NCBI RefSeq assembly: GCF_000372725.1
Contig: NW_005201391.1
Location: 1 to 49,568, forward strand
Reading direction: 5' to 3'
DNA: 49,568 nucleotides
DNA from: Emiliania huxleyi CCMP1516
Taxonomy: Eukaryota
In this document: positions 1 to 49,568 of the stretch, in pieces
Layout: every line of letters starts with the position of its first letter
Numbering within the stretch: position 1 is the stretch's first letter
Notes under the pieces: model-generated
Told to the model about the DNA's origin: nothing
What the model saw: the letters and a program-made list of their open reading frames with translations, nothing else
The model's database searches: none
Made by a program: the position numbers and the translations under genes

Positions 1-48
1 ACGTCGCCGCCGTAACGGTCGCCTCTCTCACGGCTGCTTCCCTCACCT

Positions 49-1337
49 ATGCCGCGCTCACCGCCGCCGCCTCACCTTGCCAGGCTCGTCGCGGTGGGCC
101 AAACGGCGCTTGTGCGCGCTCCCACCTGGATGCGGTACTCGATGCTCTGTGGCTGCGCGCCAGACGCCGACGCCGACGCGCACACACTTTTAGAGGAGCT
201 CTTCTCCGTGTCGCACCACGCGCCACCGACCGACCCGCTCGCGAAGCGGTTTGGCTACATCCTCAAGCCGTGGCTGCTGCTGCGCTTCGTCCAGACCATC
301 CGCCTGCCTCGCCGCGACGCAGTAATCATCATGGACTCGGATGGCTTCGTCGCGTGGGGCGGCGCCCGCCGCATGCCCGCCTTGCCGACGGCTCAGATGT
401 ACGGCTACGGCGACCGGTGGCTCGGCCAAATCTGCTCCGGTGATACGGCCGACATCTGCCCCAACATCACAGCCACCGAGGCGCGGGCGCACTACGCGCT
501 CGGCGTCCCGTACCTGCTCACTGTTCCCGCCTTTGAGGCAATCGCGCGCACTTGGATCTACTACATGAGGCGCGTGACGCAGCGGGTTTGGCCATCCATC
601 CTGGCAGACCAGGTGGCTTCCGAGAGCCCTCCGACTGCCAAGCCCGCACCACATCTGCTCGCAAGATAGCCGATAGAGCCTCGCTAGGCACCGCCCAGAC
701 GCTAGCTGCCGCCACCGACCTTCGGACTTCCTGACGCTCGCCCGCCTCCCCCCCACAGTACGCGTATGCGCTCGCGGCGCACTACGCCGGCTTGCAACAC
801 GCGCAGCTAAAGGGCCTAATGGTCTCCGACCCCTCGGTGGGCGGGTCGCCGCGCCTGGCGGAGGGCTGGCAGACTCTCTTTGACCTGCTGCCGCACTCAG
901 TGGCTTGCTCCAACCTCAGCGCCGCGACGGCGGCCGCCGGAGCGCGCGAGCCGCTCCCGATGTTTGTGCACGCGTGCCAGTGGGCCTCGGCCTGCGCCAA
1001 CGGCCTCGACTGGCCCGCGTGCAACGCGTCGCCGCGGGCGGCGCAGTGGCACTTTCACAAGGGCCACGTGCCCAATGCGCACATGTCGTGCGGCTCGCCG
1101 CTGCTCCTGCCGCCGCCGGAGAACTTGTTTGACACGCAGGCGACCGCACGCGGCCGCAGGCACGCCTACATCGTCTGCACCATGACGTCCACCTTCAACG
1201 ACGCCGCCCGGGCGAGCTGCGCGCGCACTGCGACCAAGAAGCGGCACTGTATCCGCATCACACGAGGCCAGGCCGCCAAGATGAACAAGACCAGGCGCGG
1301 GAATATCAAGTATGTTGACGAGTGCAGTACGGAATAG
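49..1337 (+). CDS. Peptidyl-serine galactosyltransferase / hydroxyproline O-arabinosyltransferase-like glycosyltransferase (5' end probably upstream or spliced)
   Basis: Motifs YILKPWLL, VIIMDSD (DxD), GVPYLL, W...ILADQ. A GT-AG intron at 613-758 joins ORF 49 in frame to YAYALAAHYAGLQH..LMVSD of ORF 792..1337. Confidence 0.65.
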
Positions 1338-1733
1338 CTAACCACGTGTACGCGGCTTTTACTTTGTGCATTGTGGGGCCCCACATCTAGAGAGCCTTAC
1401 TTACTCAATATGCTCTAGTCCCCATATGTGGATTCGGGGTGTGTTCACAGCAGTGAGATGCCCTGGGGAGCGCGGGGCCCCTAGAGGGTATCCATGCGGG
1501 GGGCTTCTGGGGGAGCGCCCGGGGGCCCCCGTGGAGGCGCACGCCGTGCGCCGCGCCGCAGCGCGGAAACGGGGCCCCGGCGCTCATACTCGCTCATACT
1601 ACCAACTTCCCGAATAATCACGGAACCAGAGGGCAGATTTGGAGAGATCTCGAGGAGTACATACAGATAGACCCTCTAACCATAAGAAACCTCCGACCTG
1701 ATCGGTCGCGTACTGACACCGCCGACAGATCCA

Positions 1734-1762
1734 CATGTGCATGTGCATGTGCATGTGCATGC
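1734..1762. repeat. (CATGTG)n microsatellite
   Basis: Direct reading. Related ACATGC repeats at 8587-8634. Confidence 0.85.
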
Positions 1763-2456
1763 AACGTTTAAACACCGTGCCAACGTTAGTCCACCATCCC
1801 TGTGGCAGCGTCGGCGGGCTTGATCATGGCAAACGCAAACTCTCGAGCGCAAACTCAAACAATCATCGATTCTTCGATCCACACATGTCACGTCCTGCAG
1901 CTCCCGCCGATCTACCGCTAACAGATCTTCCCCCCCCCCACCTGTAACCTCTCTTTAAGGTTCCCCATGCCAGTTTCGGGGGGCAAACCCTGCCCGGCCC
2001 CTAGAGCCCCAGGTAAGGCCCAGGTGTGCCCTAGGGCTCAGAAGGGACCAAGAGGAGTCCACAGTCTGAGCCATAGTGCATAGAGCCCATGTCTTTGCCC
2101 CCGAAGGTCGCGTTCAAATGCCCGGAACGGACGTTACAGTGGTGTCCGGCCGGCGCGATCACCGAGCTGTGACGCTCAGCGAGGGAAGCCGGTTGAGGTA
2201 CTGGTTTCTTTGTGTCGGGCGAGGGAGTTTTGTTGTAAAATTCTTTGCACCCAGGCCTGGCCTACGGCCCATGCTGGACCAGCTGAGCAAGGTTTGGGGA
2301 GAATCATATATTAGGATCATCAGATATTCTGACGGATGACCGAAATCACCCGTTTTTTGCCCAAAAAAAGAAAATTTGCACCTATGCCGTAGAGAGGTTG
2401 AGGTGCGAGCCGCCCTGGAGGCAGCTGGGGGTGGGGGGGGGGCGCTACCCGCGGGC

Positions 2457-2930
2457 TTAGAAGGCCCGCGCGCAGGGGGGTGGGGCATTGAGACCGGTCA
2501 TGAATGAGTGCGCGACACGCATGTTGCGAGCAGCGTTGTTGATGTTTTGCGCATCGCCACTGACGGCGGCGCGCGAGAGCTGTTGCGAGTGGTGTTGGGC
2601 GAAGCCCCGGGCGCTGCCGGAGGCTGTGCCGTAGTCGGTGCGGTCGACGGCGCTCGGGCTGCCGACCTCTTTGGCGAAGTTGAAGATGATTCTCTTGGTT
2701 GGCGGCGCGACGAGACAAATTTTGACGATTCCGTTCTTGACATGGAGCGCGTCGTAGTACTGTCCCTTGTGCTCTTTGACCCAGCCTTGTTGCCGGTCGC
2801 ATGGACGAGCGGGCCCTGTGACTTGTGGCCGCGCTCTTTGCACCCAAGAACCTTGAGCAAGGTTTGGTCGAGGGTGTTGCCGAAACCAAACTTGTGGCCC
2901 AGTGACGCACACAGCATCCGCCGTGTGCCG
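2457..2930 (-). mobile_element. Degenerate C-terminal fragment of a non-LTR retroelement ORF (restriction-like-endonuclease type)
   Basis: Two frameshifted ORFs join to give GHKFGFGNTLD...GWVKEHKGQYYDAL...FAQHHSQQLSRAAVSGDAQNI, which resembles the F-x-Q-x-LS-x-A-x3-GNA end of CRE/R2-type ORFs. GNTLD recurs at about 9655. Confidence 0.5.
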
Positions 2931-3199
2931 CCGAGCCCTGCCCAGCCTGCCTCGTCTTTAGTGAGGGCGCTCTAGGAGCAAAAGTAGCGCAACCGCAAGA
3001 TTTCTTTTCATGCCCGGGGTGGCTTACTACTTTCCCTCCTCCCGCCCCACTCGCAGGGCCCCCCGTACAAGTGGTGTGCTTTTGTCTCGCTTCGAGAGCT
3101 GTCCGAGGTGCCGGTCCTATCCTCCAGAAGCTATTCAGAGGCCGAGGAGCTGGCTCAACACCTTGCACACGCTTTGCCGGCGGCCGCCTACTCTCTTGG

Positions 3200-3856
3200 C
3201 GCGCAAGACGATTAGTTAGAGTCAGATCTTGGCGGCTGTCCCAAAACGGCTCGTGACCGCTGTCGCTGCCGGTGGTGGGGAGGCCGACTCCATCGGGTGA
3301 GGTGCGCTTGACGCGGGTGCCCTCTGTCGGCAGGAGTGCCGCTGCATCATCGTGCTTGTAGCAGAGAAGGAAACCCACGATGAAGGCTACGAGGTAGATG
3401 GCGTTGACTACGAACGGGTACTTGACGCCTATCGCAGCCAGTGCAGGTGGCCCACGGCGCGCGCAGGGACGCAGGGATTGAGAGCAGCGCATGATTGCCG
3501 GGCTCAATCTCTGTGACGACAAACGCCAGGATGTAGCCAAGAAAGACGGGCACCAGGAAGAACCAGAAGACGATGGCGTAGATCTCCTTCGAGACCGGGA
3601 CCCCAAACCTTGGCGCGACGCCCAGCGTGACGAACATTGCACTCGTCCCAAACCACATCGCCTCGACGAAACGCAGGAATAAGACAGCGCCGGTTCCGCA
3701 CGGAGGGTGGGCAAGCTGTTCGCCGAGCAGGTTGTAGCCCATGATTGCGAGCGTCGAGTCACAGTCGCCTGCTACGTAGCCGAAGAGCAGGAAGAACGAG
3801 AAGATGCCCATGCCAACAAAGTAAAGGCTGAGCGGCTTCAGCCGGTTTGTTGCCAT
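3200..3856 (-). CDS. Small multi-pass membrane protein, frame disrupted near 3445-3470; 3' end uncertain
   Basis: MATNRLKPLSLYFVGMGIFSFFLLFG followed by several hydrophobic segments. Continues in another frame as ALAAIGVKYPFVVNAIYLVAFIVGFLL. Confidence 0.5.
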
Positions 3857-4072
3857 TTGATAAGCACAGCTCTTGTCTGCAATCACGGGTCCTGTGGGAG
3901 GCGTGCTGTCTTGTTTTCTTTCTTTTCGTGCAGGTCCAATGAGCAGAAACTATCACGCCTTTTTTACACTCGACTCCCCTTTTTAAAATCCGCCTCAGTT
4001 GAGCGGCAAAATTCTTTTTTCCGCGCTGCCGCTCGCTTTGGGGCTCCTTTGGACGCGTCGAGAGAACGCCAA

Positions 4073-7965
<3,893 letters not shown>

Positions 7966-8059
7966 TATGTGTGTGGCTGCACCGTGGCACGGTAGTTCGG
8001 AGTACGTACAGTGCCTCTTGGGGCTTGTCTCAGAGCTCTCCCAAAGTCCGTTACTCAAG

Positions 8060-8540
8060 TACGTTGCCGCGATGAATTCTTTTTTTGAGCTTTTTTTTAA
8101 AAGCGCCCGTGGGTTCTTAAACGGCTCTTAAAACCTGCCTAGGCAGGTTTTAAGAGCTGCTGGGCCGCCGATTCCTTAAACGGTCTTAAACGCTTAAACG
8201 GTGCGGGAGAGCTCCCGAGGTCGATGGTCCGGGAGGCTCCCGGTGGACGCCGGAGGCCGGGAAGCTGGCTACAGTCAGCTAGCACACGCGCCCCCTATGC
8301 GAGTATGGCTTACAGATGTGTCTTCAGAGGCGGTTTTGTGCCTAATAACGGCAGTATTGGAGAAAACGGCGCGGAACCCAGCGACGCAGGGCCGGTGAGG
8401 CCGATTTTCTTAAACGGTCTTAAAAGAGGGACCCCCCGTGCCTGCAATCTCTTAAATGGCAATTTCAGCCCCCAAATCTCCTCATTTCTTAAAAGGCCTT
8501 TAAAAAAATCCGGCCCTCAGAACCCTAGGGGCACCCTATA
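8060..8540. mobile_element. AT-rich, TTAA-dense non-coding element with a perfect 34-bp palindrome; probable non-autonomous DNA transposon remnant
   Basis: GCTCTTAAAACCTGCCT|AGGCAGGTTTTAAGAGC at 8124-8157 and many CTTAAA repeats. The right end resembles 2022-2048 in reverse. Confidence 0.4.
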
Positions 8541-8640
8541 AGCCGCACGGGTCAGAGAGAGAGAGAGAGCCGTCTCTGGCGTCAGGACATGCACATGCAC
8601 AACAACAACAACAACATACAACATGCACATGCACAATCAT

Positions 8641-8763
8641 GTCAAGTGCTGGAACCCACTCATCAAGTCGATCGACGACGGCGGGGTGGGGCTCGTGGGA
8701 AAATTGTTGCAACGTGGCGTCGGTGGGCCACCTCTAAGGGTTGGAAACACGCTAGACAAGGCG
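8641..8763 (+). repeat. Copy 1 of a ~123-bp retroelement fragment, uninterrupted
   Basis: Nearly identical to 9431-9450 plus 9572-9674. Confidence 0.9.
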
Positions 8764-9399
8764 CCCTAAAAACACGAAGCCCCACTACGCGTACTACGTG
8801 CCTCTCTGCGTGTAGATAAGATAGCGTTTACGTCCGGGTATTAAGTATTGAGGCAGAGCACAAGACACACGGCACCACCGTAGCAATCGCTTGCGCCGCT
8901 ATTTCGTGCGTCTTCTTTGGTGGCCGCGGCGCGAGGCGCGTCGACACGTTGGCCCTGTGCGCCCGCTGGGAAGTGGGATTTTATCCACAATCCAGGGGAT
9001 CTTCGCGCGGAAAACAGCAATGTGCTGCAGAGTTTAACGTCTCACACGTCACACCAAAACGACAAAAGAACCACTCCGCACGGCTTAGGGTACCCCTAGG
9101 CTTAAAAGGGTGGGCCCCCTGGGGCGCCTGCGGCTTACCGGAGGGCAGATAAGAAAAGACTTTTTTTCGCCGCGGCCCAGCATCCTCCCCAACCACATCA
9201 CAAACCGCACCTCCAAGCGCAACGGGGCATCCGGGGGCGCGCTCGGTCGGCAGCATCATCCTCGGGGACAAGGAAGAGGACGCGGCACCTCAATCAACGA
9301 CACGTCCGCATGTGTGAGTGTTAGAGTTGTTTGGTATTGCTGAAAATCTCTCTCACCAAACACGTCCGTCCGTGACCGACATCTGCTCGGCGTCTCGCG

Positions 9400-9680
9400 A
9401 TTCGCCACGATGCGGGACGTGCATTACGAGGTCAAGTGCTGGAACCCACTGTATGTATGTAGTAAGGTGAAGAACAGTCAGGCTCGGACTGGACACCAAC
9501 GCGGTATGGGTGGACGCAAGACAGATGATGACGACACGCACGAGCGACACACAGACACAAACAAACCCACTCATCAAGTCGATCGACGACGGCGGGGTGG
9601 GGCTCGTAGGAAAATGGTTGCAACGTGGCGTCGGTGGGCCACCTCTAAGGGTTGGAAACACGCTAGACAAGGCGTTGACG
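9400..9680 (+). mobile_element. Copy 2 of the retroelement endonuclease-like fragment, interrupted by an insertion
   Basis: Reads DVHYEVKCWNPL|IKSIDDGG...GNTLDKAL (ExK-like motif). Shares GNTLD with the 2457-2930 remnant. Confidence 0.5.
9451..9563 (-). mobile_element. 5'-truncated non-LTR/SINE-like insertion with (CATA)n tail and 8-bp TSD
   Basis: AACCCACT at 9443-9450 and 9564-9571, with the empty site visible at 8641-8763. Homologous to 19893-19990 and 20138-20204. Confidence 0.85.
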
Positions 9681-10030
9681 GGGGTCGTTGGGGCGCAAGG
9701 AGCGTGGCCGTCAGGTCGGACTCAGGGCCGGTGCTTTGACGCAGTATATTGTACTTCGAGGTAGTATGAACTCAGAACGGCCCCCCGAGAGCGCCTCTTC
9801 GACGCCCACGGGTCCCGGGGGGTCGGAGGGGTTGCGAGAAGGCCTTGGCTATTTTTTGTTTGAATTCTGGAGGCCGTTCAAACATGTAACGTGCGTTCCA
9901 CGTGCCCGTCCCCAGCAAGGACAACATGCTAGCCCAGCAGGCCGCTCCCACCGCCGCCCGCGGCGGAGGCAAGGCGGCAAAGGGTGGCAAGGGCGGCGGC
10001 AAGGGCGCTGGCAAGGGTGGTGGCCGTGTG

Positions 10031-10485
10031 GCGCACCAGACCCGCTTTGCGCCGCCGCCCTCAACGCCCGATACTCGGTTGAGCCGGCAGAGCGACGGCG
10101 GCAGAGTTGCGGCCGCCGGCGACCTCACACGGCGTCGAGCGCCGTAGAGACGGCCCCGAGAGCCGCCGCCAGGTGTGCCACGACCGCGGTCGCGAGGCTC
10201 GTGGCGATAGATGCGCCAGACCCGCTTGCGCCGCCGCCCTCAACGCCCGATACTCGGTCAGAGCCGGCGGAGCGACGGCGGCGGAGTTGCGGCCGCCGGC
10301 GACCTCACACGGCGTCGAGCGCCGTAGAGACGGCCTCGAGAGCCGCCGCCAGGTGTGCCACGACCGCGGTCGCGACGCTCGTGGCGATAGATGCGCCAGA
10401 CCCGCTTGCGCCGCCGCCCTCAACGCCCGATACTCGGTCAGAGCCGGCGGAGCGACGGCGGCGGAGATGCGGCCGCCGGCGACCT
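10031..10485 (+). repeat. 180-bp tandem repeat, about 2.5 copies, inside an ORF-like segment
   Basis: Lines 10141-10320 and 10321-10480 repeat with period 180. Confidence 0.95.
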
Positions 10486-11327
10486 TCCCCTCGACCACGC
10501 CGCCGACCCGTCGACAAGCACACGCGGACTGCCATCGAGAAGAAGGAGAAGGATGGCGGCGCATCCGGAGCCCGCGGGCGCAGCGGGCGCGGGTCCGGGC
10601 GCGGGCGGGCGCGCGGGAACCCCGCCAGCGGAGGCGACAATGCCTCTGGCGGCTCTGCAGGCGGCGCGCGGCGCGCCCCTCGCCGGTCTCCCGCACGCTC
10701 CTGAGGGCCGAGAGGGCCGAGAGGCGGGGTCGGTGACCCGGGGGCATGGGCGGTGCGGCCCGCGCCGCGCGCGGGCGCGTGGCAGCCCGTGAGGGCCGAG
10801 ATCGGGTCCGTACTTCGACGTAGTATGGGCCCCCGGCGGCCCTCTACAGCAGCGGCGAAGTGAGCGTGTTTGTGGTGTTGGTGTGGCGTCTGAGCTTGGA
10901 TCTGTGACTAAAGCCGGTTACCACTGATGGATCCCCACCCGAATAACACACAGTGAGCGCCCCAGCGCTTCACTACGCCCTCCGCGCGAAATCGCTAGTG
11001 GTGCTTTGTGGTAGTATATTGTACTTTTGAGTAGTATGGGTACGGTTCCCGAGACCGAGGTGGACGGACCGCTCGACCACTCGACTGGGAAAGGATGGGT
11101 GGGTCATAAAGACCACGCACGGAGACGGGTGGGTCAAGAAGGATACAGGCTGGAAAGTGGTCATAAAGACCCATCGTGCCGGAAATATCGGAAGCTCGTC
11201 CGCCGTTTTTTTACTTCATCTTTTAGGCTCGCTGTGAGTTTTCACGACCCACACCCAAGCATGGGTTGATTCATTGTGGCAAGACGCCCCTCCCGTGTTC
11301 CCGGTGTTCAAGGTTTGTCCAAGCATA

Positions 11328-11894
11328 ATGGAGTCATCCCCATCCGACGCTGCTGTGGCTTTCCAACGCGTGCTGAATAACCAGGACACCCTTTCCGACG
11401 TGCTCAACTTCCTGACCGCGAAGGAGCTCGCGCCCACGCGCCGTGTCTGCTGCGCCATGCTGCAGGTGGCCGACAGTCAGGTGCCGCATCGGCTGGCGCA
11501 GATACGGGCCAAACTGTCCGTGAAGACGTTGCCTGAGGCGAGCACGGCGCTACACGCGCTACATCTGGCCGAGGAGTACGCGAGGGGGAGCGAACTCCGC
11601 ACCGCCATCTCCATGTACCTCGACCACATTCGCGTTGAGGCAGCGATGCGGGGCAAGCTCGACGAGTACCAGCCTCGCTGCGATGCTATCGAAGGTCAGT
11701 TTGAGCCGACAACGACGCGGGAGGAGTTCGAGCGCCTGCAGGCGGAGGCGATTGCGGTGGAGCGCGAGATCCACACGGACATGGTCCACGGCCTCGCCAT
11801 TCTGACCCTCGGCCCCGGCCCCGGCACAAACGGCAATGAGGACTTGCACGCTCAGCCCCCAGGCGAGGGGGGCGGGGGATGCGTGATTGCGTGA
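11328..11894 (+). CDS. Intronless F-box-like protein
   Basis: VLNNQDTLSDVLNFLTAKELAPTRRVC fits the F-box pattern and is followed by a helical or coiled region. Confidence 0.55.
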   Translation: MESSPSDAAVAFQRVLNNQDTLSDVLNFLTAKELAPTRRVCCAMLQVADSQVPHRLAQIRAKLSVKTLPEASTALHALHLAEEYARGSELRTAISMYLDHIRVEAAMRGKLDEYQPRCDAIEGQFEPTTTREEFERLQAEAIAVEREIHTDMVHGLAILTLGPGPGTNGNEDLHAQPPGEGGGGCVIA

Positions 11895-12189
11895 GGCGCG
11901 TGCGACGTGGACTGCGCCGGGGATTGCCTAGTGACGCACCAATATGGGTGTGCTAGTATGAGTCCGACTGCAGTTGTAGCGCGCTCTTGCGCAGGGGCGG
12001 TTAGTCAACCGCTATACGTAAGGTACTGTGCTGTGTGAGGTGCTGCTGAGGTACATACACTGGAGATACACTCGCAACACGGTACAGACACGAGACAGCA
12101 AAGACAGAGTCGCGCAGGATGTAGGTAGTAGGGGTGTGCACGGACGGGATGCTTGCGCGGCGACCAGAAGAGCGCAGCTACATCCGCAG

Positions 12190-15100
12190 CCACCGCCCTC
12201 CCCGCCGTCCCGTGCGTGTGTTCGAAGTCCGAAACTTGCTCGCGCGCTCAGCTGGCGGCCAGCACGCCGGCCAGCTGCGCCGCCTCCTCGTCGGTGGCGG
12301 CCTGCCAGCGCGCGACGGAGCGCGCGAGCTCCTCGGGCGCCGGCGGCCTCTCGCACGCGGCGAGCGTGCGCCTGCGGAGATCGCCCGAGATGAGCCGAGC
12401 CTCTTGCACTCCCCCCACTCGGCGCAGCGCTCGCTCGATCTCGGTCGCGAGGCAAGTGGAGTGATCTCGGGCGTCTCGGGCAATCTCGGGCAATCTCGGG
12501 CAATCTCGGGCAATCTCAGGCAGTATCGGGCGATCTCGGGCGATCTCGGGCGATCTCGGGCAATCTCGTGCCCAATCTCGGAGGCGAGGCAGTTGAGGAG
12601 TCGCTGCAGGCAACGCAACCGCGCGTGCGAGCAGCCGCTTAGTGCGGCGTCCGGCAGCTCGGCCGCCGCCGCCGCCACGGCGCAGAGGAGGAGCGACTTT
12701 GCGTCGTCGCTGTCTGGCGCGCCTACTCTTGCGCCATCTCGGCTCATCTCGGGCCATCTCGCTCCATCTCGGGCCCTCCGCATCAGTCTCGTCGCTGTCC
12801 GGCGCGCCAAGAAGCAGCTCCACCTCCCGTGATTGGCCTGCGCAGCCGCCGCCGCCGCCAAAGACCGACGCGCGCAGCGGAAGCGCCGGTACCGCGGCGG
12901 CACTGCCGCCGGCCCAGCCCCGCTCTCCACCTGCTGCGGTGCGTGACTCGTAATGACCGTGAGTACTACTACGCCCATGCCAAGACCCGCTCACCGCCCT
13001 CGACGCGCAGTGCGGAGCGAGGCAGCCCGATGGCAGCACAGAGCGCCTGCGATTCCTCAGCACTCACTCATTCCCAGCCGTCACTAGGCAGCCCGATGGC
13101 GGCATAGGGCGCCTCGAGCGAAGGGGCCGAAGCGGGCTGCAGCAATCTCGGGAGATCTCGGCTCATCTCGGCTCATCTCGGCGCCTCGAGCGAAGGGGCC
13201 GAGTCGGGCTTCAGTCGGGCCGTCAGCGCCGTCTCCCTCGCAGCCGGCCACGCGGCACTCACAGCTGGTTCGGCGGCGCCTACCCCTCCGAGACGACCCG
13301 AGATGGCCCGAGATGGCCCGAGATGGCCCGAGGCGAGGAGCAGCGGTGGATGTGCCGCCGCCGGCCGCGGCGAGAGTGCCCCGCGCCAGCGCCGCCGGGT
13401 CGATCTGCAGCCGAGTGAGCAGCCGGCGCCTGTTCACAGCAGTCGGCCTGTGAAGAGACGCGGCCCGAGAGCCCTTCGCTTGCTGGGCGGGTGAGCAGCC
13501 GGCGCCGCCACACCCACCCACCGGCGCCCGCGGGAGCGGCGGCGCGCGAAATGTCGGCGTGAGGCCCCCGGCTCGTCCAGCAGAGGAGGAGGCCGGCGTG
13601 CGAGGAGGCGAGCAGCGAGAGGAGGGGCGGCAGCGGCACCTGCGCGCAAGAGAGCGGTGACGCGAGAAGAGAAGAGGTGTGCGGACCAGGAGGAGGGGCG
13701 GCGGGTGCGGCACCGCCAGCAGCAGCTCCGCCGTCTCGTCGGGCAGCAGCTCCTAATCTCGAGACAATCTCGGGTCAATCTCGCGCGATCTCGGGGGCGC
13801 TCCGCCGTCGGGCAGCAGCTCCTCGATCACGCCGCACTGCGACACGCCAAGGTCCGCTGCGGCGTGCGCGAGGGCGGCGGTGACCAGCGCGGCCGCCTCC
13901 GTGCCTCTGTTGCGCACCTGCGTCGGGTTGGTGCACCGGGTGCCGGTGAGCCGCAGTACTGCGTGGTGTAGTGCACACCAGCTTGGTACACACGCCGCCG
14001 CCACCAGAGGCGAGAGATGGCGCACCCTGTGCGGCACGCACTGCCCCAGTGTGCCGAGGCCAAGAGTGCAGTGGAGAGCACAGGGGGGGGGGCACGGCTG
14101 CAGAGACCGCCGAAGCCAGCCATGCGTGCGCTCTGGAAAGCTCGCTAGCGGGCTGCGCGCCGTCAGCTGCAGCTGCCACGCGCCTAGGGGACGCGTGTCG
14201 TGGACGTGTGCTGGACGTGTGCTGGCCGTGTCGTGGACATGCATCCTCAGGGAGAGACGCGGCCGCGCGCCCGCGCTGAAGCGGTGCTGCAGGCCTGTAA
14301 GCACGAGAGGCGCCGCAGCCGCGCCCGTCTCCTGCCCGCCCTCCTCCGCCTCCGCGGCGGCGGCGGCGGCCTATGGACGTGTCTCGGACATGTCATGAGC
14401 GTCCTCGACATGTCCTCCTCGTCCGCGGCCGCGGCGGCCGCGGCGGCGGTGGCACGGGGCGGCGGGGGCGGCGCCTCCGCCTCGCCCACGGCTGACAGCC
14501 TCTCCGCCGCCGCCCACTCCGAGAGGAGAGGGGAGGGGGAGGCGTCAGCGGTGTCGATAGCGGCGGCAATGTCGGCGTGCTCCTCCTCCTCCTCCGCCGC
14601 CGCGGCGCCCCCTCCCCCCCTCCCTCCCCTCGCCTCGCCGCTTCGCCGATCTGTGGCGGAGGCGATCCGGCGCAGCGCGTGCGCGTACAGCAGCCCGTGC
14701 GCCCGCTGCGTCGCCAGGGCAGCCTCAACCGCTGCTCGGCCTAAGAGACAGAGGCGGTCCGGGTGGAGGGCAGGGAAACTGGCGCGCCGCCACCCTTCTC
14801 CGCCGACCTGAGAAAGGAAAGCTGGCGATAGGCACACTGAATGCCGGGGTGGCGGCCGCCTCCACCGCCGCCGCGACCCGCGTCCGCGCGCCCGGCGAGA
14901 GCCGCGGCGATGGCGTCGGTGTGCTGCCAACGGCCCGCCGCCGACGGATCGGCCTGTTCACAGCGGGGTGCCGTGAAGAGACGCCGTTCACAGTGCCACC
15001 CGCCCGCCCCTTGCGAGTCGGCCTCCACCCGGGGCGCGTGGTCCGACGCCTCGACCCAGCAGCGCGCCTGTCCAGCCAGAGCCGAGCATCCATGACGGTG

Positions 15101-17488
15101 AATCGCTCCGCAGTCACGGACCTCGGCCCAAGCAGCGCGCCGCGCTCACGAGCACGCAGCCGCAGCCGCCGCCGGCCAGCCCCCACGCCACCAGCTGCGC
15201 ATGTCCGCACCGAAGCACATCGTCGGCAGCGAACGCGTCGGCGCCGGCAAGACGGCACACCTAATCACAGTCAGGGTTCCGGCTACTCGGTCTGACAATG
15301 ACTCTCCCCTCGGCGCCTGCAAGACGGCACACCAGGCCGCCCGATGCGCCGAGGACGATCGCGCCCGGCTCTCCTCCCGCGGCAGCACCCGCGCACCTGC
15401 GGGACATGTCTCGGACAAGTCAGGGGACGCGCCCTGGACTTGTCCTGGACTTGTCCTGGAGTGGCGCACCGCACGGCTAGAGACTCGTCGGCGGCGCACG
15501 TGAGCGAGAGTGGCTCGAGCCTACCGGACGCGTGGATGGTTGCACGTCGGGTCAGCATCAGTGATTGCGCGTGAGCGAGGCGGGCTCGAGCCGGCGCGGC
15601 TCTCCCGCGTCAGCCTAAAGTGCAGAGTCAGAGAAGGACTCAAGCAAGACGGGCTCGCGGCAGAGGAAGCCAGCCACCAACCCCTCGTCCGCCGGCAGCG
15701 AGGTGCTCCCGTCCGCGCCCTTGCCGAGGTCGAACACCGCCGCCGCCGCGCCCGCCGCGCCCGCGCCCGCGTCCGGAGCGTCCAGCGCTTGCTCGATCGC
15801 CGCCGCCGCCACCGAGAAGCGAAGCACCACCCCGCTGGCCGTGCCGAGCCACAGCCTTAAGCGCCACACGGAGCAGAGCGTCGCTGGACGAGGGACATCT
15901 TCTCGAGAGTGAGCCGGGGACGCTGTGGCTGCTGGAGCGGGAGACGACTCGCATCCAACAACTAACGACTCGCGTCTAGGAGGAGCAGCCTCAGTCCGAC
16001 AACGCGCTGCTGCCCGCCACCGCCTAAGAGTCGCCCATGCTGCCGTCCATGCTGCCGCCCGGCACCGCCTCCACCGCCGCAGACGGCAGAGTCTGCGTCG
16101 CCTCCGCCGCCGCTCCACGACACGCGACGCGCCTGACAAAGAAGTATCCGCCGGTAGAAGCAAGGCTGTGCATGACCGCTCCGACAGCACGCGGCGCGCC
16201 TAGAAAAGAAATCAAGCTTGCACGCGAGCATGAGCGTGAGCGACTGCTCGAAAGCAGGCGGCGCGCCGTGGCGCAAGTGACCGCCTCGGCGGCGGCGCCT
16301 GTTCACACCTCGAGCCGTGAAGAGACGCCGCTCACAGCCGCGGCGGGCCACCCCTCGGCAGCGCCGCCCGCGAGGAGGGTCAGCACGCGCACGCACACGC
16401 CGCCCTCCCTGCCTCCCTCCCGCCCGACCTCCCTCCCTCCCTCCCTGCCGGCGCTGCCCGGAGGGTTGGCGCGGAGCTGCAGCAGCTGCAGCCGGGGCGG
16501 CGCGGCGGCGGGGCCGCGGCGCAGGCAGAGGAGAGAGGGCGCTTCGAGCGGTAGGCTGCCTAGGACCAGGTTCCGAGGAAGGTTCGTGGAGGGCTCCAGC
16601 AGGAGGCAAGGACGGGGCGAGCGGCAGGCTGCAGAGGAGGGCGTCATGCTCTCCCCACGAGAGGAGCTCGGGGGCATACCCAGCCGCCGCCCCTCCGCTC
16701 CCCGACCCGGGCGCGACGACGCCGCAGGCCGGCAGCCACGACAGAGAGCCTACGGGACATGTCCCGGACACGTCGCGGACGCGTCTCGGTCGGCAGAGGC
16801 CGCGAAAGACAACAGAGATAGCCGAAGGAGGAGGGGGGAGAGGGGCCATCGCCGTGGCCGTGACCGTGGCCGTTGCAGTCTCCTGTTGCGTCGCCGCCTC
16901 CGCCGCCATCGCCACCGACAGGACCGCCATCGCCGCCGCCAGGACCGCCGCCGCCGCCGCCGCCGCCGCCGCAGACCGCGACACAGAGGATGGGTCCATC
17001 GAGGAGGAGGAGGCTCTCCTCTCGCTCTGGCGACGGAGGGCCGCTCGCGGCGGCGGCGGCTCCACGCCCGACGACGCTCGGAGACGCCGCCGCCTCCGCC
17101 CACGGCGCAGTCTCTCGAAAGTTGACGAGCCGGCGCGCCCGTACGTCGAGGATCGCGACGCCGTACCGGCGGCAGGGACCCTCGGCCCGAAAGCACAGCG
17201 TGGGAAGCCTGAGCCCGAAGCCTAGACACGCGGTGAGCAGGCGCATCCGTCAATTTGTGAGCGTGGAAGCTGTGCCGCATGCGAGTGGGCGCGAGTACCG
17301 TGGTGCAGCACCGTCGCCGCCGCCTCAAAGCGCCAGCCAGCTGCCGGAGGCGGCAGCGTGAACTCGGAGTGGGAGAGGCTGTCGGAGGCGACGGCGTGCT
17401 GCGCGACACGAATGTGGACGCCGCCGTCCTCCGACGATGTGATGAGGAGACCACCGAGGGCGAAGGGCAATCCACCACCGTCGACCAT
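12190..17488 (-). CDS. Large multi-exon hypothetical protein (exon boundaries approximate)
   Basis: ATG at 17488 after an AT-rich patch. Protein-like segments (GFGLRLPTLCF, YAPELLSWGEHD, GVVLRFSV, SFPALHPDRLCLLG, QVRNRGTEAAALV) are separated by repeat-filled introns that all have minus-strand polarity. Confidence 0.5.
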
Positions 17489-18439
17489 ATGGCGCGAGCG
17501 AAAAGAATTTTACCCAGGGTCCCGCGTCCACCCATACGCACAGCGCCTTGTTGATTGAAAAAATCCGCGCCATAACAACTGTCTATGCGCGCGCTCCGCC
17601 CCCGGCCGCTGCCGCCGCGAATGCGCGCGGCGGCCGCGCGCCAGGTGCGGGAGCCCACCGGACGCTCGCGCGGCGCCGGGGCGTATCGGTCTCGGCACGT
17701 CTCGCGCGCTGCGAGGTGTCTTTTGGCATGCTGGCGCTTGGCAAAGACGCCAGCAAGCTCGCCTTGCTTGCCTGCGGCCGCGGGCGTGTGGGTGGGCCCG
17801 CCAGGCTCGGCGAGGCTCGGCGCGGGTCTTCGAGCTCGCCGCCGGCGGCGAGCCAGCATAGCTCGTCGCTCGACGGGAGCCTGTCCGGTATGCTCTGGGC
17901 ATGCTGTACAGCATCGCCAATTTTCTGGGAGGGTCTACAGGGCCAGGGCGGGCCGGCTCGGGCGCGATTGCGCGCTCAATACTACCACGACTACCTGCTC
18001 TCGAACCGGGCCGCCGACGGCGGGCTTGTGCGGCGCGCCGCTCGACGGCAGGCTGCTCCTCACCCTTCCGACAGCATCTGCTGTCTCGCTTCTCTCGCTG
18101 CGACCGCATCCGGGGGCCTGCGGCGACCTCCTCGCTTCGCCAGCGCTGCCTATGACTGCGGCACGCACGTCGGCTCGCCGCCCGCGTCGCCCGCGGCGGG
18201 CCCGCATAGCGCGCCGCTCGTCGGGGGAGTGCCAAGGAGGTTGAGGAGTACAGGCTGTCTCGCTCAGACCGCAGCCGACGCGGTGCGGGGCCGCTGTCGG
18301 CGCTGCTGCCGAGCTCCTGCGCTGTGGGCTTCGCCATCGTGTCCTGAGTACGTCGCCGACGCCACCTGCCGCTCGCAGCTGCCTTGGACTTCCCGGCCAT
18401 CAGGCAAACACACACACACACACACACAAACACACACAC

Positions 18440-18725
18440 TATTAATAATCGGGTAATAATTATTAATTATTAATCATCGGGCGGGGGCGCGGCGCGGCGG
18501 CGAGCGGCGCGAGACGGCGGCGCGGCGAGGCAGCGGGCGACGCAGTGCGGGGCGGCGCGGCGGCGGGTGGTATAATTGTTTATTAATTAATTAATAATGA
18601 ATTAATAATCGTCGGACGGCGGCGCGGCGCGGCGACGGGCGGCGCGAGGCGGCGGCGCGGCGCGGCGGCGCGGCGCGGCGCGGCGGCGCGGCGCGGCGGC
18701 GGGCGACGCAGGGGCGGGGCGGCGC
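18440..18725. repeat. Alternating ATTAAT-rich and (GGCGC/GGC)n low-complexity tracts, two units
   Basis: Direct reading. Confidence 0.8.
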
Positions 18726-19559
18726 GACCAACTGCACTGACCGGGTCTCTGGCCATGGAAGCGGTGCATTGGTCGCGTCGCCCATGTCCCGACCAACACC
18801 CCGACCGGCAACGACGGAGAATCCACTCCGCGCCGGCGGCCCCGTCGGTGGCGGCGCCGATCGGATCGCGTCGCGCCGGCGGGGGTGGTGACCGAGCGGG
18901 CAATTGCTCCGCTGGCCGGCGCTGGGTCGCGCCAGCGGGGAACAGGTAAGTAAGGCGGCATCGACGCTGAACGGTCACGAAACCCACCCCACCACACTGA
19001 AAGACCACCGGCCAGTTGACGACACACTCCCAGGCGCCCGCCGATGAAGCTGGGAGGATGTATGGAGGAATGGTAATGACCTCTCCGGATTGGTTGAGCC
19101 CCGGCATCGACGGCGGGAAGAGGGAGGATCCCCGCCCCTATCCCTCAGTTTAATCCCCGACAGATCACGACCCCCTCGGAGGGGGCCGGGCGAGGCGTAC
19201 CCCGAGGGCCCCGCTCTTTCCCAGCAGCGGCGCGCGCGCGCACACACAAAGACGTTGCCCCCTCACACCCCGCACCGCACATCACACACCCCTCGTGGCC
19301 GTTCTTCAGTCTGCGGCCAGGGCGCGCTGCACCGGGCCAACCTGCGGCCGTCGCTACGAGCGGCGGGGCTCACCGCGGGGCAGCGCGCCGACGACGTCGA
19401 ATGCGCCGCCGTGGCATCGCGGCGCCGACGACCAGGCTCAGAGGATGACCCCGGGTAAGCGTTCCCGTGCCTCGACAACTGCCGCTGGTAGGCGCGCCGC
19501 GCCGAACCATGGCGGGCGCGCCGCGGCCGCGCGCAACCTTCGTCACAATGCCAACCGCG

Positions 19560-20204
19560 CGCGGCCGTCGACCGGCAAGCACACGCCTCGACTCGGACGC
19601 GGTGTTCCGAGGGCAAGGGAGAGGGGCTGGCTCCTAGCCCGAGAGGGGAGCTTCCGAGACCCACTACATGACCACGCACGCATCATCCCGCGGCCTGGCG
19701 GTCGGCGGGATTGCAATCAGTCTTCGCGTGCCGCCTGTCGTTCGCTCGGGCGCTTTGGGCGTCGGGGTGGCGAGCAGGGGACGCGGCTCTGAGCGCCCAG
19801 CGACGCGTGCCGGATGGAGTCCGGCCGCGGGTGACTAGGGAACTTCGCTCAGGATGTGTGGCAGTCAGTTTGGCTGAGTGTCCTGTCTTGTGGTTCTGTG
19901 TGTCGCTCCTGTGTGACCGTCATCGCCCGTCTAGCGTCCACCCATACCGCGTTGGTGTCCCAGTCGTTGGTCGGACTGTGTTTCGCCTTCCCATCAATCA
20001 ATCAATCAGCGCCTAGATATGTCTTGTGTTGCTGTGTGCTGCACGCCCTGCGAGCGGGGCGGGGTGCGCACTGACCCTCTGTGTTCGTGTGCGTCGCCCA
20101 TCTCTCCCTGGAGATGACTGCTCTATTTACTTATTTATCCACCCATACCGCGTTGGTGTCTAGTCCGAGCCTGACTGTTGTTCATCTTTCTACATACATA
20201 CATA
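19560..20204 (+). mobile_element. Stacked 3' ends of non-LTR elements with (CAAT)n, (ATTT)n and (CATA)n tails
   Basis: TCCACCCATACCGCGTTGGTGTC occurs twice. 20077-20136 matches 35774-35886. Each piece ends in a microsatellite tail. Confidence 0.7.
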
Positions 20205-20371
20205 AAGGCGTGCCGTCCTCCCATCCCTCCCTTGGGTTGTGTGTTTTCTTTCTTTTTTTAGGGTGGAGTTATTTGTTGAGAAGTGACCCGAGCCGCCGGG
20301 TGCCCCGCAGCGGCCTCGCTGGGCCAGGAGACCGGCCCGTGAGTGCTCCGCAGCAGCCTTGCTGGGCCAGA

Positions 20372-20517
20372 AGATCGGCCCGCGAGGTGGGGTGCTAGTA
20401 TGAGACCGACCGATCCGTCGCAGTTCTCTTGCTCCAAGCGCTTGCGCTTCGGTCGGCGGTTAGTGGTGCACTAACCTCCGAGAAATCCATCGGGTCACTC
20501 CTCATCGCAAACCCTGT
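20372..20517 (+). repeat. ~145-bp dispersed structured repeat, copy 1
   Basis: Reverse complement of 42735-42879. A shorter diverged relative lies at 11946-12005. Confidence 0.9.
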
Positions 20518-21137
20518 TACGGGAATGTACGTAAGAGCCACATAGCACATACACTGAAATAAAAATCTTCAGCGTGTTAGAATTCATCAGCGAATCCGTC
20601 GGCTCTCGTTGGGGAGAGAGAGAGATTTTCAATACCAAACAACTCTAACATGTTGTCTCGTTTTGGCGAGGGCAGGATGGTGAAGTGGCAGATCCACCTG
20701 GACCTCCAGTGTCCGCACTGCAAGAGGGTCCTCGAGACCTCGACCAGCTCGACGACCTCAAGCAAGGCTGCCTTTTGGGGACGAGTACGAGATCTCGGTC
20801 GTGCTGACCGCGCTGCCCTTTCATCACAACGCCTTCTAGTTCTACGCCATGGGCCCCATGCAGGGCGCCTGTAGCCGTTGAGTCCCTGGCTGGCATTTGG
20901 CCGGCGGGCCGGCGGCCGGCCGGCGCGACTCGTCGCGCCATCGACCTCTTCGCTCCGAGAGAACATGCATGGGTGGCGTTCCGAGCGTGTTCAACACGCT
21001 TTTACCCAACCATTAACAACACATAGGCGACACTTGACACGCGACCGCCGAAATTCGCACAATGTCTAGTCCGAGCATTGTGATCCCTGGGCGAGGGTGG
21101 TGGCGTCCCCGTCGGGTACGTCATGCGGCTCTACCCT

Positions 21138-23730
21138 CTAGGCGAGTTCATCGCGGGCCACTGCCACACCAGCGCGCAGCGGCGCGATGCCGCCCTCCCT
21201 CGCGATCGCCGCCTTGTTGGCATCGTTGACGGCGAGGACCGCCAGCGCCCCCGCGGCATTCTCCTTCTGCGCCTCCGTGCCGTCGCGAGCCAGCGCCACG
21301 AGCGGAGCAATGCCGCCCGCCTCCGCGATCGCCACCTTGTTGGCGTCGTTGGCAGCGAGGTTGCGCAGCGCCCCCGCGGCATTCTCCTTCTGCGCCTCCG
21401 TGCCGTCGCGAGCCAGCGCCACCAGCGGCGCAATGCCGCCCGCCTCCGCGATAGCCAGCCTGTTGGCGTTGTTGGCAGCGATGTTGAGCAGCGCCGCCGC
21501 GCCCCACTCCTTCTGCGCCTCCGTGCCGTCGCGAGCCAGCGCCACCAGCGGCGCGATGCCGCCCGCCTACGCGATAGCCAGCTCGTTGGCGTCGTTGGCG
21601 GCGAGCACCGCCAACTCCGCCGCCTCCGCCGCGGCCTCCTCCTTCTGCGCCTCCGTGCCGTCGCGAGCCAGCGCCACCAGCGGCGCAATGCCCGCCTCTG
21701 CGATCGCCACCAGAGCAGAGCTGCTGTCGTCGACGAGAATGGGCGTCAGGCGGGGCTCCGGCGTCGGCTCGACGAGGGGCGACATCGAGCGCCTCACCAC
21801 CTCCGGCTGCTCCGCACACTCGCGCTCTTCGGTCATGTCGGCTCGCCCCGCCGCGCCGCGTGCCCCGCGACCCTCCTTCCCATCTTCCGGCCGCCCCTCC
21901 TCGGGTGGGGGGCTTTCGTCGGTGGCGGCCTCAATCTGGGCAAGCTCCCTGGAGAGCGCCGCAATCTTCTCCCTGAGCGTGGCCTCCTCAATCTTCTCCC
22001 TGAGCGTGGCCTCCTCAATCTTCTCCTTGAGCGTGGCCTCCTGCGCCCTCTTCGCGTTTCGCGCGAGGTCGAACAGCAACATAGAGGAGTCGTTTGAGTG
22101 CTCGGTCACCACGGCGGTGCCGCCATCGTCCGCCATCCGCTGGAAGCGCGTCTCTCTACCACGCTGGAAGCCCCTCTTGGCCACCCAAGCCACTGCCACC
22201 ACCAACGCCGCCCCACACATAAAGGGCACGGCGGCGGCGCCACTCAGCATGCCTACGTCCCAAAGAGAGGACAGCAGCGACGGCGGCGGTGGAGACGGAG
22301 GCGGCGGTGAGGGCGGCGGTGAGGGCGGCGGCGGCGAGGGAGGCGCGGGCGGGCCCGGTGACGGTGACGGTGACGGTGGCGGGGGCAGAGGCGGTGACGG
22401 TGACGGTGGCGGGGGCAGAGGCGGTGACGGTGGCGGTGGCGGTGGCGGTGACGGAGCAGAGGGCGGCGGCGGTGACGGTGGCGGTGGCGGTGGCGGTGAC
22501 GGAGCAGAGGGCGGCGGCGGCGGCAGAGGCGAAGGCGGCGGCAGGGGAGGAGAGAGGATGACGACACAGCCCACCTCGAACGGCGAGCGGCACGGCGCGC
22601 GCCGCTCCTGTATGCTGTTCGCGCAGCAGAGCTGCGGGTAGGCAACGGCGCCCGGGTGAGGGCACGCGTCGCACCCGCCGCAGCTCACGGCGCAGCACGC
22701 GCCGCCGCCGCCGCTGACGATGCCGCACGCGCACGAGGGCGCGTCCTCGCGCCTGCCCGCGTCGCACTGCGCCTTGCCAAAGGCGAGAGTGCCTGCCATG
22801 TGTGCNNNNNNNNNNNNNNNNNNNNNNNNNNNNNNNNNNNNNNNNNNNNNNNNNNNNNNNNNNNNNNNNNNNNNNNNNNNNNNNNNNNNNNNNNNNNNNN
22901 NNNNNCGGAGGGGGGAGCGGCGGAGGCGAGGGCGGCGGAGGGGGGAGCGGCGGAGGCGAGGGCGGCGAGAGTGGTGGAGGCGAGGGTGGTTCCGGCACAG
23001 CGCAGCAGCCGCGGCATTGTGGGCAGGTGTCGTTGGCCCAGAGGTCGAGGAAGAAGGGCTCGCTGCATGAGATGGCGCTCCAGGACGCGCATTGACGATT
23101 GAAGCACATCTCGGTGCCGATGGCGGCGCACTCTGGCGTCGGCCTGCCACGGAACGGCGGCCGGTGAGGCGGCGCAGGCGGCGTAGGCGGAGACAGCGGA
23201 GGCAGCGGACGCGGCAGAAGCGGTTGAGGCGTTGGGCTTGCTGGCGGAGGCCGCGGAGGGGGCGGGGCGTGTGGCGGCGAGGGCTGCAACGGGCTTGGCG
23301 GCGGCGGCGGAGAGGGCTCAGGCGGGAATGGCGTGGGTGGCGGCGGTGGAGGCGGCTGCAAGGGCGGCGGCGGCGGTGGAGGCGGCGAGGGAGGCGGGGG
23401 CACCGGTGGCGGGAAAGGCTCGGGAGCCAAAGGCACTGGCGGGGGCGGAGGCGAGGGCTCGGGCGAGGAGAACGGTGGACGTGATGGTGTCGGCGGCGAG
23501 GGTGGTTGCGAGGGCGACGGAGGCGGTGGCCGCGGAGAGGGTGGTTGCGAGGGCGACGGAGGCGGTGGCCGCGGAGGAGCGGAAGGAGCTGGAGGCGCTG
23601 ACGGGTGTGGTGGCGCGGGCGGCGCGGGCGGCGCCGGAGGAGAGAAGGGAGACAACGGCGGCAGCGCCGGTCTCCACTCGCTCACCGCGGAGATCACCGC
23701 CCGCCAGTTGTTGGGGTTGGTGTACGCCAT
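21138..23730 (-). pseudogene. Pro-rich/Cys-domain extracellular region + TM + coiled coil + about four ARM repeats; in-frame TAG at 21567-21569; spans a gap
   Basis: SPPP tracts and two Cys-rich domains, TM AAAVPFMCGAALVVAVAWVA-KR, and 40-aa repeats AIAEAGGIAPLVALARDGTEAQKENAAGAL. Confidence 0.65.
22806..22905. other. Assembly gap (100 N); others at 28618-28717 and 41092-41191
   Basis: N runs. Confidence 1.
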
Positions 23731-24267
23731 TCAGTCGACGGAAGCCAGCTCGTCAGCGGCTGGTGTGCACTGGTGTGCACTGGTGTGCACTGGCTGGTGT
23801 GTGCGGGGACAGGTGTGTGTCTTTTTGATCGTCGTTTAGAGAGACGCCGTTCACATAAACGAACAACCCCGTTCACATAAACGCACAACCGGGCCCCGAA
23901 ATCGCACAGTGACAGTCAGACATGCAACACGCCTCAGATAGGTTGATAAGAACGACCTTGTGATTGAGAAGGAAAACCTCCCATGCATCGCGCTGCGCGC
24001 TGGTCTCTGAGAGGTTACAGCGTTACACAGTGACAGTCAGACACGCAACACGGGGTCCCGCGAGCGCAACGCCGACTCGGAGGCCGCGCATGCCCGCACC
24101 ACGGTCAGGCGCGCAGCCATGTACGAGCAAGTCGGCACTCCAACGTCCAAGTGCTCCAAGTGCACCCGTGACCGCGCCCGCGCTGCGGCGGTGGGCCGGT
24201 TCGCGCCATGCGCGAGTGTCTTGTGAGCGTGTGTGTCTGTGTGTCGCTCACGCGTGCCGGCCGCACG

Positions 24268-25953
24268 TCACCACCACTCCTCCTGGAAGTCGGGCGCGGC
24301 GCGGTCAAAGGGCTCGAGCCCGTGAATGCCGTGCTCCTCGCGGTGCGACGTGGATCGCGAGAAGTCGTGCCGCCGGCGGTAGTTGCCCCAGCCCGAGTAG
24401 CCGTACTTGTCGTACTGTGGCGAGATGCGGCCGGAGGTCCGCGGCGCTCCCGCCTCCTCAGCCTCCTGCTGCCGCTGCGCCCACTCGTAGTACGGCTCGA
24501 AGTCCTTCTTCGGCGGCGGGAAGTGGGTCGCACTGCAGCCGGGCGGCAGCCGGTTGTTGAGCGCGGCCGCCTCGCGCTTGCTCAGGTCGGTGCCCGTGAG
24601 CTCGAGTGTGCGCAGCCCGGGAGCGAGCGCGACGAGCGTCGGCAGCGCGGCGGCGTGCGGATGGGCGAGCGCGTAGCCGTCGTCGCGGCCGCCCTCGAGC
24701 ACTAGCTCGCGCAGCGGGCAGCCGCGCAGCGCGTGGAGGCACGCCGCCGGAAGGTCGCAAGACCCGGAGACAACGAGGGTGCGGAGGGTGCGCCGCGCGC
24801 CCAGCCGCTCAAAGAAGGCGGGTGGCGGCCTGCTGGAGCCGCGGGCGTAGTCGACGTGCGTGAGGCGCAGCGTGCGCAGGTCGGGCGGCGGCGTGTCGAG
24901 GCGGGCGAGCTCGTCACCTCCCCAGTCGATGTCCAACTCGCGCAACGAGATACAGCCGCTGATGGCCGCCCAGCCCTCCTCGGACAGGTGAGCGGCGGCG
25001 TGGACGAGCCGCAGCCTTCGCAGCGTGGGCGGGAGCGGCGGCAGCGTGGTGGGCGGGAGCGGCGGCCCGTCGGACAAGACGCAGCTGCGCATCGGCGAGG
25101 TCAGCGTGAGGTCCGTCACGTCCTGCGGCACGACGGCGGCTGCCGCGCCCGCCTGCGGAGGCCACGGCAGCTTCAGCGCGACGCGAGGAGCCGCCGACGC
25201 CGCCTCGGCACGCTCCTCGTCCGCCTCCTCGCGCAGTTTAGCTTGGAGCTCGTCGGCCGCCTTGCGCCGCTTCCTGTGCTCGGCCCAGTGCTCGCGCACC
25301 GCGCTGCCGCTGCGCCCCGTGCCCAGCCTCGAGGCCACATCCTCCCACACCACACCCTCGCCGAGCGCGTGCACGAGCTGCTGCAGCTGCGCCTCCTCGG
25401 CCGCCTTCCACGCCCCGCAGAACTTGCGCTCGGTCGCCTTCTGGCAGGGCACCGCCGCCTTGCGCTTCTTCCCGCCCGCCGCAGGCACGTGGCCTACTCC
25501 TCCGTCTTCTCCGTCCTCACGCTTGATCGCGGATGGGGCGGGTCGCGGCGCGCCGCCGAGCGCTTGCACCTGCGCCTCCGCCGAGATGACAACACTGACC
25601 CAGTAGCACGTTCCCTGCCGCGTCTGCTTGTGCGCTCGCTTCTCGGCCTCGGTCGCGGCCCGACGCGTGGCCTTACACCCAGGGTGGGTTCGCACCCACC
25701 GGCTGAAGTCCGTCCAGGACGCTGACGTAAGATGCACAGACGGTAACAGCAGGTCTGACACCAGAGCTGCCTCGCCTTGGATCACTGTGTCCGTGAGCGC
25801 GGCAGTGAACGAGGCGCGCGCGGCGTCCTCGCGGCGCTCCGCCGCACCCGACTTCCTGGCGTAGCGACCGAAGCGGCCGCTCCCGCCATCGTTGTCGTCG
25901 AAGCCGAGGCCGAGGCCGCCGAGGCCGCCGAGGCCGCCGAGGCCGAACATCAT
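24268..25953 (-). CDS. Myb/SANT-domain protein with C-terminal LRR-like region
   Basis: AWKAAEEAQLQQLV...WEDVASRLGTGRSGSAVREHW (Myb Trp spacing), followed by LRRLRL, LRELDI, LRTLRL, LRELVL, LRTLEL repeats. Confidence 0.75.
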   Translation of the reverse strand: MMFGLGGLGGLGGLGLGFDDNDGGSGRFGRYARKSGAAERREDAARASFTAALTDTVIQGEAALVSDLLLPSVHLTSASWTDFSRWVRTHPGCKATRRAATEAEKRAHKQTRQGTCYWVSVVISAEAQVQALGGAPRPAPSAIKREDGEDGGVGHVPAAGGKKRKAAVPCQKATERKFCGAWKAAEEAQLQQLVHALGEGVVWEDVASRLGTGRSGSAVREHWAEHRKRRKAADELQAKLREEADEERAEAASAAPRVALKLPWPPQAGAAAAVVPQDVTDLTLTSPMRSCVLSDGPPLPPTTLPPLPPTLRRLRLVHAAAHLSEEGWAAISGCISLRELDIDWGGDELARLDTPPPDLRTLRLTHVDYARGSSRPPPAFFERLGARRTLRTLVVSGSCDLPAACLHALRGCPLRELVLEGGRDDGYALAHPHAAALPTLVALAPGLRTLELTGTDLSKREAAALNNRLPPGCSATHFPPPKKDFEPYYEWAQRQQEAEEAGAPRTSGRISPQYDKYGYSGWGNYRRRHDFSRSTSHREEHGIHGLEPFDRAAPDFQEEWW

Positions 25954-26049
25954 CGCAGCTTTCTTTTTCGCAAATCCGTTCCAGACTGATTCCGTTCCAG
26001 GATTCCGTTCTTCAACAAATTGGAAGAATTCTGATTTCCCCTTCCTTTT

Positions 26050-26460
26050 TCCGACCTTCATCGCGGGCTGGCGACGGCCGACGACATCGTCGTCGGCCTC
26101 TCCGACGGCGTGTCGGGTGCTTTTGGCGGGAAGGCGATGGGCAAGGTCATGGGCTACTCGAAAGACGACCGACGCGCGAGGGCATCCCACATCCTGCTGT
26201 CCTTCGATGCCTACCCGGAAGGGAGCTCGCCCGACTCCGAGGCGATGGCGAACGGGCTAAAGGCAAAGATCGAAGGCGGCGACTTCACGTTTGAGTTTGC
26301 GGCGGAGAAGTTCTCCGCAGTCGGCCGAGCGCGGTGGCGACCTGGGCGAGTTCAAGCGCGGCGCCATGGTGCCGGCGTTCGACGAGGCCGTCTTCAAGCA
26401 AGGTCGTGGAGGACGAGCCGCTCGGCACGATCTTAGGCCCGGTCAAGACGCAGTTTCGGC
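26050..26460 (+). pseudogene. Parvulin-type (PpiC) peptidyl-prolyl isomerase fragment, frameshifted
   Basis: RASHILL..F..AAEKFS, then [21 protein letters not shown] and GPVKTQFG in shifted frames. Confidence 0.75.
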
Positions 26461-27023
26461 CTCCCCTTGAAAAAAAATAAAATATTCTTACCTTCAAGCC
26501 CCCCTCCGAGACTAGGGACAAACCCACACCAGTATAGGCCGGAGGGATTGCGCCTCGCCCCCCCTTGCCCTGTCTGCACAGGATAGCGTGCCCCGAAGAC
26601 GGCGACACATAGCGGGGGACTCTGCCCAAGGAGGGGGTGGGAACCCAAGGTTGGGGTTCTGGGTGGTGGGCCCAATGAGGGGGGGAGGGCGGGGTCCTGT
26701 GGGGGTGAAATGTTGCGCGGCGAATTCGAGCCTACCCCCTCGCCGCGCCGATCCTCACGCGGAGGGTAAAACCCTGTGGGACAAAACCCCTCCGCGGTCG
26801 GCTGTCTTCAGAGTGGACCCCCCCCTCCCCAGCCTCCCCTGTTCGTTTTTCGCACCCCCCCCCCCGCTCCCCATCGGTGACTCGCGAAGGACACGGACAC
26901 TCGGGGTGGGGGGGGAGGGGTCCCCCAGAGAGGGGGCTTTGGGGCCTTGTTGAGTCAATCTCCGGCTAAGCATATATGCGGGGTGCGGCGAGGCAGTGAT
27001 ATGAGAGCTCTTGGGCTGTCTGC

Positions 27024-27444
27024 CTAGTATAGCCTTGCGCCGCGAGATACGAGATCGCCTGGTAAGGTGTGGACGGGGCGGCGGTCACGAAAAGCGGCAG
27101 CGGTTTTGGAGTGGATGCTTCTCAGAAACTACCTCGTTGGCGCGCTTGCCCGACTTGCAGTGGACGACCATCGGCGTGTCGCAGGCGGTGGGCAGCATGG
27201 CTGTCGGCAAAGAGGCCGACTGCCTGTCCCACGGAGCCGACAGCGACCCCTCAACAAGCTCATACACACCCGCCACAGCCTCTGCCCTGTCTGCCCCGCG
27301 GACATCGACAATGACGGCTCCGTCAGCGAGGGCCGAGGAAAGCGCAGCGCGAGTTGACAAGGCGGGCGCCCCACTGCTTGAGCTTGCGAATCGAGCCGCA
27401 GGGGAGATCACGCGGCGCGCGGCGAGCCGGCACGAGGGGAGCAT
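27024..27444 (-). CDS. Single-domain rhodanese / sulfurtransferase with mitochondrial-type presequence; last exon not found
   Basis: VIVDVRG and PMVVHCKSGKRA active loop, spliced to AISYLAAQGYT. N-terminus MLPSCRLAARRVISPAARFASS. Confidence 0.85.
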
Positions 27445-27975
27445 ATGTGTGTATGCGGTCGGTCCAACTCAAGCAATCAATCGCTCGGCGGCTTGTTTGC
27501 GGGCGCTTGCTTTACGAAAAACGGCGCCGCTAAGAGCAGCTATCCCGGCCCGACGTGCCGCGCGCGCTTTGACAGCGGCGGCATCATGCACCCGGGGCTG
27601 CGTTCGCAGACGCAGCCCTTCTTGAATACACACGTTCCTCAAGATATCACGAGAAGGGCGGTCGGTGGCGAGCGAGCCCAGACGGAGCGACTCCACATGC
27701 GCATGATGTGCATGTGATCTGGGCAGGGATACGTACGTGCAGATAGATAGGGTTGCATGCATGGCTGCAAGGGCGAGGCAGGCTTCTATCACCTCGGCTG
27801 CTGGGCTTGCAAGAGCTGGCGAGGGCCGTGGGCTGGTGCGCGTGCAATTGTGACCGAGCCGAGGAAAAGCGGGCGCAAAGTGCTTGATTACCGCCGGAAT
27901 TGTCGTCATCACGACAGTTGGACCCACCACGAGTAAATCGGTGCGTCCCTTTGCTCGCCCCTCGACCGCAGCCCT

Positions 27976-29717
27976 ATGCGCATGCTCGCAAACCTCCGCA
28001 ACGTCTCACGCGCGTCGTCCGTGTCGGCACACTTTCGGCGGCACGCCTCCACCGGCACTCGGAAGCACAAGATCGTCGTCGTCGGCGGTGGGGCAGGAGG
28101 TCTCTCCAGCGCCGCAATGCTCCTCCGGAAGGGCGGTCTGTCGGCAGACGTTGCTGTGGTGGAGCCGTCCAGCAGCCATTTTTACCAGCCTTTGTGGACG
28201 CTTGTCGGAGGTCCGCAACACGTTACCTGCCCAAGGGCCTGGCTAGCACCGTCCAGACGGTCTCTAGCAGTCGCCGCTGCACCCACGCATTCTGCTCCCC
28301 TTGGCCTGCCGAACGCTTCAGAGTCCAACACGGCCTTGCCTCACGCCTGCCCACTCGGCGTGGCCTGACGCCTGACGCCTGCCTGACGCCTGCCCGGCCC
28401 GGTCCCAGGCGGCATCAAAGAGGCGGAGGAGTCTCGCCGGGACATGGCCAGCGTCATGCCGAAGGATGCGACATGGATCCAATCGGCCGCAAAGACTATC
28501 GGTAGACTTGCACCGCCGCAATCATCTTTGTCGCCCCTGCACTGCTGAGATGTTGCGCATTCACAGCCCCCCCCCCCCCCCCCTGTCCGCAGATCCCGAC
28601 GAGCAGGCCGTCATCCTNNNNNNNNNNNNNNNNNNNNNNNNNNNNNNNNNNNNNNNNNNNNNNNNNNNNNNNNNNNNNNNNNNNNNNNNNNNNNNNNNNN
28701 NNNNNNNNNNNNNNNNNGCACCGGCGCTATCTCTGCGGTGCCAAAGTATGCGGCAGCGCTCGAGGGCATCCGAAAGGAGCGCGGCGTCGAGACGTCCTTC
28801 AAGCACGAGCTAATCAAGGTGGACGGGCCGAACAAGGTTACCTGGCGCGCCCTCAAGACAGACGCGTGAGCCTTCTCTGAATACCCTCACCTGTGAACAT
28901 AGGTGGCCACCTTCCAGACGGACGAGGGCCCGGTCGAGCGCAGCTACGACCTGCTGCACGTAGTTCCCCTCATGGGTGCGCACGACTGGATCAAGGGGTC
29001 GAAGATTGCCGACCCCGACACTGGGTGTGCGTCCCCAGACGCGTCCGCGCGCCACCCACATTCCAATCCCCGCCCGGCTTGGCCCTGCAGGTACGTGACC
29101 GTCGACAAGGACACGCTGCAGCACACCGCCTACCCAAACGTCTTTGCGATCGGCGACTGCTCCAACACGCCCAACTCCAAGACGGCCGCCGCCGTGACCG
29201 CACAGGCGTGCCGCGATCTAGGATACAAATTCAATGATCCACGCTGACGGGGTCATTCCAATCGCTAGGCGCCCGTTGTGGTGCACAATATGCGCCGTGT
29301 GATGGCGGGGAAGGCGCCCAATGCGACCTACGACGGGTATGCATCGTGCCCCATCGTGACGGGTCGGGGCAAGCTGATCCTTGCCGAGTTCAAGTACGGG
29401 AACGAGCTCGCCGAGTCGCAGAGCTGGTGAAATATAGCCGAGGTGGTGGAGGAGAGGGAGAGTGGGAGTCGGCGTCGTGTCAGTCGTGAGCTTCTGCGGC
29501 CGTAGGTACCTGGACCAGGGCAAGGAACAGCTCCCCTTCTTCTACTTGAAGAAGTACGTGTTTCCGTTCGCCTACTGGCGCGGCTCGCACACCCCATGCA
29601 GAGACGTTCCCTCTCATGCCTTGAGCCCCACTCTATGCCTACAGGAACTTTATGCTGCCCGGCCGCTGGTATGGCACGCGCACCATTTTCGAGCCCTCCT
29701 TCCCCGACCCCGCCTGA
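27976..29717 (+). CDS. SQOR: Sulfide:quinone oxidoreductase, mitochondrial (multi-exon, spans a gap)
   Basis: [72 protein letters not shown]. Confidence 0.95.
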
Positions 29718-30108
29718 GAGGCTGTTACAAATGGTGAGCTGGGGGACACAGCGTACTGTTGAGTGCATGTACGGAGGTGGGTGCTGTGAGAGGAGAGAAA
29801 GCAATTCGCGCGGTTTTGCAAGCAGCGCCCGGCGATGTAATTGGCGCGTAAACTTCTTTTTGTCGCTTCCGACGGGTTTTTCACGTGCGCAAGTTTGGGC
29901 TGCTCGGGTGCGCTCTTCGCTGCCCAAGTCGCCGGTTACTGATGCCCATCTCCGCCATCCCCAGCTCTCACACCGGTGCCGCGTTTTGGGTCCGTCTGCC
30001 ATCGCCGTGCGACGCGGCCCCTGTAGTTTTGCACCGAACAGCTCAGCCGGCGCGGCCCCAGCCCGCTGCCATCGTGGCTCGGGCACGGCAGTCGATCCGT
30101 CACACCAC

Positions 30109-31241
30109 ATGCCCATTCCTGCGCAGGCGATGGGACTGAAGAAGCCAAGGCGGGGCGGAGCGCCGGGCACGCCGCTGCCGCTCAAGGTGCTGGCGGGCGG
30201 TGCAGCCACGCTGCTCTGCACCGCCGCGCTAGCCTTCCTCGCGATGCCATCGTCGGTGCAGCCGCCGCCGCCACAGGTGCGGGCGGCGCAGTCCTCCCTG
30301 CACGCGCTGAGCGCGCGCCGCATCGACGGCTCGCCGCTCGACCTCGCCACGCTTTCGGGCAAGGCGCGAGCAACACAGACACGCGCACATCAGCACACAT
30401 CAATACACGCACACACGTGGAGAGCCCCCCTCCCCTCACCTGCCCCCCGGGCAGGCGGTCCTGATGGTCAACGTTGCCTCGAGCTGAGGGTCGACAGACA
30501 GCGCGTATCCTGCGAAGGGATTCTTCTTCTTCTGACTGGCGGTTCGCTATATAGGTCGACGGGGAGCGCGTACGCGCAGCTCAAGCGGTGGCACGCCGAG
30601 TTTGGTGCCGCCCTCGAAGTCCTCCTCTTCCCCTCGGACGAGTGGCGGCAGGAGCGAGCAGGTCCCGACCATCATTCATCACGACTGGATGACAGTTCTT
30701 CGTTGTTAATCAGGAGCTGCCGACGGAGCAGATCCCGGCAGCGGTGGCGTCGCACGGGCTGCCGGCTGAGGCGCCGGCCTGGTGGGCAAGGCCTCTGTGT
30801 GTGTGTGTGTGTGTGTGATTGATGATGACTGATTCATTAGGCGCCAGGCTGCCACCTGATGGATAAGGTGACTCGATTCGACACCCTCCCAAACTCTCGT
30901 GAAGAGACTTCCCAGACCCCCCCCCCCCCCCTCCCCCGCCGCCCCTCCTCACGCCCGCCCCACTCCAACAGGTGGAGGTCAACGGCCCGCGCGCGGACCC
31001 GCTCTTCGAGCTCGCCAAGCGCTCCTTCCCAGGCGACGTGACCTGGAACTTCGACGGCGCTTTCGTCTTTGGGGCCGACGGCGCGCCGCTCAGCCGCACG
31101 GCATCGTCCAGCAGAGTAGCACGGACACGCGACTTGATCTCTCCTCTTCTAGGTGCGCCGCTCGGCCGCTTCTCGCTGCGCAGCGCGGACCTCTCCTACG
31201 CGTCGTCGCTCGTGCGCAAGGCTGTGGCCACCGCACGCTAA
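30109..31241 (+). CDS. GPX: Selenocysteine-containing glutathione peroxidase with N-terminal membrane anchor (7 exons)
   Basis: Spliced GK|AVLMVNVASS-TGA(30485-30487)-G, then LLFPSDEWRQE, K|VEVNG..ADPLF, VTWNF. Confidence 0.9.
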
Positions 31242-31358
31242 GCCGCCACCGCCCCGTCCCACGCCGCCCGTTTGCCCGCCGGCGTGGCCACGCGCCACCC
31301 TTCGCCAACCCCCAGCACTGTCTCCCCTTTGGAGGGGCGGCCCCCGCAGCACGCGCTG

Positions 31359-31451
31359 GCGCCGTCTCCGCCGGCCAATGACGCGAGCCGCGCAAAGCCC
31401 ACACCGAGGGCGTCGCGGCCGTCGCCGAGGACCGTGCCGGCATGACGGCGC
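31359..31451 (+). promoter_or_regulatory. SECIS element (form 2) in the GPX 3' UTR
   Basis: ATGA at 31378, stem GCGAGCCGCG, unpaired AAA, mini-stem GCCC/GGGC, return strand CGCGGC..TCGC, CGAG, plus an outer helix GCGCCGTC..GCCGGC / GCCGGC..GACGGCGC. Confidence 0.9.
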
Positions 31452-31597
31452 GGAGCCTGCCCGGAGCGCCCGCTGCCGCGCTCAGGAAATTTTGCAACCT
31501 TGTAAACCGTAATTAGCAACCATCCCCGCCTGTACATGCACACCGCGCGCGATCTGGGGCGCACGTGTGCTCTCGGTAAACACCCAACTCCTGTCTG

Positions 31598-34500
31598 TCA
31601 CTTGGCCTCGTACCACGTGGAGGCTGTGTTTGCGTCAACGACCAGATCGACGAGCAGCGAAGGCAAGTTCTCGTCGAAGGGCCGCTCCATGCACGCCACC
31701 ACCTCGGCGCGCGCCTCGTCCGCGAGCTCCGCCGGCCCCTCGAACATCACCTCGTCGTGCACCTGCAGCAGGTTGCGGAAGCCCATCTCGCGCAGCTTCT
31801 CGGACCGCTGCAGCTTGATCATTGCGAGCGTCATGATGTCCGCCGCGCCGCCCTGGATGGGCGTGTTGATCGCGGCTCGCTCCATGTGCGCGCGCACGGC
31901 GCCGTTCCGCCCCTGGATGCCGGGCAGCGTGCGGTAGCGGCCGAGGAGGGTGCGCGTGGCGCCCGTCGCTCGCGCCGACGCGATGGTGTCCTTCTGCCAC
32001 TGCAGCACCTCGGGCCGGTCCGCGTACCAGGCGCGCAGCATCTCCTTCGCCTCGTCGATCGAGACGCCCCAGTCCTTGGACAAGCCGTGCGCCGTCTTGC
32101 CGTACGCGATCGAGAAGTTGAGCGTCTTCGCGCGCCTCCGCTCCGACCCAAAGAGGTCCTTGAGCAGCGGCGCGGGAGGCTCGCCCTGCGAGTAGTCCCA
32201 GTCGAGCAGGCAGGTGCCGTCCTCCACGGCGCGGCGAACGTGGTCGAACATCCCCATCGCGGTGCGCGAGTGGAAGTCGCCCCCGAGCTTGAAGGCCTCG
32301 ACCATCGAGGTGCACGCCGTCATGTGTGCGAGCAGCCGCAGCTCGAGCTGGCCGTAGTCTGCGACGACGAGGGCCTTGCCGGGGGCGGCGACGAAGGCGT
32401 CTCGGATGAGGTACTTGTCTTTCTCGAGCGCAGGCTGGTTCTGCAGGTTGGGGGTGCGGCTCGACAGGCGGCCGGTCTCGGTGTTGAGGTTGAGCGAGCA
32501 GTGGATGCGCGACGTGCCGTCGGCCAAGTCTTGCAGCGGAAGGATGAAGTTGGAGAGCATCGTGTCGATGGCGCCCATCTGGCAGAGCGCCTCGAGCGCA
32601 CGGCACGCCTCCTCGCCGACCTCGCCCCCGCCGAACGCACCATACGCCGACCCGAACACGGGAGGGTCCTCGGACGGCCTGCCGGCGAGATGGCCCGAGA
32701 TGGCCCGAGATGGCCCGAGATGGCCCGAGATGGCCCGAGATGGCCCGAGATGATCCGAGATGACCCGAGATGATCCGAGATGGCCCGAGATGTGCGGTGC
32801 GCGTGCGGCTTCCCGGACCTGCCCGCCAGCTCGCGCAGTGCGGCCGCGTCTGTCGCCGGCCAACCGCTCTTGGTGGTCTTAGCGTGCTCGAGCTGGAGGG
32901 AGGAGAGCTCGAACTCGACCTCCTTCCGGCCGCTGTCCACGATGACGCCCTCCAAGGACACGCCTCCAGCCTCCACCACCGCCGCCGTCGCTGCCGCCGC
33001 CGCCTCGCGCGCCGCCGCAGCCGTCGGCGCCGCCGCAGCCGTCGGCGCCGCCGCCGCCGCAACCGGCGCGGCGGGCGCGGCCGCGGGAGAAGTGGTCTCC
33101 GCTGCCGGCGTCGACGGGCGCGGTCCCACCGCCTCGCTGGTCGACACCGCCTCGCTGAGCCTCTGCCGCAAGTCCGCCTTGAGCCGGAGCCCCTTGCGAG
33201 AGACGCCGCGCGCGTCGAGCTCCTCCTTGAGCTCGGACACCTTAAGCTTGCCCAGCCGCTCCCCAGTCAGCGCCGCACCGCCGCCGCCGCCCGCCGCACG
33301 CACCGCCTCCTCCTCCGCCGCCCGCCCCACCCCCGCCGCCGCCGCAAGCCCCGCCGTTGCCCCCGCCGCCGCCTCCCTCGCCGCCGCCTCCCTCGCCGCC
33401 GCGCCCGCCTCCGCACCGTGCGCGTGGCCGGTCGCGCGCAGCCTCGCCACGTGGAGCTCCTATTCACAACCCTCCCCCGATGCTGGCTCTCGTGCTTTCT
33501 TGTCTTCCGCCCTGGCCGCGCGGAGCTCCTCAAAGGCAGCTCGCTCCAGCTTGAACGTGCGCCGCAGCGGCAGCACCTCGGCCGAATTTCGCCTTGTCGC
33601 GCCGCCGAAGAGCAGGGTCTGCACCTGCGTGGCGAATAGTATGGGGAGATGTGGGGAGATGCGGGGAGATGTGGGAGATGTGGGGAGATGTGGGGAGATA
33701 TGAGCCGCCGGAGAGCAGGGTCGCACCTGCGTGCCCGAGCCGACGTTCATGTACCACGCTGCCTCAGTGTACCTCGCCGCCCACTTGCGAAACGTCAGCT
33801 CCGCCGCGTCGCGGTCGGCCTGGGCGCGCGTCTGCGCCAGCGGCAGCTTGGACCGCACGTCCACCATCACTCCGGCGCGCTCCATGTCGGTGAGCAGCTC
33901 GCCTGGGAGGGGGAGAGGCGCAGAGACGGCTCCGAGCCTCGGCTCCGAGGCGGCGGTGTGGGAAGCTCGGTGGGAAACTCGCCGAACGGCCGCCAATACT
34001 CGGTGTAAAAGTCGAAGAGCGAGCGAGTGCGCAGCCACTCCATGCGCGAGAGGCGCGCCTACGGGCAAGGGGCCCAGAGAAGGCTGCCCGCAAGGCTGCC
34101 CGCAAGGCCCGCTCCGAGCGGCGAGAGTGCGCGCGCCTCGAGCTCGCGGTAGAGCAGCCACGTGCCTAGGTCTCGTGCCCTCAGCTGTGAGACCTCTCTC
34201 CGCATCAAGACCTGCCGCTCGAGCGGCGGCGCGCCCTTGGCGTCGTACACGGCGTACTGCACCCAGTCCGGCCGCGTCAGCGGGGACGCCTAGGACATAT
34301 GGGGAGATCTGGGGAGATCTGGGGAGATCTGGGGAGATCTGGGGGCCAGTCCGGCCGCGTCAGCGGCGACGCCTGCAGCGAGTCGAGCGGCGGCAGCTCG
34401 ATGATCTTGCCCGGCGTGCCGTCCTTGCGCAGCTTTGGCTCGCCGAAGATCTCCTTCATCGACACCTTTGCCACGCCGACCAGCTCTTCGGTCAGCGGCA

Positions 34501-35383
34501 GGGACTCAACTCATACATGAATGGTTCACTGCCTCACCTTTGCCCGGCCGACCAGCTCTTCGGTCAGCGCGGCGAGCGAGTAGCCCGCGAGGCGGGACGC
34601 GTCCCACAGCCGCGCCATGTGCATCGTGTCGCCTCCGAAGCCGACGACGTCGACGCCGTGGTTGTACAGCACGTGCCTGTCAAAGCCATAGTTGTGCCAG
34701 ACCTTGAGCGCAGACTCACGCTCAAGCCAGGGCTTGAAGGCCTCGAGCACGCCCGGCTCGGTCGTGTCGACGAAGAGGGCCTTCCCGGGCCCCGAGCCGA
34801 CGTCCAGGTCGGGCCCCGAGTAGACGGTGATGCAGAGCACCCTCCCCTGCCCGAGCGGCGAGCGGCCGAGGTCGAGGTCCGCCACCTCGGTGTCGCAGGC
34901 GTGGATCAGCTCGTCGCGAGCACACAGGAGGGCGGCGACGCGGCGCGCCTCGGCGGCGTCGCTCACCTCGTGCACGCCGACCTCCTCCTGGTCGTGGAAC
35001 CCCGGCGTGAAGTCGCCCACCGGACGAGCACGAGCCGCCTCAGCCGCCGGCGAGGCGGCGGCGGCGGCAGTCTCGCGTGCGGCTGCGGCGAGGCGAGCAC
35101 CAGCGCCGTCAGTCACGCTGGAGGCGTCACTGGAGGCGCGTGCCTCGCGCGATAGCCCGCTCCACCCGACGTCGTTCGCACCCCTCGCCGTGGCCGCGGC
35201 GCTGGAGAGCCACCTGCCGTCCTCGGCTATCGCCCACGTGCGGCGCGCGCTCGCCGCCAGCCGCGAAGTGCGCGGCCGCGCGGCTCGCCCGACGAGAGCT
35301 AGGCCGCGCCAAGCGAGTCCAGGAGTCATCAGCAAGCACAAGAGGAGGGAGGTCGCTCGCAACACGAGGCCCCGGCTCGCCAT
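31598..35383 (-). CDS. POP: Family A organellar DNA polymerase (POP type) with 3'-5' exonuclease domain
   Basis: HACDTEV, KVWHNYGFDRHV, DTMHMARLWD, NTETGRLSSRTPNLQNQPALEKD, ADYGQLELR, RRRAKTLNFSIAYG, NTPIQGGAAD, LQVHDE. Confidence 0.95.
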
Positions 35384-36290
35384 GATGGCATTTTCCACGA
35401 AAGAAAGAAAATATACGTTGCACCAAGTGCTACGAGACCAGAACAAGGCGCTCTACCGGGGCCTGCTGTGCTACTGTACGGCTTAGGCGAAATGTTCCTC
35501 GCTGCGGCGCAAGACGAGGGCACCTTCGGCGAGTTCCCGTTCGAGGTGGCAGCGGCGGCGACCGCCCGGCTGCTCAAGCCTCAAGGTCAAGCACCACACG
35601 CGCTCCGGCGCGTGGGTCGAGATCACGCCGGGCAGCCCTAGCCAGGCCTCACGCGCTGGCCGCGACCGCGACCGCGGCTCTCGCTTGAGCCCGAACTGCC
35701 CCGTCAGACATGTCGGAATTGTCGGAGAAAGCGACTAGCACACCTCTGTCAAGAGTCCCCAGAAACCCCCCTTCTCTGTGTTCGTGCGTCGCCCATCTCT
35801 ATTAAAATGAACTCGGGGGCACACGGGCGTGACGCGGCACGAACGGGGCACCCATCTCTCCTGGAGATGCCTGCTCTATTTATTTAGGGCAGGAGGATTT
35901 GGACGGACGGAAAAACACCCCCCTCTTATGCCTGACCCTGGCCATGGCCTCTCTGGGGGTGAGCTGGGCCGGCCGCCTCCGGGTCCGCCACTCGCACGGT
36001 GGGCTCGCGTCCGGGAGAGCATCCGAGACCCGCGGTTGTCCGCTCGCTGGGCGCGACCTACATGGAAATCCACTGCACACAGATCTGTGCTTTTGGCGCC
36101 TATTGCTCGCTCTCTGTGCAATCGCAACGCCAGAGGCCGTGCTTGGAGAGTGTGTCGCAGTGCTGCTACGTCAGTGGATTGAGCCGCGACGCAGGCTCCA
36201 TCGGTGAGCTGCGGCGGCGCACCGGCCGCTCCATGCATGCTCTCCGGCGAGCCGTCGCAAACGCGTTTCCGTCCGCCCGTTTCATCGAGT

Positions 36291-36420
36291 TTGCCCGAGT
36301 GGTAAAATGCAATCGAATCTGCCCGAGTGGTCAAGTAAAACTTTGCCTTTCGTAAAAGTTGCCCGAGTGGTCGAGTGGTCAAGTAAAACTTTGCCTTTCG
36401 TAAAAGCTGCCCGAGTGGTC
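36291..36420. repeat. Tandem duplication of about 50 bp with five CGAGTGGT motifs
   Basis: CGAGTGGTCAAGTAAAACTTTGCCTTTCGTAAAAG(T/C)TGCCCGAGTGGTC occurs twice. Confidence 0.85.
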
Positions 36421-38025
36421 TGCGGGGAAAAAACGAAAATCGAGACGGACTTCTTGAACGGCCGGGCGACATGTCTTCCCTACTATTATTAATTGATGCT
36501 CTTTGCACGGCTGAGCCCCCCCCCCCCTCCCCCGCGCCCACTCCCTGCCCTCTCCCGCCACGCACTCCGTCAGAGCCCCCTCCCCTCTTGCACAACAGGA
36601 ATTTTGACAATTAACAAGATGGACCGATGAGAACGATGGGCTTGCCCATCCCGGAGTGGTTCGATCCCACATGAATCCGAGACGGTGACGGGTGCGTCTC
36701 GGTGATCTCAGGCCCAGTGAGGTAGTGCATCAGACTATCCCGGATCCTGCTGACCAAGCTCCTCTTGTAGCTCGATCGGTCACACCGCCATCGCCGTCGG
36801 GGAGAGGGGGGACGACACTGCTTCGGCAGCGTGCACCTCGATCCTGTACCGTGTTTGTTATGACCCCCCCAATGAACATACCAGTGAGGGAGGGCGAGAC
36901 GATCGAGGGGTCCCGTACCACGCGGAATCGGCCCTATCCAGTGCTCAAGTGCTCAAGGGCAGTGGTGCTGTTCCGCCAGTGTGAAGGGCTGGGTCCCGGG
37001 GTTGTGTTTTTGCGTGACTGTCTCTATCACATCGGAGCGAGGATGAGGTGCTGGCGCACATCCCAAGAAGCCCAACGGGATGTGCCCGCTCCACTATATG
37101 CCGCGCATTACACCACGTCAAAGGCGGTCGTCGATGCGATGCAGGTTCGGAATACATGACCCGGAGGGGCGCTGCAGGCGAAGAACAACTATGGCGAGAC
37201 GCCTGGGGTGCGCGTTCTCCCAACCTCTTCGTCCGCGAGCTCTCAAGCCTCCGCCCCGTTCACTTTTTGTTATTCACAGGACATGGCGCAGAGCCAAGAG
37301 CAAATCGGCCGACGTGAAGGCGGTCTTCGCTTCTGCCGACCGCGACGGAGGCGCCGGCAGCAAGGCGCGAAAGGAGCGACGCGACAGCGGGAGATCGACT
37401 GGCAGTCTCTCCGACCGTGGACGCCTCGGAAGGCGCGGGAGCGTTGGCGACCAGGCCGTTGCGCACGCCATCACCTCCTCTCGTTCAAGCTTTGCTGGCG
37501 GCTCGAGACGATGGTCGTTCGACAGCCAGAGCAGTTGGCGCAGCTTTCGGAGGAAGGGGAGAAGATCGGCTACGAGGGAGCGACCGCTATCTCGCGGGCG
37601 AATCATCGCACCTACCCTTCACGTCCTCCCGCGAGATGTGAGGCGCACGAACACAGCTGTGAGCCCCTGCCGCATGCACAGCTACTCGAAATTGAGCTCG
37701 CGGATGCGCTCTCGAAGATTGCAAGCCTGGAGGCCAAGTTTGCGAGCCTTGAGGCCAAGGTCAACGGGGCGGCCTGAGTCCCAGTGCCCCGCGCCCCGCA
37801 GACGGCTGCCCCCCCCCCCCCCCGCCACCGCCACTTTTCGATCCGTCAAACTTGTGAGTGCGCGGGCTGTGAAATTCTTTTGGGGACGCATCCGACAGAC
37901 CACACCTCCGCGCCGCGCGCGGTGTCCAGAGTCCGAGACTGTCGTGTTCTTCGACTTCTTCCATCCTATAAGCCGTATCTATCTGCGAGATGGAACATAT
38001 TCTACGTATGCACATGCGCTAGAAC

Positions 38026-40257
38026 CTAGATGAACTTCCCCTGCATAATTAGCATCGTGCTCACCACGATGACATAGCTGGGCACGACTATTCGACGGCC
38101 GACCCAGTCGAAGTCGATGTCCGCAGGCGGCTCCTCCGCTGCTTCCGCCAGACTCTCCGGCGACGGGCGTCGCTTCCGGAGAGAGAGCGCGGGCCCAACC
38201 CCGGCACTTGCACGCGCAGCCGCGAGCAGGTCGCTGGGCCCGCCGGTCTCGCGTCGCCTGGGAACGCCGTCGCGCTGCCCGCTCGGCTCCTCCTCGTCCG
38301 CCCCCTCGCGCTCCCTAAAATAGGGCTGGCCCTGCCCATTGCGCTCCCCCTGGCTGGTACTGCGCTCGATCCTCCGCATGCGGACGCGCCCGCGCCTCCA
38401 GCTTCTCCCTGCTCTCTGGATCCGCCGAGAAATGCTGCCGTTGAAGTCGAGGAAGCTGAAGAAGCACACTAGCGCCTGGTAGCTGACGTTGATTGTCATA
38501 AAGAGCTCGCTCCAGGTCACGTCGGACGTGTCTGGCATATCGACCGACACGCGCAGGGCGAGCGTGCAGAGCAGCGCCGTGACACCGAGGGCGATCGAAT
38601 CCCCCGGCGCCGGGATCCAAAAGGCGATGAACCCCACTAGATTGAGTAGAATTGCCGGCACGATGAGGCGGAGCCACATCTTGAACGAGTGCCTCGTGAA
38701 GTGTAGCTTGTACAAAACGACATCGCGCCGCTCGTCGGCGTCGAGCGCTGTCGAGAACGATGCGTAGAAATTCGGATCCTCGTGGACCACATCGAAGCCG
38801 AGGCCGCCGTCCATGGAGACGGCAAGGTTGCTCACGGCGAGAGAGGCGGCGCAATCGTACTCGTCGAACGGGAAATGGCTGATGCCCTTCTCCGTGTGGC
38901 AGAGAAAAGTCGAGCGGAGGTAGTGCTCGACGGAAACCCGTCCTGACGGCATGACGACCGCTGGCACGCTCGAGAGCGTGTTGCGCGAATACTCGTTGAG
39001 GAAGAGGAACGGAGGCATCCAGATCTGGTCAAGCTGCAGCTCGATCGGGTCGGCGTGCTTGCGCATCGCCCACTCGAGCCGCGGGTCGACCCAAGAGAGG
39101 TGCAACCAGTAAACGAGCTCAAAGGTGCCGTCAAAGGGCGTGAAGTGCGTCACGCTCACGTTGCGGAGGCCGGTCTCGACGGACGTCCTTCCGACCGGCG
39201 GCACGCGAGGGTCATAGCTGCTCATCTGCTCTTCGAGCAGCAAACCGACGGGGTCGCTCGAGACGGTCGACGCGCTCGACCAGGACACGTCTACCGTCGC
39301 GCCTTCAACGTCAAACTCCGCCGCCACTGCGGCCGTCGAGCTGAGCCCTATATCCTGCACGGTTTGCACGAGCTGCTGCAGCGTGCGCCACATCCCCAGG
39401 TTGGGGTAGAAGACCATCTGGTCGACCGTCACGAGGATCTTGCGCGCCGATACGAGGTCTGGGAAGCTATTGTCCCAGCCGGTGGTGCCGAGCATGCTGT
39501 ACTCCTCCTCTTGCAGCGTTTGCCTCGCCGCAGACAGCAGCGCGCGAGCGCTGTCGTCGTTGGGCGCGAGGATCACCTCCGGCAGCGGCTTGCTGGCAAA
39601 GTAAGGGGCCACTGCCTGGGTGGCGCCCTCCACGCTCGCGGAGATCGACCAGAGATCGCTGTATCCGACAGGACACGCCTCGGCAAAGCCAGCGAGGGTC
39701 GAGTCCACACGAAAGTCGAGGTCGGACCGGCCGGTGAGGTAGAACCTGGCCACCCTCAGACGGGTGGCTCCTCCCTTGAGCCGGCAGAGCTCGCGGCCCA
39801 AGGCGGCGCCTGCGTCGGGAGAAGCGGCGCCCTCGGGAGAGGCGTGCACGTACAGCACGTCGGCGGCGGCCAGGCTGTGCCTCGTGAGGTTGAGTCCCGA
39901 GCCGAAGGCTTCAATCGCCGCAACGCCGGTGCGCAGCATGTTGACGAGCGCATCCTCTGCTGCGCCGCCCGCGGGCACCGCGCCCGAGATGACGAGCGTC
40001 TGCCTCGGGCTGTCTGCGGCGGCGGCCGTGGCGTCACGCAGCGCCTTTTCGTGGAAAGCGTCGGAGTACTCTGCAAACTGGCCGGCATCGTAGGGCGAGC
40101 AGAGATGCTGGGAGCCCGGGAAGGACGCGACGCCCGCGGCGGCGAACTTGCTGTACCAACTGTCTGGGTCACCGCAGCGGCCGCCGATGAGGAGAATGCG
40201 AGTGAAATTGAGGACGGTTGCGCGCTCTGAGCTCGCACGACGGCGCGGTGCGTCCAT
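38026..40257 (-). CDS. Pentameric ligand-gated ion channel subunit with N-terminal type I periplasmic-binding-protein domain; intronless
   Basis: PBP-I: VILAPNDDSA, TTGWD, VTVDQ. Channel LBD: YDPRVPP, W.DPRLEW, IWMP, FPFD. Four TM helices, with M1 LIVPAILL and M2 GDSIALGVTALL. Confidence 0.92.
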   Translation of the reverse strand: MDAPRRRASSERATVLNFTRILLIGGRCGDPDSWYSKFAAAGVASFPGSQHLCSPYDAGQFAEYSDAFHEKALRDATAAAADSPRQTLVISGAVPAGGAAEDALVNMLRTGVAAIEAFGSGLNLTRHSLAAADVLYVHASPEGAASPDAGAALGRELCRLKGGATRLRVARFYLTGRSDLDFRVDSTLAGFAEACPVGYSDLWSISASVEGATQAVAPYFASKPLPEVILAPNDDSARALLSAARQTLQEEEYSMLGTTGWDNSFPDLVSARKILVTVDQMVFYPNLGMWRTLQQLVQTVQDIGLSSTAAVAAEFDVEGATVDVSWSSASTVSSDPVGLLLEEQMSSYDPRVPPVGRTSVETGLRNVSVTHFTPFDGTFELVYWLHLSWVDPRLEWAMRKHADPIELQLDQIWMPPFLFLNEYSRNTLSSVPAVVMPSGRVSVEHYLRSTFLCHTEKGISHFPFDEYDCAASLAVSNLAVSMDGGLGFDVVHEDPNFYASFSTALDADERRDVVLYKLHFTRHSFKMWLRLIVPAILLNLVGFIAFWIPAPGDSIALGVTALLCTLALRVSVDMPDTSDVTWSELFMTINVSYQALVCFFSFLDFNGSISRRIQRAGRSWRRGRVRMRRIERSTSQGERNGQGQPYFREREGADEEEPSGQRDGVPRRRETGGPSDLLAAARASAGVGPALSLRKRRPSPESLAEAAEEPPADIDFDWVGRRIVVPSYVIVVSTMLIMQGKFI

Positions 40258-40389
40258 TGAGGAGAATGACGAGTTCGAGGGGCGAGGGGGGCGGCCACGC
40301 GAGCGTCCACCCCGGTTCCGTCGTACGAACCGTCCCTTGGATGCGCAAAGGTAATATTTTCGCATATGCGGCGGGCTCTCTCTCGAGGT

Positions 40390-40415
40390 GGCTCGCCGTT
40401 TTCTTTATTTATTTA
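40390..40415 (+). mobile_element. 26-bp insertion with (TTTA)n tail and 9-bp TSD
   Basis: TCTCGAGGT at 40381-40389 and 40416-40424. Confidence 0.6.
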
Positions 40416-40946
40416 TCTCGAGGTCTCGAGAATAAAACCACAAGCAAACGCGTTTTTTGTTGTCGCTTGGTCTGTGATCTCTCAATATGTTTAAATAATG
40501 GAGCCGGTTAAAGCCTGCACAAAGACCGCAGGGCGGGGACCTGTTCCTTTTTACCCATCTCCTAGTAGAGGTGTCCGTTTTATTTATTTACGGTTACTGA
40601 CGATATGGCCTTGTGCGAAATTATGCCTAATTTTTCTTTTTTGTCTTGCCACTTGCGGCTTGAGACTTGTGCTGTTATGTATATGTAATGTTTTGTTCGT
40701 CGTACGCGCGTCCCGATCATCTCGTGACGTGCGGCATGGGTCGGACAATGTGCTGATCACTCGAGGCACGCCGGCTCTCTGCGGGTGGACTGAGAGCGGG
40801 CCCGCTCGAGGGCTTGCCGTGCCGACCTCCACCAGCCGGGGGACCTCCGGCCGGGGAGCCTTCGCGCGCCTCCCGCCTGGAGAGCGGCGTGCTTGCGCAG
40901 ACTTGCGCGCTTCGGCCCAGTGCGGGGGCGCTCCGGTGCGCCGCGC

Positions 40947-42006
40947 TTACCACTGGCGCCCGCCGCCGCCGCCGCCGTAGAAGCCGCCGCCGCCACCCTG
41001 GGCGCCGTAGCCGCCGCCGTAGCCGCCGGGCGCGCCGCCGCCGTACCCGCCGCCGCCGCCGTAGCCGCCGCCGCCGCCGTACCCGCCGCCTNNNNNNNNN
41101 NNNNNNNNNNNNNNNNNNNNNNNNNNNNNNNNNNNNNNNNNNNNNNNNNNNNNNNNNNNNNNNNNNNNNNNNNNNNNNNNNNNNNNNNNNNCCCTTGATC
41201 ATTGGGGAAACTTTTATGAAAGGCGAAAGTTTTACTGGACCAGTCGCGGCAGATTCGATTGCAGTGTTACCAGTCGGGAAGACGAGCGGACACGGACCGG
41301 CGGAAAAGCGTGTAAGGCGGCTCACCGGGGCGCACCAGGGACAGCCCGGGTCAGCGGCGGCGCGAAGAGGAAGGAGGTGGCGAGGGAGGGGGCGGCGATG
41401 AGGGCGGCGGCGGCGAGGGAAGGGGGCGGTGGTGGGGGCGGAAAAGGAGATGGCGGCGGTGGCGGTGAGGGTGGCGGCGGGGACGGCGGCGGCGGAGGCG
41501 ATGTGGCGGCGGGGACAGCGAACCTTCTTGTCATCCCACTCCTTCACGAAATGGACCGCGCTGCCTTGGGCGAGCGCGTTGCCGTCGCTGATCTGCGAGA
41601 AGTGGCAGAAGAGGTCCTCCCCGCCGTCGTCGGGCGCGATGAAGCCGAAGCCCTTCTCACCGTTCCACCGCACCACCTTGCCCTGGATCATGCCCTCTGG
41701 CGGCGGGCCCGAAACGCCGCCGCCGCCGCCGCCGCCGCCGAGTGCATCCTCCTCGCCGCCGGTGACTTGCTCGGCGCGCTCCTTGCCCTTGCGCTCGTCG
41801 TACACCTTGACAAACTGCACCTGGGCGCCCTCCCGCAGCATGTTGCCGTCGAGGATGGACGAGTAGTGGCAGAAGAGGTCGCCGCCGCCGTCGTCGGGCT
41901 TGATGAAGCCGAAGCCCTTGTAGTTCCAGCGGAGGGCCGTGCCGGTTCCCCGCGGGCCGGCGTCGCCCGCGCCGGCGTCGCCCGTCATCGCCGCGTCGCC
42001 CATCAT
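40947..42006 (-). CDS. Cold-shock-domain protein (two CSDs, Gly/Tyr-rich tail); spans a gap
   Basis: KGFGFIKPDDGGGDLFCHYS and KGFGFIAPDDGGEDLFCHFS. Tail GGYGGG..GGRQW* ends at 40947. Confidence 0.92.
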
Positions 42007-42734
42007 TGCGCGGAGCTGCTGTCTCCACGATGAGCGGAGGTCCCTCTGAGCACAGAGAGCCCGACAATTTTTTTTTTACCAACTCGTGCAGAAATACCGC
42101 ACCAACGTCGCGGGTTCGCCGCTGCTTGCGCCGCTGCTGCAGGAGGTGCCCCGAGACATGCGCCGTCTCGGCGGACGACTCGGACGCGCCTAGGGTGCCC
42201 ACAGGACCCAAAAAAAGAAAGGAAAAAAGAAATTGGCCATTCCCGATCGCAGCACTTCGTGTTGGATAGTCGAGATATTGAGAGTGTGACTAGGAGGGTG
42301 GGACGCTGGGGATTCTCAAAGGTATCACCGTCCACCTCGGCTTCGCCACACACGCGCCCAACGTCGGCGGCGACATCCAGGAGGAGCTCCGCGCGATCCA
42401 GCGGCGCGACGAGCGGGTGCGTCCACCCCCGCTCTCACCTCCACCCCTCGCACCCGCACCGACCCTCCTTGCCGCGCGCGCTCAGGAGGGCCGGCCCGCC
42501 TTTTCTTTCAAGGAGAATTTTAACATCGCGCGCGACGGCCGGAAGGAGGCGGGGAAGCTCGAGCAGCTCTACGTCAAGCACTGCATGCCTGCCATCTCCC
42601 TCTGGCCGAGCGTCGCGTGGCCCACGTACTCGCACGCCTCGCGCTACATCCACTGGTGGACATGCAAGGAGCTCCGCACCCACCGCCGAATTGTCGGTGG
42701 TCCGTGAATACCTCCCTCACGGAGGAGGACTGCT

Positions 42735-42879
42735 GACAGGGTTTGCGATGAGGAGCGACCCGAAGGGTTTCTCGGAGGTTAGGGCGTTAGCACCACTAAC
42801 CGCCGAAGCGCAAGCACTTGGAGCAAGAACACTACGACCTGGGTCGGGCTCATACTAGCACCCCACCTCGCGGGCCGAT
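42735..42879 (-). repeat. ~145-bp dispersed structured repeat, copy 2
   Basis: Reverse complement of 20372-20517. Confidence 0.9.
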
Positions 42880-43093
42880 ATTCCACAGCCTGGTTCCGTT
42901 CACACTTCTGCGCAACTCGAGAGACCCCAGATTGGCATCCATGCCTCTCTGGACAGGGTGGCCCGCCACAACGACCCCTGGAATTGCGACTCGCCGCTTT
43001 CCTCCCGCTGTGATTCTGTGTGAGCTCTGTGTCTTGATTTGCCAACGACACGCTCCCACCGCAAGCGCAGCGAGAGCAGCAAGGCGCAAGGCC

Positions 43094-44015
43094 ATGGGCT
43101 ACGCTCCGCCTCGCTCTCCCGACACGCAGCCAGTCGGCGTCAAGAAGAGACGCTCGCCGAAGCCCGGCCCGAGCCACATCATTGACCTGCGGCCGGCGCT
43201 CGAGGCAGTGCACGTCAGCAGCGCCCGGTGCGCCCTTGCATATCTGCCGTGGGAGTTGGGCGCTCGACCCTCCACTCCAGAGAAGGAGCACAGGTCCGGG
43301 CCACCGGACGCCGGGCTAAGCCTGCGCAGCGAGAGGCCGCACGCTGGCGAGCGCGATGCCGCGCCGCAAAAGCTGCGTGTCTCGCGCATTTGTGTCGAGG
43401 ACATTGTGTCTGCCCAGATTGACGCGTGCGATCCGCTGAAGACCCTCCCCGCGGCCGACTTCTGCCACGTGCTCTCCGAGGTGACGGACATCGTGGTGCG
43501 GGTCATGACCGAAGGCGAGCGCGCGGTGCGTGCCGGACCCCGTAGATGCTGAAAGCACGGGCCTCCCGACGCTACTCTCACTCAGGACTTGAGAATCACC
43601 GCGGCATCCCCGTGCAGCGCAGGTGTGCGACGGCGAGGACCTCGCCTTCATCAGACGGCGCGTGCAGGAGCTGGTCCAGCCAGGGCCGGGAGCGTCGGAG
43701 GGCATGGTGGTGTACGATTACGAGCAGGCTAGCAGGCGGGGCGAGCGGCAGCGCGCGGCGGCGCCGTCGACAGAGCGCTTCCAGCGGTACGACCACGTGG
43801 CGTGCCGGCTGGACGGGGGCACATGGGCCAGCGGCGTCGTGCACCTGCACGCCAAGCTGCCCTTCGTGCACGTGAAGCTGATCGACCCGGACGACATGTA
43901 CAACCACGGTCGGATCATCGCCGTGCCGGAAGGCGCGTGCCACCTGCAGCGGGCCGCCGTCTGCGATGACTCGGCGCTGTTTTACCCCGTCATCAACCTG
44001 CGGAAATCGGCATAG
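43094..44015 (+). CDS. Two-exon hypothetical protein with a C-terminal SH3/Tudor-like beta domain
   Basis: MGYAPPRSP... with an intron of about 43515-43622, then RFQRYDHVACRLDGGTWASGVV...VHVKLIDP..GRIIAVP. Confidence 0.5.
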
Positions 44016-44465
44016 TGTGTGTAGCTAGCAGTATGTAGTTGGAGCGACTCTCTCTTCGTTCGAATGTGTGTGCTGCCTCTGTGTCGCCCCCGTCGATCGC
44101 GAGCGAGTGTTCCTTCAGGGATGTCCTGCTTATTCTATTTCTGTCTGAGCCCGCTTTCTAGGTAAGTCGCTCGAGTAAGTAACGAGTCGAAACGAGGTAC
44201 CGGAGTACGTGGCTGGGTTCACAGCGATTGTAGGAAAGTGTCGTCGGGAACTACACGTTAAACGGCGGTCGGGGTCGCGGCCTTCCGACTCGCGCCTCCG
44301 CCTCACTGGCACTATTGTAGCCCTGGCCGGTGCGCGTGTGAAGTTTAAGTTCCGGAGTGAAAATTCGAACGCGTTCTCTAACGGTGACCAAAAAATGTCC
44401 ACCTCAGAGGCACCTCCGGAGGCCGGCCGCCGCACGCCGGCGACACAGTCAGCATTGGCCAGCCG

Positions 44466-45530
44466 GTGGCGCTGGCGCCCGCCTGGCCAGTGGCGCCGCT
44501 GCCGGGGCAAGGTCCGCCCGTCACAGCCGGCATATTCCTTGGCTCAATCGAACCGCAGCAGCAGGGTTTGACGGCCGAGGCTGCGATCCAGCATGCTGAG
44601 CCGCGCGTGGCTACGCGCTCCACGCAGAGCGTGTTTGCGTCGCCTGCAAGAACGTTGCGCGCATCCGCACCAGAACCAGAGCCCAGACAGCATCAGAGCG
44701 AGCCGAGGCGCCCACCCTTCGTTGTGCCGCCGGCGCAGTTGCTTTGGGAGCCCACAATGCCAGGGCCAGTGATGCCAGGGGCTGTGGTTCCGGGCGCTGT
44801 GCCGCCACTCCCACCATTCGTTGTGCCGCCGGCGCAGTTGCTTAGGGAGCCCACAATGCCAGGGCCAGTGATGCCAGGGGCTGTGGTTCCGGGCGCTGTG
44901 CCGCCACTGAGTCTGCAGATTGGCTCGTCGGCCGCCATGGCGTGCCAGCAGTACCATGGGGAGGCGAGGCCAATCAGACAACAGAAGAAGCGAAAGGCGG
45001 AGGAGATGGACAGCGTGGCTGGCAGCGCGGGCGCTTCAGCGGCTCCGACGGCTTCTGCGTCGCCAGCCGCTTCGCCAGGCGTGTGGACGGAGCCCACGCC
45101 GTCTCCCGCCCCTTCGCCCGCGCCGCTGTCTGCGCTGAATCCACCTGAGATGGTCTCAGCACCGCCCAAGGCTTCTGGAGGCGACACCGGCAGCGAGGGT
45201 GGAGATCAGGCCGCTGTCACCATCGCTGTCGCTGCCTTCGACGAGTCGTCAGCCATGGAGCAAGAGCTCTTTGCAGGCTGGCAGCTCACGCAGATCTGCA
45301 CCGTGCACCAGCAGCGCCTTCAGGCAGGCGAGGACCTGCGGAACCACCACGCGATGGAGACACTTGCGGAGGCATCTGAGGCGATGTCTCCTACGATTGG
45401 ACCTGCGCTCGGCCCGGCCGACGCGCCTTCTCCTCCTCTTTCCAATCCGCCGTCGCCACCTGCACCCCAAGTGAGGCTGGCCTCGCTCGAGGTTGGTATG
45501 TGTCAGCACGATCGGGTATCTCCTATTTAA
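44466..45530 (+). CDS. Pro/Ala-rich ORF with internal 99-bp-period tandem duplication; start uncertain
   Basis: PFVVPPAQLL(W/R)EPTMPGPVMPGAVVPGAVPPL occurs twice. QKKRK is NLS-like. Confidence 0.35.
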   Translation: MALAPAWPVAPLPGQGPPVTAGIFLGSIEPQQQGLTAEAAIQHAEPRVATRSTQSVFASPARTLRASAPEPEPRQHQSEPRRPPFVVPPAQLLWEPTMPGPVMPGAVVPGAVPPLPPFVVPPAQLLREPTMPGPVMPGAVVPGAVPPLSLQIGSSAAMACQQYHGEARPIRQQKKRKAEEMDSVAGSAGASAAPTASASPAASPGVWTEPTPSPAPSPAPLSALNPPEMVSAPPKASGGDTGSEGGDQAAVTIAVAAFDESSAMEQELFAGWQLTQICTVHQQRLQAGEDLRNHHAMETLAEASEAMSPTIGPALGPADAPSPPLSNPPSPPAPQVRLASLEVGMCQHDRVSPI

Positions 45531-46818
45531 CTTGATAAACCAGCCGATCCAACAATCCTTTCACACCGGACGGTAGAGCCAAATCTGACGGCCAGAAAGC
45601 TCACCAGCCTCGCAACACATGCCATACCCATCCCTGACAAGCGTGGTTTGACTCACAGAAGCCGCAGGCTACGTGGAAACATAGCTACGTGACCACGCAA
45701 AACACGCCCGGAGACGGCTCACATCCCGATATCCCGGGCTCCAACAATGGTCCCACTACCGGACCTATCGCGGTCCGACGCCGATCTACTTGGCTGTCCC
45801 CAGCCCACAGGTACCGGGTGCACCCAGCCTGGCCGCAGGAGGGCGGGCCCGGGCCGAACCTCCCACTCAGAGGTCCGTTGAAGTCGTCCGCGGCGCCGTC
45901 CCGAAGCAGCAGCCGCGGGAGCGGGAGCGGAGAAGCTCGTACTCGGACCGACGCGATAATATTGACGATGCAATGCCAACTGTGCGTACAATGACTTGTA
46001 CACACATCACCTGGGTCATGATGGTCCATATGAAGGATGGACAGAGTCACGCACATCGCCTACACGGTCTGAGGGTGGTGAGGACTGATACATGCCCGGG
46101 TCGGGTTGAGTGCGATCGGAGAAGAACAAAGTGTGAACTATGCGCCAAATGCGCTGGTCAAGGGGATAGGAGGATGTTGTGTGTGACAGGGCTGCTCCGG
46201 AGCAGCCCTAAGCTGCAGGCCTTCGTCCACAGAGACCCGTCAAGGAGCGTCTTCTAGCTTTGTCTGCACGACTGTCACGGATCACGCAAGGCCGCTACGG
46301 AGACGAGCAGCTCCGAATCAGCGGCAATCCTCATGCATCCAGGCGTCACAGTCAATATCAGTGGTCTAGCTACCGCCATGCACAGCTTGACGTCGATGTC
46401 TCCAGGCTGGAGTGCATGTATCCTTTGTTACGCCGCTCGGAGGTCTGATGGAGCCGCAGAACGCCTGGGGCTGTGAGGGCGTCAGGCGGTGCCGCAGATA
46501 GACTTCTACCTCATAGCGCGCACCGATCCATCCGCGCCGGGCCCTGGCCGCCGCCAGCGGACGGTGCACCACCAGAAAGGTCACCTACAGGGCACATTGT
46601 TGGACTTTGGCGGCCGATTTGCGCTCGAGCCGCCGCGCGGGAATCAGCACCGGCAGGCAGCGAGAGCACGACTGGCGACCGAGAAGCCAGCAGTGCTGCG
46701 CCGACACATACCGGTCTGGCCAGTGCGCGAAGCTGCCGCATGCGGCCTTCCAGAGGCCGAGCGCGCGGCGATTGTTGGACGGTCACGTCGTTTCGGTTTA
46801 TCGGGACGCGCCGGGATA

Positions 46819-48327
46819 TCAAGTAAATAGGAGATATCGGTCGGTCAGGTTATCGACGAGCCTGTGCTGGATGCCAAAGAGTAGCCAAAAGGACAGGAGG
46901 ACGATGAGCGGGCCAGTGGACCCCTCCAGGTTACCTCGCAACCCGGCCCTCTCCTCGAGGCGCCGCAGCATCCCCACTCCGTTGCGCGCTGCCACAAGCC
47001 ACACCCACCCCACGAAGAAGGAGAAAGAGTTGGAGACAAAGAAGCGCTCCACCGTTGCACGCGAGGCGATGTCGTCGCCGCCGTATACCGGCTCCCCCGT
47101 CACCACAAACCAGGCGACGGCAAAGGCGGCGGCGGCGAGGGCGAGCAGAACGTTGATGGCGAGGACGTCAATGTCGGGGGGCATGGCTTCGGAAAGGGTC
47201 GGGAAGATTACGATGGCCACGTCGAGCCACGCGCACCCAGCTACCCAGCTCATCGCGGCCTGCACCAAGTCGGAGAAGGAGCAGGCCGCCTCGACGACGA
47301 GGTCGCGGTGGCCGGCTGCAAGCTTCGGGCTGGATGACTTTATCCTGATCTCCATCAGCTCGAGCGCGGCGCTGAACATCGCGCCCGCGAAGGTGGAGAC
47401 GCCGGCCCACAGCAGCAGCAGCTTGGTCGTCAGCAAGGGCCCGTCCGCGCCCACGAGGACGGTCCTGTACGACGCATAGTACCAGGCCGACATGACCGTG
47501 ATCGTGCAACCCCGCGCAACCATGGACCACAGGTCGCTGACCAAGTCCTCGACAAAGTCGATGCACCGCCCGTCGCCCCACTCGATGTTTTGTGCCCAAG
47601 GCTGTATCTTGAGCAGCACAAACGCGCTCGTCACGGTGAGGAGAGAGGCGAACCCTATTTCGAGGCCGGTGCAGTCCGGCTCGACCTCAGGCACGAGCGC
47701 AGCAGAGTGGTTCGCGTTGAACACGCACGCTTCGCCCCTGAGCGTCATCGCGCAGAGGCCTGGGTGCGCGGCTTTCATCTCCCTCAAGAATTTGTCGGTG
47801 GCAAAGGCGAATGCCCACCCCGTCGTGTACTTGAGCATCATGGGGAGCTGGTGGAAGCCTCTCCATCGGTCTGCCAACCCGGTCCACTCGGCCATGTGCT
47901 TGCCAAAGCCGCCAATGGGGACGCTGGCGAGCGCGAAGATGTACTGCGAGCTGGCCGGCGCCTCTGTTGTGCATGCCAGCTCCAGGTAGTTCTCGCAGTA
48001 CAACGTCGGGTGCAGCTGGAAGATGGCATTGGACCAGAGATCAAACCACAGCCGTGACAGCACGAAGACCGTAGTGTCCTCAAAGAAGGTTGCAACCGTC
48101 GTCATCTCGCCCACCAAGGAGGACGCGAGCAGAGCACGCGCGTCCGCTATCCGTGGGGGCCAGGTCAGAAAGAGGAGGACGATAAACTGCATCGGCGTCG
48201 GGAGATCGGAGGCTTCACTCGTTGCACCAGAAGTCCTCACTGTGTCAGCGTCGTCCATGTTGCGCCGCGTCGAAATGCTAGTGTTCGACGAGCGCAGCCT
48301 CGGCGGTGGCGAGTCCCGCCTGCTCAT
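46819..48327 (-). CDS. Multi-pass membrane protein of unknown function
   Basis: Uninterrupted ORF of about 500 aa from MSRRDSPP with roughly ten hydrophobic segments and strong GC3 bias. Confidence 0.75.
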   Translation of the reverse strand: MSRRDSPPPRLRSSNTSISTRRNMDDADTVRTSGATSEASDLPTPMQFIVLLFLTWPPRIADARALLASSLVGEMTTVATFFEDTTVFVLSRLWFDLWSNAIFQLHPTLYCENYLELACTTEAPASSQYIFALASVPIGGFGKHMAEWTGLADRWRGFHQLPMMLKYTTGWAFAFATDKFLREMKAAHPGLCAMTLRGEACVFNANHSAALVPEVEPDCTGLEIGFASLLTVTSAFVLLKIQPWAQNIEWGDGRCIDFVEDLVSDLWSMVARGCTITVMSAWYYASYRTVLVGADGPLLTTKLLLLWAGVSTFAGAMFSAALELMEIRIKSSSPKLAAGHRDLVVEAACSFSDLVQAAMSWVAGCAWLDVAIVIFPTLSEAMPPDIDVLAINVLLALAAAAFAVAWFVVTGEPVYGGDDIASRATVERFFVSNSFSFFVGWVWLVAARNGVGMLRRLEERAGLRGNLEGSTGPLIVLLSFWLLFGIQHRLVDNLTDRYLLFT

Positions 48328-48975
48328 TGTGTGAGGGAGAACGATGACGCGGAGCCCTGCTTTTGTGTGAGCGAGGGAGAACGCTGCAGAGCTGCAGAGC
48401 TGCAGGGCGCGGCGCGCTGAGCGATACGTTCGTCCCTCGTCACTGTGATCCGCTAAAAACAATATTTTTTTCTTAGGAGCAACCCAGCATCCTTTCTGAA
48501 AAAACGCACGGACAACATGAAGAAGAAGAAAGAGAGATGGCACTCGCTCTCGGGCCCAGAGCTACAGGCGGGAGATTTGTTTTTGAGCTAGCCTATGAAA
48601 AAAGACAGAGTCTCCTACGGGAATGCACGTAAGAGCTACATACACTGAAAAACGCAAAAGGGGAAAGAAAAAAGAAAACAGATAAGCAAAGGGAGGGATG
48701 GAAACGCAAAAGGGCACATCGCCGGCTCCAGAGTATATTTTCCCATACCACCCAAGCACCCAAGACAGCTTGGAGAGCTCCTGGTCCCGCAACATTTCGT
48801 AACGATAGTCCGCTAATTGGCCATCTGAATCCTTCAGCCTCCGCACGCGTACCTAGCACCTACTACTCGAGTAGGGCTAGGCTCTTGGGCGGCGCGCCGC
48901 CGCCCAACACTTCACAACGGACCTGGTTGCTCGGCAAGGCTTGCGGTCGGCCGCCTGGTCGGCGAGCGGTCTGCC

Positions 48976-49325
48976 ATGGCCTCTCTCCACCCGTTCCTAG
49001 TCCTCCTCTCGCTCGCTAGGGCGTCGAGCCTGGCCATCGAGGCGGGCCCGCTGGGCAGGGAGCTCTTTGTCGCCCGGCGCGCCGCCTCTGCCGTCGGCGG
49101 CCTTCTCGCGGCGGGCGGCGCTGTCTCTGCTGGTGAGGCCCTCCTGGCCGAGAGCCTCCGCGGCGCCGCGGTGGCCGCCGGTCGATGGGTCACCCACATC
49201 GAGGCTGGCGCCGTGAGCATCGCGTACCTGGGCCGGCCTCCGCCCTCGCTCGAGGACGGGCTCGGGACGGCACACACGGCGCCTCTGGTTGGCGTTGTGT
49301 GGCGTGGCGGCACCGTCGGCCAGGG
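48976..49325 (+). CDS. First exon of a signal-peptide protein, weakly inositol-monophosphatase-like; probably continues beyond the window
   Basis: Manual translation: MASLHPFLVLLSLARASSL..RELFVARRAASAVGGLL..EALLAESLR..RWVTHIE..AVSIAYL..PLVGVVW. Confidence 0.45.
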
Positions 49326-49568
49326 CGGAATCAGCTGCAACACGTCTTATCCCACTGCCACTGCGGGCGCCTGGCATGTGCGAGACCCCCTCCGATGCCG
49401 CTCAAGCCACCTCTCAGTTGCACTCCCACCTGGAACAAACGTTGAGCACGTGCCTTGCACGCCACGCACTGCCTGCTACGCTTACCTGCCGGACCACAAT
49501 CTATCAACCGACCTCCATTCCTTTCAACCCTTCGAGGTTCGGACCCCTACAATCCACCCTTCCAAATT

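What the first reader, a model, noticed from the sequence alone, without database searches (positions are those of the whole stretch)
27024..31451. Eukaryotic sulfur/redox gene cluster: rhodanese and SQR head-to-head, then Sec-GPX
Seen: the rhodanese and SQR start codons are about 530 bp apart and divergent, both with mitochondrial-type presequences. GPX starts about 390 bp after SQR ends. Established: SQR makes persulfide and rhodanese transfers it, and the two cluster in bacterial operons. Inference: a shared bidirectional promoter co-regulates sulfide oxidation, relevant in a likely DMSP-producing alga. No persulfide dioxygenase is seen in the window.
Basis: partly seen in the sequence, partly recalled or inferred. 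Interest (0 to 1): 0.7.

Follow-up and report, generated by a model that had tools for sequence, protein, structure and literature searches.

The report
Algal two-gene sulfide oxidation pair
In the alga Emiliania huxleyi, the gene for a sulfide-oxidising enzyme sits head-to-head with a gene that is cut short in this assembly but likely encodes the pathway's other two enzymes fused together, so two neighbouring genes would cover the whole predicted mitochondrial sulfide-detoxification route, an arrangement documented in bacteria.

Summary
The three genes are real and spliced, and the spacings hold (531 bp; 391 or 412 bp). The window matches named E. huxleyi CCMP1516 gene models. A marine metagenome contig (L001), 99% identical to the window, parts from it at 26963, inside intron 2. 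It continues into an exon that completes the rhodanese and begins an ETHE1-type persulfide dioxygenase (PDO). In the window a repeat-like segment replaces that exon. Eight of 31 non-self homologs are rhodanese-then-PDO fusions, five of them also carrying YeeE/YedE sulfur-transport domains; 0 of 80 bacterial PDO loci had this order. So SQR likely faces a rhodanese-PDO fusion, which would put the whole sulfide pathway in two divergent genes. Limits: only about 16 PDO residues are seen for E. huxleyi, on one contig; synteny in other species, start sites and co-expression were not testable. The GPX is a credible selenoprotein (in-frame UGA in spliced RNA, SECIS) but has a membrane anchor and is probably a bystander. 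The scan's earlier notes show no look-alike DNA.

The parts
27133..27444 (-). Exon 1 of the rhodanese(-PDO) gene: presequence-like N-terminus and rhodanese domain with the catalytic Cys (codon 27159-27157)
   Evidence: PF00581 at E 8.6e-4, below the curated cut-off; Cys invariant in 13 aligned rows; RNA contigs of X11 cover 27132-27426
27059..27132 (-). Intron 1 (GT-AG)
   Evidence: joint in an RNA contig of X11
27024..27058 (-). Exon 2 (35 nt)
   Evidence: RNA joint; in frame with exon 3 of L001
26963..27023 (-). 5' part of intron 2 (GC donor); the window copy breaks off at 26963
   Evidence: L001 matches 732 of 738 letters up to 26963, then differs and goes on to an acceptor and exon 3
26456..26962 (.). 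Repeat-like segment standing where the rest of the gene should be
   Evidence: several diverged contigs pile up on it in runs X10, X14 and X15; no clear terminal repeats; single copy within the window
27445..27975 (.). 531-bp divergent intergenic region, candidate shared promoter (untested)
   Evidence: L001 covers 27445-27700 at 99%
27976..29717 (+). Type II sulfide:quinone oxidoreductase. Exons 27976-28210, 28409-28501, 28593-(N gap)-28836, 28903-29024, 29091-29205, 29269-29426, 29506-29577, 29645-29717
   Evidence: RNA joints; named models P0002 and P0003; human SQOR E 2.5e-97
28618..28717 (.). Assembly gap (100 N) inside SQR, hiding about residues 119-221 including the first catalytic Cys
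30130..31241 (+). Sec-type glutathione peroxidase with an N-terminal hydrophobic anchor. Exons 30130-30363, 30455-30489, 30555-30651, 30714-30770, 30841-30867, 30972-31080, 31153-31241; UGA at 30485-30487
   Evidence: 6 joints in each of 3 RNA runs; 215-codon model; 7 of 7 PDB hits to one exon are GPX, weak E 0.2-1.5
31370..31441 (+). Type II SECIS element in the GPX 3' UTR
   Evidence: unconstrained fold gives SECIS geometry; strongest of 3 sites in the window, 2 of 2000 UTR shuffles pass; transcribed

Best explanation
An SQR gene and a rhodanese gene lie head-to-head 531 bp apart, the rhodanese gene is broken off in this copy, and its intact form likely encodes a rhodanese-persulfide dioxygenase fusion, so the pair would supply the whole predicted mitochondrial sulfide oxidation pathway. 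Shown: gene structures, splicing, the break at 26963, the continuation in L001 into the first strand of a PDO, and complete rhodanese-PDO fusions among the closest homologs. Inferred from known family chemistry: SQR oxidises H2S, passes electrons to ubiquinone and releases persulfide; the rhodanese domain moves sulfane sulfur via its Cys; the iron-dependent PDO oxidises glutathione persulfide to sulfite, which the rhodanese can turn into thiosulfate. Inferred, untested: mitochondrial import of both proteins and joint control from the 531-bp spacer. The Sec-GPX next door is a real selenoprotein gene but likely an unrelated neighbour.
For: L001 continues past the break with GC-AG intron 2 and an in-frame exon. 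That exon scores 14.1 bits on a profile of 9 fusion relatives, 0 of 1000 shuffles as high; three frames of the window's own downstream sequence score -3.6 or less. Its last 24 residues score 17.0 bits on a PDO-N-terminus-only profile, 0 of 2000 shuffles as high; 5 tails of homologs with no PDO score -1.0 or less. RNA contig 5 of X11 (196 nt) places 120+36 nt on the window and leaves about 40 nt unplaced, as a splice into exon 3 predicts (the letters were not shown, so this is inference). 8 of 31 non-self homologs have PDO after the rhodanese, 4 complete. The PDO of P0244 matches Arabidopsis and human ETHE1 at E 3e-74 and 2e-73. SQR keeps both catalytic Cys in the full allele. Chance that one of two flanking genes is a rhodanese is about 0.0016, using 47 of 57,176 from PMC10290126.
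Against: Only about 16 residues of the PDO are seen for E. huxleyi, on one 1,029-bp contig that ends in intron 3; a profile of bacterial PDOs does not detect them. The metal-binding motifs are seen only in relatives. L001 does not reach SQR, so an intact fusion and SQR were never seen on one molecule. The gene copy in this window cannot make a PDO. The pair was picked after the fact from a genome-wide scan, so some pathway neighbours arise by chance. No other species could be checked for the linkage. The fusion relatives carry no organism names.
Confidence: 0.7

Rival explanations
1. The fusion gene is real, but its position next to SQR is a lineage-specific accident in a compact genome; the two genes have separate promoters and are not co-regulated.
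For: No expression, start-site or cross-species data support co-regulation. The neighbourhood is rearranged at 26963. Selenoprotein gene clusters in algae are mostly species-specific (PMC7539508).
Against: A given SQR has a low chance of flanking a PDO gene, about 1e-4 if the genome has 2 such genes among roughly 30,000 (both numbers assumed or recalled). Orientation is divergent with a short spacer, and both N-termini look like presequences.
Confidence: 0.3
2. The gene is a stand-alone or decayed rhodanese whose tail is a leftover of an older fusion, with the working PDO encoded elsewhere.
For: The public model is a 52-aa rhodanese (P0259). Several homologs show no PDO. The full PDO was not seen in E. 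huxleyi.
Against: Exon 3 is open, in frame, flanked by normal splice sites and matches the fusion profile up to the next donor. The public model reads into intron 2 and owes its end to the break.
Confidence: 0.12
3. All three genes, including the Sec-GPX, form one co-regulated sulfur and redox cluster.
For: Tight packing: SQR 3' UTR reaches at least 29812 and a GPX transcript starts near 29870. A given gene flanks one of 10 GPX genes with a chance under 0.001, assuming about 30,000 genes. All three use glutathione chemistry.
Against: GPX has a hydrophobic anchor at residues 20-38 rather than a presequence, is not a known step of the pathway, and is one of many redox genes in this genome. An unrelated DNA polymerase gene is packed just as closely on its other side.
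Confidence: 0.12
4. The pair is a bacterial sqr-pdo-rhodanese operon acquired by horizontal transfer and later given introns.
For: Bacterial sqr and pdo are adjacent in 441 of 4929 genomes (PMC5702731). In one search, 10 of 80 PDO loci have SQR and 28 of 80 have YeeE-type genes nearby.
Against: The SQR groups with Pavlovales, Tetraselmis and a fungal sequence, not with named bacteria (quick tree, SH-aLRT 94 for that group, 60 rows). The PDO of P0244 scores higher on eukaryotic ETHE1 than on bacterial PDO structures. Domain order is reversed relative to all 49 bacterial fusions seen.
Confidence: 0.06

Closest known systems
Mammalian mitochondrial sulfide oxidation pathway (SQOR, ETHE1, rhodanese TST)
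   Same: Same three activities predicted; SQR matches human SQOR at E 2.5e-97; the PDO of relatives matches human ETHE1 at E 2e-73; the pathway is described in PMC5702731.
   Different: In mammals these are three separate proteins from unlinked genes (linkage recalled). Here rhodanese and PDO are likely one chain and the gene faces SQR.
Bacterial sqr-pdo clusters and PDO-rhodanese fusions (BpPRF, PDB 5ve3; S. aureus CstB)
   Same: Adjacent sqr and pdo, with rhodanese fused to one of them (PMC5702731; PMC12934615).
   Different: Bacterial fusions are PDO first, rhodanese last (49 of 80 loci; 0 of 80 reversed). Here the order is reversed, the genes have spliceosomal introns and presequence-like N-termini, and they are divergent, not co-transcribed.
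YeeE/YedE sulfur-transport genes beside bacterial pdo
   Same: 28 of 80 bacterial PDO loci carry them within the fetched stretch (the query contained these domains, so the count is biased upward).
   Different: In 5 homologs of this rhodanese they are fused into one chain with rhodanese and PDO; 0 of 80 bacterial loci show that fusion. The E. huxleyi gene lacks this part.
Algal Sec-containing glutathione peroxidases
   Same: In-frame UGA at the catalytic position and a 3' UTR SECIS; E. huxleyi has ten GPX genes (PMC7539508).
   Different: Nothing unusual beyond a membrane anchor and a GA-AG intron; whether this copy is among the ten published was not checked.

Membership tests
Type II SQR (SQOR-like) | FAD-binding Rossmann start and overall similarity to human SQOR | tested here: met
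Type II SQR (SQOR-like) | Two catalytic cysteines | tested here: met
   C189 and C362 of the full allele P0003 align to Cys in human SQOR (their catalytic role is recalled). In the window the first lies in the N gap.
Type II SQR (SQOR-like) | Mitochondrial import and sulfide:quinone activity | not testable with these tools
   N-terminal composition only
Single-domain rhodanese (GlpE/TSTD1 type) | Rhodanese domain with catalytic Cys loop | tested here: met
   PF00581 E 8.6e-4, under the cut-off; Atlas top hits all rhodanese, scores under 0.9; Cys invariant
Single-domain rhodanese (GlpE/TSTD1 type) | Stand-alone single domain | tested here: not met
   the gene continues in frame towards a PDO in L001
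PDO-rhodanese fusion (PRF; BpPRF, CstB) | PDO and rhodanese in one chain | tested here: inconclusive
   complete in 4 relatives; only about 16 PDO residues seen for E. huxleyi
PDO-rhodanese fusion (PRF; BpPRF, CstB) | N-terminal PDO, C-terminal rhodanese | tested here: not met
   order is reversed
ETHE1-type (type I) persulfide dioxygenase | Metallo-beta-lactamase fold with the His/His/Asp iron site | not testable with these tools
   motifs align in P0244 and in three further relatives; the E. huxleyi exons were not obtainable
Sec-glutathione peroxidase | In-frame UGA at the catalytic position in spliced mRNA | tested here: met
Sec-glutathione peroxidase | 3' UTR SECIS element | tested here: met
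   own geometry test, 2 of 2000 shuffles. Against: no Rfam SECIS match, folding z -1.13, bare pattern 9 matches against 7.9 expected
Sec-glutathione peroxidase | GPX domain match | tested here: inconclusive
   single exons give no Pfam hit; 7 of 7 weak PDB hits are GPX; Gln, Trp and Asn of the tetrad present by inspection (tetrad recalled)
Co-regulated gene cluster with bidirectional promoter | Divergent genes under 1 kb apart | tested here: met
   531 bp between start codons
Co-regulated gene cluster with bidirectional promoter | Shared start-site region and correlated expression | not testable with these tools
   only contigs were available, which show neither starts nor levels
Co-regulated gene cluster with bidirectional promoter | Linkage conserved in other species | not testable with these tools
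   no eukaryotic genomes held; supplements searched gave nothing

The most novel reading that the evidence does not exclude
Haptophyte algae have independently rebuilt the bacterial sulfide-oxidation operon: a conserved, sulfide-responsive head-to-head SQR and rhodanese-PDO pair. It belongs to an undescribed eukaryotic fusion family whose longest members join a YeeE/YedE sulfur transporter, a rhodanese and a dioxygenase in one chain, channelling sulfur from membrane import to sulfite.
Probability: 0.3. Interest if true: 0.82.

Novelty: new variant of a known kind. Interest (0 to 1): 0.63.

Why it matters
E. huxleyi is a bloom-forming alga central to the marine sulfur cycle (general knowledge), and I found no paper on its sulfide oxidation in the library searched. 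A two-gene pathway gives a direct handle for testing whether phytoplankton mitochondria oxidise sulfide. The reversed rhodanese-PDO order and the transporter-rhodanese-PDO chains are domain architectures I did not find described (open-access library only). The case also shows a reference gene model (52 aa) hiding a pathway enzyme behind a broken copy.

Tried and rejected
No whole genome was held, so the second allele's neighbours were not seen. No DNA runs were laid, so it is open whether the break at 26963 is a real rearrangement or a mis-join. Contig presence by run (absence is not evidence): X11 holds rhodanese and SQR pieces but no GPX coding piece; X15 holds GPX only; X10 holds SQR and GPX; X14 holds GPX and a scrap of SQR. 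The near-length protein search with the rhodanese found only its own ORF; PDB gave 2 chance hits. Rfam found no SECIS. Viral-contig scans with P0245 and P0003 gave 0 loci; alignment A2 was too diverse to scan. 21 of 22 loci from the metagenome scan were distant rhodanese matches (50-80% over short stretches) and were not analysed; only L001 was. Supplements of PMC4028052, PMC8379373 and PMC11347835 had no relevant rows. PMC4301891 lists none of the ids 224837-224839 among N-limitation-regulated transcripts, and its FASTA file, cut at 4 MB, lacked the exon-3 stretch. The careful SQR tree did not finish; the quick tree is reported. Searches of earlier scan notes gave two bacterial notes that did not change the reading and otherwise nothing. 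Rejected: the stop in the window's read-through of intron 2 as the true gene end; a frameshift at GPX 30652 (RNA shows a GA-AG intron, a type verified in this species in PMC4028052).
Full report
Verdict. The evidence points to an SQR gene facing a rhodanese-persulfide dioxygenase (PDO) fusion gene whose copy in this window is broken. Co-regulation and conservation are untested, and the GPX is probably a bystander. Interest 0.63; new variant of a known kind.

Identity of the window. An SQR exon matches two named Emiliania huxleyi CCMP1516 models at 100%: P0002 (EOD37880.1, 305 aa, skipping exactly the part around the window's N gap) and P0003 (EOD19948.1, 431 aa, on another scaffold, probably the other allele). 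The 52-aa model P0259 (EOD37879.1) is the adjacent accession and corresponds to the rhodanese. No whole genome was held.

Observation. The start codons at 27444 (minus) and 27976 (plus) are 531 bp apart; SQR stops at 29717; candidate GPX starts lie 391 and 412 bp further on. RNA contigs from 4 runs of 4 studies support 14 introns: 1 in the rhodanese, 7 in SQR and 6 in GPX. Several donors are GC and one is GA, both reported for this species (PMC4028052, passages read). The first 30 residues of rhodanese and SQR hold 4 and 7 basic residues and no acidic one; the GPX instead has a hydrophobic stretch at residues 20-38. No targeting predictor was available.

SQR. The full allele matches human SQOR at E 2.5e-97 with both catalytic cysteines aligned. 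In a quick maximum-likelihood tree of 60 rows (27 labelled by hand, 32 sampled from the hits, and one domain of P0125) it groups with Pavlovales, Tetraselmis, unnamed sequences and a fungus (SH-aLRT 94), apart from named bacteria (the careful search did not finish). This argues against recent transfer from bacteria but does not fix a root.

The rhodanese is part of a fusion family. A full HMMER search with exon 1 gave 33 hits, 2 of them the gene's own models. Of the other 31, 8 carry a PDO domain after the rhodanese (4 complete, 4 breaking off early) when tested with a profile built only from bacterial PDOs; 7 carry YeeE/YedE-type domains before it; 5 carry all three. The hits with the highest identity (49-51%) are such fusions; the two top-scoring non-self hits are multi-rhodanese repeats. 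The PDO of P0244 matches Arabidopsis and human ETHE1 (253.6 and 250.6 bits) better than bacterial BpPRF (216). These proteins have no organism names. That they are eukaryotic is inferred: several drift into unrelated sequence as at introns, their nearest named relative is the intron-containing E. huxleyi gene, and the Atlas's nearest structure for the transporter part of P0245 is an all-eukaryote cluster at TM 0.47.

The window copy is broken. A metagenome scan with P0259 returned 22 loci, one of them close. L001 matches the window at 732 of 738 letters from 27700 to 26963, then differs. It completes a 111-nt GC-AG intron and an open, in-frame third exon, followed by another GC donor. That exon scores 14.1 bits on a profile of 9 fusion relatives; 0 of 1000 shuffles reach it, and the window's own downstream frames score -3.6 or less. 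Its last 24 residues score 17.0 bits on a profile of PDO N-termini alone; 0 of 2000 shuffles reach it, and 5 control tails score -1.0 or less. A profile of whole bacterial PDOs does not detect so short a piece. An RNA contig of run X11 leaves about 40 nt unplaced after exon 2, as a splice to this exon would (inferred from lengths). In the window, 26456-26962 is a repeat-like segment and 26035-26455 a frameshifted parvulin fragment; the missing exons are nowhere in the window. Whether this is a real rearrangement or a mis-join is open.

How it most likely works. From established chemistry of SQR, PDO and rhodanese (PMC5702731, passages read): SQR oxidises sulfide and feeds electrons to the respiratory chain, the rhodanese speeds transfer of sulfane sulfur to glutathione, and PDO oxidises the persulfide to sulfite, with thiosulfate as a further product. 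Fusing rhodanese to PDO would couple the last two steps, as in bacterial fusions (PMC12934615, passages read). All of this is inferred for this locus; no activity or localisation is shown. A shared promoter in the 531-bp spacer is plausible and untested.

Chance. With 47 rhodanese-domain proteins among 57,176 (supplement row of PMC10290126), the chance that one of two flanking genes is a rhodanese is 0.0016; for a PDO it is about 1e-4 under assumed numbers. These are after-the-fact figures: a genome-wide scan over many pathways would give a few such neighbours by chance. Conservation in other species is the missing test.

Comparison with bacteria. Adjacent sqr and pdo were reported in 441 of 4929 bacterial genomes. 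The algal arrangement works like these clusters but fails the domain-order test for the known fusion family.

GPX. The spliced model has 215 codons with one internal UGA, kept in contigs of 3 runs. A type II SECIS lies about 130 nt after the stop: it is the strongest of 3 sites passing my geometry test in the window, and 2 of 2000 shuffles of the UTR pass. Against this, Rfam has no match, the folding energy is ordinary (z -1.13) and the bare pattern occurs at chance level. Family assignment rests on motifs and 7 of 7 weak PDB hits. With ten GPX and 96 selenoprotein genes in this species (PMC7539508, passages read), a membrane anchor and no known role in the pathway, it is most likely a neighbour by packing.

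Novelty. Searches of the open-access library found no paper with SQR, rhodanese and Emiliania together, one irrelevant listing for huxleyi with persulfide dioxygenase, and no listing describing a eukaryotic rhodanese-PDO or YeeE fusion or such a gene pair (listings only). Subscription papers, the BpPRF paper (not held) and bioRxiv supplements could not be seen and may bear on this.

Noticed in passing
proteins P0245, P0246, P0254 (complete or nearly so); P0251, P0255 (partial): Single-chain YeeE/YedE transporter + rhodanese + ETHE1-type PDO fusions from unnamed, probably algal contigs; not seen in 80 bacterial loci or in the papers searched. Worth a study of its own.
   Followed up: partly
window 26035-26455 (+): Parvulin-type PPIase fragment with a 5-nt deletion and a 4-nt insertion relative to an expressed transcript in run X15; looks like a pseudogene piece captured beside the repeat.
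   Followed up: partly
window 30652-30713 (+): GA-AG intron in GPX, supported in 3 RNA runs; GA donors are rare but reported in this species.
   Followed up: yes
window 31601-35452 (-): Family A DNA polymerase with a 3'-5' exonuclease domain, converging on GPX; one X15 contig runs from GPX into it, suggesting overlapping 3' ends.
   Followed up: no
window 24271-25953 (-): Intronless ORF with a Myb-like domain followed by what look like leucine-rich repeats (by eye).
   Followed up: no
window 38029-40404 (-): Pentameric ligand-gated ion channel-like ORF (PF02931) with a long unassigned N-terminal region of about 380 aa.
   Followed up: no
window 41525-42075 (-): Protein with two cold-shock domains, running into an assembly gap at 41092-41191.
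   Followed up: no
window 28720-28836 (+): One residue differs from the complete allele P0003 (Ser for Phe); RNA contigs also show one differing letter in this exon, so it may be a sequencing error next to the gap.
   Followed up: partly
SQR search hits: Among haptophytes only Emiliania and Pavlovales SQRs were named; no Prymnesium, Chrysochromulina or Phaeocystis name appeared in the 120 listed. This may reflect missing names or patchy presence.
   Followed up: no

What the first reader, a model, noticed from the sequence alone, without database searches (positions are those of the whole stretch)
38026..40257. Pentameric ligand-gated channel fused to an RbsB-like binding domain, with a lengthened Cys-loop
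Seen: an intronless ORF with a PBP-I domain in front of a full channel. The loop CHTEKGISHFPFDEYDC is C-x15-C rather than the animal C-x13-C. M2 aligns to nicotinic receptors with Asp at -1', Thr at 6' and Leu at 9', suggesting cation selectivity. Established: PBP fusions occur in bacterial members, which lack the cysteines. Inference: an algal chemosensor, possibly gated by a sugar or AI-2-like ligand through the extra domain. No clear signal peptide is visible, so a 5' exon may be missing.
Basis: partly seen in the sequence, partly recalled or inferred. Interest (0 to 1): 0.8.

Follow-up and report, generated by a model that had tools for sequence, protein, structure and literature searches.

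The report
Algal sugar-clamshell Cys-loop channel family
An algal gene joins a bacterial-type sugar-binding "clamshell" domain to a nerve-receptor-type ion channel, a design shared by dozens of plankton relatives that likely open their pore in response to a sugar-like molecule, although this copy lacks the export signal its relatives carry and may not work.

Summary
Confirmed: 38026-40257 (-) is one unspliced 743-aa ORF. It joins a type I periplasmic sugar-binding fold (model pLDDT 94; ribose/monosaccharide-binding proteins, Z 20) to a four-helix Cys-loop channel, and transcript-type contigs bridge the junction. It is not a one-off: 47 relatives at under 50% identity carry both domains, with named ones in diatoms and a pelagophyte, and both domain trees recover the same subclades. 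C-x15-C is real but is a subclade trait: spacing runs 12-16 and both cysteines are invariant (48 of 48). The family mostly lacks the loop-B aromatic and keeps several sugar-contact residues, so the clamshell is the likely sensor. An acidic -1' residue suggests cations. This copy simply lacks the signal peptide that 33 of 35 full-length relatives have, so it may be non-functional. Bacterial PBP-I fusions were predicted in 2004, and this channel domain was catalogued in 2016 with extra domains trimmed. I found no paper on the eukaryotic fusion. This scan noted the family before in a diatom (e1-7549535).

The parts
38026..40257 (-). Single-exon ORF, 743 aa: PBP-I domain + Cys-loop extracellular domain + M1-M4
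   Evidence: the same 743-aa product, nearly identical, in 10 of the 15 listed cluster members and in locus L001
40210..40257 (-). First 16 residues: no signal peptide (best 10-residue hydropathy -0.32; 33 of 35 full-length relatives score 1.8 or more)
40258..40435 (-). Likely 5' untranslated leader: colinear in transcript-type contigs, with frame-breaking indels between strains and an in-frame stop in L001
39292..40212 (-). Type I periplasmic sugar-binding-protein fold (residues 16-322); two conserved Cys pairs (28/53, 158/195); cleft residues W34, Y35, R183, N233, D262, Q280
   Evidence: mapping to ribose-binding-protein residues inferred
38692..39261 (-). pLGIC extracellular domain (residues 333-522): W-x-P, FPFD Pro-loop, pre-M1 Arg522; no loop-B aromatic, no loop-C Cys-Cys
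38851..38901 (-). Cys-loop C453-x15-C469
   Evidence: sequence; family counts
38611..38667 (-). M1 (about 531-549)
38533..38601 (-). M2 and M2-M3 loop: D-1', S0', T6', L9', R15', Pro at 21' instead of the usual 23'
38449..38505 (-). M3 (about 585-603)
38104..38448 (-). Long polar M3-M4 loop (about 115 aa), likely intracellular as in animal Cys-loop receptors
38035..38103 (-). M4 (about 719-741)

Best explanation
This is an unspliced algal gene that joins a sugar-binding-protein-type clamshell domain to a complete Cys-loop channel subunit; in its family the clamshell likely binds a small sugar or polyol outside the cell and would open or tune a pore that is predicted to pass cations, while this copy lacks the signal peptide of its relatives and may not be inserted correctly. 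Shown: ORF, fold, fusion, family, co-inheritance of the two domains, residue patterns, absence of a leader. Inferred: pentamer assembly; extracellular position of the clamshell (signal peptides, conserved Cys pairs and sequons in relatives); ligand class; clamshell closure pulling on the short linker into the N-terminal helix of the channel domain; cation flow and depolarisation or calcium entry as output.
For: Fold: model pLDDT 94, pTM 0.88; best matches are ribose/monosaccharide-binding proteins, Z 20.3, rmsd 3.5 over 263 residues, spanning residues 3-314 of 316; Foldseek E 7e-8; Atlas feature hits are all Peripla_BP_4. Family: 48 of 152 sequences examined hold both domains; named ones are from Seminavis, Entomoneis and Aureococcus; an Atlas cluster of 63 eukaryotic members has the same two domains. 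The two domain trees recover the same 19-row clade (support 100 and 92) and their distances correlate (Spearman 0.64, 0 of 999 permutations). Cleft: R183 kept in 41 of 45, D262 in 31 of 47 (8 more Asn), Q280 in 34 of 46, an aromatic at 34 in 33 of 34; these map by motif and spacing to ribose-binding-protein R141, D215, Q235, F15 (residue list from PMC2630998). Classical site: aromatic near loop B in 8 of 48 family rows against 34 of 43 nicotinic-type rows; Cys-Cys in loop C in 1 of 48. Pore: Asp/Glu at -1' in 38 of 43, Leu 9' in 41 of 43. One transcript: contigs of X1, X2, X4 and X6 bridge the junction, and X1, X2 and X4 splice the neighbour's GT-AG intron 37208-37279.
Against: No ligand, current or structure has been measured for any member. 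N233 (ribose-binding-protein N190) is kept in only 19 of 48 rows and 3 of 20 in the nearest clade; the D89/R90 contacts have no clear equivalent here. Identity to solved binding proteins is only 9-17%, so the ligand may not be a sugar. GLIC and other channels gate without an amine ligand (established knowledge), so a bare classical site does not prove that sensing moved. Jaiteh 2016 warns that the M2 motif alone does not predict selectivity in protists, and the usual basic 0' residue is Ser here. This copy has no signal peptide, its contig depth is low (2-24), and some alleles are frameshifted (P0003, P0162, P0166; +2 nt at 38390 in X3), though these may be assembly errors. One PBP-bearing row (P0080) has an anion-type PAR motif and falls outside the clade in the careful tree.
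Confidence: 0.5

Rival explanations
1. This particular copy is a young pseudogene or a mis-targeted, non-working subunit: it lost its signal peptide after splitting from its sister lineage, and only its relatives are working channels. Compatible with the family-level reading.
For: No leader in any frame within 830 nt upstream; sister sequence L002 (100/96 support) starts with a clear hydrophobic leader; 33 of 35 full-length relatives have one; frameshifted alleles exist; 7 of 12 listed SNPs change a residue, and the excess of silent ones is not significant (p 0.15).
Against: The frame is open over 743 codons in most full-length alleles; 39 of 39 family-conserved columns are intact, against 32 of 42 to 38 of 40 in four comparators (biased, because the family was found with this query); its branch is not long (0.53 against 0.43 for the sister); it is present in RNA-type runs of four studies.
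Confidence: 0.35
2. The clamshell only modulates or scaffolds the channel, as the N-terminal domain of DeCLIC does; the pore is gated by something else (pH, calcium, or a non-amine ligand at the subunit interface).
For: DeCLIC's extra domain is modulatory (PMC12664993 passages); cleft residues are only partly conserved; W384 (loop D) is kept in 33 of 48 rows.
Against: The clamshell has been kept whole, with conserved Arg/Asp/Gln cleft residues, across lineages only 20-40% identical; loops B and C show no conserved ligand-binding residue.
Confidence: 0.25
3. The ligand is AI-2 or another bacterial signal, so the channel eavesdrops on bacteria.
For: LuxP and an AI-2 binding protein share the fold and appear in the lists (Foldseek rank 14; VIA rank 40, Z 16.4).
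Against: They rank 4 Z units below ribose/monosaccharide binders; NCBIfam hits of relatives are RbsB, allose-binding and LacI-type, with no LuxP/LsrB model listed.
Confidence: 0.07
4. Without a signal peptide, M1 acts as the first anchor and the subunit is inserted upside down, with clamshell and 'extracellular' domain in the cytosol, where it senses an internal sugar.
For: Signal loss with an otherwise intact, transcribed frame; basic residues precede M1 and follow M3.
Against: I recall no inverted pLGIC; all six conserved cysteines and three luminal-type sequons (N17, N123, N366) are kept; recent decay explains the data more simply.
Confidence: 0.05

Closest known systems
Protist Cys-loop (Pro-loop) receptors, Jaiteh, Taly & Henin 2016 (PMC4795631)
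   Same: Same superfamily. Letters of this protein's channel domain stand in their S1 alignment, as does the Aureococcus relative F0YFV0/371-842. F/YPxD, pre-M1 Arg, M1 Pro and Leu 9' are present.
   Different: They cut off the regions outside the two signature domains and left domain architecture as future work. The main-text parts I read and the word searches mention no PBP fusion, variable loop spacing or short M2-M3 loop. Their tree could not be viewed.
Bacterial PBP-I::pLGIC fusions, Tasneem et al. 2004/2005 (PMC549065; Magnetospirillum, Bradyrhizobium)
   Same: Same order of domains and the same proposed chemosensory role.
   Different: Those are Cys-less with a short M3-M4 loop; this family is eukaryotic, has invariant loop cysteines, a long M3-M4 loop and a sugar-binding-type (Peripla_BP_4) clamshell. 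Earlier scan notes call the bacterial clamshell Peripla_BP_6/LIVBP type, which would make this an independent fusion; I did not test that.
DeCLIC (solved pLGIC with an extra N-terminal domain)
   Same: An accessory extracellular domain in front of a pentameric channel.
   Different: Its domain is a calcium-stabilised modulatory module, not a PBP (PMC12664993 passages). That paper describes such domains only for prokaryotic pLGICs.
Ribose/monosaccharide ABC binding proteins (RbsB; PDB 2fn9, 4ry9, 5dte)
   Same: Same two-lobed fold (Z about 20) and several cleft residues.
   Different: 9-17% identity, added Cys pairs, no transporter, fused to a channel; D89/R90 contacts unclear.
Ionotropic glutamate receptors (clamshell-gated channels)
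   Same: Works like them if the reading holds: a bacterial-type clamshell controls an ion pore (established knowledge).
   Different: Unrelated tetrameric pore; their agonist domain is type II and their N-terminal domain is LIVBP-like. Not a member.

Membership tests
pLGIC (Pro-loop) superfamily | Beta-sandwich extracellular domain (Neur_chan_LBD) | tested here: met
   60 bits, cut-off 26; PDB hits to nAChR, CRT1, GABA-A and GLIC
pLGIC (Pro-loop) superfamily | F/Y-P-x-D motif and pre-M1 Arg | tested here: met
   F462-P463-F464-D465, R522; definition
pLGIC (Pro-loop) superfamily | Four membrane helices with M1 Pro, M2 Leu 9' and M2-M3 Pro | tested here: met
   the M2-M3 Pro sits at 21' rather than 23' in 27 of 43 family rows
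pLGIC (Pro-loop) superfamily | N-terminal signal peptide placing the large domain outside | tested here: not met
   absent in this copy, present in 33 of 35 full-length relatives by a simple hydropathy rule, not SignalP. This bears on function, not on descent
pLGIC (Pro-loop) superfamily | Pentameric assembly and gated ion flow | not testable with these tools
Canonical Cys-loop receptors | Two cysteines flanking the Pro-loop | tested here: met
   C453 and C469, each 48 of 48 in the family; the disulfide itself is inferred
Canonical Cys-loop receptors | Exactly 13 residues between the cysteines | tested here: not met
   15 here; family x15 26, x13 16, x16 4, x14 1, x12 1 of 48; x14 also occurs in non-fused hits
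Nicotinic / cationic-type Cys-loop clade | G-E-K/R motif before M2 | tested here: not met
   G-D-S here, E-S in the nearest clade, D-R in others
Nicotinic / cationic-type Cys-loop clade | Aromatic box (TrpB, loop-C Tyr, Cys-Cys) | tested here: not met
   definition from PMC4006026 passages
Nicotinic / cationic-type Cys-loop clade | Groups with GEK-type sequences in a tree | tested here: inconclusive
   separated by a 99/98 branch, but the AU test does not reject the union, p 0.074; reference rows are unnamed and were labelled by their M2 motif
Type I periplasmic sugar-binding proteins (Peripla_BP_4 / RbsB-like) | Two-lobed type I fold over the whole domain | tested here: met
Type I periplasmic sugar-binding proteins (Peripla_BP_4 / RbsB-like) | Pfam or NCBIfam score above cut-off | tested here: inconclusive
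   no hit for this copy; 11 of 34 relatives pass Peripla_BP_4; neither relative with an RbsB hit reaches the equivalog cut-off
Type I periplasmic sugar-binding proteins (Peripla_BP_4 / RbsB-like) | Ribose pocket N13, F15, F16, D89, R90, R141, F164, N190, D215, Q235 | tested here: inconclusive
   likely equivalents of F15, F16, R141, N190, D215 and Q235 are present; N13, D89, R90 and F164 are unclear; mapped through relatives, not by superposition
Type I periplasmic sugar-binding proteins (Peripla_BP_4 / RbsB-like) | Binds a monosaccharide | not testable with these tools
   needs a binding assay
Bacterial PBP-I::pLGIC fusions (Tasneem) | Common descent with the bacterial fusions | not tested
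   no bacterial fusion was retrieved: two scans of genome contigs and one of plasmids found no relative at their low sensitivity

The most novel reading that the evidence does not exclude
Diatoms, pelagophytes and haptophytes share an old, undescribed clade of Cys-loop receptors that gave up the neurotransmitter-type binding site and are gated by a borrowed bacterial sugar-binding clamshell: an ionotropic sugar or polyol receptor of phytoplankton, arisen independently of the bacterial fusions, with a rebuilt gating interface (Cys-loop of variable length, M2-M3 loop two residues short) and its own acidic selectivity ring.
Probability: 0.3. Interest if true: 0.85.

Novelty: new variant of a known kind. 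Interest (0 to 1): 0.62.

Why it matters
No biological role was known for any unicellular pLGIC in 2016 (PMC4795631), and extra outer domains are described as a prokaryotic feature (PMC12664993). This family gives a ligand class to test, in eukaryotic proteins that carry signal peptides and should express in oocytes. It would show how a clamshell domain can drive a pentameric gate, a question open since 2004, and that the 13-residue Cys-loop spacing is not a structural requirement. It could also explain how major bloom algae, such as the motile diatom Seminavis with its many copies, sense dissolved sugars. The window's own copy is the weaker test subject, since it lacks a signal peptide.

Tried and rejected
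Single-sequence fold of the N-terminal domain was poor (pLDDT 47) and its fold search gave nothing at E 0.001; replaced by the alignment-based model. Pfam, NCBIfam and PDB sequence searches of this copy's N-terminal domain found no PBP. The word-indexed protein search found only alleles and one relative; the family came from the HMMER search. No relative in prokaryotic genomes or plasmids; these scans need close matches and do not show absence. No whole genome is held for this window, so paralogues in the same organism were not counted; the window itself holds no second copy. Complex prediction (clamshell against channel domain) was not available, so no docking evidence exists either way. Missing 5' exon rejected: no joint or loose end at 40258-40435 in 6 of 7 laid runs (X3's contig has 19 unaligned letters at its upstream end, where strains differ by indels), and no hydrophobic 10-mer in any frame up to the gap at 41092. 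The in-frame ATG at 40365 was rejected as a start: it adds no leader and strain indels throw it out of frame. The idea that the longer Cys-loop compensates for the shorter M2-M3 loop was rejected: x13 members have the short loop too. The M2 'LG(I/V)T' motif was rejected as a sign of anion-type descent: nicotinic-type rows have it as well. An alignment meant to map the cleft directly onto PDB chains was dominated by channel hits. Gaps in contig cover were not used as evidence.

Full report
Observation. The minus strand at 38026-40257 encodes 743 aa without an intron. Residues 340-472 pass Pfam Neur_chan_LBD; four hydrophobic helices follow, with a long polar loop before M4. PDB sequence hits are nicotinic, chemotactile, GABA-A and GLIC chains at E 1e-11 to 1e-7. 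The loop is C453-x15-C469 around FPFD. The DNA is 60-70% GC with spliced neighbours. The organism is probably a haptophyte such as Emiliania huxleyi. This is inferred: the same letters lie near part 114 of a published alignment whose Emiliania entries start near part 112, and the nearest Atlas cluster is mostly haptophyte, with phylum known for only 3 members.

The N-terminal domain. On its own it matches no Pfam, NCBIfam or PDB sequence. With a 51-row alignment it folds at pLDDT 94, pTM 0.88 and matches ribose and monosaccharide ABC binding proteins over its whole length: Z 20.3, rmsd 3.5, 263 aligned; Foldseek E 7e-8. LuxP and an AI-2 binding protein rank lower (rank 14; Z 16.4). Atlas features and structure agree. 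Of 34 relatives scanned, 11 pass Peripla_BP_4; none of the closest clade does.

One gene, one transcript. Fourteen runs in four studies hold the stretch; I laid 7. Contigs of X1 (38270-39796), X2, X4 (39090-40435) and X6 bridge the junction of the two domains. X1, X2 and X4 also splice the neighbour's 72-nt GT-AG intron, so they are RNA libraries in practice, though only X11 and X14 are RNA on record. Contigs give neither strand nor level. No single contig spans the whole ORF in these runs; L001 does.

The missing signal peptide. Six of the 7 runs continue colinearly 58-178 nt upstream of the ATG with no joint. Strains differ there by frame-breaking indels, L001 has an in-frame stop, and no frame up to the gap at 41092 holds a hydrophobic leader. 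So no 5' exon is missing. By a simple hydropathy rule, 33 of 35 full-length relatives have a leader, and so does the sister sequence L002. The loss is specific to this lineage. For decay: some alleles are frameshifted, and 7 of 12 SNPs change a residue (p 0.15 for an excess of silent ones). Against decay: most full-length alleles are open, 39 of 39 family-conserved columns are intact (biased by the query), and the branch is of ordinary length. This is unresolved; I give 0.35 to a non-working copy.

The family. The HMMER search of 50%-identity representatives gave 764 hits and listed 150. Of the 152 sequences examined, 48 hold both domains, counting this one and leaving out two alleles and rows with under 140 channel columns. 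The PBP profile was built from many of these same rows, so the independent evidence is Pfam and the fold. I looked up 30 proteins by name: named members are from Seminavis robusta (4), Entomoneis and Aureococcus; most have no name. Trees of the two domains for 39 rows recover the same 19-row clade and the same terminal groups, with some deeper disagreement (P0055); distance correlation 0.64, 0 of 999 permutations, which kinship alone inflates. In a quick tree of 116 channel domains all PBP rows fall in one unstarred clade of 52 (SH-aLRT 87). In a careful tree of 40 rows, 15 of 16 do (94/93), and a 99/98 branch separates them from nicotinic-type rows. The AU test does not reject joining them to those rows (p 0.074). 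The reference rows are unnamed and were labelled by motif.

Cys-loop and gate. Both cysteines are invariant (48 of 48) while spacing is 15 (26 rows), 13 (16), 16 (4), 14 (1) or 12 (1). On the tree x15 appears in three separate groups, so the length is labile and not special to this gene. The M2-M3 proline sits at 21' in 27 of 43 rows, two places earlier than in the nicotinic-type and other reference rows. Position -1' is Asp or Glu in 38 of 43 rows, 6' Thr in 35, 9' Leu in 41; 0' is Ser in this clade. An acidic -1' favours cations in animal channels, but Jaiteh et al. caution against reading protist selectivity from this motif.

Where the ligand likely binds. An aromatic residue at loop B is found in 8 of 48 family rows against 34 of 43 nicotinic-type rows, and loop C is variable, with Cys-Cys in 1 of 48. 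In the clamshell R183, D262, Q280 and the aromatic at 34 are conserved (41 of 45, 31 of 47, 34 of 46, 33 of 34) and map, through relatives aligned to PDB 5dte and by spacing, to ribose-binding-protein R141, D215, Q235 and F15. N233 is less conserved (19 of 48) and D89/R90 are unclear, so the ligand is likely a sugar or polyol but need not be ribose. Two conserved Cys pairs and sequons fit an extracellular position. Mechanism, inferred: ligand closes the clamshell, a short linker passes the motion to the channel domain, and a cation pore opens. No docking or pentamer model could be run.

What is known. Tasneem et al. (PMC549065; passages read) predicted PBP-I fusions in alphaproteobacteria. Jaiteh et al. 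(PMC4795631; parts 1-5 of 8 of the text, word searches, searches of supplement 1 and all of supplement 3 read; figures and the online tree not seen) catalogued protist Cys-loop receptors, this channel domain included, and trimmed extra domains. A diatom channel survey (PMC11085791) and a brown-algal genome preprint (10.1101/2024.02.19.579948) only count pLGICs in the passages read (their supplements not seen). A 2025 DeCLIC paper treats extra N-terminal domains as prokaryotic (PMC12664993, passages). PMC4006026, PMC2630998 and PMC9874803 were read in passages. Seven searches showed no paper on the eukaryotic fusion or on variable loop spacing; most subscription journals are not in the library. 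Automatic domain annotation already shows both domains on some relatives. This scan noted the same family in a diatom (e1-7549535) and several bacterial fusions or gene pairs; these are unchecked notes and not independent support.

Verdict. A real feature and a new variant of a known kind: an apparently undescribed eukaryotic clade of sugar-clamshell-fused Cys-loop channels, with a clear and cheap experimental test. The window's copy may itself be defective. Interest 0.62; 0.85 if sugar gating through the clamshell is shown (probability about 0.3).

Noticed in passing
window 37160-37777 (+), intron 37208-37279: Convergent neighbour with no Pfam hit and a coiled-coil-like end; a 72-nt GT-AG intron is spliced in X1, X2 and X4. 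A further 78-nt skip (37602-37679, AT..AC ends, no U12 consensus that I recognise) appears only in the two runs of study P3 and may be a strain deletion.
   Followed up: partly
window 37024-38623: One contig of run X3 runs unspliced from the neighbouring gene 600 nt into the 3' end of the channel gene: antisense read-through, pre-mRNA or DNA. It carries a 2-nt insertion at 38390 that matches the frameshift in allele P0162 and would remove M4.
   Followed up: partly
window 40530-40591: A short AT-rich element upstream of the gene recurs in many unrelated contigs at high depth: a dispersed repeat, perhaps a transposon end.
   Followed up: no
window 40947-42075 (-): Protein with two cold-shock domains and a glycine-rich tail, interrupted by an assembly gap at 41092-41191.
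   Followed up: partly
window 33460-35452 (-): Intron-containing gene with a DNA polymerase A 3'-5' exonuclease domain and a transit-peptide-like start, likely an organellar polymerase.
   Followed up: partly
P0080: A PBP-fused Cys-loop channel with an anion-type P-A-R motif that falls outside the main clade in the careful tree: either the ancestral state or a second fusion.
   Followed up: partly
P0014, P0058, P0059, P0060: Family members with further parts: a WW-like segment after the signal peptide (P0014), an IQ-like motif in the tail (P0058), and cysteine-rich N-terminal extensions (P0059, P0060).
   Followed up: no
P0079, P0103, P0105, P0106, P0116, P0126 and others: A separate clade of non-fused channels with C-x14-C loops and a GER motif, so non-13 spacing also occurs outside the fused family.
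   Followed up: no
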